Virus record (IMG/VR): IMGVR_UViG_3300032285_004073
Location: 96,001-160,000 of that record
DNA length: 64,000 nucleotides
From: a virus
Reading direction: 5' to 3' (one strand)
The notes under the pieces were generated by a model. The model ran no database searches. It saw only the letters and a program-made list of their open reading frames with translations, and was not told the origin of the DNA. Below are positions 1 to 64,000 of the stretch, one piece after another. The position numbers were made by a program, and so were the translations under genes. The stretch's first letter is position 1. Each line of letters starts with the position of its first letter.

Positions 1-54
1 AATTTTTTGTTCTGGTTTGACAACAATATATTGTGTTGGTATTGTAATTTCCAT
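1..54 (-). CDS. Partial gene running off the left edge (N-terminus MEITIPTQYIVVKPEQKI)
   Basis: ATG at 54-52, open to position 1, preceded by a TAAATA late-promoter-like box (64-69); not in the ORF track. Confidence 0.6.
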   Translation of the reverse strand, partial: MEITIPTQYIVVKPEQKI

Positions 55-71
55 ATTTTTTAATATTTATA

Positions 72-1733
72 CTAGCTAGGATAATATGGCACCATTCCAA
101 GATAATAACCGTTAGCATCGTAAATAGGAAATTTGCCTATTGGTCCGCCATTTGGATAACTAGAATAATATGTACATACACCAATATTTCCCATAACTCT
201 TAAATTGTTTACATAGGTAACATTACATTCACTACCAACCGACATATTACTACCTATAACAAATATATTTTCACCAGAACTAATTGTATTATTACTTCCT
301 AATATACCGGTATTAGTTGAGAAATGTATATAATTATTTTCTCCTCCTAATATGGTAGACTTATCCCCTCCTGTATGATTATTTTTTCCACCAAGAATAC
401 TTGAATAAGTGGCTATTATTCTATTTTTTCTTCCACCACCTACAAAAGAATAGTGCCCATAAGCTTCATTATAACATCCGCCTACAACAGCTGAATGTCC
501 CAACCAGGTTTTATTATATTTTCCCCCTCCGATAAAAGAATAATCTCCTGTAGCAATATTACATCTACCTCCAAATACAGATGAAGCCCAGGTGCAAGCA
601 ACATTTCCAGCTCCACCTCCTATAGTTGAAAATCTACCATAAGCGGTATTATAGGCTCCACCACTTATAGTTGTTTCATATCCACAAGCATTATTACAAT
701 AGCCCCCTTGAATAACAGAATATTTTCCGTCATAACAATCACACCCACCTATTATACAATTATATTTACCTCCACCTATTATGCTGCAATTTCTCCAAAT
801 AGCATTATTTCCTCCACCAATAATAGCAGACCCAGCACCCTCACCAATAGTATTGCACATACCTCCTAATATTATAGATAAAGGATCTGTACATATATTG
901 TTACAACATCCACCTCCAATATATGAACAATCCGCGTGTGTACAGTTAAAAGCTCCTCCTCCTATAAAAGAGTACCAACCAGAAGCGCTATTAGCTGTTC
1001 CTCCGACAACACTAGAATAATCTCCAGAAACTGTATTACCCCCTCCACCTCCTGCATGTGATGCATATCCCAGAGCACTATTGGTATTGCCACCTGCTAC
1101 AGTAGCAAAACTTATACAAGCCCTGTTATGTGCCCCTCCCCCAACACTAGCAAAATCACCAAAAGTAACATTATTATATCCGCCCGCAATATTAGAATAA
1201 CATCCATCAGCAGTATTAGAGTCCCCTCCTCCTATACTAGCATAATTACAACAGGCTTTATTATAAGATCCTCCTGCTATATTAGATACACGCCCATAAG
1301 TAGTGTTGCGACAACCACCAGATATATTAGAATATTCTACAGAAGCATTATTAGAAGCTCCACCAGCAACATTAGAATAATCGCAAGTAGTATTACCGAA
1401 ACCCCCGGCAATATTAGAATAAATTCCAGAAGCGGTATTAACAACCCCACCTGCAATATTAGAATAACACCCACTAGTTGTGTTGCTTCCATATATTGGT
1501 AATATTCTTGTGTTATCAGCACCATATTTATAAACTATACTACTTAGTCTAGCAAATATAGATCCTGTGATTTTAGTATCTGCTAAAGATGTAATCCAAG
1601 AAGGATTAGAATAAGAATTGTTGGTATAAACATTATTAGATCCTAATAATACACCATTAGCATATACAGCAGTTGCTGCAGAAATAGTACCAAATACAGT
1701 TAATGCTTGAGGTATTTTAAAAGTAAGTGCCAT
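72..1733 (-). CDS. Putative tail fibre/adhesin with about 14-aa S-x-I-x-GG-x-x-N beta-repeats, Cys-rich
   Basis: 553-aa ORF with long array of (Y/F)SxIxGGxxN repeats, capping motif NVTYVNNL and short C-terminal GKFPIYDANGYYLGMVPYY domain; lies among virion genes. Confidence 0.7.
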   Translation of the reverse strand: MALTFKIPQALTVFGTISAATAVYANGVLLGSNNVYTNNSYSNPSWITSLADTKITGSIFARLSSIVYKYGADNTRILPIYGSNTTSGCYSNIAGGVVNTASGIYSNIAGGFGNTTCDYSNVAGGASNNASVEYSNISGGCRNTTYGRVSNIAGGSYNKACCNYASIGGGDSNTADGCYSNIAGGYNNVTFGDFASVGGGAHNRACISFATVAGGNTNSALGYASHAGGGGGNTVSGDYSSVVGGTANSASGWYSFIGGGAFNCTHADCSYIGGGCCNNICTDPLSIILGGMCNTIGEGAGSAIIGGGNNAIWRNCSIIGGGKYNCIIGGCDCYDGKYSVIQGGYCNNACGYETTISGGAYNTAYGRFSTIGGGAGNVACTWASSVFGGRCNIATGDYSFIGGGKYNKTWLGHSAVVGGCYNEAYGHYSFVGGGRKNRIIATYSSILGGKNNHTGGDKSTILGGENNYIHFSTNTGILGSNNTISSGENIFVIGSNMSVGSECNVTYVNNLRVMGNIGVCTYYSSYPNGGPIGKFPIYDANGYYLGMVPYYPS

Positions 1734-1747
1734 AATAATATTTAAGT

Positions 1748-1794
1748 ATATTTACAACCCATTTAGAAGTTAACACTAAACAGGTTGCAAATAT
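1748..1794 (-). other. Intergenic 19-bp RNA stem-loop
   Basis: 1748-1766 pairs with 1776-1794; 16 Watson-Crick pairs plus three positions that are G-U on the minus (sense) strand; 9-nt loop. Confidence 0.75.
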
Positions 1795-3482
1795 TATACT
1801 AAAGTTGAGACTAAAACACTGCCGTAATATAAATTAGAACCCCCAACAAAAGGTACATATATTGATAAAACATTCGTTGTATGGTTTGTAACTATATCAA
1901 TAAAATTTGTATTTAAAATATTAGAAGGGTCTATTACACCATATACCGTACCAACCCAATTGGTAGTTGCTGGATCATAATTAACCAACAATTCAAATAA
2001 AGCCGATGCGGTTCCACCACTAGCTCCCTGAGAAACTCTCACAACGTATTTTGCAGCTTTATAAATTGATGTAGAAAAATTAAAAGTATCTATATATAAT
2101 GATGTACCAGAAGCAGTAGTACCACTATAGACCGCAGAATCAGATTTAGCTGTACCACTATTAATAGTATTTGGAGTCAATGTACCTACAGTAACATCAC
2201 CAAACTGAGCACTGCTATTTGTATTTAAATTTAATTGAGTAGCAATTGCACTAAATGTTACTGCAGCATAATTTACACCGGTACTAGCTGAATTATTACC
2301 AAGTACAGAATAGGCAGTAGTGGCATTGACTAATTTTGGTAATGTTACTGCATTATTAGCAATTGTTAATGGAAGAGTGACTGCAGCGGATCCATTAAAT
2401 GCTTGTGCAGAATCAGTTGTTACGTCGCCAGTAGCTGTAAAGTTACGAGAGGTTTGTAAAGTTGTTGCTGTTGTAGCATTACCAGTATGAGAACCAGATG
2501 TATTAGCAACAAGGGTGTCAATTGTTTTTGTATTTGACGCTACTGAATTTGCACTAGGCTCTGTAACCATACTACTGAAGAGATACCAATTTTTTGTACT
2601 ATTACTTCTTAGTAAACCAGTATGAGCATAAGAACCAGAAACATAATGTCCAGCAAAACCGATGTCTAAAGAATCCGAAGGATTGGATTCTCCCATATAA
2701 ACTATTGGAGCGTTAATTACAAGTTCTCCTTGTACTAATTGTATTGCTGAGCCTCCAAAATATAAACTTCCGGCAACACTAAGATCTTGCCCAACACTAA
2801 CACTTCCAGTAAAATTAGCAGATGCTGCTTGGAATGATGCGGCGGTTGTAACAATACCTGTTCCATTGGGACTTAAAGTAATATTACCATTTGATGCAGT
2901 TGAAATTGTAATACCAGAAGAACCTGTGATATTACCAACGCCTGTTAAATTTCCTATAATATCTTGAGTTCCATTAAATGTTTGTCCCCATAATGTATGA
3001 GAAGTTGTAAGAGATGCAGCACTGCCTGTTGTATTTTGGTTTAATGTTGGAACATCTGATGCTTGAATTGCAGACATTGTTACATTTGTACCATTACCTC
3101 TTAAATAATAAGTATTTGTTGTTGCACCTGCTAAAGCATTAATAGCACCTTGAGCTGTAGTAGCACCCGTGCCACCATATCCTAAACCGATTGTATTACC
3201 ATTCCATGTACCAGAAGCAATTGTACCAACTGTTGTTAAACTGGAACTACCAGCAAGCGGAGACGCTCCAATTGTATTATAAGATACAGTTTTCGCAGAA
3301 GACCCATCAAATGTTAAACCCGATGCTCCACCACTACCTCCATTGTTAAAGGTAATTGCATTTGGAGTCGCAGCACCAGCACCAGCAGCTGCAAATATAC
3401 TTGTAAGATTAGTGCCAGCAGATAGTATATTTCCTAAAGTGTTAAAATTATTTTTAACTAAGAAAGTTTGATTTAAAGCCAT
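1794..3482 (-). CDS. Putative tail fibre / virion structural protein (Thr/Gly/Ala/Ser-rich, no Cys)
   Basis: 562 aa; fibre-like motifs (GGTGATTA, LWGQTFNGT, ATTATTLQTSRNF); C-terminal IDTF..AAKYVVRV domain resembling that of marine/freshwater T4-like virion proteins. Confidence 0.7.
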   Translation of the reverse strand: MALNQTFLVKNNFNTLGNILSAGTNLTSIFAAAGAGAATPNAITFNNGGSGGASGLTFDGSSAKTVSYNTIGASPLAGSSSLTTVGTIASGTWNGNTIGLGYGGTGATTAQGAINALAGATTNTYYLRGNGTNVTMSAIQASDVPTLNQNTTGSAASLTTSHTLWGQTFNGTQDIIGNLTGVGNITGSSGITISTASNGNITLSPNGTGIVTTAASFQAASANFTGSVSVGQDLSVAGSLYFGGSAIQLVQGELVINAPIVYMGESNPSDSLDIGFAGHYVSGSYAHTGLLRSNSTKNWYLFSSMVTEPSANSVASNTKTIDTLVANTSGSHTGNATTATTLQTSRNFTATGDVTTDSAQAFNGSAAVTLPLTIANNAVTLPKLVNATTAYSVLGNNSASTGVNYAAVTFSAIATQLNLNTNSSAQFGDVTVGTLTPNTINSGTAKSDSAVYSGTTASGTSLYIDTFNFSTSIYKAAKYVVRVSQGASGGTASALFELLVNYDPATTNWVGTVYGVIDPSNILNTNFIDIVTNHTTNVLSIYVPFVGGSNLYYGSVLVSTLV

Positions 3483-3515
3483 ATATGTATATATTTATGT
3501 ATTAAAAGGTCTTAA

Positions 3516-4508
3516 TTATGATTTATAATGATTAGTTCTTAAACCCTTTATAATAAGGTAATCTGTATTGTTATTGTTATGTTCTGCTATATAATTTATA
3601 TATAAATATAATATACCAGCACTTACCTGTACACTATAACCTAATACGTTATTAAGATCATTGATTTGCCCGTATTCACTTACAACCCCATTTTGGTTAA
3701 TCGTAGACCCTACCACATTTAATTCAGAATAATATATACTTTGATCAAAATTTGTTCCCACCTGCAATGTATATTTTGATGTAGCAAAATCAGATAAGAA
3801 AAAATGATCAACAATCATAGAATTACCAGAAGATAAAGGCACAGTAACGTATATAGGAGAAAACGGATTTGCATTTATTTCTAAATAATGATCTGGATTA
3901 GATGTATCAGTTCCAGCAAATGTATAAACTTTCCCATTATATAAGGTAACATTAAAACCTTTAGCTAAACCACTTGGATGTGAAGCGGCAAATTCTTTAA
4001 TAGTAGTATAAACATTCGAAGCGGATATATTGGAATAAGATAAGCTTGAAAGTGAAACTGTATTAGAATTAGATATACTTAAATTATTAGTTACATTATC
4101 AAAATTTAATGTTTGTGTAGCAACAGTTTGCCAATTAGCGCTCAGAGTGTTTACACTATTATAAACAGAATTCCAATTACCACTTAAATTATTAACTATA
4201 AATGAAACACTATCCCAATTTCCGTATTTTGTTAATATAAAATTATTTAAAACATTAAACGCAGAAAGATCTGCCTTTAATAATAGGGCTGTTAAAGTAG
4301 CATGAGAAATGGGTTTATTATAATCACTGGTGTTATTAACTAAACCCAAACCCAAATCATTAGGTGTTAAAACAACAATACCGATTTTTCCATTAACACT
4401 TAAAACAGCTGTTCCCTGGTTAACAAAAATTTGATCATTTGTAGTGTTTTGATTTATATTTAAAAATTGACCATTTACAATTTCATTTATGGTTATCTGA
4501 TCACTCAT
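3516..4508 (-). CDS. Virion structural protein with LSxNW helical repeats
   Basis: 330 aa; VLSVNGKIGIVVL fibre motif, NLSGNW/TLSANW 14-aa repeat, C-terminal D-x-F..SKY..SE..EYG domain similar to that of 1794..3482. Confidence 0.6.
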   Translation of the reverse strand: MSDQITINEIVNGQFLNINQNTTNDQIFVNQGTAVLSVNGKIGIVVLTPNDLGLGLVNNTSDYNKPISHATLTALLLKADLSAFNVLNNFILTKYGNWDSVSFIVNNLSGNWNSVYNSVNTLSANWQTVATQTLNFDNVTNNLSISNSNTVSLSSLSYSNISASNVYTTIKEFAASHPSGLAKGFNVTLYNGKVYTFAGTDTSNPDHYLEINANPFSPIYVTVPLSSGNSMIVDHFFLSDFATSKYTLQVGTNFDQSIYYSELNVVGSTINQNGVVSEYGQINDLNNVLGYSVQVSAGILYLYINYIAEHNNNNTDYLIIKGLRTNHYKS

Positions 4509-4512
4509 TTTA

Positions 4513-4851
4513 TCATGTGTATTTAACTACTGGCCAAATTCCAGTTACAAAAGTATCTTTTTGTCCGGAAGATAATGTTACTTTTATTGTATAAACGTAA
4601 TTTGCTGGAGGTATATCTACTATTTGTGGTGGTACCACAATTATTCCTGCTGATGCAGGTTGAGAAATAACCATAGTACCATTTGAAGTACTAAAAAAAG
4701 CAACTGTAGGAGCATCTAATTGAAATTTTACTTTCATTTCAGCATAAGCACCTGTAAGATCCAATGCTGAATTATCTCTAGTTATCGTAACTCCGCTTAT
4801 ACCATTCCAAGTATCTCCCGCTATATATTGAGATAAATTATACGTTTCCAT
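4513..4851 (-). CDS. BppU-N-like baseplate/fibre attachment protein
   Basis: 112 aa; GDTW..LDLTGAYAEM..Y.Y.I.....G...T...G pattern typical of the BppU N-terminal-like Ig fold. Confidence 0.55.
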   Translation of the reverse strand: METYNLSQYIAGDTWNGISGVTITRDNSALDLTGAYAEMKVKFQLDAPTVAFFSTSNGTMVISQPASAGIIVVPPQIVDIPPANYVYTIKVTLSSGQKDTFVTGIWPVVKYT

Positions 4852-4889
4852 TACGTAATATTTATCCTTATAGAAACTTTATTTTACTT

Positions 4890-6755
4890 TTAAGTTTCTG
4901 GTGGTGTTTCTGGAGTATTAGGGGCTGGAGTTGCTTCTGGTGTACCTTCACCTGTCTCTGGAGTTTCTGGTGTCTCTGGAGTTTCTGGTGTTTCAGGTGT
5001 TGTTTGGCCAAATTCCGGAATTTCTGAAGATGTTGAGCCACCTCCTCCTTCACCGCCTTCACCACCACTATTTTCCACATTAGCAGCGGTAGCTTCTGCA
5101 GCTTCTAAATGTTCTCTCCAATTAGGACCATTAGATTCAATTTGACTTAATTCCCAATTAAGAGCCGCATCTTTGCGCAACCATTCCATGTTTTCTGAAA
5201 TTTTAGCATCAGAATAATCGAGATAATGACGCTGTGCAAACGTATTAGAAATGCTTTCATTATTACTCAAATCACTAAAATTCTTTTGTTTTAATTCAAA
5301 AAGTTGTTGTTGACGTATAGCAAAGAAATTAGAAGGAGGATTGAAATCTAAATTAATATAAGACTCATGCAACCTTAATTCTTTCCACCAACCTCTTAAT
5401 TTTAAATGTGATACGAAAGCATTCTTTAATCCTTGTGCAAATTGATATTGCAAAGAAATAATAAATTTAGCAAAACGTAATTCTTCTCTAAGAATTTCCG
5501 ATCCGTCCTTAAACGGTTCATTGGGATTAAGTCTTGTAAGAGGTACTTTAAGACTCTTGTATAATTTATTAACAAAATACATTAAATCATCCAATTGACC
5601 TAAATTTTGACCTCCTTGCATTACCTCAACATCAGAACCCACTTCTCCGTTTCTTCTTGCAAACCAATAACCATCCAACATAGATTGTGGATTATATATA
5701 TTACCTGTTTTACTCGATGAAGAAGTGTCTTCATAAGTTTGTTTAGACCAAAATTGTTGCATAAGCTGTTTGAGATAAGCTTCTGCTTTTGCTGGAGGCA
5801 TATTACCCACATCAATTTTAAATTTAAGACGCTCCGGAGCTCTAACTAATCTATAGATAATAATAGAATCTTCCAATAATGATAATTGTTTGTATGCTCT
5901 ACGACAATTCTCTAAAAAGGGAATACGAATAGACATATCTTCATTCCACATACCAGAATTAATATAGGTAACCTGATTCCCTTGCAGAGTTAATATTTGC
6001 ATATGCAACGAATTAGTTTGACTAACGTTGCTTTGTTGTTGTGAAAGAGCTCCAGCAGGATTATTCAAGAGACTTGTAGGCTTCTGAAAAATAAAATTTT
6101 CTATAACATTATTTTGTACATTATCATAAACTGGATTAATAAGTTCTCCTGGAATGTTAAGAACACCTATAATACCATAATCCTTCTTTTCATTATGAGT
6201 TATATTTTCAAAAAATACTTCACCTTCTGTTAATAATTGTCTGCAATACCCTCTACCCTTATGTTCTAGATCGTAAATATTGATAAATTTAGCAAATTCT
6301 TTTCTTAATTCATTTTTTTCTTCTTGTGATAAATTTGCAAAAGTAGAAAATCTTAAATGAACAATTTCATGATTTTCATCCTTAACAATGAATTCATCAC
6401 AAATTTCATCCAAACAATCTGCCACTTCAGCAAAGGCACCCATTCGACGATATTCAGCCAGGCGTCGTGTTTTGTCAGTATCTACATTAGCATAGATATA
6501 ACGATGATAAGCTTGGTCTGAACCAAATTTACCCGGTTGATAATAATCTGCATTTAAAGCTGGGCCCGTAATAACCGACTGCTGCATTAATCTAAGATCA
6601 GTTCTTTTTGCTAAACGATCAAAAAGTTCATATTTAGGATTGCCCTGATCTGCACTAACAGCTCCTGCCACGTAAGGTAATCTTTGTAAAATTGAAGCTA
6701 CGAAATTTCTACTAGCATCTGGAACTCTATTTGCTGTTGGAAGAAGGTCTGCCAT
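4890..6755 (-). CDS. gp20: Portal vertex protein (T4 gp20-like)
   Basis: 621 aa; EYRRM, LSLLEDSIIIYRLVRAPERLKFKIDVGNMPPAKAE, DGYWFARR, LYKSLKVPLTRL, ILREELRFAKFI motifs; acidic Pro-rich C-tail. Confidence 0.97.
   Translation of the reverse strand: MADLLPTANRVPDASRNFVASILQRLPYVAGAVSADQGNPKYELFDRLAKRTDLRLMQQSVITGPALNADYYQPGKFGSDQAYHRYIYANVDTDKTRRLAEYRRMGAFAEVADCLDEICDEFIVKDENHEIVHLRFSTFANLSQEEKNELRKEFAKFINIYDLEHKGRGYCRQLLTEGEVFFENITHNEKKDYGIIGVLNIPGELINPVYDNVQNNVIENFIFQKPTSLLNNPAGALSQQQSNVSQTNSLHMQILTLQGNQVTYINSGMWNEDMSIRIPFLENCRRAYKQLSLLEDSIIIYRLVRAPERLKFKIDVGNMPPAKAEAYLKQLMQQFWSKQTYEDTSSSSKTGNIYNPQSMLDGYWFARRNGEVGSDVEVMQGGQNLGQLDDLMYFVNKLYKSLKVPLTRLNPNEPFKDGSEILREELRFAKFIISLQYQFAQGLKNAFVSHLKLRGWWKELRLHESYINLDFNPPSNFFAIRQQQLFELKQKNFSDLSNNESISNTFAQRHYLDYSDAKISENMEWLRKDAALNWELSQIESNGPNWREHLEAAEATAANVENSGGEGGEGGGGSTSSEIPEFGQTTPETPETPETPETPETGEGTPEATPAPNTPETPPET
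4954..5000 (-). repeat. Degenerate 9-nt tandem repeat encoding TPETPETPETPET in the portal C-terminus
   Basis: tctctggag/tttctggtg units in tandem. Confidence 0.8.
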
Positions 6756-6856
6756 GATATTATAATTTATTTATTATAGTTTACTTACTATCAACCATCA
6801 ACTTATTATATAAAATAGTTTAAAAATACAAATTTTAACCCTAAATAAATTATATT

Positions 6857-7189
6857 ATGAGTAAATTTTTAGATTTAGTTTATGCAACCCATCCTTTATT
6901 AAAGGAAGAAGACGAAACAAATATTGATAAGGTTGATGAACCCCTCCCTACATCAAGCAAAGAAGATTCAGCACTTCCTTCACCTAAAGATAAATCCACA
7001 GAAGTTCAATTAGTAGGATTAGCTAAGACTGCTTTATTCATTGATAAATCTCATTTAGAAGAGAGTAATCCATCAGCTCGTACTATTATTAACAGAATAT
7101 CTCAAATAGATCCTATAGATATTACTAATGTAGATCAAGTACAAAAGTTATTAGAAGAATTAATAGCTCTGGTAGAAATGCCATCGTAA
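6857..7189 (+). CDS. Hypothetical acidic late protein (possible head-internal protein)
   Basis: 110-aa ORF, TAAATA at 6842-6847, N-terminus MSKFLDLV..LLKEE. Confidence 0.7.
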   Translation: MSKFLDLVYATHPLLKEEDETNIDKVDEPLPTSSKEDSALPSPKDKSTEVQLVGLAKTALFIDKSHLEESNPSARTIINRISQIDPIDITNVDQVQKLLEELIALVEMPS

Positions 7190-7194
7190 TATAG

Positions 7195-7222
7195 TTGATA
7201 TTAATACCTACTACCATAAAGT
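7195..7222 (+). promoter_or_regulatory. Sigma70-like promoter (TTGATA-N16-TAAAGT)
   Basis: -10 ends 5 nt before ATG 7228. Confidence 0.5.
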
Positions 7223-7227
7223 AGGGT

Positions 7228-7503
7228 ATGACCGAAAAGGTTTATAATCTTAATAATTTAACTCAAAACCAAATTAAATTAATTCTTGAAGCTTTGCTTT
7301 ATGCTGGTTCTGTCGACATTAACAGTGCCTGGTATAAAGAAGAAATAGAAAATATGGTTGATTTGGCTATTGATATTAGAAAAATTTCTTCTAATATTCC
7401 TTTAGAAAGTATATACGCCTTTGAAGAAGAATATTTTGATTCAACTACTAAAAAAATTGTTGAATTCTTTCCAGAGATTTTATATAATAAACCAAATTTA
7501 TGA
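7228..7503 (+). CDS. Hypothetical protein
   Basis: 91-aa ORF, 4-nt overlap with the next gene. Confidence 0.7.
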   Translation: MTEKVYNLNNLTQNQIKLILEALLYAGSVDINSAWYKEEIENMVDLAIDIRKISSNIPLESIYAFEEEYFDSTTKKIVEFFPEILYNKPNL

Positions 7504-8132
7504 AAATAGCTGTTTCAGGTGCTCAAAATACTGGTAAGTCAACTTATATTAAAGACTTTTTAAAAAAATGGACCATGTATGAAACTCCTAAAGAATCCTA
7601 CAGAGATCTTCTTAAGGAAAAAAATTTACCTCATAGTACAGAAGGCAATGAAGAATCTCAAAGAATTATATTAGATTTTCTTATTGATCAGTGTCAAAAA
7701 TATTCTAAAGAAGATAATGTAATTTTTGATAGATGTGTATTAGATAATTTAGCATATTCATCTTGGTTAAATCTTAATGGAAAGGTTTCTGATAAATTTC
7801 TAGATGAATCTAGAATTATTGTAAGAGAAACATTAAGCATGTTTGATATTGTTTTCTTTGTACCTTTAACTAAAGTAGCCCCTATTGATATAGAAGAAGA
7901 TGGATTAAGAAACACAGACCCTGTGTTTAGAGAAGAAATTGATAATATCTTTAAAGTATTTGAACAATCTTACCATCAAGGTGATGGGAGAGTGTTTCCT
8001 AAAAATGACAGTCCTCCTATTATAGAAATTTATGGTAATCCAGAACAAAGAATAATGCTTACAAGTCTTTATATCAATGAAGACGGTAAACAATACGGTG
8101 AAGAAGAAACTTTAATTAAGCCCGCCTTCTAG
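7500..8132 (+). CDS. NadR/AAA_28-type P-loop nucleotide kinase/ATPase
   Basis: Walker A GAQNTGKS at the N-terminus, IFDRCVLDNLAY, EEDGLRNTD motifs. Confidence 0.8.
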   Translation: MKIAVSGAQNTGKSTYIKDFLKKWTMYETPKESYRDLLKEKNLPHSTEGNEESQRIILDFLIDQCQKYSKEDNVIFDRCVLDNLAYSSWLNLNGKVSDKFLDESRIIVRETLSMFDIVFFVPLTKVAPIDIEEDGLRNTDPVFREEIDNIFKVFEQSYHQGDGRVFPKNDSPPIIEIYGNPEQRIMLTSLYINEDGKQYGEEETLIKPAF

Positions 8133-8145
8133 GTAAGTAAAAGAA

Positions 8146-8970
8146 ATGTCTAAATTTAATCTTCTTGTAGAAAATATCTTAACCGATCTTAATGAGGGTC
8201 GTATCCCTAAATCTGCTCAATATTCTAATATTGAAATAGATGCATCTTCATTTGCTTCTAAATTAGAAGCAGGAGACATGAATGAATTTATTGAAGCATG
8301 GTCTTCCAAAAAATGGCTTGGCGGATTGTCTCAAGAAAGAATTAAAGACATTCTTAAAAATATAGCAGACGATTTAACAGAATATCCCCCACGTTCATTT
8401 ACAGAACTTTGGTCTCAAATTGAAACTAAAGTCAGAGATGCTATTCCTACACGCAAAGATCTTGTAGAAAAAATTACAAGACAGATTTCCAATCTATTAA
8501 CTAATCCAGCATTTGGATTGACAAAAACAGTAGAAGCTCCAGCTGCAACAGAACATGAAGGTGAAAAGGAAGAAACTTCAAAGACAGTAACAGATGAAAG
8601 TGAACTTTCAGAAGTTGCAGAAAAAACTTTGGAATATATTCGCCAAGCAGAGGAACCTTCGGAGGAAAGTGATGTTGTAAAATATATTACAAGTTCTTTC
8701 GGAAAAGAAGAAAATGAAGCAAATGATGTTATTAAAGAATTAATTGCTAAGAAATTAGTAGAAAAACAAGGTAATACATTGGTTGCCAAAGAAGAAGAAG
8801 GCGGAGCTATCTTGGATACAGACGAGGAACCAGAAGAAACAGGTGACCCAGTACATGATGCCGAATTACGCAGATCCAGAGCATTAGAATATGATCCAGA
8901 TGTAGAAGCTGCTTATAGAGAGTATCTCTCTACGGATTATTCTTCCGATAATTATAACTACAACGATTGA
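8146..8970 (+). CDS. Acidic hypothetical late protein with a possible winged-helix segment
   Basis: 274 aa; TAAGTA at 8134-8139; ESDVVKYI..EANDVIKELIAKKLVEKQGNTLV resembles a wHTH with wing. Confidence 0.65.
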   Translation: MSKFNLLVENILTDLNEGRIPKSAQYSNIEIDASSFASKLEAGDMNEFIEAWSSKKWLGGLSQERIKDILKNIADDLTEYPPRSFTELWSQIETKVRDAIPTRKDLVEKITRQISNLLTNPAFGLTKTVEAPAATEHEGEKEETSKTVTDESELSEVAEKTLEYIRQAEEPSEESDVVKYITSSFGKEENEANDVIKELIAKKLVEKQGNTLVAKEEEGGAILDTDEEPEETGDPVHDAELRRSRALEYDPDVEAAYREYLSTDYSSDNYNYND

Positions 8971-8995
8971 TATTCCGTTTAATTTATAATATAAT
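8967..8995 (+). promoter_or_regulatory. Sigma70-like promoter (TTGATA-N17-TATAAT)
   Basis: Near-consensus hexamers; GTG start of the primase at 9002, 6 nt after the -10. Confidence 0.75.
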
Positions 8996-9001
8996 ATACA
9001 G

Positions 9002-9964
9002 GTGAGACAATTACCTGGTAGTTATATTTTAAATAAATTTTACACCTATTCAGGTGCGCCTGTGCATAACAAATATACAGGCATATATAATGCTTCGTGT
9101 CCAGTTTGTAGAGAAGGCAAAAGTTTTTTAAAAAAGAAAAGACTATACTATTATCCTACTACTAATACATTTTATTGTTTTCATTGTAGCAAATCTTGGA
9201 ATGCATTTAATTGGATAGAAGCTGTAAGTGGTATGTCTCGAGAGGAGATAGAAGCAGAAGTCTTATCAGGCAATACTTCTTTAGATATAACAGATGATAT
9301 TAAAAATATTAAGACAAAGAAAAGAGAATTACCTTCTTTGCCTTTAGATTCTATTAATCTTTGTGACCCCTTACAAAAACAATATTACGGAACTAATGTT
9401 TATTTTCAAAAAGCACTAGAATATATTACAGAAAGAAAATTAAACACAGCAATTAATCGTAGTTCTTCTTATTTTATAAGTCTTACAGATTATTTTCATA
9501 AAAATAGACTTTGTATACCTTATTATAATAGAGATAAAAAAATTGTATTTTATCAAACAAGATCTTTAGATGGTTCAGAACCTAGATACCTTAACAAAGT
9601 AGGATATGATAAAACTATTTTTGGAATAGACAGGGTAGATACTTCTTTAGATTATTTATTTTTATTCGAAGGTCCTATGGATGCCATGTTTGTAACTAAC
9701 GGAGTATCTGTAGCCGGTCTTGTATTAACCAATGAGCAAGAAAAACAATTAATAGAGTTTCCCTTTCATGAAAAAATCTGGGTTTTGGATAATCCTAGAT
9801 TTGATGAAGCTGCCAAAGATAATATTTATAAATTAGTATCTAACAAACAAAAAGTCTTTAAATGGCCTGCTAATAAACCATATAAAGACTTTAATGAATG
9901 GTGTGTTAAAGAAAATGTAAATTCAATAGATTACAATTTTATTTTAAAAAATTTGTATTCTTAA
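9002..9964 (+). CDS. gp61: DNA primase (T4 gp61-like)
   Basis: Zn finger CPVC..CFHC, RLCIPYY..FYQTR, TOPRIM EGPMDAMF and VLDN, KDFNE; GTG start. Confidence 0.93.
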   Translation: MRQLPGSYILNKFYTYSGAPVHNKYTGIYNASCPVCREGKSFLKKKRLYYYPTTNTFYCFHCSKSWNAFNWIEAVSGMSREEIEAEVLSGNTSLDITDDIKNIKTKKRELPSLPLDSINLCDPLQKQYYGTNVYFQKALEYITERKLNTAINRSSSYFISLTDYFHKNRLCIPYYNRDKKIVFYQTRSLDGSEPRYLNKVGYDKTIFGIDRVDTSLDYLFLFEGPMDAMFVTNGVSVAGLVLTNEQEKQLIEFPFHEKIWVLDNPRFDEAAKDNIYKLVSNKQKVFKWPANKPYKDFNEWCVKENVNSIDYNFILKNLYS

Positions 9965-10605
9965 GAAGTGACAGATTGTTCTTGATCTCTTAACTTTTTA
10001 GGAGCTGTAATAATAAATGAATTTAATACTTCTTTTAATTTATCCAATTCACCTGTGGTACGAGTAATATTGTCAGAAGATTTACGCATGATACCACGAA
10101 GTAAACTTCCAGCCTTATCATTATCTGATAAAAATTTGTGTAAAGAATCTATTTTAGGATCATTTAATCTAGCAGTAAATTCATCTAATATATTTGACCA
10201 CTTTTCAATTTCTTCAATATTTTTGCTTATAACTTCTGCCGGAATACCTTCAATTTCATATGCATCTTTTGGTGTTTCTGGTTCTAATGATTTTTCAAAA
10301 GCTTCTTTGTCAGATTCTGGAGTAAACTCTTCTGGAGTTTTTTCATCCGGTTCAGATTCTGGTGTAATTTCTTTTTCTTCTGCTTCGCCGATTAAATAAG
10401 ATAAAAATCTGCCAGCAAATGGAATTTCATAATTTTCCTCATGACAACAATTGCAATCTCCTATACATTTGCACATGGGTTTGTAATTTGAATCTAGTAT
10501 TCTTTTTACATCCTTTTCCACCTTTGAATTCTTAGCTGGTATAACATTTTTTACAGAATATTTTTTCTGTGCTTTAGGTTTAAATTTGACTTTCTTGTTG
10601 TTCAT
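9961..10605 (-). CDS. Hypothetical late protein with basic N-terminus, Cys/His cluster and acidic core
   Basis: 214 aa; CKCIGDCNCCH motif; TAAATA on the minus strand at 10623-10628. Confidence 0.7.
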   Translation of the reverse strand: MNNKKVKFKPKAQKKYSVKNVIPAKNSKVEKDVKRILDSNYKPMCKCIGDCNCCHEENYEIPFAGRFLSYLIGEAEEKEITPESEPDEKTPEEFTPESDKEAFEKSLEPETPKDAYEIEGIPAEVISKNIEEIEKWSNILDEFTARLNDPKIDSLHKFLSDNDKAGSLLRGIMRKSSDNITRTTGELDKLKEVLNSFIITAPKKLRDQEQSVTS

Positions 10606-10626
10606 CGTTAGAATATATACTATATT
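10598..10626 (+). promoter_or_regulatory. Sigma70-like promoter of the queC operon (TTGTTC-N17-TATATT)
   Basis: -10 ends 6 nt before ATG 10633. Confidence 0.5.
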
Positions 10627-10632
10627 TACCTT

Positions 10633-11349
10633 ATGAGTGTCAAAAAACCAAAAGCAATTGTAATTTATAGTGGTGGTTTAGATTCTACGTGTCTTTTATA
10701 TAAAATTCACAAAGATAGAGAAGTTATAGCATTAATCTTTAATTATGGACAAAGGCATTCCATTGAAATAGACAATGCAATTAATAACTGTAAGAAATTA
10801 GAAATACCATATAAGGTATTAGACATTTCTTTCTTTAAAGATATAGCATCTTCCTCTGCTTTATTGGATTATAATAAAGAAATTCCCAATATCAGGGATA
10901 TAGCAGGTCATGCCCAACCTCCGACCTATGTCCCTAATAGGAACATGATGTTTTTATCAATTGCCACAGCAGCTGCAGAGTCAGCAGGGGCAGATAAAGT
11001 TTATTATGGAGCAGCTGAGGTAGACACCCATAGTGGTCATTGGGATTGTTCTTTAGATTTTTTAAAATATATTAATGAAACTATTTCTCTTAATAGAGAA
11101 CATCAAATCAAAATAGAAGCACCTTATATAACATATTCTAAGGCAGATATTATTAAAGATGGTATTAGTAATAATGTAGATTTTAATAACACCCATACCT
11201 GTTATAAGGGTGAAGAAATTGCATGTGGCACTTGTACAGCATGTTCTTCTCGTATTCAAGGTTTTCTTGAGGCTGGATATATTGATCCTAAACAATATGT
11301 AATATCAGATAAAATACCATGGAAAGATCACAACTGCCAAATCGTATAA
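10633..11349 (+). CDS. queC: 7-cyano-7-deazaguanine (preQ0) synthase QueC
   Basis: SGGLDS PP-loop, FNYGQRH..E, TYVPNRNMMFLS, THTCY..ACGTCTAC..R zinc site. Confidence 0.95.
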   Translation: MSVKKPKAIVIYSGGLDSTCLLYKIHKDREVIALIFNYGQRHSIEIDNAINNCKKLEIPYKVLDISFFKDIASSSALLDYNKEIPNIRDIAGHAQPPTYVPNRNMMFLSIATAAAESAGADKVYYGAAEVDTHSGHWDCSLDFLKYINETISLNREHQIKIEAPYITYSKADIIKDGISNNVDFNNTHTCYKGEEIACGTCTACSSRIQGFLEAGYIDPKQYVISDKIPWKDHNCQIV

Positions 11350-12008
11350 AAACACAGCATATTGTTTGTGCTACACCTCTTTCTCTAGAAGATTTTTATG
11401 AGAAAAGCCAATTGGGTTTATTTATAGACAAATATAATTTCCAAAAACAAAGCACAATAGTAGCTAACAACAAAGAAGGATTGCCTAAAGTTTACAATTC
11501 TTTTATAACTGAAGAAAACAGAGACAAAAATATTATATTTGTTCATGATGATGTTCTTATAGAAGATCTTTTCTTTGCCGAGAAATTAGAAATTGCTTTT
11601 GAGAAATATGATATTATAGGATTAGCTGGTTCTAAGGTTTGTGATTTAGATAGCATTAACCCGGCTTGGCATCAAATGTGTGAAAAGAAAGACATGGTCG
11701 GAGAAGTAGCACATGCTCATAATAAAAAAGTATGGACTTCTGTATTTGGACCTACAGATTCTAGAGCCCTTATTCTTGATGGATTGTTTATAGGTGTCAA
11801 TGTTGCTCGCTTATTAAAAACACAAACATTTTTTGATGAGGATTTTGATTTTCACCATTATGATATTTCTTTTTGTTTAAAAGCCAATGCTAATAAATTA
11901 AAAATGGGTGTAGCTCCGATCAGGGTTATTCATTTTGGATTAGGTGATAGTATGAATACAAAAGAATGGAGAGAGAGTGCAGCTCGTTTTAAATTAAAGT
12001 ATAATTGA
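11319..12008 (+). CDS. GT-A fold glycosyltransferase (GT2-like)
   Basis: GLPKVYN, IIFVHDDV (DxD-type), IIGLAG, LILDGLFI, FDEDFDFHHYDISFCL motifs. Confidence 0.8.
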   Translation: MERSQLPNRIKTQHIVCATPLSLEDFYEKSQLGLFIDKYNFQKQSTIVANNKEGLPKVYNSFITEENRDKNIIFVHDDVLIEDLFFAEKLEIAFEKYDIIGLAGSKVCDLDSINPAWHQMCEKKDMVGEVAHAHNKKVWTSVFGPTDSRALILDGLFIGVNVARLLKTQTFFDEDFDFHHYDISFCLKANANKLKMGVAPIRVIHFGLGDSMNTKEWRESAARFKLKYN

Positions 12009-12011
12009 TTT

Positions 12012-12665
12012 ATGTGCGGAATATACGGAAATATAAATCATGCTGAATTTTATAGACTTTACAAATTAAATAAATCTCGTGGCAGTTATAGTACTGGGTT
12101 TCTTTTTATTGATAATAAAGAATATGAAGTGAAGAAAACCAATGAAGATGTTTCTTATTATCCTATAGCTTTAAAAAAATATTATTTAGGACATAACAGA
12201 GCCCCTACTACAGATGAAAATGGCAAAGGATTGACTGGTTGTCACCCTTTTATCTATGGTAAAGCTATAGCAGCTCATAATGGTATTATTTCCAATACAG
12301 ATATTTTAGAAAATGAATATAAAATTAAATTTGATGTAGATAGTCAATGGATACCTTTTCTTTATGATTATTTTAAAAGGAATAATAATCAATCAGAAAA
12401 TGCATTCCGTCTCGCTTTATTGGAATTAGAAGGAACATATGGAATTTGGCTTTATGATATAGATGAAGAAATTGTATTTGTATCAAGAAGTGATAATACA
12501 GTTTACTGGGATGATGAAAAAATATCCTTTACATCCATTAGAGATGATATGCATAAAAATTTAATGCCGCAGGGCGCTATTTACAAAAAAGAAAATAATG
12601 AACCGTTTAAAGATATAAACGAAAACAATAGGTTGAATATTAAACAGAAGTATTTTATTATATAA
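12012..12665 (+). CDS. Class II (Ntn) glutamine amidotransferase
   Basis: N-terminal MCGIYG (Cys2 nucleophile), RG, GHNRAPT, CHPF, AHNGIISN, DVDSQ. Confidence 0.88.
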   Translation: MCGIYGNINHAEFYRLYKLNKSRGSYSTGFLFIDNKEYEVKKTNEDVSYYPIALKKYYLGHNRAPTTDENGKGLTGCHPFIYGKAIAAHNGIISNTDILENEYKIKFDVDSQWIPFLYDYFKRNNNQSENAFRLALLELEGTYGIWLYDIDEEIVFVSRSDNTVYWDDEKISFTSIRDDMHKNLMPQGAIYKKENNEPFKDINENNRLNIKQKYFII

Positions 12666-12668
12666 GTT

Positions 12669-13238
12669 ATGAGTTATTTTAAACAAGATTACAATGGTGA
12701 TTTAATCCACAAGAGATTTGGATACGAGCATTTTAAAAAAGATTATAATCCCTTAGGAGTTATTATTGCCTTTAGAGGCAATATGGATGTTACAACCAAT
12801 CTCATTGATTTAGAAGATAAAATTAATAATGATTTTATTTATTCAGATGATGCTTTAAACTTTTGCTGGGAAATCCCTAATATTTGTCCTATCGGTGCAG
12901 TTTTCTTTCAGAGACTTTTTGCTCGTTATATCGGAGATGAATTAGCTAGCGGTCGTTATGGAAAATTAAATGTTAAGGTAGATGGAGATGATATAATGAT
13001 CATTAGACCAGGCGACGCAAAGTACGGCAAAGCTAGTGTTAGTATTACTATGGTTACTAATAATGCAGCAGTAGGACATCTTGGTTTAAATATTAAAGCA
13101 GGACCTAAGGCTCCTACCTTTGCATTTTCACTCTTATTAGATGATGCAGATACTGCTTGGCTAACCAATAGAGTTAAAGAAATATTTTATGAGACTATTA
13201 AAGATTGTTTCACCGCCACTACAAAGGTTTGTGTTTAA
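12669..13238 (+). CDS. DUF366 family protein (biotin/lipoate ligase-like fold)
   Basis: YNG, FRGNMDV, DLED, QRL, GDD, KASVSI, HLGLN match the DUF366 pattern as I recall it. Confidence 0.8.
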   Translation: MSYFKQDYNGDLIHKRFGYEHFKKDYNPLGVIIAFRGNMDVTTNLIDLEDKINNDFIYSDDALNFCWEIPNICPIGAVFFQRLFARYIGDELASGRYGKLNVKVDGDDIMIIRPGDAKYGKASVSITMVTNNAAVGHLGLNIKAGPKAPTFAFSLLLDDADTAWLTNRVKEIFYETIKDCFTATTKVCV

Positions 13239-13630
13239 TGGTTAAGAAAAATATCATAGACGGATTATTTCCATTATTGGATTGGATTCTTAAAAAGAAA
13301 GGTAAATTACCTACAGACGTTAATTTACCAGGAACATTTATTATTAATAGATGGTTATCTATGGCAGATTCTTCATCTGCTCAAATTATTAATGCAACCA
13401 CTAATAGATGGATTAATAAAACAGAATTAACTAAAGAAAATATTTTATTATATAAATTTTATTATTCAGTTTTACCCAAATCGTTTAAAAAAATTTTTTA
13501 TATTAAAAAGCCTACCAAAGAGCAACAAGCAGAAGATTTAACAGGAATAGCATCAGCCATGGAATGCTCCACCAGAGAAATAGAATGTTATAACAAAACC
13601 CTTGCAGAATTAAAGAAGAATCTTAAATAG
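13238..13630 (+). CDS. gp62: Clamp loader small subunit (T4 gp62-like)
   Basis: FPLLDWILKKK, FIINRWLSM, YIKKP, C-terminal STREI..Y; start taken at ATG 13238 (TAATG coupling) rather than 13205. Confidence 0.65.
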   Translation: MVKKNIIDGLFPLLDWILKKKGKLPTDVNLPGTFIINRWLSMADSSSAQIINATTNRWINKTELTKENILLYKFYYSVLPKSFKKIFYIKKPTKEQQAEDLTGIASAMECSTREIECYNKTLAELKKNLK

Positions 13631-13637
13631 ACAATAT

Positions 13638-14033
13638 ATGATAGAAAGACCACAACAAGAAGATAGAATTCATGGACTAGTACAAATAGATAATTACAAA
13701 GGTAATTCCTTAGAATTGGATGACTGGACTTTGACCAAAGTCATGGATGATATCATTATGGTGCAATATATTGATATTAGTGAGGACGGCACTGAGGTCA
13801 ATCGCAATGGTATTTGGTTGCCTATTAATGCAGTCAATCATGTTTGGAGAATAGGCAGAGTTATATTAGCAGGACCTAATTGTAAAACAGTAAAAGAAGG
13901 AGATAATATTGTATTCCCAAATGATAAAGGCATACAAGTTTCGAGTTTAAATGATTTGAAGCATATTGTTTTCTTGAATGAAGCTCGCATATTTGGAGTA
14001 TGCGAACCTAAAAAGCGTAAGAAAACTAAGTGA
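13638..14033 (+). CDS. GroES/gp31-like co-chaperonin
   Basis: DDIIMV, NGIWLP, GRVILAGPNCKTVKEGDNIVF, VFLNEARIFG. Confidence 0.8.
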   Translation: MIERPQQEDRIHGLVQIDNYKGNSLELDDWTLTKVMDDIIMVQYIDISEDGTEVNRNGIWLPINAVNHVWRIGRVILAGPNCKTVKEGDNIVFPNDKGIQVSSLNDLKHIVFLNEARIFGVCEPKKRKKTK

Positions 14034-14413
14034 AACTTTCTTTAGGTGGTTTAAAAACTTTATGTGAAACTAATGTGGTTGAAATTAAATTTCAACGCCG
14101 CTTAATAGTTTCAGGAAAACCGCCTACAAGAAGAATATTAGCAACTTTAGATCGAAAGATTTTAGATTCTAAATTAGGTAGAGATATTTTACATTTCAAA
14201 CAACCAACTCAATCACCAGCCTACAACACAGCTGCAAAAGGGTTATTAACTGTTTGGGATATTTTATATCAAAATTGGAGAAACATACCTGTAGCTAATT
14301 GTGACGTTGTTTCAGTTATACCTTCCACGCCACCAGAAAAATTTTGGGAATATTTTAATAAAACAATAGCTAATATGTCTGCGGCACAGAAAGCTGCGTT
14401 TATGGATAAATAA
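14030..14413 (+). CDS. Conserved T4-like hypothetical protein (SH3/DUF2693-like)
   Basis: VVEIKFQRR..RRILATL..LTVWDI..NWRNIP pattern; GTG start. Confidence 0.55.
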   Translation: MKLSLGGLKTLCETNVVEIKFQRRLIVSGKPPTRRILATLDRKILDSKLGRDILHFKQPTQSPAYNTAAKGLLTVWDILYQNWRNIPVANCDVVSVIPSTPPEKFWEYFNKTIANMSAAQKAAFMDK

Positions 14414-14414
14414 A

Positions 14415-14771
14415 ATGAATATCAACGGAACAATTATAGAAGATGCTTGTAAATTTTTATTACAAAAAAAGATAACATTAGAATTTGGAAACAAAATTTA
14501 TAAACAAGGTAAATTTATTCTTTTTTATCAAAAGAATTTTTATATTATGTTTATAATAGATACACAACGCAAAGAAAAAGAAAAAATTGAAATCCCCATT
14601 CCCTATGACGTTGAAATTCACAAGGAGGACGGATTAATATATTTTGATTACCGAATTAAAACATTAGCAAAACATGCACCAGAAATTGAAAATTATCTTA
14701 GAGTATATCCAAACAAAACTTCTGGTAATAGGTTTTGGGATTCGATTTTAACCATTAATACCAATGAATAA
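14415..14771 (+). CDS. Hypothetical protein
   Basis: 118-aa ORF, tightly coupled to neighbours. Confidence 0.75.
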   Translation: MNINGTIIEDACKFLLQKKITLEFGNKIYKQGKFILFYQKNFYIMFIIDTQRKEKEKIEIPIPYDVEIHKEDGLIYFDYRIKTLAKHAPEIENYLRVYPNKTSGNRFWDSILTINTNE

Positions 14772-15009
14772 AATATTAATATATAGTGCCTTTTCTGGAA
14801 CCTATTATGAGATTCTAGAATCAGACATTTCTTTATTAGATATCGGTCAAATACCACTTCTTAATAAACCTAAATCAAATTGTAATAAATGTCAAGGCCG
14901 CGGTCATACAGGCAGAGACACTCAAAATTACACTTATGCAGTATGTTCCTGCGTGAGAAAAGTCATAAACTTTAATATAATTAAGAGTGCAGAAAATATT
15001 AAACTCTAA
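14764..15009 (+). CDS. Small zinc-ribbon protein
   Basis: CNKCQGRG (DnaJ-type half site) plus CSC. Confidence 0.6.
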   Translation: MNKILIYSAFSGTYYEILESDISLLDIGQIPLLNKPKSNCNKCQGRGHTGRDTQNYTYAVCSCVRKVINFNIIKSAENIKL

Positions 15010-16657
15010 ATTTCTTCAAACCTTTTCAGGTACACCTCGTCCCCAGCAGATAGAGGCTTTAGGAAAAATAGAGAAAGCTTTTGAAGCCGGTAAAAAATAT
15101 GTAATAGCTTGTTTGCCTACAGGATCTGGTAAATCTCATATAGGAGTTGCAGTAGCGGCTTCTGCAAAAAAAATAGATAAAGAGCGTAAAGATATTTTAG
15201 AAAATTATGGTATCTATAAAAGAGATCGTAATGGTGGATATCTTTATGAATCAGATTTCTTAGACAAGCCATCTTATGGAAGTTTTATTTTTACAGTTAC
15301 CAAATCCCTACAAGATCAATACCAAGAACTTTTTAAAGACATTGTTTTAGGTAAAGGTAAAAATAATTACATTTGTGATGTAGATCAAAACCTTACAGTA
15401 GACTTTGCTCCGTGCATGTTCTCTGCCAATTTAAGAGAAGATTGTTTTAGCAAAAATAGATGTCCTTATTACAAGAGCCGCAATGAGTCTCTAATGTCAC
15501 AATACTCGGTTTTAAATTACAAGTACCTGATAAATCTTCCCCCTTATTTAAGAAAAAGAGAGATTTATATTTGTGATGAAGCTAGTGAAATAGAAGATGA
15601 ATTGGTAGGACAATATTCAGTAACTATTTCTTATGCATTTCTTGCAGCAGAAAATATAATGTTTAAGAAAATTATTTCAGATGACTCAGATGAAGCTGGT
15701 AGGTGGTTACAGGATATTTATATTCAGCTTAAAAATGAATTAGCAGATTTGAAACATAAAGTGTCTTTAATGTCACAAAAGAAAAATTCTTTTTCTGGTC
15801 TACAATTTAAGCAAATGCAAAGGCTTAGTAAAATGACTGGTATGGTTAATACTATAGGAGATGCAGTTGAGTCTTGGCATGAATGTGAATACATGATTGA
15901 AAAGAAAGATTCAGAATCAGTTACTTTTACACCTTATGATATTAAACCTCTAGCAAAAAGAATATTTGATGGTGCAGACAAAGTTTTAATGATGTCCGCC
16001 ACTATTAGTAATCCAAAAGAATTTGCAAAAAGCTTGGGTATTAAAGAAAATGATTTTGAATATATTGAAGTAGCTTCAACCTTTGATCCTAAAAAATCCC
16101 CCATTTACTGTTCTACAAAATATAGTCTTTCTTACAATAATATGGTCAAGGACCTCCCGAAGGTTTTAGATATGGCTTTAACTGTTTGCGACAACCACAA
16201 AGGGGAAAAAGGCATTATTCATACTCATACAAATCAAATTACAGAATCTTTAAAAAAGAAAAGTAAAAATAAAAATAGACAATTTCTTTTTAGGGAAGTC
16301 GGGTCATCCAATGAAGATATAGTTAAAGCTCATAAAGATGATATTAATAACGACACAATTTTAGTAAGTCCCTCCTTAGATACGGGTCTAAGTCTTGATG
16401 GAGATCTGGGAAGATTTCAAATTATAATCAAAGCACCTTATTTGCCGTTGGGCTCAAAAAGAATTAAAAAGCTCTTTGAAAAGAATAAAGAGCATTATTC
16501 CATGAAGATGTTAGATTCTTTGATTCAAATGTCAGGTAGATGCACCAGATCCATAGACGATCATTCAACTACCTATATCTTAGATGGGGTTGCAGTCAAG
16601 GCTATTATGGCCAATAAAAGAAATTTACCTAAACATTTTCTAGATCGTTTCGTCTAA
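14987..16657 (+). CDS. DinG/XPD-like SF2 helicase with a putative Fe-S cluster
   Basis: Q-motif PRPQQ, PTGSGKS, four Cys (C..C..C..CPYY), DEASE, MSAT, IIKAPY, QMSGRCTRS. Confidence 0.85.
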   Translation: MQKILNSKFLQTFSGTPRPQQIEALGKIEKAFEAGKKYVIACLPTGSGKSHIGVAVAASAKKIDKERKDILENYGIYKRDRNGGYLYESDFLDKPSYGSFIFTVTKSLQDQYQELFKDIVLGKGKNNYICDVDQNLTVDFAPCMFSANLREDCFSKNRCPYYKSRNESLMSQYSVLNYKYLINLPPYLRKREIYICDEASEIEDELVGQYSVTISYAFLAAENIMFKKIISDDSDEAGRWLQDIYIQLKNELADLKHKVSLMSQKKNSFSGLQFKQMQRLSKMTGMVNTIGDAVESWHECEYMIEKKDSESVTFTPYDIKPLAKRIFDGADKVLMMSATISNPKEFAKSLGIKENDFEYIEVASTFDPKKSPIYCSTKYSLSYNNMVKDLPKVLDMALTVCDNHKGEKGIIHTHTNQITESLKKKSKNKNRQFLFREVGSSNEDIVKAHKDDINNDTILVSPSLDTGLSLDGDLGRFQIIIKAPYLPLGSKRIKKLFEKNKEHYSMKMLDSLIQMSGRCTRSIDDHSTTYILDGVAVKAIMANKRNLPKHFLDRFV

Positions 16658-16668
16658 GTATTAGACGG

Positions 16669-17367
16669 ATGCAAAATTATACCTTTGGATTTGAAATACA
16701 AACCATATTAGAACAATTTGTAGGAGCTTTTAATGATATTATTATTAAAAGATATGATAATACAAAAACCTTAACTACACCTACATCTGGAATTGGTGTA
16801 AAATTTGTATATGCCCCTAAACAAAGAGTCTATGAAGCAATTAACACTCCAGCTCCTGGTGGTATAACACTTCCAGTAGTATCTGTTAATATAACTAATT
16901 TATCCAGAGATAACTCTAGAGTTTTTAACAAATTAGAAGGATTTGCTATAGAAACTGGATCTCATTATAATAGATCTGGTGTATTACAGCATATACCGCA
17001 ACCAGTACCGGTTAATATCGGAGTTAATATGACTATTGTCACAAAATTTCAATCAGACATGGATCAAATTATTAGCAATTTTGTTCCATACTGTGATCCT
17101 TATATTATTATCTCTTGGAAATTGCCATCCCCTTCTAAATCGACAGTTCCTTATGAATTAAGAACTGAAGTATTATGGAATGGAACCATCAATACGACTT
17201 ATCCAACAGAATTAAATAATACACAAGCTCAAAGATTGGTAGCAGAAACTTCATTTACTATTAAAGGCTGGTTATTTAAGAATGTTAACGAAACAATAAA
17301 TCGTATATATACTATAAATTCAGATTTTACTACAGATAATAATACTTCTATTTTTGATACTCTTTAA
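16669..17367 (+). CDS. gp15: Tail completion/sheath stabiliser (T4 gp15-like)
   Basis: FNDIIIKR, YAPKQR, LPVVS, PVPVNI..M.I.TK..SDMDQII..PY. Confidence 0.85.
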   Translation: MQNYTFGFEIQTILEQFVGAFNDIIIKRYDNTKTLTTPTSGIGVKFVYAPKQRVYEAINTPAPGGITLPVVSVNITNLSRDNSRVFNKLEGFAIETGSHYNRSGVLQHIPQPVPVNIGVNMTIVTKFQSDMDQIISNFVPYCDPYIIISWKLPSPSKSTVPYELRTEVLWNGTINTTYPTELNNTQAQRLVAETSFTIKGWLFKNVNETINRIYTINSDFTTDNNTSIFDTL

Positions 17368-17390
17368 TTTTAAGGATAAGTAATATTATA

Positions 17391-18269
17391 ATGGATCCAG
17401 TATTACCTAATAGTTTTCACGGTTCTTCTACATTTGCACCTAAAATCACCACATATGATGCTTTAGCTCAAAGAGTAAGAAGATCTTTAGGAGAACCTTT
17501 AATTCAAATAGAAGTTAGTAGTGAGCAAATGTATGAAAACATAGATTATGCTTGCGAGTATTTTACTAAATTTGCAGGTACTACGGAAGAATTTTTAATT
17601 TTTAGATCAGATCTTTATGTCCCTGGAGTAGGACTTCCGGTAGGAAGATTAATGAATATTACTCCTCAATTATATAATTCAGCTAATCCAGATTCTGCCA
17701 CCGCAAGTGTAAGTGCTGGATGGGATATGGATAGAAATGCTTATAGACCAGTTGTTGATGTCTATTCATTCGCAGAGGGTAATAATACAGGTGTTAATAC
17801 TTTGTTTACTATAGAGCATACAATTGCTCAACAAGCATATTTTGGTCATCTTCTCGGTAATGTTGGTTATGATCTTATTACTTGGCAAGCTCTCAAAGGA
17901 TGGTTGGATACAAGAGACAAAGTTTTAGCCTTAACACCTTATATGCGTTTTGATCCTTATAATCAAGTATTAAAACTCATACCAGAACCACAAACACTTC
18001 CTCCTTATTACGGATTAATTGGTTGTCATATGCAATTACCTATTAAAGACATTGTCAGCCAATTATGGGTTTATAGATATGTGTTAGCTTTGACTAAAAT
18101 AAGTGTAGCTCATGTAAGAAGCAAATATGCCGGAACTAATATTTTTGGCGGACAAACAGTTAATGCTACAGATCTTTTCAGACAAGGAGAAAAGGAAAAA
18201 GACGAATTAGAAGCAGAACTTAAGAAGGAAATGGTTGATACCTTGCCTCCTAAATTCTTTATTGGATAA
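17391..18269 (+). CDS. gp13: Neck protein (T4 gp13-like)
   Basis: RRSLGEPLIQIEV..Q..ENID.A, WVYRYVLALTK..KY, GGQTVNA..L. Confidence 0.88.
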   Translation: MDPVLPNSFHGSSTFAPKITTYDALAQRVRRSLGEPLIQIEVSSEQMYENIDYACEYFTKFAGTTEEFLIFRSDLYVPGVGLPVGRLMNITPQLYNSANPDSATASVSAGWDMDRNAYRPVVDVYSFAEGNNTGVNTLFTIEHTIAQQAYFGHLLGNVGYDLITWQALKGWLDTRDKVLALTPYMRFDPYNQVLKLIPEPQTLPPYYGLIGCHMQLPIKDIVSQLWVYRYVLALTKISVAHVRSKYAGTNIFGGQTVNATDLFRQGEKEKDELEAELKKEMVDTLPPKFFIG

Positions 18270-18271
18270 TT

Positions 18272-18736
18272 TTGAAAATTCCAATTAAAAAGAAAAATAG
18301 AAAGTTTCTGCAAGGAACTTTTAATGCTCGTAATATAAACAAATACAAAGGTTCTTTACCTATTATATATAGAAGTTCTTTGGAACTAGCAGCTTTTCGT
18401 TGGATGGATAATAACCCTAATGTAATTTCTTGGGGTTCAGAATCTGTGATTATACCTTATCAATCACCTTTAGATGGAAGAGTTCACAGGTATTTTGTTG
18501 ATTTAGTTGCCTTGTTAAAAGATAAAGATGGAATTGATAAAAAACTTTTGATAGAAATTAAACCTTCTAAACAAACAGTCAAACCAATTGTTTCTGATCG
18601 CAAGAGTAATAAAACAATGATATATGAACAAACTCAATTTGTTCTTAATCAAGCCAAGTGGTCTGCAGCAGAGCAATGGGCTAAAAATAAAGGTTATATC
18701 TTTTTAATTTTAACAGAAAAAGATTTAATTCAGTGA
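18272..18736 (+). CDS. gp4: Head completion nuclease (T4 gp4-like)
   Basis: NKYKG, YRSSLE, WGSE, IPY.SP.DGRVHRYFVD, IEIKP, NQAKW.AA; TTG start. Confidence 0.92.
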   Translation: MKIPIKKKNRKFLQGTFNARNINKYKGSLPIIYRSSLELAAFRWMDNNPNVISWGSESVIIPYQSPLDGRVHRYFVDLVALLKDKDGIDKKLLIEIKPSKQTVKPIVSDRKSNKTMIYEQTQFVLNQAKWSAAEQWAKNKGYIFLILTEKDLIQ

Positions 18737-18752
18737 TTGTGACGACTCGGAG

Positions 18753-18760
18753 TATAAATA
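18753..18760 (+). promoter_or_regulatory. T4-type late promoter TATAAATA
   Basis: Exact T4 late consensus upstream of gp21. Confidence 0.7.
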
Positions 18761-18776
18761 TTTCCAGTAAATTATT

Positions 18777-19451
18777 ATGAGTCAAAATGTTTATCGTCTT
18801 TTAGTAGAGGAACCCACCTATGAGGTCAAGTATCTTATAGAAGAAAAAAACAGAAACACTCCTTCCATCCTCCATATTGAAGGAGATTTCTTAATGGCCA
18901 ATGAGCCTAATAGAAATAAAAGAGTTTATCCGTTAGAAGAAATGGCTAAAGAAGTTTCTCGTTATGAAAAAGATATGATTTTAAATAACAGGGCTACCGG
19001 TGAATTAAATCACCCTAATGAACCAGAAATTAATTTAGAGAGAGTTTGTCATATGGTGACCTCTCTTAGACAAGAGGGAAATATTTTTAAAGGTAAGTCT
19101 CGTGTGCTTTCCACACCTATGGGTCAAATAGTCCGTTCATTAATTATGGATGGTGTTAAACTCGGTGTTTCCAGTAGAGCTCTTGGGCGATTAGAGCCAG
19201 ATGGCAACGGCACCAATAGAGTTGCTGATTTTAAATTAGTTGCAGTCGATGTTGTAGCCGATCCTTCTGTACCATCTGCTTTTGTAAATGGTATTTTAGA
19301 ATCCAAACAATGGATTTTAGCCGATGATGGTAAATTTGCTCCTGTATATGATAAATTTGAAAAGAGCATATCATCTTTGCCTAAGAAACTCACAGATCAA
19401 TACCTCAGAGAGCAAGTCATTAATTTTATTAATGCATTAAAAACTCTTTAA
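18777..19451 (+). CDS. gp21: Prohead core protease (T4 gp21-like)
   Basis: NRNKRVYP, GELNHP, ERVCH, TPMGQIV, GVSSRALG, DVVADPS. Confidence 0.96.
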   Translation: MSQNVYRLLVEEPTYEVKYLIEEKNRNTPSILHIEGDFLMANEPNRNKRVYPLEEMAKEVSRYEKDMILNNRATGELNHPNEPEINLERVCHMVTSLRQEGNIFKGKSRVLSTPMGQIVRSLIMDGVKLGVSSRALGRLEPDGNGTNRVADFKLVAVDVVADPSVPSAFVNGILESKQWILADDGKFAPVYDKFEKSISSLPKKLTDQYLREQVINFINALKTL

Positions 19452-19485
19452 TTTACATTGTCTAAGGGTAAATAAATAATATAAC

Positions 19486-19749
19486 ATGAGTATTCGTTCC
19501 ATTATATCAAAATTTGTAGCACAGATTTGTGAAAAAAATTACAAAGCTGCTAATTCTACTTTAGATCAAATAGTTTCCGAAAAAGTTACGGCTCGTATCA
19601 AAAAAACAGCCGAAACACAAAAAGCCAAAAAACAGAAAAAAATTGGCAAAGTAATCGAAAAAGAAGTTAAGAAAGGTCATCCTGTAAAGCAAGCTGCTGC
19701 CATTGCTTACAAAAAAACAGAAAAAAAGGCCCCTAAGAAGAGTAAGTAA
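19486..19749 (+). CDS. gp67-like prohead core protein with Lys-rich C-terminal extension
   Basis: Between gp21 and gp22; N-half helical pattern (A..TLDQIVSEKVTARI) like gp67; tail KKGHPVKQAAAIAYKK. Confidence 0.5.
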   Translation: MSIRSIISKFVAQICEKNYKAANSTLDQIVSEKVTARIKKTAETQKAKKQKKIGKVIEKEVKKGHPVKQAAAIAYKKTEKKAPKKSK

Positions 19750-19766
19750 TTGCACAATTAAATTAT

Positions 19767-20645
19767 ATGGATCTCTCATCTATTCTCAAAAATATCGACA
19801 GTAATGTTTTAAATGAAGAAACAGCCACAGCTATTGCCGAGGCGTTTAAAAGTGCAGTTGATGAAAAAGTCAATAATAGAGTAACTCTTGAACTTGAAAG
19901 TGCTCTTAGCAAACAAGATGAAGAGCATGCCACAAAATTAGAAAATCTTTTAGAAGCCATTGACACTGATCATTCAGCTAAATTAGAAACAGTTGTTAAT
20001 GCTATTAATGAAAATCATACAGCCAAGTTAGAAAAGCTTGTTGAATATTACCGCAAGGCTCTTAATGAGAAAGCAGAAAACTTCAGCAACAAGGTTGTAG
20101 AAGAGCTTAGTAACTTTATCGATCTTTATATAGATAAAGCCATTCCTCAAACCCAATTAGAAGAAGCTGTTGCTAATACAACAGCTCGTCAACAGCTCGA
20201 GCAAATCAAAAACATTTTAGCCTTTGATCCATCTCACTTAAATGAAGATGTTAAAAAGATTATCACCCAAGGTAAAAACAAAGTTGATGAATTACAAAAT
20301 CAATTAAATGAATCTTATAGGGAAAATTTAACCCTTAAAGAACATCTTATCCATACACAATCAGCCCTTCTCTTAGAGGAGAAAACTAAGGGCATGCGTA
20401 CAGCTAAAAAGAATTTTATTACAAAAATATTGAGCGACAAGTCACCTGAGTATATTTCAGAGAACTTAAATTATGTCGTTGAGATGTTCGAGAGAGAAGA
20501 GAAGGAAACTTCAGCTTCCCTTGTAGAAGAAGCAAAAGAAGCTTCCTTATCCAAGGGTGTTAAAGTACCTGCCGCTGTAATTTCTGAGAAAAAAGAAATT
20601 GACAGTCCAGTCTCCGGATATCTTACAGCTTTAAAGTCGGTCTAA
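19767..20645 (+). CDS. gp22: Prohead core scaffold (T4 gp22-like)
   Basis: Coiled-coil, IAEAFKSAVDEKV, LSNFIDLYI; located immediately before the major capsid gene. Confidence 0.85.
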   Translation: MDLSSILKNIDSNVLNEETATAIAEAFKSAVDEKVNNRVTLELESALSKQDEEHATKLENLLEAIDTDHSAKLETVVNAINENHTAKLEKLVEYYRKALNEKAENFSNKVVEELSNFIDLYIDKAIPQTQLEEAVANTTARQQLEQIKNILAFDPSHLNEDVKKIITQGKNKVDELQNQLNESYRENLTLKEHLIHTQSALLLEEKTKGMRTAKKNFITKILSDKSPEYISENLNYVVEMFEREEKETSASLVEEAKEASLSKGVKVPAAVISEKKEIDSPVSGYLTALKSV

Positions 20646-20660
20646 GGCCGCTTTTATACG

Positions 20661-20707
20661 TTGGAGAAGAGCAATTAAGCACTTCCCGAATTCTATTCAA
20701 ATAGGAG
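20661..20707 (+). promoter_or_regulatory. Major-capsid leader: two hairpins and AGGAG Shine-Dalgarno (20703-20707)
   Basis: 20661-20689 bulged stem; 20691-20706 TTCTAT/ATAGGA stem covering the SD. Confidence 0.45.
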
Positions 20708-20715
20708 AACTATAT

Positions 20716-22194
20716 ATGAACAATGTCAAACCAGCCCCTGGTTTCATCGATCGCTCTCGCGCCACTCAACTCTTAGAGAAGTGGGCCCCTGTTCTTGATT
20801 ATTCAAGTGACAAGGTTTCCCCAATCCAAGATGAGCATGCCCGTCTTTCAACAGCAATGTTGATGGAAAACCAAGAGCGTTGGTGCTTAGAGGAAGGTAG
20901 TGCTAATTCTTATGGTGGCAGTGCCTTTGGCTCTGTCCCAGCAGGAGCTAACATCTACAATCCAGCTAATACCCAATATGCTTCTAGTGATAATTATGCG
21001 CAGAATGATGCTCGCTTACCAAAGGTATTAATCCCAATGGTTCGCCGTACATTCCCAGAACTTATCACTAATGAGATCGTCGGTGTACAACCAATGAGTG
21101 GCCCAGTCGGACTTGCGTTCGCATTACGTTATCGCTATGAGGCAGATAGTTTAGGCTCAACGGGAGTTGATGGCTGGACCAGTGGTGTTTCACAAACCAG
21201 CAACACAGGCATCAGTCGTACAGGTGCAAACCCAACGACAGATGGCTCAGAACTTGGCTATAACTATCTTGATACTCGCTTTACTGGTACTTCAGCTGCC
21301 GCCCTTACAGGTAACACGGATTTTTACTTCCCTGATTCCGATAAAGGTGTCGCTGCATTACTCAGTCAATTCGAGTTATCTGGAAACATTCCACAGGTCA
21401 CTGTAGAGTTCAGTAAGACAGCAGTTGAAGCCGGCACACGCCGTCTCGCAGCTCGCTGGTCTGTTGAGCTCGAGCAGGATCTTAAGAACATGAACGGTCT
21501 CGATATCGACTCTGAATTAACAAATGCCATGAGCTATGAAATTCAAGCCGAAATCGATCGTGAAATGGTCATCAGAATGATCCAGACCTGTCTCAATGCC
21601 GGTTCTACAAATGGATATAGCTTCTGGTACGCTGCTTCAGCCGACGCTCGTTGGCTCGGAGAGCGTAATCGTGACTTCTACAGCAAGGTAATCGTACAAG
21701 CCAATCGTATTGCTATCCGCAATCGTCGTGGTAGCGCTAATTTCATTATCGCTACACCTAAGGTTTGTGCTATCCTTGAGATGTTACCCGAGTTCCAGTG
21801 GATGCCTGTAAATGGCAACATCAACACCCAACCAACTGGCATTGCCAAGGTTGGCACACTTGGTGGCCGTTTCAACGTCTACCGTGATACTCGTACAGAT
21901 GCTCAATTCCTCGCAGGACAACGCAGTGCAGCTCAAGCTATTGACTATGCCCTCTTAGGCTACAAAGGCACAGAGTACTACGATACAGGTATCGTATACT
22001 GCCCATATATCCCTGTCATGATTCAACGTACAATCGGGCCTAATGACTTCTCACCTCGCGTGGGACTCATGACCCGTTACGGTGTCGTAGATTATATCTT
22101 CGGTGCTAGCTTGTACTATCACGTAATCATCGTTAGCGGATTGGGTACCTCTTTTGCCGGCGGAGCCAATGGCCAGAGTACAATTTACATCTAA
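20716..22194 (+). CDS. gp23: Major capsid protein (T4 gp23-like)
   Basis: LLEKWAPVL, MENQ, LIPMVRR, GVQPMSGPVGLAFALRY, EQDLK, EIDRE, YCPYIP, MTRYG. Confidence 0.98.
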   Translation: MNNVKPAPGFIDRSRATQLLEKWAPVLDYSSDKVSPIQDEHARLSTAMLMENQERWCLEEGSANSYGGSAFGSVPAGANIYNPANTQYASSDNYAQNDARLPKVLIPMVRRTFPELITNEIVGVQPMSGPVGLAFALRYRYEADSLGSTGVDGWTSGVSQTSNTGISRTGANPTTDGSELGYNYLDTRFTGTSAAALTGNTDFYFPDSDKGVAALLSQFELSGNIPQVTVEFSKTAVEAGTRRLAARWSVELEQDLKNMNGLDIDSELTNAMSYEIQAEIDREMVIRMIQTCLNAGSTNGYSFWYAASADARWLGERNRDFYSKVIVQANRIAIRNRRGSANFIIATPKVCAILEMLPEFQWMPVNGNINTQPTGIAKVGTLGGRFNVYRDTRTDAQFLAGQRSAAQAIDYALLGYKGTEYYDTGIVYCPYIPVMIQRTIGPNDFSPRVGLMTRYGVVDYIFGASLYYHVIIVSGLGTSFAGGANGQSTIYI

Positions 22195-22220
22195 TCTTTA
22201 GTTGTAAATTGTTAAAAGAT

Positions 22221-22257
22221 TTGCCTACCTTGATTGCTCGGGGTAGGCAATTTTTTT
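22221..22257 (+). terminator. Rho-independent terminator after the major capsid gene
   Basis: TTGCCTACCTTGA-TTGC-TCGGGGTAGGCAA 13-bp stem (two G-U) followed by T7. Confidence 0.9.
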
Positions 22258-22259
22258 GC

Positions 22260-22288
22260 TTGTATTTTCCTTTACTATATATTAATAT
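22260..22288 (+). promoter_or_regulatory. Sigma70-like promoter (TTGTAT-N17-TAATAT)
   Basis: -10 ends 6 nt before ATG 22295. Confidence 0.55.
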
Positions 22289-22294
22289 ATTTGT

Positions 22295-22840
22295 ATGAAA
22301 TATGCTTTAACAGGATCTCATGGAGTAGGTAAGACTACTATTATTAATGAGCTATATGATTATCTAGAAGAATCTAAGATTAAACCTATTATTAATAGCA
22401 GTAATGCTCGTAAGATTGCTTTGTCTGGAAGAACAATTAATGATACAGGAGATGATATTGTTCAAATGATTGTTGAATGTAGTCATGTTAGTAAATTCTG
22501 TGAGGATAATTGGTTTGCAGATCGAAGTGTTTTAGATGGTTATGCATATACGAAATATCTTCATGCTACTGGAAAGGTATCAGATGAAGTAATGAATGTA
22601 GTAGGTAAGCTTATGTCTACATTTGTTAAGCTTTATGATAATATCTTTTATATTCCAGTGGAGTTTGATATGATTAAAGATGGTGTTAGAAAAGAAGATT
22701 CTAAATTTCAAAAGAATATTGATAATATTATTTTTAATACGATGTATGATAATAATGTTCATTTTAATACTATTAGAGGTTCTGTGACAGAAAGAGTGGA
22801 AAAGATTAAGAGTATTATTCACCCTCACTTTGACTTCTAA
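22295..22840 (+). CDS. Second NadR/AAA_28-type P-loop nucleotide kinase/ATPase
   Basis: GSHGVGKT, ADRSVLDGYAY, DGVRKED. Confidence 0.8.
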   Translation: MKYALTGSHGVGKTTIINELYDYLEESKIKPIINSSNARKIALSGRTINDTGDDIVQMIVECSHVSKFCEDNWFADRSVLDGYAYTKYLHATGKVSDEVMNVVGKLMSTFVKLYDNIFYIPVEFDMIKDGVRKEDSKFQKNIDNIIFNTMYDNNVHFNTIRGSVTERVEKIKSIIHPHFDF

Positions 22841-22849
22841 GCCTTAAAA

Positions 22850-23308
22850 ATTATTCAAACTTTCGTCCCATACCCTGATTTTGTAGAGTCTGTTAAGTGC
22901 CTAGACATGAGACGTCTAGGGAAACAAAGAGCTGAAGTATACGGATTGCTTCGGTCTTTTGAAATGGATCCAGAACAAGACAAGAAGCTTGGATTTAGAG
23001 ATCCTAATAAATGGATGTGGTGGGGTCATTTCAATCAATTGATTGATTATGGTATTGCCGCTTGTGATGAATGGATCTCTCGAGGATATAAAGATACCTG
23101 TAGAGAGAAGATAGCAGCTTACAGAGATGTTTTTTCAAAGAATAATGAACTTCCTTTTTGGTTTGGTAATGCCAAAGTGCATTATTCACATCAATGTGTT
23201 TTGTTGAAAAAGGATCCGGAACATTATAGTAAACATTTTCCCTTTGCAGACCCTAATCAAGGTTATATTTGGCCAGACTGCAGACATAACTTCTATTGGT
23301 ATAAGTAA
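22850..23308 (+). CDS. Pyrimidine-dimer DNA glycosylase / DenV-like protein (MSMEG_6728-type); start uncertain
   Basis: IQTFVPYPDF..LDMRRLGKQRAE, MWWGH, EWISRGYKD, PFWFG..VHYSHQ..LL.KDP.HY; conserved N-terminus lies upstream of the ORF-track ATG (22907). Confidence 0.8.
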   Translation: MIQTFVPYPDFVESVKCLDMRRLGKQRAEVYGLLRSFEMDPEQDKKLGFRDPNKWMWWGHFNQLIDYGIAACDEWISRGYKDTCREKIAAYRDVFSKNNELPFWFGNAKVHYSHQCVLLKKDPEHYSKHFPFADPNQGYIWPDCRHNFYWYK

Positions 23309-23314
23309 TAGACA

Positions 23315-23764
23315 ATGGATTTTAAGAGTTATTATAATTTGAATGAAAATGTAAACAAATTTGATATTAATTGGCAAATAGTTCGCACTGATGCCAGAGA
23401 TATTAAAGACGTATCAGAAAAAATTTCTTTTGTTATGAAATTTTTAAATGGTCATCCTACAAAAGAAAACTACGGAAGAGTTCATAATTGGCTCCGAATG
23501 ACTAAACTTGGTTATAAATCAGAACCAGAAAAAGCTCAAGAATTTGAACACGCTCTGGATCACATAGAAAACAATAAAGAAAAATATTCCTCACAAGAGG
23601 AACAAGGTGATATATCTTCTATTGATACTTCAAAACTTTTAAAAGTTTATAAAGATTTAAAGAAAAGAAAATATGGATTTCAGATTAAAACAGTACCCAA
23701 AGCACATACAGATTTTCTTCTAAAATTAGAAGATGAACTTAAAAAAAGAAAAATTAATCTTTAA
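23315..23764 (+). CDS. Hypothetical late protein
   Basis: 149 aa; TATAAGTA at 23300-23307; N-terminus MDFKSYYNLNE. Confidence 0.75.
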   Translation: MDFKSYYNLNENVNKFDINWQIVRTDARDIKDVSEKISFVMKFLNGHPTKENYGRVHNWLRMTKLGYKSEPEKAQEFEHALDHIENNKEKYSSQEEQGDISSIDTSKLLKVYKDLKKRKYGFQIKTVPKAHTDFLLKLEDELKKRKINL

Positions 23765-23775
23765 TATTATTTCTG

Positions 23776-24255
23776 TCATAATTGAGGATCTGTACCCTCA
23801 ATTAGTTCTATCTTTTCTCTTTTAGACGTTTTGTCATATAATTTAGACATTACTTCGTCTCGAGTTGCTATTAATACGTTGGTAGTAGCCGGTTTAAGAC
23901 TTTTAACAGCAGTAACTTCCATCTGTTTAAGTTCTTTATCACTTTTAATTTGTTTATTCTGAAGATTAATTTTATTTAAGCTATCTAAAGCCTTGGTAGT
24001 AGCATTAATTAAAGATGCTAGCGCAGCAATTTCTTGAGGATTTTGTCCTGTAATGACGATGTCTTTCAAAGAATTGACCGCATCTAACCCAGCTTCTATA
24101 TTTTCTGTAGTCTTTTTAAGAATATATTCATTAACATTATCATCAGTAACCTGTTCTTGTGGAACTATTTCTCTGCTTTGTATGTGTGGAGTGCTTGGTA
24201 TAGAATCTGCTCTTAACTGCTCTACAATAGCATCTATTTCATTATTAGAATCCAT
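23776..24255 (-). CDS. Terminase small subunit (T4 gp16-like)
   Basis: Helical EY..K..E..E.GLDA..L..I...Q.P..IAALASLI pattern and C-terminal TTNVLIATRDEVMSKL, matching gp16 architecture. Confidence 0.6.
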   Translation of the reverse strand: MDSNNEIDAIVEQLRADSIPSTPHIQSREIVPQEQVTDDNVNEYILKKTTENIEAGLDAVNSLKDIVITGQNPQEIAALASLINATTKALDSLNKINLQNKQIKSDKELKQMEVTAVKSLKPATTNVLIATRDEVMSKLYDKTSKREKIELIEGTDPQL

Positions 24256-24256
24256 G

Positions 24257-24284
24257 TTGATTTATTATACACTTATATTAAAAT
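24257..24284 (+). promoter_or_regulatory. Sigma70-like promoter (TTGATT-N16-TAAAAT)
   Basis: -10 ends 6 nt before ATG 24291. Confidence 0.55.
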
Positions 24285-24290
24285 ATAGCA

Positions 24291-24467
24291 ATGACAACGA
24301 AAATACTTATTGAAAACGGTGGAGAATTTCATATTCCCCATGAAAAAGTTGCAGAATTGATTAATTGGTTAAATCACGCTCAGGCAATTCGCACGACACC
24401 AAAAACAGAGCAAGTCAAAGAAATTATTAACAATCAATTTACTGGAAAAGAATTGATTAATGGTTAA
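24291..24467 (+). CDS. Small 58-aa hypothetical protein, absent from the ORF track
   Basis: MTTKILIENGGEFHIPHEKVAELINWL...GKELING*, fills the gap exactly between the promoter and dUTPase. Confidence 0.7.
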   Translation: MTTKILIENGGEFHIPHEKVAELINWLNHAQAIRTTPKTEQVKEIINNQFTGKELING

Positions 24468-24476
24468 AATACCTTT

Positions 24477-24926
24477 ATGGACGAATTTAAAATAGAACCG
24501 ATAAAGATACACTTTATCAAAACACATCCCGATGCAGTTCTTCCTTCCAAGAAGAATGTTAACGATACGGGATATGATCTTACAGCAGTTGAAAATGTTA
24601 CCATTCCAGCTAAGGGTGCAGCTGTAGTTCCTACAGGATTACAAGTAGCAAAGACGGAAAGAGGTTTATGGTATTTAATTTTACCAAGATCTGGTATGGG
24701 ATTCAAACATAGCATTCAACCGCATTTAGGTGTTATTGATAATGGATATAGAGGAGATTTAGCAGTAAAGCTTTATAACTTTTCAGACATTGATTATAAT
24801 GTTAATAAAGGAGATCGCATAGCGCAGATAGCTTATTTTCCTTTATTGTGTATTGAATCATTTTGGGCTACAGAAACAGAAACAACAGATCGCGGAGATA
24901 ACGGATTCGGCAGCTCAGGAAATTGA
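24477..24926 (+). CDS. dut: Trimeric dUTPase
   Basis: Motifs GYDL, RSG, GVIDNGYRG, GDRIAQ, RGDNGFGSSG. Confidence 0.96.
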   Translation: MDEFKIEPIKIHFIKTHPDAVLPSKKNVNDTGYDLTAVENVTIPAKGAAVVPTGLQVAKTERGLWYLILPRSGMGFKHSIQPHLGVIDNGYRGDLAVKLYNFSDIDYNVNKGDRIAQIAYFPLLCIESFWATETETTDRGDNGFGSSGN

Positions 24927-25864
24927 TGACAAATCATTACGAAAAACTTTGGGTTGAGAAATATCGTCCTAAAACATTAAAGGATATTATTCTCTCAGAA
25001 GAGAATAGAAAGCATTTTGAAACCCTCGGAGAAGATACTCCTAATATTCTTTTCCACGGTTCGCCAGGAACTGGCAAAAGTACTTTAGCAAAAATTATTG
25101 TTAATGACATTCTTAAATGCCAATATCTTTATATTAATGCTTCGGATGAAAGTGGAATTGATACTATTAGAAACAAAGTCATTAGTTTTGCCCAGACACG
25201 TTCAGTAGATGGTAAGAAAAAAGTAGTAATATTAGAAGAAGCAGATGGTCTTACAGGAGATGCATTACGCATTCTTCGCAATGTTATGGAAGAATATGTC
25301 GACACTACTCGTTTTATTCTTACAGCTAATTATCTTAATAAGATAATAGAACCTATTAGATCCCGTTGTTTGCTTTTCAAATTACAACCCGATGTTTTAG
25401 ACTGCGTATCAAGAGTAGTTGATATTATCAAAGCAGAAAATATAACACTAGACGCTAGTGTTAAGTCTAAATTAGTAGAATGGACAAGTAATAGATATCC
25501 AGATCTTAGAAGAATTATTAATGATCTTCAAAAATGTTCCGTCACAGGAACCTTAACATTCTCAGAAGAAAATTTAGTGTCAGATCTCGCTGGGTTTATT
25601 ATAAAGGGATTGACAACTGCTAAGATATCAGCTTTAGATCTCAGGAAGAAAGTTATTGAATCTGAAAAAACGTTTAATAATGATTACCAAACACTTTTAA
25701 AACAAATATTTGATTATATCTATGATTCTGATTTACCAGAGAAGGAAAAGAAAATACTCCTCGTAGACACTGGAGAATATCTTTATAGAGATAACTTTGT
25801 TCTAGACCATGAAATTAATTTCTTTTGTTGTCTTCTTGCTATGGAAGCTTCTTTAAGAAATTAA
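24923..25864 (+). CDS. gp44: Clamp loader large subunit (T4 gp44 / RFC-like)
   Basis: LWVEKYRP, GSPGTGKST, INASDE, LEEADGL, FILTANY, IRSRC, DLRRIIN. Confidence 0.93.
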   Translation: MMTNHYEKLWVEKYRPKTLKDIILSEENRKHFETLGEDTPNILFHGSPGTGKSTLAKIIVNDILKCQYLYINASDESGIDTIRNKVISFAQTRSVDGKKKVVILEEADGLTGDALRILRNVMEEYVDTTRFILTANYLNKIIEPIRSRCLLFKLQPDVLDCVSRVVDIIKAENITLDASVKSKLVEWTSNRYPDLRRIINDLQKCSVTGTLTFSEENLVSDLAGFIIKGLTTAKISALDLRKKVIESEKTFNNDYQTLLKQIFDYIYDSDLPEKEKKILLVDTGEYLYRDNFVLDHEINFFCCLLAMEASLRN

Positions 25865-26424
25865 GCGTAACGTTTTTCAAATGCTCCAGAAGCTGGAATA
25901 GAAGTATTTTTAGTAGGTAAAGATTGATCTTTCGGTCTATTGCCTAAAGCCCCAAAATCATTTTTTAATTCCTCCGGTTTAGACCCAATGGGTTGTTCAT
26001 ATTTATTAGGAACACCTTGGACCGGTGGTAAATTATTACCAAAACGCAATACTTCAATATATTTTAAATCTCCAGGAACCTCAAATTCATTAAATTCTGT
26101 AGGATATTGAACAGTTCGAGGATCACATTTTAAAACTAATACAACATTATTAGAACCGGCAATACTATTTGCATCTTTAGCATTAGCATTATTGGAATTG
26201 CCATTTACTTCACTAATAAAGAAAAAGGTATCAGGGTTTTGTTGTAAAATGTTTTGAATCCAAGAATGGAACAATTCATCTGTTTCATATCTTTGTTTAT
26301 AGAAATCAGACTTAAAAAACTCTGGTCTGAGTTTTACTGGTGTTCCGGTGCGAAAACCTCCGTTTGTATAGTGGGCAAAGGCTCTTTCACATAAGGTTTC
26401 GAATTTATTGAATTTTTGACTCAT
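25861..26424 (-). CDS. Hypothetical late protein
   Basis: 187-aa ORF, convergent TTAA stop overlap with gp44. Confidence 0.75.
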   Translation of the reverse strand: MSQKFNKFETLCERAFAHYTNGGFRTGTPVKLRPEFFKSDFYKQRYETDELFHSWIQNILQQNPDTFFFISEVNGNSNNANAKDANSIAGSNNVVLVLKCDPRTVQYPTEFNEFEVPGDLKYIEVLRFGNNLPPVQGVPNKYEQPIGSKPEELKNDFGALGNRPKDQSLPTKNTSIPASGAFEKRYA

Positions 26425-26443
26425 AGATATTGTATGTTAGACC

Positions 26444-26453
26444 TAAATATTTA
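26444..26453. promoter_or_regulatory. Palindromic TAAATATTTA: back-to-back late-promoter cores between divergent genes
   Basis: Perfect 10-bp palindrome in the 37-nt gap between 26424(-) and 26462(+). Confidence 0.55.
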
Positions 26454-26461
26454 CCTCCGAC

Positions 26462-26968
26462 ATGGCAACTATTCACATAGATAATTTAATTAACCCTCGT
26501 CAAGTTAATTCAAAGGCTACAGTTTTGACTCAACCTAATAAACCAACTGTAGCTGTTTATACAGATTTACACTTAGATTTATCCGAAATTTATAATATTG
26601 GAATAGGAACAAATCCACAAAAATCTAATGATATTAAAGTAGATAATGATGCAGCTGCTATAAAAAATTCTTTATATAATATTTTTACAACTATTCCCGG
26701 ACAAAAAATATTAAATCCTTCTTTTGGTTGTAATCTTAATCAATTTGTATTTGAAGAAGTATCTGAAATTAAAGGTAAAATAATAGGTGATACTATTTTA
26801 AATGCTATTAATGTCTATGAACCCAGAGTTCAAGTCCTAAATATACAAGTATATCCTTTACCAGATCAACTGATGTATTACATTATTATGTCATATCAAA
26901 TGGTTGGGATAGCTAGCACATTTTCAACGCAAATACAAATATTTCCAAATAATATCTTAATAGTATGA
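26462..26968 (+). CDS. gp25: Baseplate wedge subunit (T4 gp25-like)
   Basis: AIKNSLYNIFTT.PG.K..NP.FGCNL...FE, I..YEPRV. Confidence 0.9.
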   Translation: MATIHIDNLINPRQVNSKATVLTQPNKPTVAVYTDLHLDLSEIYNIGIGTNPQKSNDIKVDNDAAAIKNSLYNIFTTIPGQKILNPSFGCNLNQFVFEEVSEIKGKIIGDTILNAINVYEPRVQVLNIQVYPLPDQLMYYIIMSYQMVGIASTFSTQIQIFPNNILIV

Positions 26969-28764
26969 GTAACATCCCTTCCACACCAAATGATTATGTA
27001 GCCTTTGATGCTACTAATATTAGCGATTTAATAATCAATCGTTTAAATCAAGGTCAGGTATTCACTGATCAAAATTATCAGGGATCTAATATGTCTGCTA
27101 TTATAGACATTATTAGTTATTCTTTTAGTACCTTATTATTTTATCTTAATAAAACAGCTTCAGAAAGTCTTTTTTCAGAAGCTCAGGTGTATGAAAACAT
27201 GAATAGAATTGTTAAACTTTTAAATTATAATCCTCTTGGTAGAATTACACAAAACGTACCTTATACTTTAAACTCTTCATCTTCCTTACCAGCTGGGAAC
27301 TATATAATCCCTCGTTACAGTTATATAAAAGTAGGAGCTGATACGTATTCATTTAATACAGACATAGCTTTTACAAATTCAGCAAACGGAGTAATTGAAT
27401 TACAAAATGTAAATTCTGATTTTTTCCTTTACCAAGGCCAATTTCAAGAATATCCTATATATTCGGCTCAAGGAATTAATAATGAAATACTTTATATTAG
27501 CTTGGGATCTGACACTTATGTAGACCATTTTAATTTATTTGTTTATGTTAAAGATGTAAACACCGGATTATGGACTCAATGGAAACAAACTCCTAATTTA
27601 TTTTTAAATAAATCCACAGATAAAAATTATGAAATAAGATTTAATGCAAATAAAAATTATGAAATTAAATTTGGTGATAATATTAACGGATCAGCATTAA
27701 ATGATGGCGACAAAGTCTTGGTATATTATTTAAATATAAATCCAAACGCTACAGCATTAGCAGCCAATACATTAAACAAATTACCAATTGCTCTCTATAA
27801 TAGTGTAAATTACAATCAAATTTTAAATAACACTATTTCTAACCCAACATATATAATACCTCAAAATTATTTAAAATATGTAACTATTAATAATGATTAT
27901 CCTTCTAATCCTTATTCTGAAGAGGAAAGCGTTGATAGCATAAGAAATAACGCACCTAAAAATTTTAGTTTCCAACAAAGATTGGTCACAGCTAATGATT
28001 TTCAATCGTATATAAATTCAAATTATGCTCATTTATTTGCCAATAGTTCCGTAGTTAATAATGACGATTATTTAAGTGGCCATATAAAATATCTATATAA
28101 CATAGGTATAGATTCTCCGCAATCTGATAATAATATTTTATACAGCCAAATTAAATTTGCGAATAGTTGCAATTTTAATAATGTATACGTTTATCTTGTT
28201 CCTAAAAATTCCACACAACAATACGTAGCAGCTTCGCAAAAGGAATTTATAATATCTGAACTACAAGAAAAAAAGGTTTTAACATCAGAAGTTGTGATTA
28301 TAGATCCGGTTTATATGGCTTTAGATTTCTATGCCAAATCACCTTATTCTAAACCTTCAACTAATGACATTAATAATAGTAAACTTTTAATTTACAAACA
28401 ATCTCATAGTAGAAGATCTCCAGCTGGGATTCAAGCTGATGTAATAGCTTTAATTAAAAAGACATTTAATAATCAGACATCGACATTAGGTCAAATGATT
28501 GATTTGCATAAATTGACAAATGATATTTTAAATATTGATGGAGTAGATCATATTCAAACATATAGAAGTGATACAGATTCTTATGCAGAAGGTATTTCCC
28601 TTTTAGTTTGGAATAATTCTTATCCTCAATTAGACGTTTATACAACATCTCAAAATATACAATTACAATACTTTCAATTTCCAGTATTTAATAACATAAA
28701 CAATTTAATTAATAGAATTCAAATTGTTGATAACAGTGGTGTAATTCAAGTTTCGGATTACTAA
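26965..28764 (+). CDS. gp6: Baseplate wedge subunit (T4 gp6-like)
   Basis: FTDQNYQGSNMS..D..Y, ESLFSEA, YEIKFGD..G, EESVDSIRNNAP...QQRLVTANDF. Confidence 0.88.
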   Translation: MSNIPSTPNDYVAFDATNISDLIINRLNQGQVFTDQNYQGSNMSAIIDIISYSFSTLLFYLNKTASESLFSEAQVYENMNRIVKLLNYNPLGRITQNVPYTLNSSSSLPAGNYIIPRYSYIKVGADTYSFNTDIAFTNSANGVIELQNVNSDFFLYQGQFQEYPIYSAQGINNEILYISLGSDTYVDHFNLFVYVKDVNTGLWTQWKQTPNLFLNKSTDKNYEIRFNANKNYEIKFGDNINGSALNDGDKVLVYYLNINPNATALAANTLNKLPIALYNSVNYNQILNNTISNPTYIIPQNYLKYVTINNDYPSNPYSEEESVDSIRNNAPKNFSFQQRLVTANDFQSYINSNYAHLFANSSVVNNDDYLSGHIKYLYNIGIDSPQSDNNILYSQIKFANSCNFNNVYVYLVPKNSTQQYVAASQKEFIISELQEKKVLTSEVVIIDPVYMALDFYAKSPYSKPSTNDINNSKLLIYKQSHSRRSPAGIQADVIALIKKTFNNQTSTLGQMIDLHKLTNDILNIDGVDHIQTYRSDTDSYAEGISLLVWNNSYPQLDVYTTSQNIQLQYFQFPVFNNINNLINRIQIVDNSGVIQVSDY

Positions 28765-28769
28765 AATAG

Positions 28770-31700
28770 ATGCAAGCTACTCAGGATCCATTAATATTAA
28801 ACGAATCAATTTATTTTGATTATTCCCCTCCTCCTACTTTTTCTGGGCATTATAATAGGCATCCTTTTAGAATTCACATAACATCTTCTCATAGCGATCA
28901 ACATATTATTTCTTTAGATGCAAAATATTCAAGATCTTACAACCCTCAACCTAATCCTAATAAATGGTCTTTTTTAAGACCTGAATATAGATTTTTAGAT
29001 TTAAGTGGCAATAAAATTAATTACATAACCACTCAAGATACACCATTTTATATTGGTTCAGACGGTAATTTAAATAATGTTAGCGGAACCTTTATTGGTG
29101 TTAGTGGGTTTGCGGAATTTTATTTTATAGATGATATTTATAATTTTGACTTAGCCATAAACAATCAACCTTATACTACTATTATAGCTACTCTACAAAC
29201 AAGTGGTATAAATTATTTTTTCAATAACAATGAATATATTTCTACCTCATATGCCAATAGTTTAGCAACAGCATATCAACCTCATATTTTTTATTATCGA
29301 AATCCAGATTATATAAAAATATCAGAAAATGGCGGTAGAGATTTTATTAACCCAAGATGGTCTGCCACAACACAACCAATTGTGTTTACTCTTAATTGGA
29401 ATGGAAATTATATCTACAATGATGTAAACATACCAACCTATAATGAACCTTATAATTTTTGTCATTATTTCCCCAATTCTCAAAATCAACAAATACAAAT
29501 TAAAGCTAATACAGTTGGCGTAAGTTCCAATTTTAATGATAATCTAGTAATATCCTATAGTAATAAAGATGGTTATCGTTCTCAGAGTTATTGTAAGACA
29601 TATTTTAATATACCCAATAGTCAAACATCTCTCGGAGCTTATATTACAGCATCTGTTAATTTTGATTCTGGTCTAGATTTTACTGGAAATGCGTTTAGTC
29701 CCAAGATTTGGATATCAAATCCTAATGCTGGTACAGTGACTATTGCTGAGTATAATGACCCTAGCATTTTTAATACTACAGATCCTAACTTTACATCGAC
29801 TCAATTTAAAAATTTTAATGTACCTATTGTTATAAATCCAGATTATACCAAAGATAATTTTTCCACAATAGGATTTCATGGCATTAATAGTATAGCAGTT
29901 TTACCTCCTCCGGATTTTAAAGCATGGGCTTGTGACGGTGAATTAAATTACCTTTACAAATTTTCCACAGAGGGAAGTATAATTTCTGCAATTGATATTA
30001 ACCAAATAGTAAAAACACAAAAATTAGGTTTCTTTGTAGAAAATCAAGTTTCTCCAGCTTCTATTACATTAGATAGCAATCTTAATATTTGGATGACTTT
30101 ATATGATACAGCATCTGTTTTAAAATTAGATCCTAATGGAAATTTCTTATTTGCTTTAAACCCATTATCATCCATCAATTATACACTTCCTCCTAATATA
30201 AATTATAATTGGTATCTCTACAATGAAATGCAGCCATTATCTGGTGAGGTGCAAAACTTTATTGAACCTACCTATGTTGAAACAGATTTAAACAATAATA
30301 TCTGGGTAACATATTCCAATTACGCTAGTGGATTTTTAATAAAATATGATACCAATGGCAATTTACTTAAAACTATTAGTTATCCAGTTCTTTCAAGTCC
30401 ACAAGATTTAGTAGTAGATAATGCAAATAATGTATGGGTTGCATTATCTAATAACTCTGGTGACACTTTAGGCACTTTGGAAAAAAGAAATTCCTTTGGA
30501 GTATTACTAAGCTCCTTTGGAAATATTACTGGATTGAATAATTTGACTTTAGATTTAAATCAAAATATTTGGTTCACATATTCATATTCTAGAATAGCAA
30601 CTATAGATAATAACACCGCAAATATAACAACAATTAATGTATCAGATTATGATAATACACCTTTAGTAATTCCGAGAGACAACAATTCTCAAATATTTTA
30701 TTCCTCATCACCTCAGACCAAAATAGTATCCAATAGTATTAGTAACATCAACAGAATTATTTATAGCCTTTCAGATGTACCTGCAACAACACCAAGTGGA
30801 ACTATTGCCAATTCCTCTTATACAACAGCTAGCCAACAAATTTTAGCAGCAAAGGCTCAGATTCAGCAAGCAGTTATTAACTATGCGGTGACTAATTACC
30901 CAAATGCCATGAGTAATAATCCAACTCTTACAGCGTATTGCTACAGAGATACTGGATTTATAGTAGATGCATTAGCTGCGGACATAGCCAATAATACAAA
31001 TCATCGATCAATTGAAGTGGGTAATTTTTACTACAAAGGTGTAACAAAAAATGTTAATGTACCTTATGGACAATTAATTCTGCCTTCTTACGAATTATCA
31101 GCAACAATAAATTCTATTAATTACATTGCATCTTATATTAATTCCAATGTAGTTACAGATACTTCTAGAAAAACTGATGTGACATCACGTATGGCTGATG
31201 TAGTATACCCTCTTCAAACCGGAGGAGCTTTAAAGGCATATTCTCCTGCTGGATCACCTACTACAGACGATATTAATATAGCCAATCTTATAGCTGCTAA
31301 TAGATCTGCCCTTCAAGATAAAGTTTCTTATTATGTAATACAAAAGGGATATTTGTTTGATAGTGCTCTTTTACAAATTTGTAAAAGAGATGTTGGGTTG
31401 ATTGTAGATGCTATATACAATGATCTAGTATCCGGAGTCAATGCTAGGTCTATAGAATACGGCTTGGCATATTGGAATGGAAGCACTACAAGATTGCCAG
31501 ACAGTCTTGTACCTAATCATAAAGAAAAAACAACAGATACATTTAATTATCTTAACACTTGTATTAAAGATCTTTTAGTTGCTAATGGGTATTTACAAGA
31601 CACAACACCTTCTCCTTACAATATATATGCAGATAAAGGATTAACTGTACCAGATGAATATACATCAGAAACAGCTTTGGAAGGTATAGCTGCCGATTAT

Positions 31701-32759
31701 AAGGGCAATATATATGTTATAAATTCTGTTGAAAATCAAGTATATATGTTTAATTCAACAACTAAGAATTTTACAAATAAATTTTATATTAATCCTCAAG
31801 GATTTAATTTCTTCTACCAGAACAATATTAATAGCATAGATTATAATGTTTGGACTAAATCAGCTCAAGCTTATGGTGACTGGACTGGGTTTAGATGGAT
31901 TAATAAATATTATAAATATCAAAACTCAAGAATAATATCTTTAACTGGAAGATCTACTAATTTAGATTTTTACGGAAATCATGCGTTTGATGTTTTTAAA
32001 GTTAATGAAAATTTTGACATGGCTGGTCAAATGAAATCTTTAGCTTTTATGCCGGTTTTACAAGATAGCCCAGTTTTCTTTGATAATTTCTTAGGATCTA
32101 TTTTCGGTAAAGCTCCTTTTAATCATAATGATCTAGGAATAGAAAGTTATGAAAAGATTGCAAATTTCTTACCCAATAATGTAGATATAGACACTTGTGG
32201 TATAGACGAACTTTACAACTTAGCCAATTCAGTAAATCAACATGATGGTGATGACTTTACTTTAACCTATCCAAATGAAATTAAAAGATTAATGAATTTA
32301 GCTTCCATAAATCAATCTATACTTTGGGGTACAACTTCCAAAAATCAAAATTACTTTAAGTCTCCGTCCACAGATGGAGTCTTGAATAGGGGTAAATTGT
32401 TAACTAACAATTACACAGTTTCTGCTGGAACTCCTGTAATATTAAATACTAGATCACTTAACAGTTATGATCTAATACCCACAGGACCTATCAACGGTTC
32501 AACCAATTATCCCTTATCTACATTAATTTCTTACATAGGTTTAGATCCACTTAATTGGGAAACATATTACAACATATATGAATTTATACCTGGATTTAGT
32601 AAAACGCTAACTGAAGGTATTATAGATTGGAATAATCCTCAAACAACCATTACTCAAAGTCAATCTTCTCATTATAATTGGGTTGGAAATGAACAAACGT
32701 TAGATAAATTATTTTCATATAATTTATATAACGGATTAGGATTACTAAAGAATTATTAA
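28770..32759 (+). CDS. Large virion protein with NHL/Vgb-type beta-propeller repeats and an inserted helical repeat module
   Basis: 1329 aa; repeated P..I..D.N.NIW.T blades; two C.RD.G.IVDA...D..N.RS.E.G..Y repeats. Confidence 0.65.
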   Translation: MQATQDPLILNESIYFDYSPPPTFSGHYNRHPFRIHITSSHSDQHIISLDAKYSRSYNPQPNPNKWSFLRPEYRFLDLSGNKINYITTQDTPFYIGSDGNLNNVSGTFIGVSGFAEFYFIDDIYNFDLAINNQPYTTIIATLQTSGINYFFNNNEYISTSYANSLATAYQPHIFYYRNPDYIKISENGGRDFINPRWSATTQPIVFTLNWNGNYIYNDVNIPTYNEPYNFCHYFPNSQNQQIQIKANTVGVSSNFNDNLVISYSNKDGYRSQSYCKTYFNIPNSQTSLGAYITASVNFDSGLDFTGNAFSPKIWISNPNAGTVTIAEYNDPSIFNTTDPNFTSTQFKNFNVPIVINPDYTKDNFSTIGFHGINSIAVLPPPDFKAWACDGELNYLYKFSTEGSIISAIDINQIVKTQKLGFFVENQVSPASITLDSNLNIWMTLYDTASVLKLDPNGNFLFALNPLSSINYTLPPNINYNWYLYNEMQPLSGEVQNFIEPTYVETDLNNNIWVTYSNYASGFLIKYDTNGNLLKTISYPVLSSPQDLVVDNANNVWVALSNNSGDTLGTLEKRNSFGVLLSSFGNITGLNNLTLDLNQNIWFTYSYSRIATIDNNTANITTINVSDYDNTPLVIPRDNNSQIFYSSSPQTKIVSNSISNINRIIYSLSDVPATTPSGTIANSSYTTASQQILAAKAQIQQAVINYAVTNYPNAMSNNPTLTAYCYRDTGFIVDALAADIANNTNHRSIEVGNFYYKGVTKNVNVPYGQLILPSYELSATINSINYIASYINSNVVTDTSRKTDVTSRMADVVYPLQTGGALKAYSPAGSPTTDDINIANLIAANRSALQDKVSYYVIQKGYLFDSALLQICKRDVGLIVDAIYNDLVSGVNARSIEYGLAYWNGSTTRLPDSLVPNHKEKTTDTFNYLNTCIKDLLVANGYLQDTTPSPYNIYADKGLTVPDEYTSETALEGIAADYKGNIYVINSVENQVYMFNSTTKNFTNKFYINPQGFNFFYQNNINSIDYNVWTKSAQAYGDWTGFRWINKYYKYQNSRIISLTGRSTNLDFYGNHAFDVFKVNENFDMAGQMKSLAFMPVLQDSPVFFDNFLGSIFGKAPFNHNDLGIESYEKIANFLPNNVDIDTCGIDELYNLANSVNQHDGDDFTLTYPNEIKRLMNLASINQSILWGTTSKNQNYFKSPSTDGVLNRGKLLTNNYTVSAGTPVILNTRSLNSYDLIPTGPINGSTNYPLSTLISYIGLDPLNWETYYNIYEFIPGFSKTLTEGIIDWNNPQTTITQSQSSHYNWVGNEQTLDKLFSYNLYNGLGLLKNY

Positions 32760-32789
32760 ATTGTATTTTCAATCTAAATATTAAAAGAA

Positions 32790-35700
32790 ATGAGTTTTAC
32801 TCCCACATTAGCATATAATATACAAGGATCTGGAAACTACCCCTCAGAGAACTATATAAGTTATCCTTTACAGTCTTATTTTATAGCTAATTTAGGACCT
32901 TTAAAATTTTATAACGGTTTAAAATATAGAAAAAAACCTTACAGTGATGTAGCTAACTTTTATTTAAACTCTCCTATTTTTAATTCTTTTTTTACTTATA
33001 GTAATGCTGTTACATCACAATATTCGGATATTACAGATCCGACCCAAGCCAATATTTTAGTAGAATCTTATAATACCATAGATTTTGGTGATTGGATATC
33101 CACACCTTCTATAACTTTAAATACATCTAACATAAGAAAAACTTACAACATTCCTTCAGAATTTAATTTATTTTATACTACTTTAAATCAAAATACGGAT
33201 TTAAGTTATGGATATTTATTATATCCTAGCAAATTATTTTTAAATCCAGTTAGCTTAACACAAAACGGAAATAACTGGAATTTAACCACAAATATTAATG
33301 TAGCATTATCTTCGGTTATTGGAATAGAATCAAATTACATAGAACAAGACGCCGCGGATTATCATATAAACACCTATTTAAAAAATACACCCACTTTATT
33401 ATCATTAGGATCCGCCGGTCTCAATAGTTCTTATAGTTTATTTTTTGACCTTTGTGCTAATCGTACTCGTACACATAGGCCTATTATTAATTTTACACAA
33501 GGATATAAACCAACATATTTTACTTCTATATTAGAACCTAATTCTATATTGAATCCCGACTCTTTAGTTGTGACATTTAGTGCTGCATGTTCTAATCCCA
33601 CTTTTAGTATTACAGAACAAATTATATCTCAAGATGAACCAGATGTTTGGAAATATGATGAAACTACACATTTTAATAATACTTTTGTAATTTTATCATC
33701 ATATGATATTAAAACAAAATCACCAGTACAAACATTTCAATTATATCAAACAATTACACCAGGAGGTGCAAATTATCCTTTAATTGACAGTAAAAATTGT
33801 GTTTTAAGTGCAACTTTATTTTTAAACAATTCTAATATTAGATATTCTAATCCTCTTTCCAAGAGCACTTACAACGTACATCATACAACGGATTCTATTT
33901 TAGGGATTAGTTATATAGCAGATTGTGGATTATTTAAAAATAATGACCCTATTAGTGGTTCTCTTACAATCAATAGTAGTCCAGCAAGTTTTAAAACATC
34001 TGTACCTATTAATAACGTAGCTAGTAATCAAACAATTGTTTGGACTACTCCGTATCCTCCTCATTATTATTCTTATAAAACAAAATTAGCAAATTCAGGC
34101 GCTTATTTAGATTCTAATTCTTTAAATTTTTATCTTTATTCTTCTAATGTACCTACATCAGATAATAACTATAATACTAATCAAAGCAGTTATTATGTTT
34201 TATTATCATCCTATATTACATCGGATCATAATATTCTTAGTTACAGTTTAGACGCCGTCCCAAACGATCTTATTAGATTTCTTCCTGTTAATTTAGATCC
34301 TTTAATAGCCCCTAATTTAGTTTGTTCTTATGGACCATATACTTCGTTAGTAGCTGGTTCTGCTATACAGACATACAACTTAATTAATTCTCCGTGGGTA
34401 CCGGTATCTGCTGGTGATTGTTTGCGCATAGATTACCCTTATGGTATGTACGGACAAACACCTCTCAGTATAAGGTCATCTCTTTCTTCTAAGGTTGCGG
34501 GTCAATTAGATGCTTTTAATGCAACTAATTTTGTGTTGGCGCCAGATTATCAACAAAATAACGGATTTGCAATAGATTTACAAGTATTGAGTGAAGATTA
34601 TAATCAAATAACATTGAGTGTTTCTAATAATGTTTCTTTAAGCAGTTGGCCTTATATAGATTTGACATATAAAAATATATGTTGGTATTACACAAGTGAT
34701 GATGTTTTACCTGATTTAAACATATCTTTAAATATAGCAGACTCAACTGGAAATATTCTCAGTTCTATACAACCTTATCAAGTAATACCTTTTAATAATT
34801 TAACATGGAATGTTAATATTTCTGGATATGGTCCCAATACTTTGACTATATACGTTTCATCTTCAGATGAAACAATAACTCAACCCTCATTTATTGATAC
34901 TAATCCATCACTATTTTCATATTTTGTAGAAAGACAATTTGCTGTAACACCTTTAATTGAATTGGATAACTTGAATATAGACAGAACAATTTCTTTACAA
35001 GCACAATTACCAATTAACAATACTATAGTCAATATACCATCAGCTTACCAAGATTCCGCTATGTATTGGACTTGGTCTTTTGATGACATAACAGATCCCT
35101 CTTTACAACCTATATCTGCCAATTACAATGTTTTAAGTTCAGACAATGTTACAATTATATCCAAAGATTATACACATTCAACACCTGGACCTATATCATT
35201 GTTAAGTTCTATAAATTTAGTAATAACACCTCCTCAAGGCAGTAGAGCACAAAATTTACACAATATAAAAGTTGTAGCCCATTCTGATATAATGAACCCT
35301 TCGGTTATAGGATCCTACAGCTTCACTGTAGATGATTTTCCAAGTACAGATATTTTTAATGCAGATTTTACAACAAGATATAACAATGCTGAAGCAATTG
35401 TTTTAGGGAATACATCTTCCGGACATAATACGATAACTAGAAAGGGCAATGCATCACCTGGAACTAATTTATATTTTAAATTAATACCGTCAGACGTAGC
35501 TTCTAATTTAGCAAATAATAATGGAGAATTAACTTGGTATTACAATAATCTAGCTATAGATTCAAATTCTGATAATAGTCTTAATTTTGATTTAAGTCTT
35601 AGTGCCACACCTACAATTCAAAACAATATTTCAGCTGCATCCATTGCCTTAAAATTAACAAATTCTTTTGCTAATGGGTGGACTAGTGCTCATAATGTAA

Positions 35701-37334
35701 GCGCTATAACATATTTTTATGCAGTTGATCCCATCGATTTTACAACACCTTTAGAATTTAATGTATTTCCACAATTTGGATGGATAGGTAATGATAATCA
35801 ACTAACTATCCTTGACGAGAATAACTATACTTTAATCAATAATCCATCAGCTTATGATAATACTGTAGGACAAACACAAAGTCTTTATTTATCTGCCAAT
35901 AAAAATTATTTTACAAAATACAATTATCAAAGTCAAACAAGCCCAGAAATAATAACCCTACCTTCTTATTTCGGATTAACAAATATAGGATATACACCAA
36001 GATCCTTAGAAGTATTTAATTACGGATTAATGATAGGACTTACGGCTTTTAATAATGATGTTTATCCGGAAATAATGGGTGTAAATTATTATGATCTTGT
36101 TAATATAAATAATGGTTATAATGTAATTGTTAACCAATTTAATATTACATCCCAAACTTTATCCGCCAAAAGCTTTTATACATCAAATTATATATACGAT
36201 GAATATAATAATCTCTATAATTCCATATTTGGCAATCTTTCTTCACTTTTAGTATATTGGAAACTAAATGAAGAAAGCGGTAATCGCTACGATTCAACTC
36301 CAAATGGATACACTTTAATAGATGTAAATCCGTTTACTCCGTCCGGACAAGGTTTAATAGATAAAGGAATTATAGGAGATGGTTCTGGTTATTTAACTAC
36401 TGCAAACACCATACCTCTTAGCGGTGATTTTACAATTAATTATTGGGTGAAACCAGAAAAAAATACAACTGGTAATTTCCAATGTTTTGCTGGTTCTGAT
36501 AATGAATTAAATTTTAATGTTCATTCTCGAGGTATATATTATGGTACCTGTAACAATTTTGTGAAAGCTTCTAAATTTATTGAAGTATCAAATGATTGGC
36601 ATATGGCTACTCTCACCAGATCCATATCATCTGGTTTAGCAAATATATATTTAGACGGAAATTTAGTGGCAACAAACACATCTGATTTTACAGATTATAC
36701 AGCTTATTTTGGATTGTTGGCCACGTATGACGGTCAGTATGTAGACTCTGCCAATAATTCAATGTTGGATGAATTTAGTATATATAATCAGGTTATTAAT
36801 ATAAATCAAATATCAAATTTATATAATTATGGTTTAGGCATCACCTACCCATTAACAGATGATAATAGTTATACAACCTTATTAAATTTATCTTCTCTTA
36901 TATCTCGCAATAATAACGGCAACAAATTCTTATGTGCTCCTGTTATTGTACCTTATAATGATTTGTATTTTTCATTTACGGTTAAAAATCTTTCCTTGGA
37001 TCTTAATAAAGAAAATACTATTTCAGTCACTCAAACCACTAAATCTAATGGTCCAGCGGTTATAGTCGGTGGGTCTATAACCTATTATCTTTCTAGTCAA
37101 TATTGGGTTGAATCTAACACCATACCCTATGCTGATGGCACCTATGATATATTCAATATTACCTTAGGTGATCCTTTTATACCATTACAAAGTGGAGCTG
37201 AAGGTTTAGATAATTTTTATTTATATGCTATCCCTGATTTTTATCAACAGATACCACCTAGTGTTTTTGATTTAGCAAAAATAAATCAAGGATATAAAGG
37301 AAATACAAATATTTGGAGTTTAATAAATCCATGA
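32790..37334 (+). CDS. Large virion/baseplate protein with a LamG (ConA-like) domain
   Basis: 1514 aa; YWKLNE.SGNR.D, FTINYWVK, WHMATLT..IYLDG, LDEFSIYN. Confidence 0.7.
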   Translation: MSFTPTLAYNIQGSGNYPSENYISYPLQSYFIANLGPLKFYNGLKYRKKPYSDVANFYLNSPIFNSFFTYSNAVTSQYSDITDPTQANILVESYNTIDFGDWISTPSITLNTSNIRKTYNIPSEFNLFYTTLNQNTDLSYGYLLYPSKLFLNPVSLTQNGNNWNLTTNINVALSSVIGIESNYIEQDAADYHINTYLKNTPTLLSLGSAGLNSSYSLFFDLCANRTRTHRPIINFTQGYKPTYFTSILEPNSILNPDSLVVTFSAACSNPTFSITEQIISQDEPDVWKYDETTHFNNTFVILSSYDIKTKSPVQTFQLYQTITPGGANYPLIDSKNCVLSATLFLNNSNIRYSNPLSKSTYNVHHTTDSILGISYIADCGLFKNNDPISGSLTINSSPASFKTSVPINNVASNQTIVWTTPYPPHYYSYKTKLANSGAYLDSNSLNFYLYSSNVPTSDNNYNTNQSSYYVLLSSYITSDHNILSYSLDAVPNDLIRFLPVNLDPLIAPNLVCSYGPYTSLVAGSAIQTYNLINSPWVPVSAGDCLRIDYPYGMYGQTPLSIRSSLSSKVAGQLDAFNATNFVLAPDYQQNNGFAIDLQVLSEDYNQITLSVSNNVSLSSWPYIDLTYKNICWYYTSDDVLPDLNISLNIADSTGNILSSIQPYQVIPFNNLTWNVNISGYGPNTLTIYVSSSDETITQPSFIDTNPSLFSYFVERQFAVTPLIELDNLNIDRTISLQAQLPINNTIVNIPSAYQDSAMYWTWSFDDITDPSLQPISANYNVLSSDNVTIISKDYTHSTPGPISLLSSINLVITPPQGSRAQNLHNIKVVAHSDIMNPSVIGSYSFTVDDFPSTDIFNADFTTRYNNAEAIVLGNTSSGHNTITRKGNASPGTNLYFKLIPSDVASNLANNNGELTWYYNNLAIDSNSDNSLNFDLSLSATPTIQNNISAASIALKLTNSFANGWTSAHNVSAITYFYAVDPIDFTTPLEFNVFPQFGWIGNDNQLTILDENNYTLINNPSAYDNTVGQTQSLYLSANKNYFTKYNYQSQTSPEIITLPSYFGLTNIGYTPRSLEVFNYGLMIGLTAFNNDVYPEIMGVNYYDLVNINNGYNVIVNQFNITSQTLSAKSFYTSNYIYDEYNNLYNSIFGNLSSLLVYWKLNEESGNRYDSTPNGYTLIDVNPFTPSGQGLIDKGIIGDGSGYLTTANTIPLSGDFTINYWVKPEKNTTGNFQCFAGSDNELNFNVHSRGIYYGTCNNFVKASKFIEVSNDWHMATLTRSISSGLANIYLDGNLVATNTSDFTDYTAYFGLLATYDGQYVDSANNSMLDEFSIYNQVININQISNLYNYGLGITYPLTDDNSYTTLLNLSSLISRNNNGNKFLCAPVIVPYNDLYFSFTVKNLSLDLNKENTISVTQTTKSNGPAVIVGGSITYYLSSQYWVESNTIPYADGTYDIFNITLGDPFIPLQSGAEGLDNFYLYAIPDFYQQIPPSVFDLAKINQGYKGNTNIWSLINP

Positions 37335-39343
37335 GCGTTTATACATCACCAGCAATTCAATTAACAACATATGCAGACCAAACTACGCAGATATATATGT
37401 CTACTGTTTATGCATTAGTAAGTTCTCAAGTTTTTGTAGAATATAAAAATCCATTTTTAAACAACAACAATCCCAGTTCTTATGTGTTACAATATATTAC
37501 AGATTTTGGAGAAGGAGATGTAATTTACTCCGACCCCTCAGACAAGGTATATTATAGTTATAAGAATCCAGGAACTTATTATGTATCATATTCTGCCGTA
37601 TTATATTCTAACACGGACAACACAACTTCCATTACACCTGCAAATTCGTTAGTACCATTTGTAATAGAAGCCTCCTGGAAACCTTTTAATGCCAATGAAA
37701 TAAGATATGCCAAAGATCTTATATTAAAATTTCCTTATAATTTAAATCAAATACAAATACAGCCTAATGAATGGGGTGTCAAAGATATTTTTAATACTGC
37801 TATAACTCGTTTACAAGATAATTTAAATTATTTATTATATAACACTAAAACTTTAAACACAAACACTCCAACAGAATATATTGGTTGGTTAGGAAACAAT
37901 TCCAATAGTAGAGGAAGTGGTATAAAATGGAACACACAAACATATAACCCTCTCTATTTAAACAACGCATCGTTAGCAACCACACAAGGATCTTCTTATT
38001 TTAATAATTTAAAAGACAGTGTAGAAATTTTAGATCGTATTTATGTGCTGGACGATACAAGTTTTAGAGCCTTTTATTCTTCAGCTGTACCAACAGAAAT
38101 AAAATTTTCTAATACTCAACAAATAGCCTCACTATTAGTAAATCCTTCATCATTAGATTCTAATGACTCCGGTGACACGGTTTATATATCGGATCCCCTA
38201 AAGAATATAGTATATAAATTCAACATAGATATTACTAATAATGAAATTAACGTACAATTATTTACAGGAGGTTTTGGCGGAGTTGCAGATCATGATAAAT
38301 TTAATTCCCCGGTTCAAGTATATTATTTTAAAGAAAATGTATACGTTTTAGATTATAACAACAAATGTGTTAAACAATACAATAAAGATTTAAACTGGAT
38401 ATATACCTATTATTGTGACGCATTTGAATCAGACCAACCAGCAAGTGTTACAGTCAATCCATCAACATCGGATGTTTATATTTTAAGTGAATCAGCTAAT
38501 GTGTATATATTTAAAAATTTAAATAGCAATCCATACAATTCATTTAGTGCTTTAGAAGCAAAAGACGGGACAAATTTAAACAAAATTATTTTTGATGATT
38601 CCGGGGATTTTTTCTACATATTATCAGTTAGTAATATATACAAATATTCCTATATTAATACATTTATAAATAAACTTAATATAGAAAACAACCCTTCCAT
38701 TAATTATATTAGCATTAATAAATCCACCAACAAATCATTTTTAATTACTAGTATTCATTCTATACTAAAAATACAAGATGTATTAGAGACATTTCAATTA
38801 GGCGGTGGATTACCTTACAATTATTGGACAAAAGAACAATTACTGGTTTCAGAAGATGAATTTTCATCCGATATTAATTATAATCGCTCTTTAATTAGAA
38901 TGGCTCAAAATGTCAAAACTTTTAGAGATACACTAAATGCTCAAATGGTTTTAGTACAAGCAGATATTCCTTACATTTCTTGGGTTCCTATTGATGTTTC
39001 CAATCAACCGCTTTTAGACTCTGATGTTGAAAACGAAACATTGGGTGTTGGTGTTAATGAATTACACGTACCCTCGGTTTTCAATAAAGAATTAGACAAA
39101 ATATATACTTCTTTATCCACTCTATTAAATTTTTTAAATATTAATAATGCTGTACCCGAATCTCAATGTTCTGGTAAATTTTGTTGGTCTTGGAAAGCAT
39201 TATCAACTTATAATATAACTTTACCTGTAGTTAGAACTTGTGATATGAATCCTACAAGCTACAAAGAATTATTAGGCGCGTTTCCTGTGGGTTATGCTCC
39301 TAGTAAAACTTGGGGTGAAGCTATCTCAAATTGTTGTAATTAA
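37331..39343 (+). CDS. Virion protein with PKD-like and NHL-repeat domains
   Basis: DFGEG..Y.YKNPGTYYV (PKD), FNSP..YVLDYNNKCVKQY (NHL); start taken at ATG 37331 (ATGA overlap). Confidence 0.65.
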   Translation: MSVYTSPAIQLTTYADQTTQIYMSTVYALVSSQVFVEYKNPFLNNNNPSSYVLQYITDFGEGDVIYSDPSDKVYYSYKNPGTYYVSYSAVLYSNTDNTTSITPANSLVPFVIEASWKPFNANEIRYAKDLILKFPYNLNQIQIQPNEWGVKDIFNTAITRLQDNLNYLLYNTKTLNTNTPTEYIGWLGNNSNSRGSGIKWNTQTYNPLYLNNASLATTQGSSYFNNLKDSVEILDRIYVLDDTSFRAFYSSAVPTEIKFSNTQQIASLLVNPSSLDSNDSGDTVYISDPLKNIVYKFNIDITNNEINVQLFTGGFGGVADHDKFNSPVQVYYFKENVYVLDYNNKCVKQYNKDLNWIYTYYCDAFESDQPASVTVNPSTSDVYILSESANVYIFKNLNSNPYNSFSALEAKDGTNLNKIIFDDSGDFFYILSVSNIYKYSYINTFINKLNIENNPSINYISINKSTNKSFLITSIHSILKIQDVLETFQLGGGLPYNYWTKEQLLVSEDEFSSDINYNRSLIRMAQNVKTFRDTLNAQMVLVQADIPYISWVPIDVSNQPLLDSDVENETLGVGVNELHVPSVFNKELDKIYTSLSTLLNFLNINNAVPESQCSGKFCWSWKALSTYNITLPVVRTCDMNPTSYKELLGAFPVGYAPSKTWGEAISNCCN

Positions 39344-39358
39344 AGGGACAATTTCTGG

Positions 39359-39434
39359 TAAATATTATTAATCAATTCAACAATAGTGACCAGCAATGGT
39401 TCTATGGGGCAACCCATTGGCTTGAGAAAGGATT
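39359..39434 (+). promoter_or_regulatory. Long structured leader: TAAATA, two tandem GCAA-tetraloop hairpins, AAGGA SD
   Basis: Hairpins at 39384-39404 and 39404-39417; 9-codon mini-ORF 39396-39425; AAGGA just before ATG 39435. Confidence 0.6.
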
Positions 39435-42400
39435 ATGTCTAATAGATTTCACTCAAAATTTCACCGTTCTAATCACCACACTTATACAAATAGTGCGAAC
39501 CCCGATGCAGGCCATGACCCTATAGCCAGTCCGGATTCACCTTTTTTAGGTGATTTTGTTTTAAAAGGAGGATTAAGTGCTTTAGTACCTTCAGGAAGCA
39601 AATACTCCGCTACCTTTTTAGGAGCTGGTGTTGGTGTAGGCACAATCACACCTAATACAAGCTTAACAGTTGTTGGATCTATTAGTGCTTCTAATAATAT
39701 TATAGTTGGTTATAATAACCAGGCAGTTGATACATCTAGTATTGGTGGTGGTTTTAATAATTCTATCAGTAGTCCATATTCTTATATAGGAGATGGTTCT
39801 AATAATTCTATTAGTAATTCTTATTCTTACATTGGTGGTGGTAATAATAATAATATTTCTGGAAGATATTCTTTCATAGCTGCAGGGTCTTCTAATTATA
39901 CCAATTTTCCAAATACGTTTATTTTAGGATCTGGGTTATCTGCTAATCAAGCGAATTTTACATTTGTTAATAATTTAAGTACACCCGGATCGGTCATTGC
40001 TAATAGTATATCATCTAGATTTATATATTTGTTACATAGCAATCCTAATGATGGTATTAATCCAGTTGTATTTTTAGGTGAAAACGGTAATGGGTCTTTA
40101 TCTGGTTTTAATACATCATATGATGAAATACAAAACAAATATTTCATATCTACATTTTTTGGCGACGGCTCTATAGTTCCATATACAACAGCCTTTTTAA
40201 TAGACCAAAGTGGTAATGTGGGTATTAATACAAATAGCCCTAACAATAAATTAACTGTTAATGGATCTATCAGTGGTTTAGGCAATCTTTATATTAATAG
40301 CAATGAATACATTACAGGTTCATCTTATGTTTCTGGTAATCAACTTTTAGCAGGATCCTCTTATATTTCCGGGTCTCAATATCTTTCTGGAGCTTATTCT
40401 GTTAAAGGACATATATATGCATCTGGATCTCAATATCTTTCAGGTTCATTATTCACTGGTAATAATGTAAGCATTAATACAACTAATCAAACCAATGCTT
40501 TAACGGTAAAGGGTTCTATTAGTGCTTCAGATACATTATATGGTAATACCATTAATTGTGCTACTTTAAATGCTACTACTTTAAATGCTACTAATGAATT
40601 TGTAACAAATAAAACCACAGTATATTTTTCATCATCTACTGGAAATTCTTTAATATTAGGAAATCAATTTAATCTCACTCCATTGACATTATCCGGTAAT
40701 GCAGTTTTATTAAACGCCTTTAATTCATCAACTCTTAATCCGGTGTTTTATATGACATCAAATGGATATGTTGGTATCAATACCAATAATCCTTCTGCCA
40801 ACCTTACTGTAGTTGGAAACATAAATGCTTCTAGTGATATAAGCACAAGTGGATCTTTATTAGCTTCTAAACCAATTGTAGTTTCTACTTCACCTACATC
40901 CAATTTAAATATAGCTCCATTATCTGCGACAGGTTCTGCGACAGGTTCTGTTTATAGTTCTATACAAAATATTGTAGCAGGTGTTAGTGCTAGCACAGAT
41001 TATACAATGTACAATGATCAAGGCAATTATTTGGATATTGGTATTAATAGCTCTCAATACAACGGAAATCTTTATTATCCTAAATTCAACATAGTAGGTC
41101 CTGGTGATTCTTATATATTTAATACAGCTAACAACATTGTTATGGGTACAGGATCTTCTTCAGGAAATCTTTTATTCTTTACAGGAGGCACTTCTTCAAG
41201 CAATGAAAGAATGAGAATTACCAATAGTGGTAATATTGCTATTGGAACTACAACAACTGATTCTAATTCCGTTCTTACCATTAAAGGTGATGTTTCTATT
41301 AACGGAAATCTTAGTTACAACAACAGTAATAATGGTCCGGTTATTAACGGATCTGTAAGAAACATTATCTTAGGTTCTGCTGGACAGGGATACTCTTCCG
41401 CTCCAACAATAACCATAGATCCTCCCACAGATGTTTTAGACAATAATATTCAAGCAACTGCAACGTGTACTATTAATAATGGCGCTATTAACTCTATAAC
41501 TATAACTAATCCGGGTCGTGGTTATATAACACATCCTAATATTACTATTTCTGGAGGAGGATCTCCGACTCAACCCGCAGTGATGTGGGCTATGGCAGAT
41601 GTTAGAGCTACATCTAACCCTAGAGGCAGATCTAGCTATGCATCAACAGTTTTATTTTCAGATGGTAGGTTATTTAGTGCTGGGTATAATAACTCAATTC
41701 CTAACGGATATTCTGTATCCGGTACTAGTTATGTTAATCCTGTAAACGTACCTATATATACTAGCTCTGATACCAATCCTTCATATTTTGTAATACCAGA
41801 AACTTATTCATTAAACACTCCAGCTGGGTATCAAAATATACCAGCAGGTAGACCCGTTGAATACTGGAATACAGGTGATCATTTATATGTATTAGACAGT
41901 AATGGAAATCTTTGGAGCGGAGGTGAAAATGCCAACGGAGAATTAGGATTAGGAAATAATACATCTCAATACATTTTAACTCGAATAATATTCAATCAAA
42001 ACAGTTCGACATACGGACAATTACTTAATACTAATAATCAAATTGTGAGATTTTCAGTTTCTAAGGATGCCGACAGATCCGGCAGAACATCTTGTATAGC
42101 TCTTGCAGCTAATGGCGCTATATATACTTGGGGTTATAATGGATGGGGTCAATTAGGAATAGTTAATTCCAAAGGAACATTAAATACAGCTGCTCATAAT
42201 TCACCGGTTTGTCTTAACAATTATGTAGGCGGAAACACTGGAGTAGGAGGTGGAACGTCTATAACAGTACCCTCAGCACCATCAGCTCCTTACGTATTTC
42301 CTAAACAATATAAAAACGTTTACATGATAGGAGATGGATATACAAGCTGTTCTTTTATATTAAAAAATGATGGTAGTGTACTAGCCGCGGGATATAACGC

Positions 42401-43217
42401 ATTTGGTCAACTTGGTATCGGTAATACAACTAACCCTCCTTCATTTACACCAGTATTATCCGCAGCAAATGCCCCAATAGGTAATGTAAAAGAAATTCAC
42501 GGTAATAGTTATGGTGGAGGTTATATAAGCTGTACATATTTCTTATGTAATGATGGATCCCTTTGGTCTACAGGTCATAATAGTTATGGTGCTCTTGGAC
42601 TCGGTGATACTACTCAAAGAGTGTATGCTACTAAAATTACAGCTTTATCAAATTATAATATAACTAAATTTAGGACTATGACTAGACAAGAAGATTATGG
42701 TTTTTGTGTTGCTAGTGATGGTACTAATATATGGACCTGGGGCAGAAACGATTTTGGTCAATTAGGAAAAGGTGTAGCTAATAATACTGCCAATCCGACT
42801 CCTTTCTTAGTTAATACTGTTCCTTTAAATTATTCCAATACCCCCAACACTACAACTTATGTAGGTAATGCCGCTACTACTTGGAGTGGAATTACTATTA
42901 AAGATATAGCCATTGGTCAAGCATGTTTTGCCATATTAACAAACAATGGTAAGGTTTACAGTTGTGGATATAATAAAGTAGGACAATTAGGATTATCTAA
43001 TGGTCTAGACTATGCTGCGTTTTTAACTCATGTTAATATACCGACAGATAATGCAGCTTCTATAGCGATTTGTGGACCCACTGTAAATCAATTTTTACAG
43101 ATTATCACATCTTCCGGCAAAATCTATGCTAGTGGTTATAATGGCCACGGAGAATTGGGCACTGGTGATACAGGAGGTTATTATTACCTACCCACTCAAG
43201 TTTACAAAGGGTTATAA
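39435..43217 (+). CDS. Long tail fibre-like protein with a C-terminal RCC1/BLIP-II beta-propeller
   Basis: 1260 aa; His-rich N-terminus, GGxxN repeats, GNVGINT..P...LTV.G fibre repeats, WGYNGWGQLG / GYN..GQLG RCC1 repeats. Confidence 0.8.
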   Translation: MSNRFHSKFHRSNHHTYTNSANPDAGHDPIASPDSPFLGDFVLKGGLSALVPSGSKYSATFLGAGVGVGTITPNTSLTVVGSISASNNIIVGYNNQAVDTSSIGGGFNNSISSPYSYIGDGSNNSISNSYSYIGGGNNNNISGRYSFIAAGSSNYTNFPNTFILGSGLSANQANFTFVNNLSTPGSVIANSISSRFIYLLHSNPNDGINPVVFLGENGNGSLSGFNTSYDEIQNKYFISTFFGDGSIVPYTTAFLIDQSGNVGINTNSPNNKLTVNGSISGLGNLYINSNEYITGSSYVSGNQLLAGSSYISGSQYLSGAYSVKGHIYASGSQYLSGSLFTGNNVSINTTNQTNALTVKGSISASDTLYGNTINCATLNATTLNATNEFVTNKTTVYFSSSTGNSLILGNQFNLTPLTLSGNAVLLNAFNSSTLNPVFYMTSNGYVGINTNNPSANLTVVGNINASSDISTSGSLLASKPIVVSTSPTSNLNIAPLSATGSATGSVYSSIQNIVAGVSASTDYTMYNDQGNYLDIGINSSQYNGNLYYPKFNIVGPGDSYIFNTANNIVMGTGSSSGNLLFFTGGTSSSNERMRITNSGNIAIGTTTTDSNSVLTIKGDVSINGNLSYNNSNNGPVINGSVRNIILGSAGQGYSSAPTITIDPPTDVLDNNIQATATCTINNGAINSITITNPGRGYITHPNITISGGGSPTQPAVMWAMADVRATSNPRGRSSYASTVLFSDGRLFSAGYNNSIPNGYSVSGTSYVNPVNVPIYTSSDTNPSYFVIPETYSLNTPAGYQNIPAGRPVEYWNTGDHLYVLDSNGNLWSGGENANGELGLGNNTSQYILTRIIFNQNSSTYGQLLNTNNQIVRFSVSKDADRSGRTSCIALAANGAIYTWGYNGWGQLGIVNSKGTLNTAAHNSPVCLNNYVGGNTGVGGGTSITVPSAPSAPYVFPKQYKNVYMIGDGYTSCSFILKNDGSVLAAGYNAFGQLGIGNTTNPPSFTPVLSAANAPIGNVKEIHGNSYGGGYISCTYFLCNDGSLWSTGHNSYGALGLGDTTQRVYATKITALSNYNITKFRTMTRQEDYGFCVASDGTNIWTWGRNDFGQLGKGVANNTANPTPFLVNTVPLNYSNTPNTTTYVGNAATTWSGITIKDIAIGQACFAILTNNGKVYSCGYNKVGQLGLSNGLDYAAFLTHVNIPTDNAASIAICGPTVNQFLQIITSSGKIYASGYNGHGELGTGDTGGYYYLPTQVYKGL

Positions 43218-43235
43218 TAAGGTAATTATATTATA

Positions 43236-43886
43236 ATGTCTTTTTATAGTTCTACCATATTATTATCAAACTCTAATACAATAAATGTTAGTAATTATGC
43301 ACCTTTTTATTTAAGTGTAGATCCTTCTGGAGTTACAACTCCTAATTTAGTTAGACAAATAGATTATATTTGGGGAGACGGTACTTCTCATTCTCAAGTA
43401 TTAAATCCGAACCCAACGAGTAATGGTGATCCCCGAAATTATATACAAAATAAACAATTTCTTTCCAAGGATCCGGTTTTATCAGTTTATTTAATAAAGG
43501 TTAATGTTTACACATTAGGGTCTTCAGATCCTATCACTTTTACAATTAACTTAAATTTACAAAATCCTCAATTAGAATCTAATAATATTTTTAATGAATT
43601 TCACCTTGTTAAAACAAAAATGTTTGGACCTGATAACCAGATGCTATATACATTTGAAACTCAAAATCCTAATAACATAATGATGTCTGTCGTTAATTGG
43701 AAAAATAAATCAGCGCCATTATCACTACCTAAATCACCTTTTGTGATTGAAAATAGACCTTATCAACTCACTCAACCTTTAGGATTATCTTCAACTCAAC
43801 CAGCCAAAGACATAACAATTGAAAATCCTGCAGATACACCACCCAATCCGGATTTTGGAACCTCAATAAAACGCTTATATCCTTAA
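43236..43886 (+). CDS. Hypothetical virion protein (PKD-like WGDG)
   Basis: 216 aa within the tail operon. Confidence 0.6.
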   Translation: MSFYSSTILLSNSNTINVSNYAPFYLSVDPSGVTTPNLVRQIDYIWGDGTSHSQVLNPNPTSNGDPRNYIQNKQFLSKDPVLSVYLIKVNVYTLGSSDPITFTINLNLQNPQLESNNIFNEFHLVKTKMFGPDNQMLYTFETQNPNNIMMSVVNWKNKSAPLSLPKSPFVIENRPYQLTQPLGLSSTQPAKDITIENPADTPPNPDFGTSIKRLYP

Positions 43887-43887
43887 T

Positions 43888-44571
43888 ATGAATTTATACT
43901 CTGATATTAACAATGCTGGTGAACTTTGGTTAAAAGATTTTCAAAGTAATATAAAACCAGCTTACAATTTACTTTCATCTATATTTATAAAATATAAAAA
44001 TAATCAAAATTTTTATCAAGATTTAAATTCTAATAATATTTTAAAATTTGATACTTTTTATGATTCACTTTTTATACAAACAAAAAGTGGATATATTTTT
44101 GAAAAAATAACAACAAAAGATAATGGCATTTTTCCTTATAGCCAATTTTCAACATTTACATCTTCAACTTCTACAAATAATATAGATTACTGGTTAGACG
44201 AAAAATCTAAAAAAGTATATTTTTCTGGATTTAATGATTTATTGGATTTCAATACACACAAAATTATTTTTTCTATATTTTTAAAAGAATTTAATTTAAA
44301 TGATGGAAAGATAAATGATTTATTTTCTCGCACCATAATTCTACCATTATGTTCCGCGCCTACATGGACCAATAGTAATGGGATAAAAGAGGACCCTAAA
44401 TTAACATATAATCCAGATACGGATTTATTTAATATTTCTTTTTTGATAAAAGATATCAATTTGAATATAGGATTAATAAGTGTTAATTTTGATACTCAAA
44501 AAATAGATGCTATAAACACTTTTATACCTTTTGTAGGATCGGTTGACATACCTAACATAACAATAAATTAA
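43888..44571 (+). CDS. Hypothetical protein
   Basis: 227 aa within the tail operon. Confidence 0.65.
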   Translation: MNLYSDINNAGELWLKDFQSNIKPAYNLLSSIFIKYKNNQNFYQDLNSNNILKFDTFYDSLFIQTKSGYIFEKITTKDNGIFPYSQFSTFTSSTSTNNIDYWLDEKSKKVYFSGFNDLLDFNTHKIIFSIFLKEFNLNDGKINDLFSRTIILPLCSAPTWTNSNGIKEDPKLTYNPDTDLFNISFLIKDINLNIGLISVNFDTQKIDAINTFIPFVGSVDIPNITIN

Positions 44572-44594
44572 TACATTAAAATTGCAGTTTTCTC

Positions 44595-44602
44595 TATAAA
44601 TA
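44595..44602 (+). promoter_or_regulatory. T4-type late promoter TATAAATA
   Basis: Exact consensus 6 nt before ATG 44609. Confidence 0.7.
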
Positions 44603-44608
44603 TATCAA

Positions 44609-46375
44609 ATGGCTTACACAAGAATTCCAAGTTTACCAGGTAATATTACAGTCGACGATGTCAATGATCTTTTAGCCATTGAACAGGATATTACTAGAAA
44701 AATTACACCATTAACTCTAGTAACTTCCACCGTTCAACAATTATCAACCACAACCGTATTACAGAATACAGACTTATTACCTGTATCACAAGGCGCCTTT
44801 AATAACATAACCAACAACGTATCCATAGACACGTTAATTAAATATATAGAACAAAATGTTCAATCTATTCAAGATTGTTTTTATGTCGGAACTTACGGAG
44901 TAGATGAAGATAATGATTTAGCCGGAAGAGGTCGTAACGAAGAAGCTCCGTTCTTAACCATTAAAAAAGCCGTTGCAAGAGTTGCTCAATTAAGAGCACA
45001 GGGTGATAATTCACCTTATACTATATTTGTAAAATCAGGAACTTATGTAGAACAAAATCCTATTTATCTCCCAGCTTATACATCCATCATTGGTGATGGT
45101 TTGAGAAGAGTCAGTATTAGACCAGCAAATCCTACATTAGATATTTTTTGGGTTAATAATGCTTGTTATATTTGGGGAGTAACATTTAGAGGTCATATGA
45201 GCCCTTCAGCTGCAGTAGCATTCCCCATTTCACAAGATGCATTAAACAATGTAGCGCCATATAATACTGATCCCTCACCTTATACATTAGCGTTTAATAA
45301 CGCATATAATTATCAAGACCCGACACATGTAAACAATTATGTAATAGATGCTTCTTTGTATCAACGTAATCCTATTATAACAGTTAGTCCTTACACTCAA
45401 GGTTGCACCTCTTATGCAGAACAGTCTTATACAAGAGGAGTAGGAAATAATGATGCCGGGTGTGGAATGAGAATAGACGGAGCCTTGGTAAATGGTCCTC
45501 TTCCGGATGGTGCAGGTATAAGAAGTATGGTTATTGATTCCTTTACTCAGGTTAATCAAGGAGGTAAAGGTATACATCTCCTCAATCATGGTTATGCTCA
45601 ATTTGTTAGTACCTTTACAGTTTGTACAACAGAAGGAATTTTAGCAGAAAGTGGTGCAACTTGTTCTATCAGTACTTCTAATTGCACTTTTGGATTGTCT
45701 GGTCTAGTAGCTAGAGGAATGTCCAAAACACCAATATTATCTGGTATTTTTGCAGGAGGCGGATCAGGTGTTAATTCTTTCTCTATAACCAATGTAGGAC
45801 CGGTTCCTATTAACAACAATCAGATCATAGCACAATTACCTTATCCCGGATTAGCTTTCACTGTAGGAGATAACTCCATAATACCGTCTTCTGGTGCAGG
45901 GTATTCTGGTATAAGTGAACAAACAATAAGTCCTATTAGTAAGACTAATAGATTATTAAATTTCTTTATTAATAATCCAGTAGTTAAAACTGGTAATAAT
46001 ACTTATAGAATAGATTTGGATAATAATATAGGTGCAAATCTAGGAGCTTATGTAGGCCAAACTGTAAGATTCTATGCAAGAAGTGCTATAGCAACCGGAT
46101 CTCACACCTTTGAATATATGGGTTGTGGTACCAATATATTAAGTGCTCTTCCTTCTCATGGTGGACAAGTAAATAATTCCAATGAAGTAGTGTATGATGG
46201 TTTATACGACACTAATGCCCCTGGTATAGTTTACTATACAAGTTCTAATGAAAAGGGTAATTTTAAAGTAGGTCCCAATTTTACTATTGTACAAAGTACT
46301 GGTACTATTGAAGGAGATACATTTAAAAGATCTATTTTAACTTTAGTTACTCCATTAACGATAGCTTTGGAATAA
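44609..46375 (+). CDS. Pectate-lyase-like beta-helix tailspike/structural protein
   Basis: FYV..G.D.N...G.....PFLTIKKAV, TIFVKSGTYVE.NPI.LP...SIIGDGLR, SMVIDSFTQ.N.GG.G. Confidence 0.7.
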   Translation: MAYTRIPSLPGNITVDDVNDLLAIEQDITRKITPLTLVTSTVQQLSTTTVLQNTDLLPVSQGAFNNITNNVSIDTLIKYIEQNVQSIQDCFYVGTYGVDEDNDLAGRGRNEEAPFLTIKKAVARVAQLRAQGDNSPYTIFVKSGTYVEQNPIYLPAYTSIIGDGLRRVSIRPANPTLDIFWVNNACYIWGVTFRGHMSPSAAVAFPISQDALNNVAPYNTDPSPYTLAFNNAYNYQDPTHVNNYVIDASLYQRNPIITVSPYTQGCTSYAEQSYTRGVGNNDAGCGMRIDGALVNGPLPDGAGIRSMVIDSFTQVNQGGKGIHLLNHGYAQFVSTFTVCTTEGILAESGATCSISTSNCTFGLSGLVARGMSKTPILSGIFAGGGSGVNSFSITNVGPVPINNNQIIAQLPYPGLAFTVGDNSIIPSSGAGYSGISEQTISPISKTNRLLNFFINNPVVKTGNNTYRIDLDNNIGANLGAYVGQTVRFYARSAIATGSHTFEYMGCGTNILSALPSHGGQVNNSNEVVYDGLYDTNAPGIVYYTSSNEKGNFKVGPNFTIVQSTGTIEGDTFKRSILTLVTPLTIALE

Positions 46376-46390
46376 TTATATATAACTATT

Positions 46391-46744
46391 ATGGCAAACT
46401 ACCCACTTAATTATTTCTTAAGAAAATCTCAAGCTGTAACAACAATTCCTACAATTGTTTATACAGTACCATTTGAAAGAGCTGGTATTCTCATTACAGC
46501 TTTAGCTAGTAATTTAACAAATACAACCCAGACAGTAAATGTATCATTATCGACTACTTCAGTAGCTGGTAGTAATTTCGATATTCTTAAGAATTTTCAA
46601 TTACCTCCTAATGATACAACCAATGTAGTAATTAATAAATTAGTCTTAGGAGAATACGATAATTTTATTATATCAGCACCCAATGCTCCCTTGGGATCTG
46701 TTAATATTACTCTTTCAGTATTAGAATCGGTTAATACCCGATAA
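46391..46744 (+). CDS. Small beta-sandwich virion protein
   Basis: 117 aa; IVYTVP..., ASNLT, KLVLGE.D, ITLSVLE; this type typically follows the beta-helix gene in T4-like phages. Confidence 0.6.
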   Translation: MANYPLNYFLRKSQAVTTIPTIVYTVPFERAGILITALASNLTNTTQTVNVSLSTTSVAGSNFDILKNFQLPPNDTTNVVINKLVLGEYDNFIISAPNAPLGSVNITLSVLESVNTR

Positions 46745-46752
46745 CATTAATC

Positions 46753-49700
46753 ATGCAGTCCTACCACCAGACAGTAGCAAATGAAATTCCTTTAAAGAGT
46801 TTGGCGTCCGTTACAAGTCGCCATATTCCTTATTTGTTTAATTTCATATCTTTAGATTTTGCAGAACCTAGTTTGGGGTTACCTACAGGATCATCTACTC
46901 AAAAATCTAATACCAATTATTATTTTCCAGTCATTACCATTCATCCCACTTATAGTGGTTCTAGAGCATTTACAGGAGCCAATTCTTTATATGTAAATAA
47001 TACCACTTTATATGTAGGTACTAATATTGTAGCTGGTCCTGGTAATATTACCAATAACACATCTTCTAGTATTGTAGGTGGGTCTAGTAATGCAACAGTT
47101 GCTTGTAATTCATTCATAGGTGGAGGCTCCGGTAATTCTGCCATTGGTGCCTATTCAAATGTAGTAGGTGGTATAAGCAATAGTGCTAAGGGTCTTTATT
47201 CTTCAATTCTTGGTGGTAATTTAAATAATGCAGATAATAATGCTTCTGTAATTGCCGGTGGAACCGGTAATATAGCTTGTGGTTACGCTTCTGCAACATT
47301 AGGAGGCAAATACAATTGTGTTACTGGAGATTATTCTTCTGCTATAGGAGCATGTAATACTGTTTCAGGAGATTACTCGACCGTAACAGGTCTGGGCAAT
47401 AATACAAAAGGTGATTATACTGCTATAATAGGTGGTAGTAATAATATCATTTGTCAAAGTAAGGCTGGAGATTATGGCGGATCTGTTATAATTGGAGGAA
47501 GTACTAGTTGTATTATTAATAACTCTTTCAATACAATTGCTGGAGGAGAAGGTCATTGTCTACATAATACATCACACGCCTTTGTAGGTGGTGGTATAGG
47601 CAATAATATTGAAGGATACTTTTGTCAAAATACTCCGTACCTGGATAGTGCCACTATAGTCGGCGGCTATGTCAATTATATTGGTTGTCATGGATGTAAT
47701 GCATTCATTGGTGGTGGTAGTTTCAATTCAGCATGTTGTGGGGCTTCTAGTGTTGTAGGTGGATGTTATAATAAAGCTGTCGGATGTCAATCCACGGTAT
47801 CTGGTGGATATTCCAATTCTGCCTGTGGTGAGAGTTCTTTTGTAGGTGCAGGTTTTAATAATTGTGCTAATGGACGATTTTCTTTTGTAGGTGCAGGGTT
47901 TGGTAATCGTGCTGACGGAAATTATTCAGTAGTAGTAGGGGGAGGTAGTGATTTTTGTGAATCAAATACGGCTTCTAGTGATTACTCTTTTATCGGTGCT
48001 GGAAGCTGTAACTGTATTGAATTGTGCGCCTTTGGTTCTGTCATAGTGGGCGGACAAAGCAATTGTATTGCAGGAGCATGTTTACATCAAAGCGCTTTTA
48101 ATTCTGTTATAGTAGGTGGCGTTAATAATAGTATCTCCGAAACTGGATGCGGTTCTTTTATAGGCGGTGGTAGTAGCAATAACGTTTCTGGAAGATATTC
48201 TGTTATAGTAGGTGGTGGATTAGATCCTAATACAGTTTCTGGAAACTATTCTTTTATTGGGTCTGGTGGCAATCATTGTTTATGTGGAGACAGTTCATTT
48301 ATAGGTGCTGGCGGAGAAAATAAAATAGGTCGATTCTATAATTCTGCTATATTATCAGGAGCAACAAATACTCTTAGTGGTGATGAATCCGCAATTATAT
48401 CTGGTTTATGCAATATTATTTGTAATAATACAGAAGCTTCTATTATAGGTGCAGGTCAATGTAATCACTTAAACGGTTATAGTTCTTTCTTAGGTGCCGG
48501 TACGGAAAATAAAATTTGTGCAGCTGATGCTTCATCTATAGTATCCGGTTGTTCTAATACTATAAAACATTGCCAAAATGGTTGTAGTGTCACAGGTTCT
48601 TTTATAGGTGGCGGTAGTACCAATTATATAAAAAATGATTATTCAGCTATAGTTGGTGGTTACTTAAATACAAACTCTGGCAAATATTCTATTGTAGGAG
48701 CAGGTTCTGGTAATAAAATCTCCAGTAATTTATCATTTATAGCAGGTGGTCAATGCAATGATACAAAGACCTTTGATAATACCTTTATTTTAGGTTCCAA
48801 ATTAAGTGCTTCTAAAATTGATTTTACCTATGTTAATAATATCTCTTCTCAGGGTGATGTAAGAGCTAACTATATTAGTTCCAATAGTAGTAATATAACA
48901 TCTCTTACATCTACCAATATAGTTACTAGCAATATTAAAGCACTAGGCATTCTGACAGTCTCGGGAAATGCTATTTTTGGTAATGATGTATCGATAAACA
49001 ATAATCTTACAGTATATGGATTAATTTGTGCTGTAAGTGGTATTAAATTTAATACAACCTATGTATCTGCTACAACTGCTTTAAGTGTTATTAATACAGG
49101 TATAGGGCCAGCGTTTTATGTAAGTCAAACAGGTACTTATGATATAGCGCAATTTGTATCTACTCAGGGTTATGAAGTATTGCACGTAGGCAACTCTCCG
49201 GTTCTTCCTTCTAATGGTACAAATGGATATGTTGGTATTAACACTAAGACACCTAATGCAGAACTTACTGTTAATGGTTCTATATCTTCTAATAATTCAA
49301 TATATATTAAGAATTCTGTATATGCAGATAAGATCTATACCCAGACTTTATCAGCTGCCAGTACTATCATAACAAATGATTTATCATCTAATAATAGCGT
49401 ATATTCTATTATATATAAAACACCTCGTGGTAACAGTGATCAATGGCAATCCGTTTATGATAACCAAACCAACATTCTCACCTTAACAGGTAATTGGCAA
49501 TCAACATATCAAACCGTATGTGCTTTAAGTGCTAGATGGGAATCTGTATATCAAACGGTTTGTGCTTTAAGTGCTGGGTGGCAAACTTTCTATCAAAATT
49601 CTAGTTCGTTTGCAACTACATCTTTTGTACAAAATAATTTCTTACCATTATCCGGTGGCACCATGATTGGTGATATTAGTTCTGTTAATGTTATTAAGGC

Positions 49701-50193
49701 TAGAGGTTTCTGGGCTAACAATACCTATAATAGTTTAAGTGGTAGTGGTGTTATTATTGACTATCTCCAAGGTTCACCAGGCGTAGGACGCATTAGTGTA
49801 AATAATGATACCGGTTCCGATTCCCTAGCGTTTTACAGCAAAGGTGTAATCAATAATACACCCACATTATATCTTTCATCAAATAATTTTGTTGGTATTA
49901 ATACACCCATACCAAACCAACACTTAACCGTCAATGGAAACATCAGTGCCACTGGTATCATATTTGGAGCAGGCACTTTATACAAAGCTGTAACTTCTAT
50001 AGGTAACGGTACATTACGCACTTTTAATTTTAATCACAACTTAAATACAAGAGACATTGTCACACAGGTTTATGATAATATCACCTATGCAGTGGTATAT
50101 CCTACCATAGTGAATACCGGTCTGAATTCTGTAAGTATTACATTCAACACAGCACCAGCCTTAACGGCTTATAGAGTAGTAGTACAAGGATAA
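46753..50193 (+). CDS. Long Cys/Gly-rich tail fibre with GGxxN repeats and SAxW helical repeats
   Basis: 1146 aa; dozens of SxIxGGxxN repeats, GYVGINT..P, WQSTYQTVCALSARW repeats, C-terminal NHNLNTRDIV.QVYD domain. Confidence 0.75.
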   Translation: MQSYHQTVANEIPLKSLASVTSRHIPYLFNFISLDFAEPSLGLPTGSSTQKSNTNYYFPVITIHPTYSGSRAFTGANSLYVNNTTLYVGTNIVAGPGNITNNTSSSIVGGSSNATVACNSFIGGGSGNSAIGAYSNVVGGISNSAKGLYSSILGGNLNNADNNASVIAGGTGNIACGYASATLGGKYNCVTGDYSSAIGACNTVSGDYSTVTGLGNNTKGDYTAIIGGSNNIICQSKAGDYGGSVIIGGSTSCIINNSFNTIAGGEGHCLHNTSHAFVGGGIGNNIEGYFCQNTPYLDSATIVGGYVNYIGCHGCNAFIGGGSFNSACCGASSVVGGCYNKAVGCQSTVSGGYSNSACGESSFVGAGFNNCANGRFSFVGAGFGNRADGNYSVVVGGGSDFCESNTASSDYSFIGAGSCNCIELCAFGSVIVGGQSNCIAGACLHQSAFNSVIVGGVNNSISETGCGSFIGGGSSNNVSGRYSVIVGGGLDPNTVSGNYSFIGSGGNHCLCGDSSFIGAGGENKIGRFYNSAILSGATNTLSGDESAIISGLCNIICNNTEASIIGAGQCNHLNGYSSFLGAGTENKICAADASSIVSGCSNTIKHCQNGCSVTGSFIGGGSTNYIKNDYSAIVGGYLNTNSGKYSIVGAGSGNKISSNLSFIAGGQCNDTKTFDNTFILGSKLSASKIDFTYVNNISSQGDVRANYISSNSSNITSLTSTNIVTSNIKALGILTVSGNAIFGNDVSINNNLTVYGLICAVSGIKFNTTYVSATTALSVINTGIGPAFYVSQTGTYDIAQFVSTQGYEVLHVGNSPVLPSNGTNGYVGINTKTPNAELTVNGSISSNNSIYIKNSVYADKIYTQTLSAASTIITNDLSSNNSVYSIIYKTPRGNSDQWQSVYDNQTNILTLTGNWQSTYQTVCALSARWESVYQTVCALSAGWQTFYQNSSSFATTSFVQNNFLPLSGGTMIGDISSVNVIKARGFWANNTYNSLSGSGVIIDYLQGSPGVGRISVNNDTGSDSLAFYSKGVINNTPTLYLSSNNFVGINTPIPNQHLTVNGNISATGIIFGAGTLYKAVTSIGNGTLRTFNFNHNLNTRDIVTQVYDNITYAVVYPTIVNTGLNSVSITFNTAPALTAYRVVVQG

Positions 50194-50204
50194 TTTAAAT
50201 ATAT

Positions 50205-52010
50205 ATGGCTATTAATTTTTTAGATAACGTTTGCGTAAACACAACATTAAGTGCAACTTCAATTTGTTCTTCAAATTTCTGTGGAACAACTTTTTGCGGA
50301 ACAAATTTCTACGGTAATGGTTGTGGGTTAACTAACTTAAATGTACCACCTACAACGGCAATATATATTCCGGGCACTGGATTAGGATCAATTAAACCTT
50401 TATCCGGATCTAATACATCATCAGGGTTTTATTCCATTGTATTAGGAGGTGTCAATAATTCATCTTTAAGTTCTTTTAATGCTATAGGTAATGGATGTTA
50501 CAATTACACGGAAGGTCGTTATTCCTTGGTAGGAAATGGTTCTTCTAATTGTATTACGCAAAACAATCTTATCTTGATAGGCTCAACTATATTAAACGGA
50601 TTTGACAATTCTATTAATAATAGCACTGGAGGCAATAATAGCATTAATAACACTATTATTGCAGGTTCCAATAACCTTATAGATACTTCTTGCTTCTCTT
50701 CCTCTATAAATGGTTGTGGACAAAAAATAGGTGCTTATGGATGTTATGCCACTCTTATTAATGGATGTTTAAATAATATAGGAACTGATAAACATTCAAC
50801 TATAGCTAACGGATGTTGTAATCAAACTTTAAACGGAAATAACAATTTCATAGGAGCTGGTGTTTGTAATTTGATGAACGGAGCACAATGCTCGACTATA
50901 TTAAATGGTTTGAGAAATTGTGTAGGTACCACTTATCTATCTTTAGCAAATGGATTTATTGCCGGAGGTTGTTATAACACTATATGTAGTGGAACTTGCA
51001 ATTCTTACATTTTAGGATGTAATATTACTGCAGGAACCTCTAATACCACCTTCGTAAATAATCTTAGCTCCGGTGGATCAATTTGTAGTACAACATTATA
51101 TGTCAATGGTACACAAATAAATCCAGTTTCTCCGTATGCTTTTAGTAATACCGGAACTAATAACATTGTTACAGCTTGTACTACTCAAAATAATTGTTTT
51201 TCACAAGATGCTCAATTAAACATCTGTAATTCAGTTATAGGTAGTGGATATAATAATACTATTGCTACTCGTAATCCTAATAATAGTATTAACTCCATGT
51301 GTAACTCCGTTATCAACGGAGGAAGTAATAATTGCATTTCTGCTTATCAAAGCTCCATGCTCAATAATGTTATTGGTGGTGGTGACAATAACAAAATATA
51401 TAATTCTAATTATGCATTTATAGCAAATGGAAATTACAATTCTGTAACAGCCAATAACGTTTTTGTCTTAGGTTCTGGATTAAGTGCCAATCAATCTAAT
51501 TTCACTTATGTTAATAATTTAAGTTCTCAGGGCGTTATAACGACCCCCACTATAAGTGCTACTAATACATTTTTAACTAATATAACTTCAACAAATATTG
51601 TTGCTAATAATATAACAGCCAATAGTAATTTATATGTTAATGGTAATATTACTACCTCAGGTAATATATTTGGTCTTAATCCGTCACCTTTTACTCCTAT
51701 ATCAGGAAATACCTATAGTCTTCAATTGTCAGACAATTCTTCTACATTCGGTGCTCTCAATGCCGGAGGGTTGATATTATCAATTTTAGGTAATATTAGT
51801 TACCCAACAGGATATCAAATTAGTATGATTCAATTAGGTGGTATGACTGCACAGGTTTATGTCTCTGGAGGTTATGTCTCTGGAGTTGGAAGTATAAATG
51901 TTAATTCTTCTAATGGATATCTTAAGACAAGCTCTCAATATTCAGCTGCTAGTTTAATTTATACAGGTGCTACTGCAGGTTGGGTATTATACGGCGATCT
52001 CTCTAATTAA
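50205..52010 (+). CDS. Asn/Cys-rich fibre protein with (N/G)GxxN repeats
   Basis: 601 aa; repeated I.NGC.N; C-terminal Y.L.LSD..YSAASLIYTG..WVLYGDL domain. Confidence 0.7.
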   Translation: MAINFLDNVCVNTTLSATSICSSNFCGTTFCGTNFYGNGCGLTNLNVPPTTAIYIPGTGLGSIKPLSGSNTSSGFYSIVLGGVNNSSLSSFNAIGNGCYNYTEGRYSLVGNGSSNCITQNNLILIGSTILNGFDNSINNSTGGNNSINNTIIAGSNNLIDTSCFSSSINGCGQKIGAYGCYATLINGCLNNIGTDKHSTIANGCCNQTLNGNNNFIGAGVCNLMNGAQCSTILNGLRNCVGTTYLSLANGFIAGGCYNTICSGTCNSYILGCNITAGTSNTTFVNNLSSGGSICSTTLYVNGTQINPVSPYAFSNTGTNNIVTACTTQNNCFSQDAQLNICNSVIGSGYNNTIATRNPNNSINSMCNSVINGGSNNCISAYQSSMLNNVIGGGDNNKIYNSNYAFIANGNYNSVTANNVFVLGSGLSANQSNFTYVNNLSSQGVITTPTISATNTFLTNITSTNIVANNITANSNLYVNGNITTSGNIFGLNPSPFTPISGNTYSLQLSDNSSTFGALNAGGLILSILGNISYPTGYQISMIQLGGMTAQVYVSGGYVSGVGSINVNSSNGYLKTSSQYSAASLIYTGATAGWVLYGDLSN

Positions 52011-52011
52011 T

Positions 52012-54360
52012 ATGATTGCTAATACTATAGGAACTCTTAGTAAATTAAATAGACAGGTAAAAAATACAGTTCCTACAATAGATGTATATTCTGGTACATT
52101 TTACCAAGTTCCTTTTGAACGAGCCACTTTTGATATATCCCTAACTAATTTAATTGATGATATACAATTAACATATTTTAAATCAGCAGATTATGGCAGC
52201 ACTGGGGTTAATTACATATTATATTCCCCAGATTTAAAATATGTTTATTTAATAAACAACACCCACGTCATTCAAGCCGATAATTCTAACAATAAGGGAC
52301 CTTTAGCTTCGGTATATGGCGACTCGGTAAAATTTAAAGTAATTAAATCCTGGAATATTGTCGGTGAAGCAATAGGATCTCATTGTCAGTATGGTGGTAC
52401 GGCTTGTATAACCTCTGATGGGCGTTACTTATACGTTCCAACTTACAACCCGTCATCAGCCCCAGGGTCCCGAGCAGGTATTAATATAATAGATACCGTA
52501 ACTAATACTCAAAATTCTCTTGCACAAGGTTATAGAAATTTTTCTACTTTCTTGTCTAAAGACGAAAAATTCTTATTTGTATCTGACCAAGGACTAAATG
52601 GTCTTTATGCATTTGACATTTCAACAGATAAGATGAATCCTAGGTATTTAACTGGAGGATCCTTATATGATCCCAATATTACTAATAATAATACTAATAG
52701 TGGTATTATATCCCCTGATAATAAAAATATTTACGTTTCAAGTAATACTCTAGGTGTATTCAAGGTTCCTTTATCTACGTATAATAATAGTGTAGAATTT
52801 AAACAACCAATTATTAGGTACACGGCCGTGAATGGAGACAATATTAGCAATGGTAATCCAGAGGGATTGAGTATTTCACCAGATGGCAATATATTATATA
52901 TACCGAATTATTCCGTTACTAATGACTCTAAAAAACACTTAGTTCACGTTTTTAATTTATCCTCTAATACAATAACAGGATATTATAGTTCTAGTGACAT
53001 CCCCACCAGTCAACAAAAGCCAAGAAACAGTTTTTTAGATCCTACATATACTTATTATTATGATTATAGTTTTCCGTTAACAAATAGCCCGTACGTACTA
53101 GTTAGGCCAATTTCTGATTTTGGTAACGTAAGGGCTGTTCCAGTGTGTTTTGATGGTGCAGGAACAAACTACACACGAACTATAGGAATACCTCCTATAG
53201 TCCCTGCATCAGCTACTAATTTAAATTTAACCTATAACCGTTCTACAAAATCTCTCACAGCAACCTGGGTTGGATCACCCTATAGTGGCTTTACAGCACC
53301 ATATAACTATTCTCAAACAGCACAATATACTTTAAATTTAACTTCTCCTATACAAACATTAACAACCACAACAACAGCAACAACAGCATTTTTTTCTAAT
53401 GTTTCTTCAGACAATGTTTTTAAGGCTTCTCTTTTTTCTTTTAATTCTGTAGGAAAATCATCTAACTATTATCAATTTTTTAGTACAGCATCTTATACTA
53501 TTACAGCTTTTGTGCTTGGTGGCGGTGGTAGTGGTGGTGATCAACCATCTTCTGCTAATAGTGGTGGTGGTGGTGGTGGTGCAGCTGTTGCTGCAACTGC
53601 ATTCCTTACTAGTGGCCTTACCTATAATGTTACAGTAGGTAAAGGGGGTGTAGCCGGAGCTTCTTATGGGGGAGTAGAAGACGGTGGATACAGTGCTTTC
53701 TCAAATTTCTATTATTTATCAGCTGATGGAGGTGGAGCCGGGGGATCCAATACTACACCAGCCCATAGTAAAGGGACTGGAGGAGGTGCTGCTGGTACCT
53801 ATGAAGATGGAACCTCTAATCCTGGGGGCTATGGTATAGCGCCGTTTGGAAGTAACGGAGGAAGTAGCACTATTCATTCTGCTGGTGGTGGTGGTAGTGC
53901 TCAAAACGCTACAGGAGGTATACAATATAATGCAAATGGTGGAGACGGTACGGCATATGTCGGCGGACAAGGTGCCCACGGTAATAATGCATTTTTGATA
54001 GATGCTCTAAGAGGAGGAACTAAACTTCTTGACCTCGGGCAAGATTTTTATGGAGGTGGAGGTGGAGGTGGAGATTATAATCCACTTAATTCCGGTTATG
54101 GAGCCTGGGGAGGTAATGGAGGCGGGGGTTCCGGTGGATATGGTATATATAATTTAGGATCTTCAGCTGGAGTCAACGGTAAAGGTGGAGGTGGAGGTGC
54201 CGGTCACAATGGTGGACATGGCGTCGTAAAACTCTTTATACCGACCAAATATTATTCTGGTAAGACTACAGGATCACCAACAGTTACAACCACAACATTT
54301 AGTTCAGACCCTATTATAGTTTTAACCTATAACTATCCAGGTGGAACTTACACTGCTTAA
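52012..54360 (+). CDS. Putative receptor-binding protein: YVTN/40-residue beta-propeller, FnIII-like domain, polyglycine-rich domain
   Basis: SPD.K..YV repeats, PASATNLNL, LGGGGSGG..GGGGGG, YGGGGGGG; start taken at ATG 52012. Confidence 0.7.
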   Translation: MIANTIGTLSKLNRQVKNTVPTIDVYSGTFYQVPFERATFDISLTNLIDDIQLTYFKSADYGSTGVNYILYSPDLKYVYLINNTHVIQADNSNNKGPLASVYGDSVKFKVIKSWNIVGEAIGSHCQYGGTACITSDGRYLYVPTYNPSSAPGSRAGINIIDTVTNTQNSLAQGYRNFSTFLSKDEKFLFVSDQGLNGLYAFDISTDKMNPRYLTGGSLYDPNITNNNTNSGIISPDNKNIYVSSNTLGVFKVPLSTYNNSVEFKQPIIRYTAVNGDNISNGNPEGLSISPDGNILYIPNYSVTNDSKKHLVHVFNLSSNTITGYYSSSDIPTSQQKPRNSFLDPTYTYYYDYSFPLTNSPYVLVRPISDFGNVRAVPVCFDGAGTNYTRTIGIPPIVPASATNLNLTYNRSTKSLTATWVGSPYSGFTAPYNYSQTAQYTLNLTSPIQTLTTTTTATTAFFSNVSSDNVFKASLFSFNSVGKSSNYYQFFSTASYTITAFVLGGGGSGGDQPSSANSGGGGGGAAVAATAFLTSGLTYNVTVGKGGVAGASYGGVEDGGYSAFSNFYYLSADGGGAGGSNTTPAHSKGTGGGAAGTYEDGTSNPGGYGIAPFGSNGGSSTIHSAGGGGSAQNATGGIQYNANGGDGTAYVGGQGAHGNNAFLIDALRGGTKLLDLGQDFYGGGGGGGDYNPLNSGYGAWGGNGGGGSGGYGIYNLGSSAGVNGKGGGGGAGHNGGHGVVKLFIPTKYYSGKTTGSPTVTTTTFSSDPIIVLTYNYPGGTYTA

Positions 54361-54365
54361 TAAGT

Positions 54366-54824
54366 TTATGGTCTGACCATAGAAAGCAAATAACTACCCT
54401 TGTTAAGGATGGTTAAAATATCTTCCTTAGTATTATTAAGACCTGAACATACTGTATTTACAAAAGTATTAAATTCCACAGAGGACAGTATATTCTTAAG
54501 TTGTGTACTAATATCATTATAAGAATTAATAGTAGTAGCCGGGTCTACATTATATTGTGACAAATCTTGAGTATCTATTTGTAAATTGAAGGATGGGAAT
54601 ATTGCATTATAAGATTTAGTTGTTCCTATAATCTCTTCCTGAAGCTTGTCAAAGGATTCGTCTAGACTTTCATATACTTCTCCTAATATTTCATGTACAT
54701 TAATATCTTCTGCATACCAATGGAGTAGATGAATATGAGTTTGGACAGACTTTAAAATTAAACCAAATACCCTCGTAGAGTCTAAAGAGTCTGGCGTTGT
54801 TATTTTGACAATTTCTATTTCCAT
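54366..54824 (-). CDS. Ferritin/Dps-like four-helix protein (DUF5856-like)
   Basis: IHLLHW..VHEILGEVYESLDESFDKLQEEIIG..NTKEDIL..K..YLLS. Confidence 0.65.
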   Translation of the reverse strand: MEIEIVKITTPDSLDSTRVFGLILKSVQTHIHLLHWYAEDINVHEILGEVYESLDESFDKLQEEIIGTTKSYNAIFPSFNLQIDTQDLSQYNVDPATTINSYNDISTQLKNILSSVEFNTFVNTVCSGLNNTKEDILTILNKGSYLLSMVRP

Positions 54825-54828
54825 AATT

Positions 54829-55257
54829 TTATTTTTTTCTAAATATTTCTACCTTTATAAGAAAATCTCCTGTAGTAGTCTCACTAGTACTTACAAGATC
54901 ATACTCAAAAGGTATATCAGATTCTATATAGGTTTGTTGTGGACCCTGAAGTGAAGGAGGTATTTCTGGTTTAATAGCAGATAATGATAACCCATCTACA
55001 ACTACTTCATATCCATTGTCCTTATAATCCTTAGCCATAGACTCTAATAAGGTTTCTTGATTTTTAAAAAATAATCTCCATACCGGAATGGGTAATAAAG
55101 TATTAAGAGCTGTTATTCTTATAGAACACATTTCACACGGTTTATCTTGTCCAGTTATGGCATGTGTTAACCATCCAATAGCTTTAGAATGCAATAAACA
55201 AGCTATCACATCACCTAAACCTTTGGCATATCTTAATTTTAAATTTGGTGTTTTCAT
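54829..55257 (-). CDS. Hypothetical protein with GLGD..CxxC..R motif
   Basis: MKTPNLKLRYAKGLGDVIA..KPCEMCSIRITALN; start taken at ATG 55257 to avoid a long overlap. Confidence 0.65.
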   Translation of the reverse strand: MKTPNLKLRYAKGLGDVIACLLHSKAIGWLTHAITGQDKPCEMCSIRITALNTLLPIPVWRLFFKNQETLLESMAKDYKDNGYEVVVDGLSLSAIKPEIPPSLQGPQQTYIESDIPFEYDLVSTSETTTGDFLIKVEIFRKK

Positions 55258-55261
55258 AATA

Positions 55262-56758
55262 TTAATAAAATATACTAACAGAACCACTTCCCCCTTCTTG
55301 CCCCCATCCAAATCCATTTGCTTTACCGGTATACGTATCTTTAATAGGTGCTCCCTTCCCTCCATTTTGTGTATACCTTATGATAAATCCTTGAATTGAT
55401 ACATAATCCTTTCCATCAGAACCCGCATATGCTCCATTGTCTTTATCAACAACTATACCTCCTATTCCTCCGTTTAACCCTCCTCCTCCTCCACCACCTG
55501 CACCACCACTAGAAGAAGTTTTATTAGTACCTTTATTCCCGGCAATAGCACCACTAGAAGTGTATGAAAGTTTAGCCTGGCCTGCTGATAGTGTACCTGC
55601 GCCACCACCTCCTCCGCCTCCCGCAGCAATTAATTTTATTTTATCATTAATAGAAACAACTGTAGCTCCTCCACCTCCACCTCCACTACCTCCATAAAGC
55701 CCTTTGCCTAAAGAACCTCCATTTCCTCCATTATAATTCAAAGAATTTTTACCTCCATTACCGCCAAAATCCGCCGGTCTTTTATTATTAAAACCAGGGT
55801 AACCTCCATAACCTATGGATATCTTAATTTTATCACCAGGTGCTACAGGGATCACTCCATCTAATTCATGGCCACCATTTGCATCTCCTCCTTTATGATT
55901 GGCAGTAGCTCCGCCTCCTCCGCCTCCCCCTCCTATAGCCACCACTGTAATAGAGGTTATCCCATCAGGGACAGTCCATACGCTATCTTTTATAAAATCT
56001 ATTTTATTTTTATTGAGATTAGGTAATGACAAAGGCTGATTGGCTGCTAGAGATGTTGATAAGGTATTAACAAAAGTTAATGGTGAATAAACTGAATCTC
56101 TAAAAATATAATTTACATATGTCCATACATTGTTTATATTTTGAAATTGTACAATTATAGCTTGTGAGATATAAACACTTTCTCTTGATAAATTTACATT
56201 CATTAATCTATCCCAATATCCAAAACTCTTAGGACTTTTGGCAGTTGCTAAAAGGTGATCTGAATTTTTAATATTAGGTGCATAACTATAAGGGAAGAAT
56301 GTTAAATCTATAATAGTATTTTGCGGATAATCTTTTGTAGAATAATTGGTAGTTAACCAAGATTGTCCAACGTGTTTTAATTTAGCATCAACAAAATTAT
56401 CTATATCTTTTGTATTTGTAGATTTTAATACTAACGGTGATCGGTTGGCATCTATAGGATACAACACAGAAAATTCTAAATGGCTCCAAGCAGCACTTAA
56501 AACGTTAACCGTTGTTATAGCTCGTAAAATGTTATCAACTTTGGCCTCTGTGTATGATGCGCTTAATGTTTTATAGTTAGAAACCAATGAAGAAAAGTTG
56601 TTAAAAATATTCAACAGATTACTATCATTATTATAAAAGATACTGGAAAGATTGCATATAGTTGTATCTAAAGATAATACATTATAATTATGTTTACCTA
56701 CAGAATCACCCACACTGTCATTTATATCTATATTTAAAGTAGGTATTATACAGTTCAT
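55262..56758 (-). CDS. Virion protein: paralog-family N-terminal domain plus polyglycine-rich C-terminal domain
   Basis: DSVGDS..NYN..L N-terminus; WTVPDGITSITVVAIGGGGGGG glycine-rich domain. Confidence 0.7.
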   Translation of the reverse strand: MNCIIPTLNIDINDSVGDSVGKHNYNVLSLDTTICNLSSIFYNNDSNLLNIFNNFSSLVSNYKTLSASYTEAKVDNILRAITTVNVLSAAWSHLEFSVLYPIDANRSPLVLKSTNTKDIDNFVDAKLKHVGQSWLTTNYSTKDYPQNTIIDLTFFPYSYAPNIKNSDHLLATAKSPKSFGYWDRLMNVNLSRESVYISQAIIVQFQNINNVWTYVNYIFRDSVYSPLTFVNTLSTSLAANQPLSLPNLNKNKIDFIKDSVWTVPDGITSITVVAIGGGGGGGGATANHKGGDANGGHELDGVIPVAPGDKIKISIGYGGYPGFNNKRPADFGGNGGKNSLNYNGGNGGSLGKGLYGGSGGGGGGATVVSINDKIKLIAAGGGGGGGAGTLSAGQAKLSYTSSGAIAGNKGTNKTSSSGGAGGGGGGGLNGGIGGIVVDKDNGAYAGSDGKDYVSIQGFIIRYTQNGGKGAPIKDTYTGKANGFGWGQEGGSGSVSIFY

Positions 56759-57561
56759 GCTACTAAGAATTTATCAAATACCCAATTACAATCAACTACT
56801 TTAAAAGACATAGTTATCATATCTTGTAATTCCTGTCTATCCACATAGTTAATACCTACATTTGCTTTTATATATCCAGTGGCTTGCATATCCAGACCCT
56901 GTACTATTTTACTAATGTATGGACTATCAAAAGAACAATTAGAATCCTGAGGTATTGCACATTTAAAAATAAAAGGTTTTTTAGTTTTAGTATCATTGCA
57001 GTTAAAAGTAGTTTGATTACAATGGACTATACCGGTGCTATATGTTACACAATTTGCTACGATTTTATCGTTTTTAGTTTTACAAATGGTACTAGCGGTT
57101 TGTATACTAGAATTGTTGTTAACTCTTTCTGTATATCTGTGTAGATATACTACAGCTTGTTGATTTTGAACATAATTAGGAACAATTGTATTAGAATTAT
57201 TAACTGGATAATTAGCATTAAGCCAGGTGCCAACCATTTCTAAATAAGTGGATTGTGTTAAGGTATTAGATAAAATTTCTGGATAGAAAGCCGTAATTGG
57301 ATTTAACCATTTAGCACTATTAGAAAAAACTAAGGTTGTTAATGTATTTAAATTTGCTGAATTACTTTGAATAAAAGTAAGAGAATCTTGTATATAATTT
57401 AAATTATCAAAAAAGAAACCAATTACTGGTATAATTTCATTGTTATAACTATATTGAATATCATTAACCCAATCATTTAAATTAGAATAATTTGTATTTA
57501 TATCTGATAAACTATCACCTATAGCAGACGAAGATAAAATTTGAGAAAATGTATAATTCAT
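56755..57561 (-). CDS. Virion protein, paralog of its neighbours, with a Cys-rich insert
   Basis: SAIGDSLSDINTN, NSAKW..FYP, WLNANYP. Confidence 0.7.
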   Translation of the reverse strand: MNYTFSQILSSSAIGDSLSDINTNYSNLNDWVNDIQYSYNNEIIPVIGFFFDNLNYIQDSLTFIQSNSANLNTLTTLVFSNSAKWLNPITAFYPEILSNTLTQSTYLEMVGTWLNANYPVNNSNTIVPNYVQNQQAVVYLHRYTERVNNNSSIQTASTICKTKNDKIVANCVTYSTGIVHCNQTTFNCNDTKTKKPFIFKCAIPQDSNCSFDSPYISKIVQGLDMQATGYIKANVGINYVDRQELQDMITMSFKVVDCNWVFDKFLVA

Positions 57562-57567
57562 ATATAT

Positions 57568-58356
57568 TTAGCTTTTTATAACCCATTCAAATTTACCTGG
57601 ATTGTAGGGATCTGGGTTTGATATCAATTCATAGGATATAGTTTTATATACAAACCTATCATAATCACTTGCTTGGTATTTAATATTAAGCTTAGATCCT
57701 CCTGAACCAGGACAAGAAAAATTTACAGTAGTATCAGGCGTTGTATTAGTACAATGTGTTTTGGCATCAGAACAAATATGTTGACCTTTAATATCTTGGT
57801 TACAACCTATGGTTCTTCTAGGGTCTGGACAAGGTTTACATTGAATTAATACAGTTCCGTTACTAGGTTTACAGGTTTCTAAATAACTTTCTGAAAATTT
57901 AAAATTAAAGGTATTATCATAATACAATTTAACAAACAAATTAATCACTTGATATGGAGAATAGTTATTAGTAGGGAAATTAAGTTTGACCCAATCTAAT
58001 AACATATTAGCTGATGGGCTAGCTGACCATGTATTATAATTGAGGATTTTGGGGTAGTATAATGAGAATTCATTTACAGACCAAGAAGCACTTAATGTTT
58101 GCACCGTGTTAATAGCTCCGTAATAATTTTGTATTATTCGCTGTATGTTTAAACTCATGTTTTGCATGGTAGCACTAAACTGATTCACAGTAGTACAAAG
58201 TGCTTGCCAATTATTTAAATCCCTTGACAAACTTAACAGATTGGAACTCAGCACTACAACGTTAGTATTAATAATATCAAGAGAATTTCCAACACAAGAA
58301 TTCTCATCTATTAAATCTATATTAGCGCAAGTAGGATCGGTTTTATGTAATTCCAT
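57568..58356 (-). CDS. Virion protein, paralog of its neighbours, with a Cys-rich insert
   Basis: SCVGNSLDIINTN, LSASW..YYP, WVKLNFP; start taken at ATG 58356. Confidence 0.7.
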   Translation of the reverse strand: MELHKTDPTCANIDLIDENSCVGNSLDIINTNVVVLSSNLLSLSRDLNNWQALCTTVNQFSATMQNMSLNIQRIIQNYYGAINTVQTLSASWSVNEFSLYYPKILNYNTWSASPSANMLLDWVKLNFPTNNYSPYQVINLFVKLYYDNTFNFKFSESYLETCKPSNGTVLIQCKPCPDPRRTIGCNQDIKGQHICSDAKTHCTNTTPDTTVNFSCPGSGGSKLNIKYQASDYDRFVYKTISYELISNPDPYNPGKFEWVIKS

Positions 58357-58358
58357 TT

Positions 58359-61300
58359 TTATTTCCAATTAATCTTATAAAGAGATGTATGCACAGGTGA
58401 GAATTTATTTAAAATTCTTTTTATAGCATTTTGTATACTAACCTTTACATTATCACTTACATTCAAATTACGTATATTAATATTATAATATTTACTTTTA
58501 CTTCCCTGGAGTTGAAATTTAAACCAATGTTTAATTTCTTCTACATAATTTCTAGTGCCTATTTGCATATCCCAATTCAAAGTTTTAAACTCTGGCGCAA
58601 ATTCTGATGAATGATATATTTGTTGCATCTCCCCGGTTGTTAAATATATATTATACATTCTTAAATCTGCAACAGATCCCACAAAACGATATCCTTGTGT
58701 AGAATTTAAAAAGTTATTTAAAATAGTATTTTTTACAGAAGCTGCTCCGAGAAGTAAAGATGTTCTGTAATCGTAATGTAATTGTTGAGTATTAGGAAAG
58801 AAATTAGTATGACTTACTGCAATGGCATCAACCATATACTGAGCAAATCCCTGCGTACTATCAAAAACCAAACTAAAATGATGCCACCCAGGAGAAAGAG
58901 AAGATGGGTCAAAATTTAATGATATTAATCTAGCATAATTATTATCCGCATCTGCAACCTTAAATTTCCAACACAAATTATGTCTGGTTGAATAATATTT
59001 TCTTAAATTTTGATATCCAGTAAAATCACCTTTAGAAATAAAATTTATAGAATCTTGAGGATTAGTTAATCCTCCTAAATTTATTCGAGATACAGCTTGT
59101 CCGTTTTGATCTATAAGATAAGCTTCATTGACCGTGGAATCAATCATTACCATTAAATCATCATGGTAAGAAGATAAAGAACATTTATTAGTTAATAAAG
59201 GAGAATCTATAAAATTAATATATCTATTGCGTTCCTTATTTTGTGTAGACGGATAAGATGTATAAGAATCCTGTGTAGTTACTTTTAATAAATTTTCCTG
59301 GGCTAATATATAAGCTGGTTCTTTGTCAGTTGTTGAAAGGAAATGATAATCTTCTTCTAAAGAAGAACTCATAATAGGAATCTGCACTGGTTTAGGAACC
59401 GGACAATTACTTTGATCTAATAAATTAGAACCTAGGCTATAAGAAAATACAAAATTACCTTTAGAATCTATTTTCGTATATTTTTCATCATTAGATATAA
59501 TCCAAAGATTGTTTTCTCGATCACAAGTTATTTGTCTAGATAACCCTACAACTCCAAATATATTTCTATTCTTATAGAGGTTAATACCTATTATTTCCCA
59601 GATATTATTATTGTTATCTATAACTGAGGCATTACCATAAATCTCTATCAACTTATTGTTCAAATCTATTTCTATACGGTTAGTAGAAGAAGAAACAGAG
59701 ACAAGAGACACATAGCTACAATTAGCGTCTAATAACATATATTTTTTAATACTGTTATCGTATATATAGAAATAACCAACACTATTCATTTCTATTTGAT
59801 CAATCTGTTTTAAGAAAGAAGCATTGGGAATAGTTCTGTCTATAATAATTTTATTATCTGGATCATATTTTATAGCTCTAAAATTTAAAGTGTCAAAGAC
59901 CCAATAACTATAATCTGGTAATCTTTGAACTATACTAAAGGAATGATAATTTGGATCTAGATTGTTTACAGTATTTAAAGAAATAGTATTTTTAGATATT
60001 TCGGAGAATCTATAATTTAGATTGTGTATACTATTAGTAGCATTATTAACAATTGTTAAAACAGGAGCCTGTAAACGAGATTCGTTTATTAAACCAAATC
60101 CGCTACCGTAATAGTTACCAAATATTTGATACCCATTAATATTACTCCAGTCATCAGCTTTGACCCAGAGAGAAACTGATAATTTATCATTTGGCAATAA
60201 ACTATCTGTAGCCGGAAATACTGCATAATTTTCACCAGTCAAATTAAAATAATTGTCTTTAAAATCTGTAGGCAAACTATTATAAACCAATCCATTATTA
60301 CTAAATACAGAACTGTCTATTAATGGCGAAGACAACCAATCAGTTATAGTCAATACATTAGAAGGACTATTGTTAACATAATTGTAATTTAAAGAAGGTA
60401 AAAAGTTTTTACTATCTGATCTCCCTGTGTGATGATACTTATAAAGTATTCCTGGCTTTAAATTTACTTGAGATACTATATCATAGATATACGGTAGGTC
60501 TGGATTTAATCTATCATTATAAACTAAAGAAGTCGCTGATAATGCTTGATCCGAAGTATAATAAGCTGAATTATAATATCTATCTTTCCATACTAAAGAA
60601 TTATCGGAATTTCTACATAACCAAGAACACAACCAAATATTATTCACATCATTAGAAGAAAACAAATTCAACCCAGTTGTATGTTCTGTATAACTATAAG
60701 CATTGGTGTAGATTCTATCTGAAACACCTGGTAGTTCTCCTCCTACTGCTCCACTCTCAATAAAACCAGCTTCATTAATAGAAACAATATTTGATGTAGG
60801 ACTATAGAAAAAATAGGTATCACCTACAGGCAATTCCATTTTTAATGTATTAGTTTGATATCCTAGGTGAATAGAATTTAATCCACCAGACTGATTAGTA
60901 CCAGAATATATTTTCGTATATATTCTATTATTGGATAAATTATTATAGTTGTATTCTGTGGTCTGATAATTTTTTAAGGGATGAAAATATAAATCAGTTT
61001 CCGCTCCAGAGGATGTTATATTGAAATTTTCTGTAGGGAATATACCAAGATAATTTTGAAGATAATTTGTATTTTTAGAATATACATGTAAACCGTTTTG
61101 AACATTTAATGGTGATGCTTGATACTTCACTAAAAAACTATTTGCCACACTATCAAAAGATTTTGTTTTACTTTGATAGGAAGACAAATAAAAGACTGCA
61201 TTAGTTGGTAAAGCCGAAGTAGGGTCTATATTGACTAGAGATAAAACACCATCAACACTTGCTACTATGTTATTAAAATTAGATCCTGCAGAGAATAATG

Positions 61301-63083
61301 AAATATAACGATCTCCTAAAAGGTAATCGAATAATTGACTAGAATCTATGTTAGCAGAATTTTTTAAAGGAGTGAATTTTAATTCATCATTCACAATAGT
61401 TAAAATTTGTCCTTGGTTATTTTCTATATATACCTGTGACTTATAAAAATTAAATTTTAATTTATTAATTTCATTGATGTTAGAGAAATATGTATTGATC
61501 AACATGCTGTCGCTAACACCGAAAATATTACCATCAATATCTGCTAAAGGACTTTCTATTAAAGATAATTTATTTGTGATTTCCGGTAGATTATTATCTG
61601 ATAATATATTGTCGTTTTGGTTTAATGTAGTTAAGAATATACCGTTTTTATTATTAAATGTGATATCTTGTAAATTTTGGAGACCATCAAATATATTAAA
61701 AGACATACCATTACTAAAAGTAACTGGAGTTTTAGATAATTTTAGTTGTTCTCCTATGATATTAAAATCCAAAGCATTCCAATAGACTCCAGAAAAATTT
61801 TTAACATGAATTGCTGGTGTTGGTGTAGGAGGAAGTATTACATCAAAATTATTATGAGAAGTAACTGGTGGTGTAGAAGTAACTGGTGGTGTAGAAGTAA
61901 CTGTTTGAAATTGAACTAAATTATTGACTCTAGGTGATCCCAAACCTGTAACCAAATCATAGCCGATTGAATTACTATATCCATTACTACCGCTGGTTAT
62001 GTCTATAAAATACTTAGAATAATTGGAACTAGCTAAATTATACAAAGTGGTGTTTATGTTTTCTTTACCTACAATATTTAAACCAGCACTGTTCATTTTT
62101 GCTATAATAGCAGCCCATTGAGGTGCACCAGCACTGGTCCCCACCGTAGAATACCACCCCGAAAGATTGGTATTAGGGTTAGTCATATAAACAGCTACGC
62201 CAGCTCCATTAACTTCTCCAGCATGATATGATACATCAGGTATTCCTCTTCCTACAAAAGAATTAAAGCCATTTTGATAAGAAGGTCTAGCATTTATATT
62301 ACTAATTCCTCCTCCACTACCAGACCAGCCAACCTCTGTATATGTTCCTTGATAAACATTATAATGTGTAGGTGTACCACCATATAGTACAGTACCACCC
62401 ACTCCCAATACATATGGTGAAGCAGCAGGCCAATTTATCTCTGCACCCCAATCACCAGCAGCTGCAACATATTGTGCACTTGTGTTTTCAAATAAAGTAT
62501 CTGGATAATGACCAACCTGATAATCATATCCTTGATAACAAAAACTCATGGATAATATATTGGCTTTAAGTGTATTAATAGCATAATCAATACACTTAAA
62601 GACATGATATCCGTCTGGATCCACTATTAATGCAATATTAGCAGATAATGCCATAGCATGTGCATATTGCACGTCTAAATTTGTTTCCAAAGCCCATCCT
62701 GAATCATAGCTAGAAGGCGTTCCGAAAGGGTAATATATTTGAATATTAGTAGAAGGTATTCCTGCCGCAGCGCAAAATGTATCTAGATCTGATTGTACAT
62801 TAGGATTACCAAATACATCTATAATAGCTATAGTTTGACCAGCACCATCAGAATTAAAAGATCCACTAACTATATTTGTTACAGAATTAAATCCATAATA
62901 ATCATATAAATTAGAAGGTACCAACCAACCATTTCCCGTAGGAAATGCTGCAGAAGTTACTGGAGCTGGGATGGTATCTCCATTTATATAAGAACCTGTC
63001 TCACCAGTTAAATTACCATTTTCATCTGTGTACCCCCATCTAATTAAAGGCACTGGTTTAACATTTGCTAAAGGATCTTCCAT
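58359..63083 (-). CDS. Giant virion protein: N-terminal sedolisin (S53) peptidase plus LamG/ConA-like domains
   Basis: GAGQTIAIID, ETNLD, AAGDWG, WPAASPYVLGVGGT, GSGGG.S, RGIPDVS, GTSAGAP, DITSGSN..GYDLVTGLGSP; later LSVSLWVK and GWHHFSLVFD..DLRMYN. Confidence 0.85.
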   Translation of the reverse strand: MEDPLANVKPVPLIRWGYTDENGNLTGETGSYINGDTIPAPVTSAAFPTGNGWLVPSNLYDYYGFNSVTNIVSGSFNSDGAGQTIAIIDVFGNPNVQSDLDTFCAAAGIPSTNIQIYYPFGTPSSYDSGWALETNLDVQYAHAMALSANIALIVDPDGYHVFKCIDYAINTLKANILSMSFCYQGYDYQVGHYPDTLFENTSAQYVAAAGDWGAEINWPAASPYVLGVGGTVLYGGTPTHYNVYQGTYTEVGWSGSGGGISNINARPSYQNGFNSFVGRGIPDVSYHAGEVNGAGVAVYMTNPNTNLSGWYSTVGTSAGAPQWAAIIAKMNSAGLNIVGKENINTTLYNLASSNYSKYFIDITSGSNGYSNSIGYDLVTGLGSPRVNNLVQFQTVTSTPPVTSTPPVTSHNNFDVILPPTPTPAIHVKNFSGVYWNALDFNIIGEQLKLSKTPVTFSNGMSFNIFDGLQNLQDITFNNKNGIFLTTLNQNDNILSDNNLPEITNKLSLIESPLADIDGNIFGVSDSMLINTYFSNINEINKLKFNFYKSQVYIENNQGQILTIVNDELKFTPLKNSANIDSSQLFDYLLGDRYISLFSAGSNFNNIVASVDGVLSLVNIDPTSALPTNAVFYLSSYQSKTKSFDSVANSFLVKYQASPLNVQNGLHVYSKNTNYLQNYLGIFPTENFNITSSGAETDLYFHPLKNYQTTEYNYNNLSNNRIYTKIYSGTNQSGGLNSIHLGYQTNTLKMELPVGDTYFFYSPTSNIVSINEAGFIESGAVGGELPGVSDRIYTNAYSYTEHTTGLNLFSSNDVNNIWLCSWLCRNSDNSLVWKDRYYNSAYYTSDQALSATSLVYNDRLNPDLPYIYDIVSQVNLKPGILYKYHHTGRSDSKNFLPSLNYNYVNNSPSNVLTITDWLSSPLIDSSVFSNNGLVYNSLPTDFKDNYFNLTGENYAVFPATDSLLPNDKLSVSLWVKADDWSNINGYQIFGNYYGSGFGLINESRLQAPVLTIVNNATNSIHNLNYRFSEISKNTISLNTVNNLDPNYHSFSIVQRLPDYSYWVFDTLNFRAIKYDPDNKIIIDRTIPNASFLKQIDQIEMNSVGYFYIYDNSIKKYMLLDANCSYVSLVSVSSSTNRIEIDLNNKLIEIYGNASVIDNNNNIWEIIGINLYKNRNIFGVVGLSRQITCDRENNLWIISNDEKYTKIDSKGNFVFSYSLGSNLLDQSNCPVPKPVQIPIMSSSLEEDYHFLSTTDKEPAYILAQENLLKVTTQDSYTSYPSTQNKERNRYINFIDSPLLTNKCSLSSYHDDLMVMIDSTVNEAYLIDQNGQAVSRINLGGLTNPQDSINFISKGDFTGYQNLRKYYSTRHNLCWKFKVADADNNYARLISLNFDPSSLSPGWHHFSLVFDSTQGFAQYMVDAIAVSHTNFFPNTQQLHYDYRTSLLLGAASVKNTILNNFLNSTQGYRFVGSVADLRMYNIYLTTGEMQQIYHSSEFAPEFKTLNWDMQIGTRNYVEEIKHWFKFQLQGSKSKYYNINIRNLNVSDNVKVSIQNAIKRILNKFSPVHTSLYKINWK
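61857..61903 (-). repeat. Perfect 18-nt tandem repeat (about 2.6 copies) encoding the VTSTPP linker
   Basis: agaagtaactggtggtgt x2 plus agaagtaactg. Confidence 0.85.
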
Positions 63084-63111
63084 CTTATATATTTATTATT
63101 AAGTCCTATAT

Positions 63112-63999
63112 TTAAGATTTAAATAACCCGTAATTGTTACCAAATACATCAGTTCTCCACTGATTTAAGACGCCCTTATTAGTTAGTAAAGAAGTAATTC
63201 TATCATTATATGAATTAAAACTTAATTCGTTTCTGAAAGTAGGAGGATAGTTAGGCCCTCCAGTCCAAACTTTAAAATTATTAGGATCCCAAAATTGAAA
63301 ATTATCACTTTGAGTACTGAGACCTATTTGATTTTTAGTATCAATTTCGTAACTAGATTGATAAGGGACTAATTTTTGATTATTAACTGTATCTATAATA
63401 GTACCAGCTACCTTTCCAGCATAGTATGGTTGAAACATCCAACTATTATCTACATGATTAATAATAACCGGTGCTAGTTGATCATTTTTTGATAAACCTC
63501 TATTTCTTGGACCATATTTCTCTATATCTAAAAACAACAATTCAGCACTTATAGAATTGAAATAAGTTACACTATTAAGATCTAAACTTATATTATATCC
63601 TTTACCTCTGTAATAAGAAGTACCAAATCTATCTGGCGACATATAACCACCCGTCTGGGTTTTTGAAACCATATTAGAAGGGAATGATACTGTAGCAACT
63701 GTAGGGAAATGCACATTATCTAAATTAGCATAAGGTTCCATTGCTTCTGTTACTAAACTAGAAACGACCGGGAAAAAACTATTATTGCAAAAATTAATAT
63801 TATATAAATTTTGTGTATATTTAAATGGATTTCTAGAATAGTAATTATACTTTGCTGGTTTGAAATCTGAATAACTTTCTAATGTTAAATCACTCTTTTC
63901 GTCTGTGGAATAAGTTACTAAATTTAAAAGAGTAGAAGGTGTCAAATTATAACAAGAGTTAGGAGCCTCTTTATTAATAATCAGTTTATTCCATTGAAT
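63112..63999 (-). CDS. Partial (5'-truncated) virion-associated protein
   Basis: Frame stays open from the ORF-track TTG (63945) to the window edge (IQWNKLIINKEAPNSCYNLTPS...). Confidence 0.75.
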   Translation of the reverse strand: MQWNKLIINKEAPNSCYNLTPSTLLNLVTYSTDEKSDLTLESYSDFKPAKYNYYSRNPFKYTQNLYNINFCNNSFFPVVSSLVTEAMEPYANLDNVHFPTVATVSFPSNMVSKTQTGGYMSPDRFGTSYYRGKGYNISLDLNSVTYFNSISAELLFLDIEKYGPRNRGLSKNDQLAPVIINHVDNSWMFQPYYAGKVAGTIIDTVNNQKLVPYQSSYEIDTKNQIGLSTQSDNFQFWDPNNFKVWTGGPNYPPTFRNELSFNSYNDRITSLLTNKGVLNQWRTDVFGNNYGLFKS

Positions 64000-64000
64000 A

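What the first reader, a model, noticed from the sequence alone, without database searches (positions are those of the whole stretch)
10633..13238. QueC + glycosyltransferase + amidotransferase + DUF366 operon: candidate novel (glycosylated) 7-deazaguanine modification pathway
Seen: four overlapping or abutting genes behind one sigma70-like promoter, next to the primase and clamp loader. They encode a canonical QueC (SGGLDS, Zn site), a GT-A glycosyltransferase (HDDV), a stand-alone Cys2 class II glutamine amidotransferase and a DUF366 ligase-fold protein. Established: QueC makes preQ0. Gat-QueC fusions convert preQ0 toward archaeosine, and phages install 7-deazaguanines in DNA through DpdA to evade restriction. 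QueC-like enzymes also occur in Qat and type IV CBASS defence systems. Inference: the split Gat/QueC pair could yield an amidine or amine base, which the GT then glycosylates or DUF366 acylates. I know of no described glycosylated 7-deazaguanine in phage DNA and no function for DUF366. No FolE, QueD, QueE or DpdA is present in this window.
Basis: partly seen in the sequence, partly recalled or inferred. Interest (0 to 1): 0.85.

Follow-up and report, generated by a model that had tools for sequence, protein, structure and literature searches.

The report
Phage preQ0 module with DUF366 partner
The four genes are real and belong to a phage that almost certainly puts a 7-deazaguanine into its DNA. 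The sugar-transferase gene is probably a bystander, while the unknown DUF366 protein looks like a previously unnoticed partner of QueC in both phages and bacteria.

Summary
QueC, a GT-A glycosyltransferase, a stand-alone class II glutamine amidotransferase (Gat) and DUF366 sit packed at 10633-13238 beside the primase.

The window is part of a 177-kb uncultured T4-like phage. Outside the window it also carries QueD, QueE and a DpdA3-type DNA transglycosylase. A 7-deazaguanine DNA modification is therefore well supported.

The glycosylation idea is not supported. GT orthologues (56-68% identical, same locus) occur alone in 72 of 79 nearest loci. Nine long relatives carry this GT but have no QueC, QueD, DpdA3, Gat or DUF366; two of them are complete genomes.

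Gat and DUF366 go with the pathway instead. Both were found in every relative that carries QueC and in none of the nine that lack it.

DUF366 also lies directly behind QueC in an unrelated PolA-type phage. In Bdellovibrionota chromosomes it does so in 29 of 32 DUF366-bearing genomes. The 25 sampled genomes whose best QueC scores higher have no DUF366.

The DUF366 model has a biotin/lipoate protein-ligase fold.

Best reading: the operon is a preQ0-supply module (QueC, a glutamine-derived ammonia donor and a DUF366 partner) with a resident GT inside it. The DNA base is most likely dPreQ0, or dG+/dADG. The QueC-DUF366 link appears undescribed; the scan had noted this same stretch once before, in an overlapping window.

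The parts
9002..9964 (+). DnaG-type primase. It is the flanking replication gene and the anchor of the conserved synteny.
   Evidence: TIGR01391 7e-14 and weak Toprim_2/DNAG_N hits. It is present next to the locus in relatives both with and without the que genes.
9961..10605 (-). Conserved 214-aa ORF of unknown function, divergent from queC, carrying a CX3CX2C motif. It is not specific to the que genes.
   Evidence: No family hit. The motif was seen. Homologues occur in relatives with and without que genes.
10586..10614 (+). Sigma-70-like promoter candidate TTGACT-17-TAGAAT, 18 nt upstream of the queC ATG.
   Evidence: It is the best match in 9800-14200 (10 of 12 positions). Site density is not above shuffles.
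10633..11349 (+). QueC (7-cyano-7-deazaguanine synthase type).
   Evidence: PF06508 1e-58 and TIGR00364 above its cut-off. SGGLDS, YGQRHSIE, VPNRN and four zinc cysteines are present, with HWDC in place of YPDC (motifs from PMC13329287).
11319..12008 (+). GT-A (GT2-like) glycosyltransferase. It is a resident gene of this locus and is not specific to the que pathway.
   Evidence: PF13712 1e-8. HDD, DG and FHHYD are invariant. The model has pLDDT 93 and its best PDB match is the UDP-binding GT-A protein majastridin 2QGI. Orthologues stand alone in 72 of 79 nearest loci and in nine long genomes that lack que genes.
12012..12665 (+). Stand-alone class II (Ntn) glutamine amidotransferase.
   Evidence: GATase_6 1.9e-5 and glmS/purF N-terminal domains. 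C2, R23-G24, H89-N90-G91 and D110 are invariant, and R63 is R or Q. Its profile matches the Gat domain of the Nonagvirus Gat-QueC (hhalign 95.5%). It is present in all relatives with QueC and in 0 of 9 without.
12669..13238 (+). DUF366 / COG2029 protein with a biotin/lipoate protein-ligase-like fold. It is a candidate QueC partner.
   Evidence: PF04017 1.7e-21. The model has pLDDT 94; 2DDZ scores Z 22.9 and BPL/LplA/LipB score Z 10-12. It co-varies with QueC in T4-like relatives. It lies next to QueC in a PolA-type phage and in Bdellovibrionota.
13205..14033 (+). Downstream conserved block: a 141-aa ORF and a GroES/gp31-like co-chaperonin. It marks the fixed position of DUF366 in the clade.
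   Evidence: Cpn10 5e-6. The order DUF366-orf141-GroES-orf127-helicase is kept in nearly all of the 80 loci fetched with DUF366.

Best explanation
The stretch is the preQ0-supply part of a dispersed, DpdA3-dependent 7-deazaguanine DNA-modification system in an uncultured T4-like phage.

Proposed pathway:
1. QueD and QueE, encoded about 37-45 kb upstream of the operon in the genome, make 7-carboxy-7-deazaguanine (CDG). They start from GTP-derived H2NTP. FolE is presumably supplied by the host.
2. QueC converts CDG to preQ0.
3. DpdA3 swaps the base into DNA after replication.

Proposed roles of the other genes:
- The stand-alone class II Gat most likely hydrolyses glutamine to feed nitrogen to the QueC reaction. 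This is the logic of asparagine synthetase and GMP synthase. Alternatively it makes archaeosine, as the fused Gat-QueC does.
- DUF366, a ligase-fold protein, is a previously unrecognised partner of QueC. It acts at or before the preQ0 stage, and its exact chemistry is unknown.
- The GT-A glycosyltransferase is a resident gene of this locus with a function that does not depend on deazaguanine.

This phage and its near-complete relative have no QueF, DpdN, ArcS or other TGT-family gene. The expected DNA base is therefore dPreQ0, with dG+ or dADG as alternatives.

Shown here: gene identities, the rest of the pathway in the genome, the co-occurrence patterns, and the folds. Inferred: the roles of Gat and DUF366 and the final base.
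For: Pathway completeness:
- QueD: PF01242 9e-15.
- QueE: its top five NCBIfam hits are all QueE models, best 1.4e-14.
- DpdA3: 37% identity, 4e-47, to the annotated DNA guanine transglycosylase of Flavobacterium phage immuto, and similar matches to Campylobacter CP220-type phages. Cui et al. 2023 (PMC10516641) call DpdA the signature of these modifications and link DpdA3 to complete G replacement.

Co-variation in relatives:
- G001-G005 all carry QueC; G001, G002, G004 and G005 also showed DpdA3, QueD, QueE, Gat and DUF366, and the half-complete G003 showed Gat and DUF366 but no DpdA3 match.
- Nine long relatives G007-G015 have none of QueC, DUF366, DpdA3, Gat or QueD, yet keep the GT at the same locus. 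Two of them are complete genomes with terminal repeats.
- In a quick GT tree, GTs from genomes with que genes fall in at least three clades scattered among those without.

Independent DUF366-QueC links:
- A 4-nt overlapping QueC-DUF366 pair sits beside QueD and QueE in a PolA-type phage.
- In 61 sampled Bdellovibrionota genomes, 32 have DUF366. In 29 of those it lies directly downstream of QueC on the same strand, and in one more the pair is split at contig ends.
- All DUF366-linked QueCs score 194 bits or less. The 25 genomes with QueC but no DUF366 have a best QueC of 200 bits or more.
- Two complete Bdellovibrionota-type genomes have a single strong QueC hit each, plus tgt and queD.
- DUF366-linked bacterial QueCs lack the His of YxQxHxxE and the Cys of YPDC.

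Gat acting upstream:
- Gat is present in lineages with QueF (G001; G002, which also has DpdN) and without it (G000, G004, G005).

Folds:
- DUF366 has the BPL/LplA/LipB fold. The GT is a GT-A protein.
Against: - No chemistry was measured; the modified base and every enzyme role are inferred.
- In every genome with que genes where the region was seen, the GT lies within about 1 kb of Gat and within about 2.7 kb of QueC, in five different gene orders. In one lineage an Fcl-like NDP-sugar epimerase/reductase sits between them, and in another a GNAT. A role for the GT in the pathway is therefore not excluded.
- The co-occurrence counts are not phylogenetically independent. The Bdellovibrionota pairs may descend from one ancestral event.
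- The phage QueC here keeps the His and Cys that the bacterial DUF366-linked QueCs lack, so a 'complementing a defective QueC' logic may not carry over.
- DUF366 also occurs next to unrelated genes: dCMP deaminase, a GMP-reductase-like gene, and in the record of Microcystis phage MaAM05. The que status of those genomes is unknown.
- DpdA3 phages with known bases (immuto, CP220) have neither DUF366 nor this Gat.
- The window's genome is only 82% complete, so a QueF or FolE could be missing from view. The 99% complete relative G004 has the same gene order and also lacks both.
Confidence: 0.6

Rival explanations
1. All four genes build a new hypermodified base. Split Gat/QueC gives an amidine or amine, which the GT then glycosylates on DNA and/or DUF366 acylates.
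For: - The genes are tightly packed.
- The GT stays beside Gat and QueC through several rearrangements in genomes with que genes.
- Sugar-nucleotide (Fcl-like) and GNAT genes are inserted next to the GT inside the cluster in two lineages.
- The GT is a genuine GT-A enzyme with an intact DxD motif.
- No paper in the library describes a glycosylated deazaguanine in phage DNA.
Against: - GT orthologues at 56-68% identity sit at the same locus in 72 of 79 nearest loci without QueC, Gat or DUF366.
- Nine long relatives with this GT, two of them complete, lack the whole pathway including DpdA3.
- GTs from genomes with and without que genes are intermixed in the tree.
- Other notes of this scan report many further GT genes in this genome, so adjacency to a GT is not rare (unchecked).
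- DUF366 lies next to QueC in bacterial chromosomes that carry the tRNA-queuosine genes tgt and queD, where no DNA hypermodification is expected.
Confidence: 0.1
2. Split Gat plus QueC is the functional equivalent of the fused Gat-QueC of phage 9g. The final DNA base in this phage would then be archaeosine (dG+). DUF366 would be an accessory, and the GT unrelated.
For: - The fused Gat-QueC together with DpdA gives dG+ (Hutinet et al. 2019, PMC6884629, read).
- The Gat profile aligns with the Gat domain of the Nonagvirus Gat-QueC.
- The catalytic Cys and the Asn-Gly and Asp residues are conserved.
- There is no QueF in G000, G004 or G005.
- Gat co-varies with QueC.
Against: - The same Gat is kept in G001 and G002, which also carry a QueF 47% identical to that of the fdPreQ1 phage immuto. 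G002 also has DpdN, so in those phages preQ0 is expected to go to preQ1.
- The hhalign match is what any class II Gat would give. BLASTP finds no specific similarity.
- The genes are not fused, and in this lineage the GT separates them.
Confidence: 0.22
3. The module is not for DNA. It boosts queuosine/preQ0 for tRNA (host or phage tRNAs) or makes a free deazapurine metabolite. DUF366 and Gat would then act on a small molecule unrelated to DNA.
For: - QueC-DUF366 pairs in Bdellovibrionota lie in chromosomes that carry tgt and queD.
- No TGT family hit (PF01702) was found in the phage.
Against: - A DpdA3 homologue lies between thyX and the DNA polymerase gene.
- DpdA3 is lost together with QueC, QueD, Gat and DUF366 in the relatives that lack que genes.
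- According to PMC10516641, every phage known to carry these DNA modifications encodes a DpdA.
Confidence: 0.05

Closest known systems
[quoted passage not shown] 2023, PMC10516641)
   Same: A DpdA3 homologue at 37-38% identity, plus QueD, QueE and QueC spread among the replication genes of a large myovirus-type genome.
   Different: This phage has no QueF, DpdN, DpdM or DpdL. It has a stand-alone class II Gat and DUF366, which tblastn did not find in those phages. No FolE was found.
Gat-QueC fusion of Enterobacteria phage 9g / Nonagvirus and Crenarchaeota (archaeosine synthesis; Hutinet et al. 2019, PMC6884629)
   Same: A class II glutamine amidotransferase is associated with a QueC in a DpdA-bearing phage. 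The Gat domain is detectably homologous at profile level.
   Different: Here the two are separate genes with a GT between them. The partner is DpdA3, not DpdA1. The same Gat co-exists with QueF in sister lineages. The product is unknown.
Asparagine synthetase B and two-subunit GMP synthase (a Gat feeding ammonia to a PP-loop ATP pyrophosphatase)
   Same: An Ntn or Gat domain combined with a PP-loop adenylating enzyme that amidates an activated carboxylate or carbonyl. PMC13329287 describes archaeal GMP synthase as a QueC-like subunit with a separately encoded GATase.
   Different: The substrate would be CDG/ADG.
Biotin protein ligase / lipoate protein ligase / octanoyltransferase (BPL_LplA_LipB fold) and PDB 2DDZ (PH0223, unknown function)
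   Same: The DUF366 model superposes on 2DDZ (Z 22.9) and on BPL, LplA and LipB catalytic domains (Z 10-12 over residues 1-185).
   Different: There is no detectable sequence-profile relation to E. coli BirA (hhalign probability 0.2%). The protein has no C-terminal or DNA-binding domains. A candidate Lys (K121) is present in only 26 of 38 aligned members. Substrate and reaction are unknown.
QatC (Qat) and Cap9 (type IV CBASS) QueC-like defence proteins
   Same: The PF06508 fold and CDG-type chemistry.
   Different: The window's QueC matches the QatC model only weakly and partially (7e-5, 21.8 bits against a cut-off of 280). It keeps the canonical QueC motifs. It sits in a phage alongside DpdA3, QueD and QueE, and no Qat or CBASS partner genes were seen around it.
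Glycosylated 7-deazapurine natural products such as huimycin and dapiramicin (from my own knowledge, not checked here)
   Same: They would be chemical precedent for a sugar on a preQ0-type base.
   Different: They are actinomycete small molecules, not DNA bases. The GT here is retained in relatives that have no deazaguanine genes.

Membership tests
Phage DpdA-dependent 7-deazaguanine DNA modification system | A DpdA-family DNA guanine transglycosylase is encoded by the phage | tested here: met
   L002:12327-13205:- matches the immuto 'DNA guanine transglycosylase' (DpdA3) at 37% identity, 4e-47, and CP220-type phages at 4e-40. Pfam TGT does not detect it.
Phage DpdA-dependent 7-deazaguanine DNA modification system | The preQ0 synthesis genes QueD, QueE and QueC are present | tested here: met
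   QueD: PF01242 9e-15. QueE: the top five NCBIfam hits are QueE models, best 1.4e-14, all below their curated cut-offs. QueC.
Phage DpdA-dependent 7-deazaguanine DNA modification system | FolE (GTP cyclohydrolase I) is present | tested here: not met
PF01227 was not found in G000. There was no tblastn hit with immuto FolE in G000, G001, G004 or G005; only G002 has one. The host enzyme may serve.
Phage DpdA-dependent 7-deazaguanine DNA modification system | A 7-deazaguanine nucleoside is present in virion DNA | not testable with these tools
   This needs LC-MS/MS or raw long-read signal data.
Canonical QueC (PF06508 cluster 1, PMC13329287) | SGGxDS, YxQxHxxE and VPxRN motifs, and a score over the equivalog cut-off | tested here: met
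   SGGLDS, YGQRHSIE and VPNRN are present. TIGR00364 scores 179.4 against a cut-off of 150.3.
Canonical QueC (PF06508 cluster 1, PMC13329287) | The YPDC motif and the C(x)8CxxCxxC zinc site | tested here: inconclusive
   The motif reads HWDC. Y131F is partly active in E. coli, but His was not tested in that paper. All four Cys are present, with spacing x7.
Gat-QueC archaeosine synthase | A class II Gat domain fused to QueC in one polypeptide | tested here: not met
   They are separate ORFs, with the GT gene between them in this lineage.
Gat-QueC archaeosine synthase | Produces G+ / dG+ | not testable with these tools
   The same Gat co-exists with QueF in G001 and G002, which argues against G+ as its general role.
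Class II (Ntn) glutamine amidotransferase | An N-terminal catalytic Cys after Met, the Asn-Gly oxyanion motif, and Arg and Asp that bind glutamine | tested here: met
   C2, H89-N90-G91 and D110 are invariant, and R63 is R or Q, in nine homologues. The assignment of roles rests on knowledge of GlmS and PurF. The Pfam GATase_6 score of 25.1 is just below the cut-off of 27.
GT-A glycosyltransferase (GT2-like, PF13712) | A DxD motif, the GT-A fold, and a family score over the cut-off | tested here: met
   HDD is invariant. PF13712 scores 35.6 against a cut-off of 27. The model matches the UDP-bound 2QGI (TM 0.69) and ppGalNAc-transferases.
   Orthologues occur in nine long genomes without QueC, QueD, DpdA3, Gat or DUF366, and in 72 of 79 nearest loci.
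DUF366 (PF04017 / COG2029) | A family score over the cut-off and the fold of 2DDZ | tested here: met
   The score is 77 bits against a cut-off of 29.9. 2DDZ scores Z 22.9 with rmsd 2.1 over 176 residues.
Biotin/lipoate protein ligase family (BPL_LplA_LipB) | Sequence-profile relation and the catalytic Lys / adenylate-binding motifs | tested here: inconclusive
   The fold match is Z 10-12. hhalign against E. coli BirA gives probability 0.2%. The candidate K121 is not universally conserved.

The most novel reading that the evidence does not exclude
The whole cluster makes a new hypermodified G in DNA. A preQ0- or ADG/G+-type base would be inserted by DpdA3 and then glycosylated by the GT-A enzyme. 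Some lineages would use a sugar tailored by the Fcl-like or GNAT genes inserted next to the GT. DUF366 would add or activate a carboxylate-linked group. Relatives that lack que genes would keep the GT for a second acceptor.
Probability: 0.1. Interest if true: 0.85.

Novelty: new variant of a known kind. Interest (0 to 1): 0.62.

Why it matters
7-Deazaguanine DNA modifications are a major way for phages to evade restriction, and their biosynthesis was thought to be largely mapped.

1. This work assigns a pathway context to DUF366/COG2029. That family has a solved structure (2DDZ) but no known function and no mention in the searched literature. It behaves as a partner of a QueC subfamily in Bdellovibrionota, where it is mutually exclusive with the higher-scoring QueC type, and in two unrelated phage lineages. 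If confirmed, the 'single-enzyme' CDG-to-preQ0 step has a two-component variant. That variant is directly testable by complementing an E. coli queC mutant.

2. It defines a large uncultured clade of T4-like phages in which the whole deazaguanine system (QueC, QueD, DpdA3, Gat, DUF366) is present or absent as a unit among close relatives. This is a natural experiment for studying the cost and benefit of the modification.

3. It removes an attractive but unsupported claim of a glycosylated deazaguanine.

Tried and rejected
- Direct DNA similarity of the operon to cultured phages found nothing.
- Pfam TGT, GTP_cyclohydroI and Radical_SAM searches of the genome were negative. DpdA3 and QueE were found only through homologues from phage immuto and through NCBIfam.
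- Of two ORFs picked up by a radical-SAM-like Cys-motif scan as possible QueE candidates, the one at G000:88759-89316 and the ORF divergent from queC gave no support in Pfam.
From its position I think a gp59-like helicase loader is more likely; this was not tested.
- The search for related loci with the broad DUF366 and Gat alignments failed for lack of a conserved stretch. The Gat of G001 alone found only near-identical loci.
- Sequence searches of PDB with Gat and GT gave nothing useful.
- hhalign of DUF366 against E. coli BirA showed no relation. The motif analogy to BPL that I had considered is therefore dropped.
- A hydroxymethyl-pyrimidine route as the GT acceptor: no ThyA/gp42-type family (PF00303) in nine genomes with or without que genes.
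- Literature searches for DUF366, PF04017, COG2029 and PH0223 found no functional study. The supplement of the 2026 QueC paper does not mention PF04017.
- The archaeal neighbourhoods of DUF366 could not be reached.
- The careful maximum-likelihood GT tree did not finish. Only the quick tree is reported.


Full report
**What is there.**
The ORF map and family scans confirm four co-oriented genes that abut or overlap.
- QueC, 10633-11349: PF06508 1e-58; TIGR00364 above its curated cut-off.
- A GT-A glycosyltransferase, 11319-12008: PF13712 1e-8; invariant HDD.
- A stand-alone class II glutamine amidotransferase (Gat), 12012-12665: Cys2; weak but consistent glmS/purF/GATase_6 hits.
- DUF366, 12669-13238: PF04017 1.7e-21.

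A DnaG-type primase and a divergent 214-aa ORF lie upstream. A small ORF and a GroES-like gene lie downstream. The promoter-like TTGACT-17-TAGAAT at 10586-10614 is the best site locally, but such sites are not enriched over shuffles. The 'clamp loader' was not confirmed.

**Genome context.**
The window is bases 96001-160000 of a 176.8-kb IMG/VR record, estimated 82% complete. The record is a deep-branching T4-like phage with gp32, a DnaB-type helicase, UvsX, ThyX and PolB. Its PolB is only about 29% identical to cyanophage polymerases.

Outside the window I found three more pathway genes.
- QueD lies between the helicase and UvsX.
- QueE: all five of its best NCBIfam hits are QueE models.
- A 292-aa protein lies between ThyX and PolB. 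It is 37% identical (4e-47) to the annotated DpdA3 of Flavobacterium phage immuto and similar to proteins of CP220-type Campylobacter phages.

Cui et al. 2023 (PMC10516641) treat DpdA as the signature of deazaguanine DNA modification and associate DpdA3 with complete G replacement. No FolE and no QueF were found. The 99% complete relative G004 has the same gene order and lacks them too.

**Relatives: what travels with what.**
DUF366 homologues occur in 444 IMG/VR stretches.
- In 66 of the best 80 loci, DUF366 sits at a fixed place (before orf141-GroES-orf127-helicase) without QueC, GT or Gat beside it.
- In 14 loci the window's four-gene order, or a variant of it, is present.

I fetched four long relatives whole and searched several others. 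G001, G002, G004 and G005 all carry QueC, QueD, QueE, DpdA3, Gat, GT and DUF366. G003, about half complete, showed QueC, Gat, GT and DUF366 but no DpdA3 match.
- G001 and G002 also have a QueF 47% identical to that of immuto. G002 has DpdN and FolE as well.
- In G001, G002, G003 and G016, the genes QueC, Gat and GT cluster elsewhere. In G001 and G002 the cluster lies between the helicase and UvsX, about 35 kb from DUF366.

Gene orders seen:
- QueC-GT-Gat-DUF366;
- QueC-Gat-SDR-GT-DUF366, where the SDR is GDP-fucose-synthase-like;
- QueC-x-Gat-GT;
- QueC-x-x-Gat-GT;
- GT-GNAT-Gat-x-QueC.

**The GT is not pathway-specific.**
A scan with a GT alignment returned the 80 nearest loci; 79 of them were new and were examined. 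In 72 of these 79 the order is primase-orf214-GT-orf141-GroES, with no QueC, Gat or DUF366. I searched nine long contigs of that type, G007-G015. G007 and G008 have direct terminal repeats and are rated 100% complete; G009 is 92% complete. None has QueC, DUF366, DpdA3, Gat or QueD. The same searches find these genes in the genomes that carry the que set.

In a quick GT tree, GTs from genomes with que genes form at least three clades scattered among those without. None of nine genomes has a ThyA/gp42-type gene, so a hydroxymethyl-pyrimidine acceptor is unlikely too. The GT model is a good GT-A fold and is closest to the UDP-binding protein majastridin.

The GT is thus a real glycosyltransferase with a function that survives loss of the whole deazaguanine system. 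Its constant proximity to Gat and QueC in genomes with que genes is mostly explained by descent: the order QueC-(x)-Gat-GT recurs in four of the five arrangements. That proximity keeps a residual probability for a pathway role.

**Gat.**
Nine homologues keep Cys2, R-G, H-N-G and the Asp, so it is a competent Ntn glutaminase. Its profile aligns with the Gat domain of the Nonagvirus Gat-QueC (95.5%). BLASTP sees nothing specific.

Gat is present in lineages with QueF and without it. The role consistent with all of them is upstream of preQ0: glutamine-derived ammonia for the two-step QueC reaction. This parallels asparagine synthetase B and the two-subunit GMP synthase described in PMC13329287. 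Archaeosine formation, as shown for the fused enzyme in PMC6884629, remains a serious alternative for the lineage without QueF.

**DUF366.**
The model (pLDDT 94) matches 2DDZ at Z 22.9. It matches biotin protein ligases, LplA and LipB at Z 10-12 over the whole protein. No profile-level relation to BirA was detectable.

Beyond the T4-like clade I found two independent links to QueC.
- A PolA-type phage contig carries QueD, QueE and an overlapping QueC-DUF366 pair.
- In Bdellovibrionota chromosomes DUF366 directly follows QueC, in the order SecDF-RecJ-QueC-DUF366.

In an even sample of 61 Bdellovibrionota genomes, 32 have DUF366.
- In 29 of them QueC lies immediately upstream on the same strand.
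- In one the pair is split at contig ends.
- In two fragmented genomes no QueC was found.
- All DUF366-linked QueCs score 125-194 bits.
- The 25 genomes with QueC but no DUF366 have a best QueC of 200-261 bits.

Two complete genomes have a single strong QueC hit each, plus tgt and queD, so the pair sits in genomes equipped for the ordinary queuosine pathway. The linked bacterial QueCs lack the His of YxQxHxxE and the Cys of YPDC.

The pattern is obligate adjacency plus mutual exclusion with the higher-scoring QueC type. This is what one expects of a partner or subunit of the CDG-to-preQ0 step. The phage QueC here keeps those residues (HWDC in place of YPDC), so the exact logic may differ in phages.

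DUF366 also occurs beside a dCMP deaminase, beside a GMP-reductase-like gene, and in the MaAM05 record. The que status of those genomes is unknown.

**Comparison with the known, and novelty.**
The system is a new member of the DpdA3 class. Two components were not found by tblastn in the cultured DpdA3 phages: a split Gat and DUF366. No paper in the searched library mentions DUF366, PF04017 or COG2029 in any functional sense. None reports a glycosylated deazaguanine in phage DNA.

I rate the finding a new variant of a known kind. The headline glycosylation claim is unlikely (about 0.1). The QueC-DUF366 partnership is the real lead.

**Verdict.**
- Observation: confirmed.
- Interpretation: partly supported.
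- Most likely DNA base in this phage: dPreQ0, with dG+ or dADG as alternatives.
- All enzyme roles and the base are inferred and need the experiments listed.

Noticed in passing
L097:7975-8634 (G001) and L062:5309-5974: Two Gat homologues have no ATG, GTG or TTG directly before the catalytic Cys. The codon there reads Ile ('ICGI...'), which suggests an ATT/ATA/ATC start codon so that Cys becomes residue 2.
   Followed up: no
L097:10539-11288 (G001), L107:10475-11221 (G002), L112:4510-5388 (phage immuto): The QueC proteins of the DpdA3 phages that also carry QueF lack three of the four zinc cysteines. The same is true of the QueC of immuto, whose DNA is reported to carry fdPreQ1. A zinc-less QueC subtype therefore appears to go with QueF and DpdA3.
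   Followed up: partly
L133:13315-14514 (JGI 3300033149 contig, PolA-type phage): A second, 399-aa QueC-like protein (PF06508 5e-14, with about 105 extra N-terminal residues) lies next to a SAM methyltransferase. The same phage has the QueC-DUF366 pair and an intein-containing PolA.
   Followed up: no
L127:4777-5790 (G005) and L097:7502-7975 (G001): A GDP-fucose-synthase-like SDR is inserted between Gat and GT in one lineage, and a GNAT acetyltransferase in another. This hints that the GT uses a tailored sugar.
   Followed up: partly
window 9961-10605 (-): A conserved 214-aa ORF divergent from queC carries a CX3CX2C motif but hits no radical-SAM model. It is kept in relatives both with and without the que genes.
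   Followed up: partly
By position it may be a gp59-like helicase loader.
   Followed up: partly
window 20001-22000: G+C rises to 0.43 against about 0.31 elsewhere in the window. I did not examine this.
   Followed up: no
L135:918-1916: In another T4-like contig an IMPDH/GMP-reductase-family gene (PF00478 5e-47) overlaps the start of DUF366. This is another purine-metabolism neighbour of DUF366.
   Followed up: no
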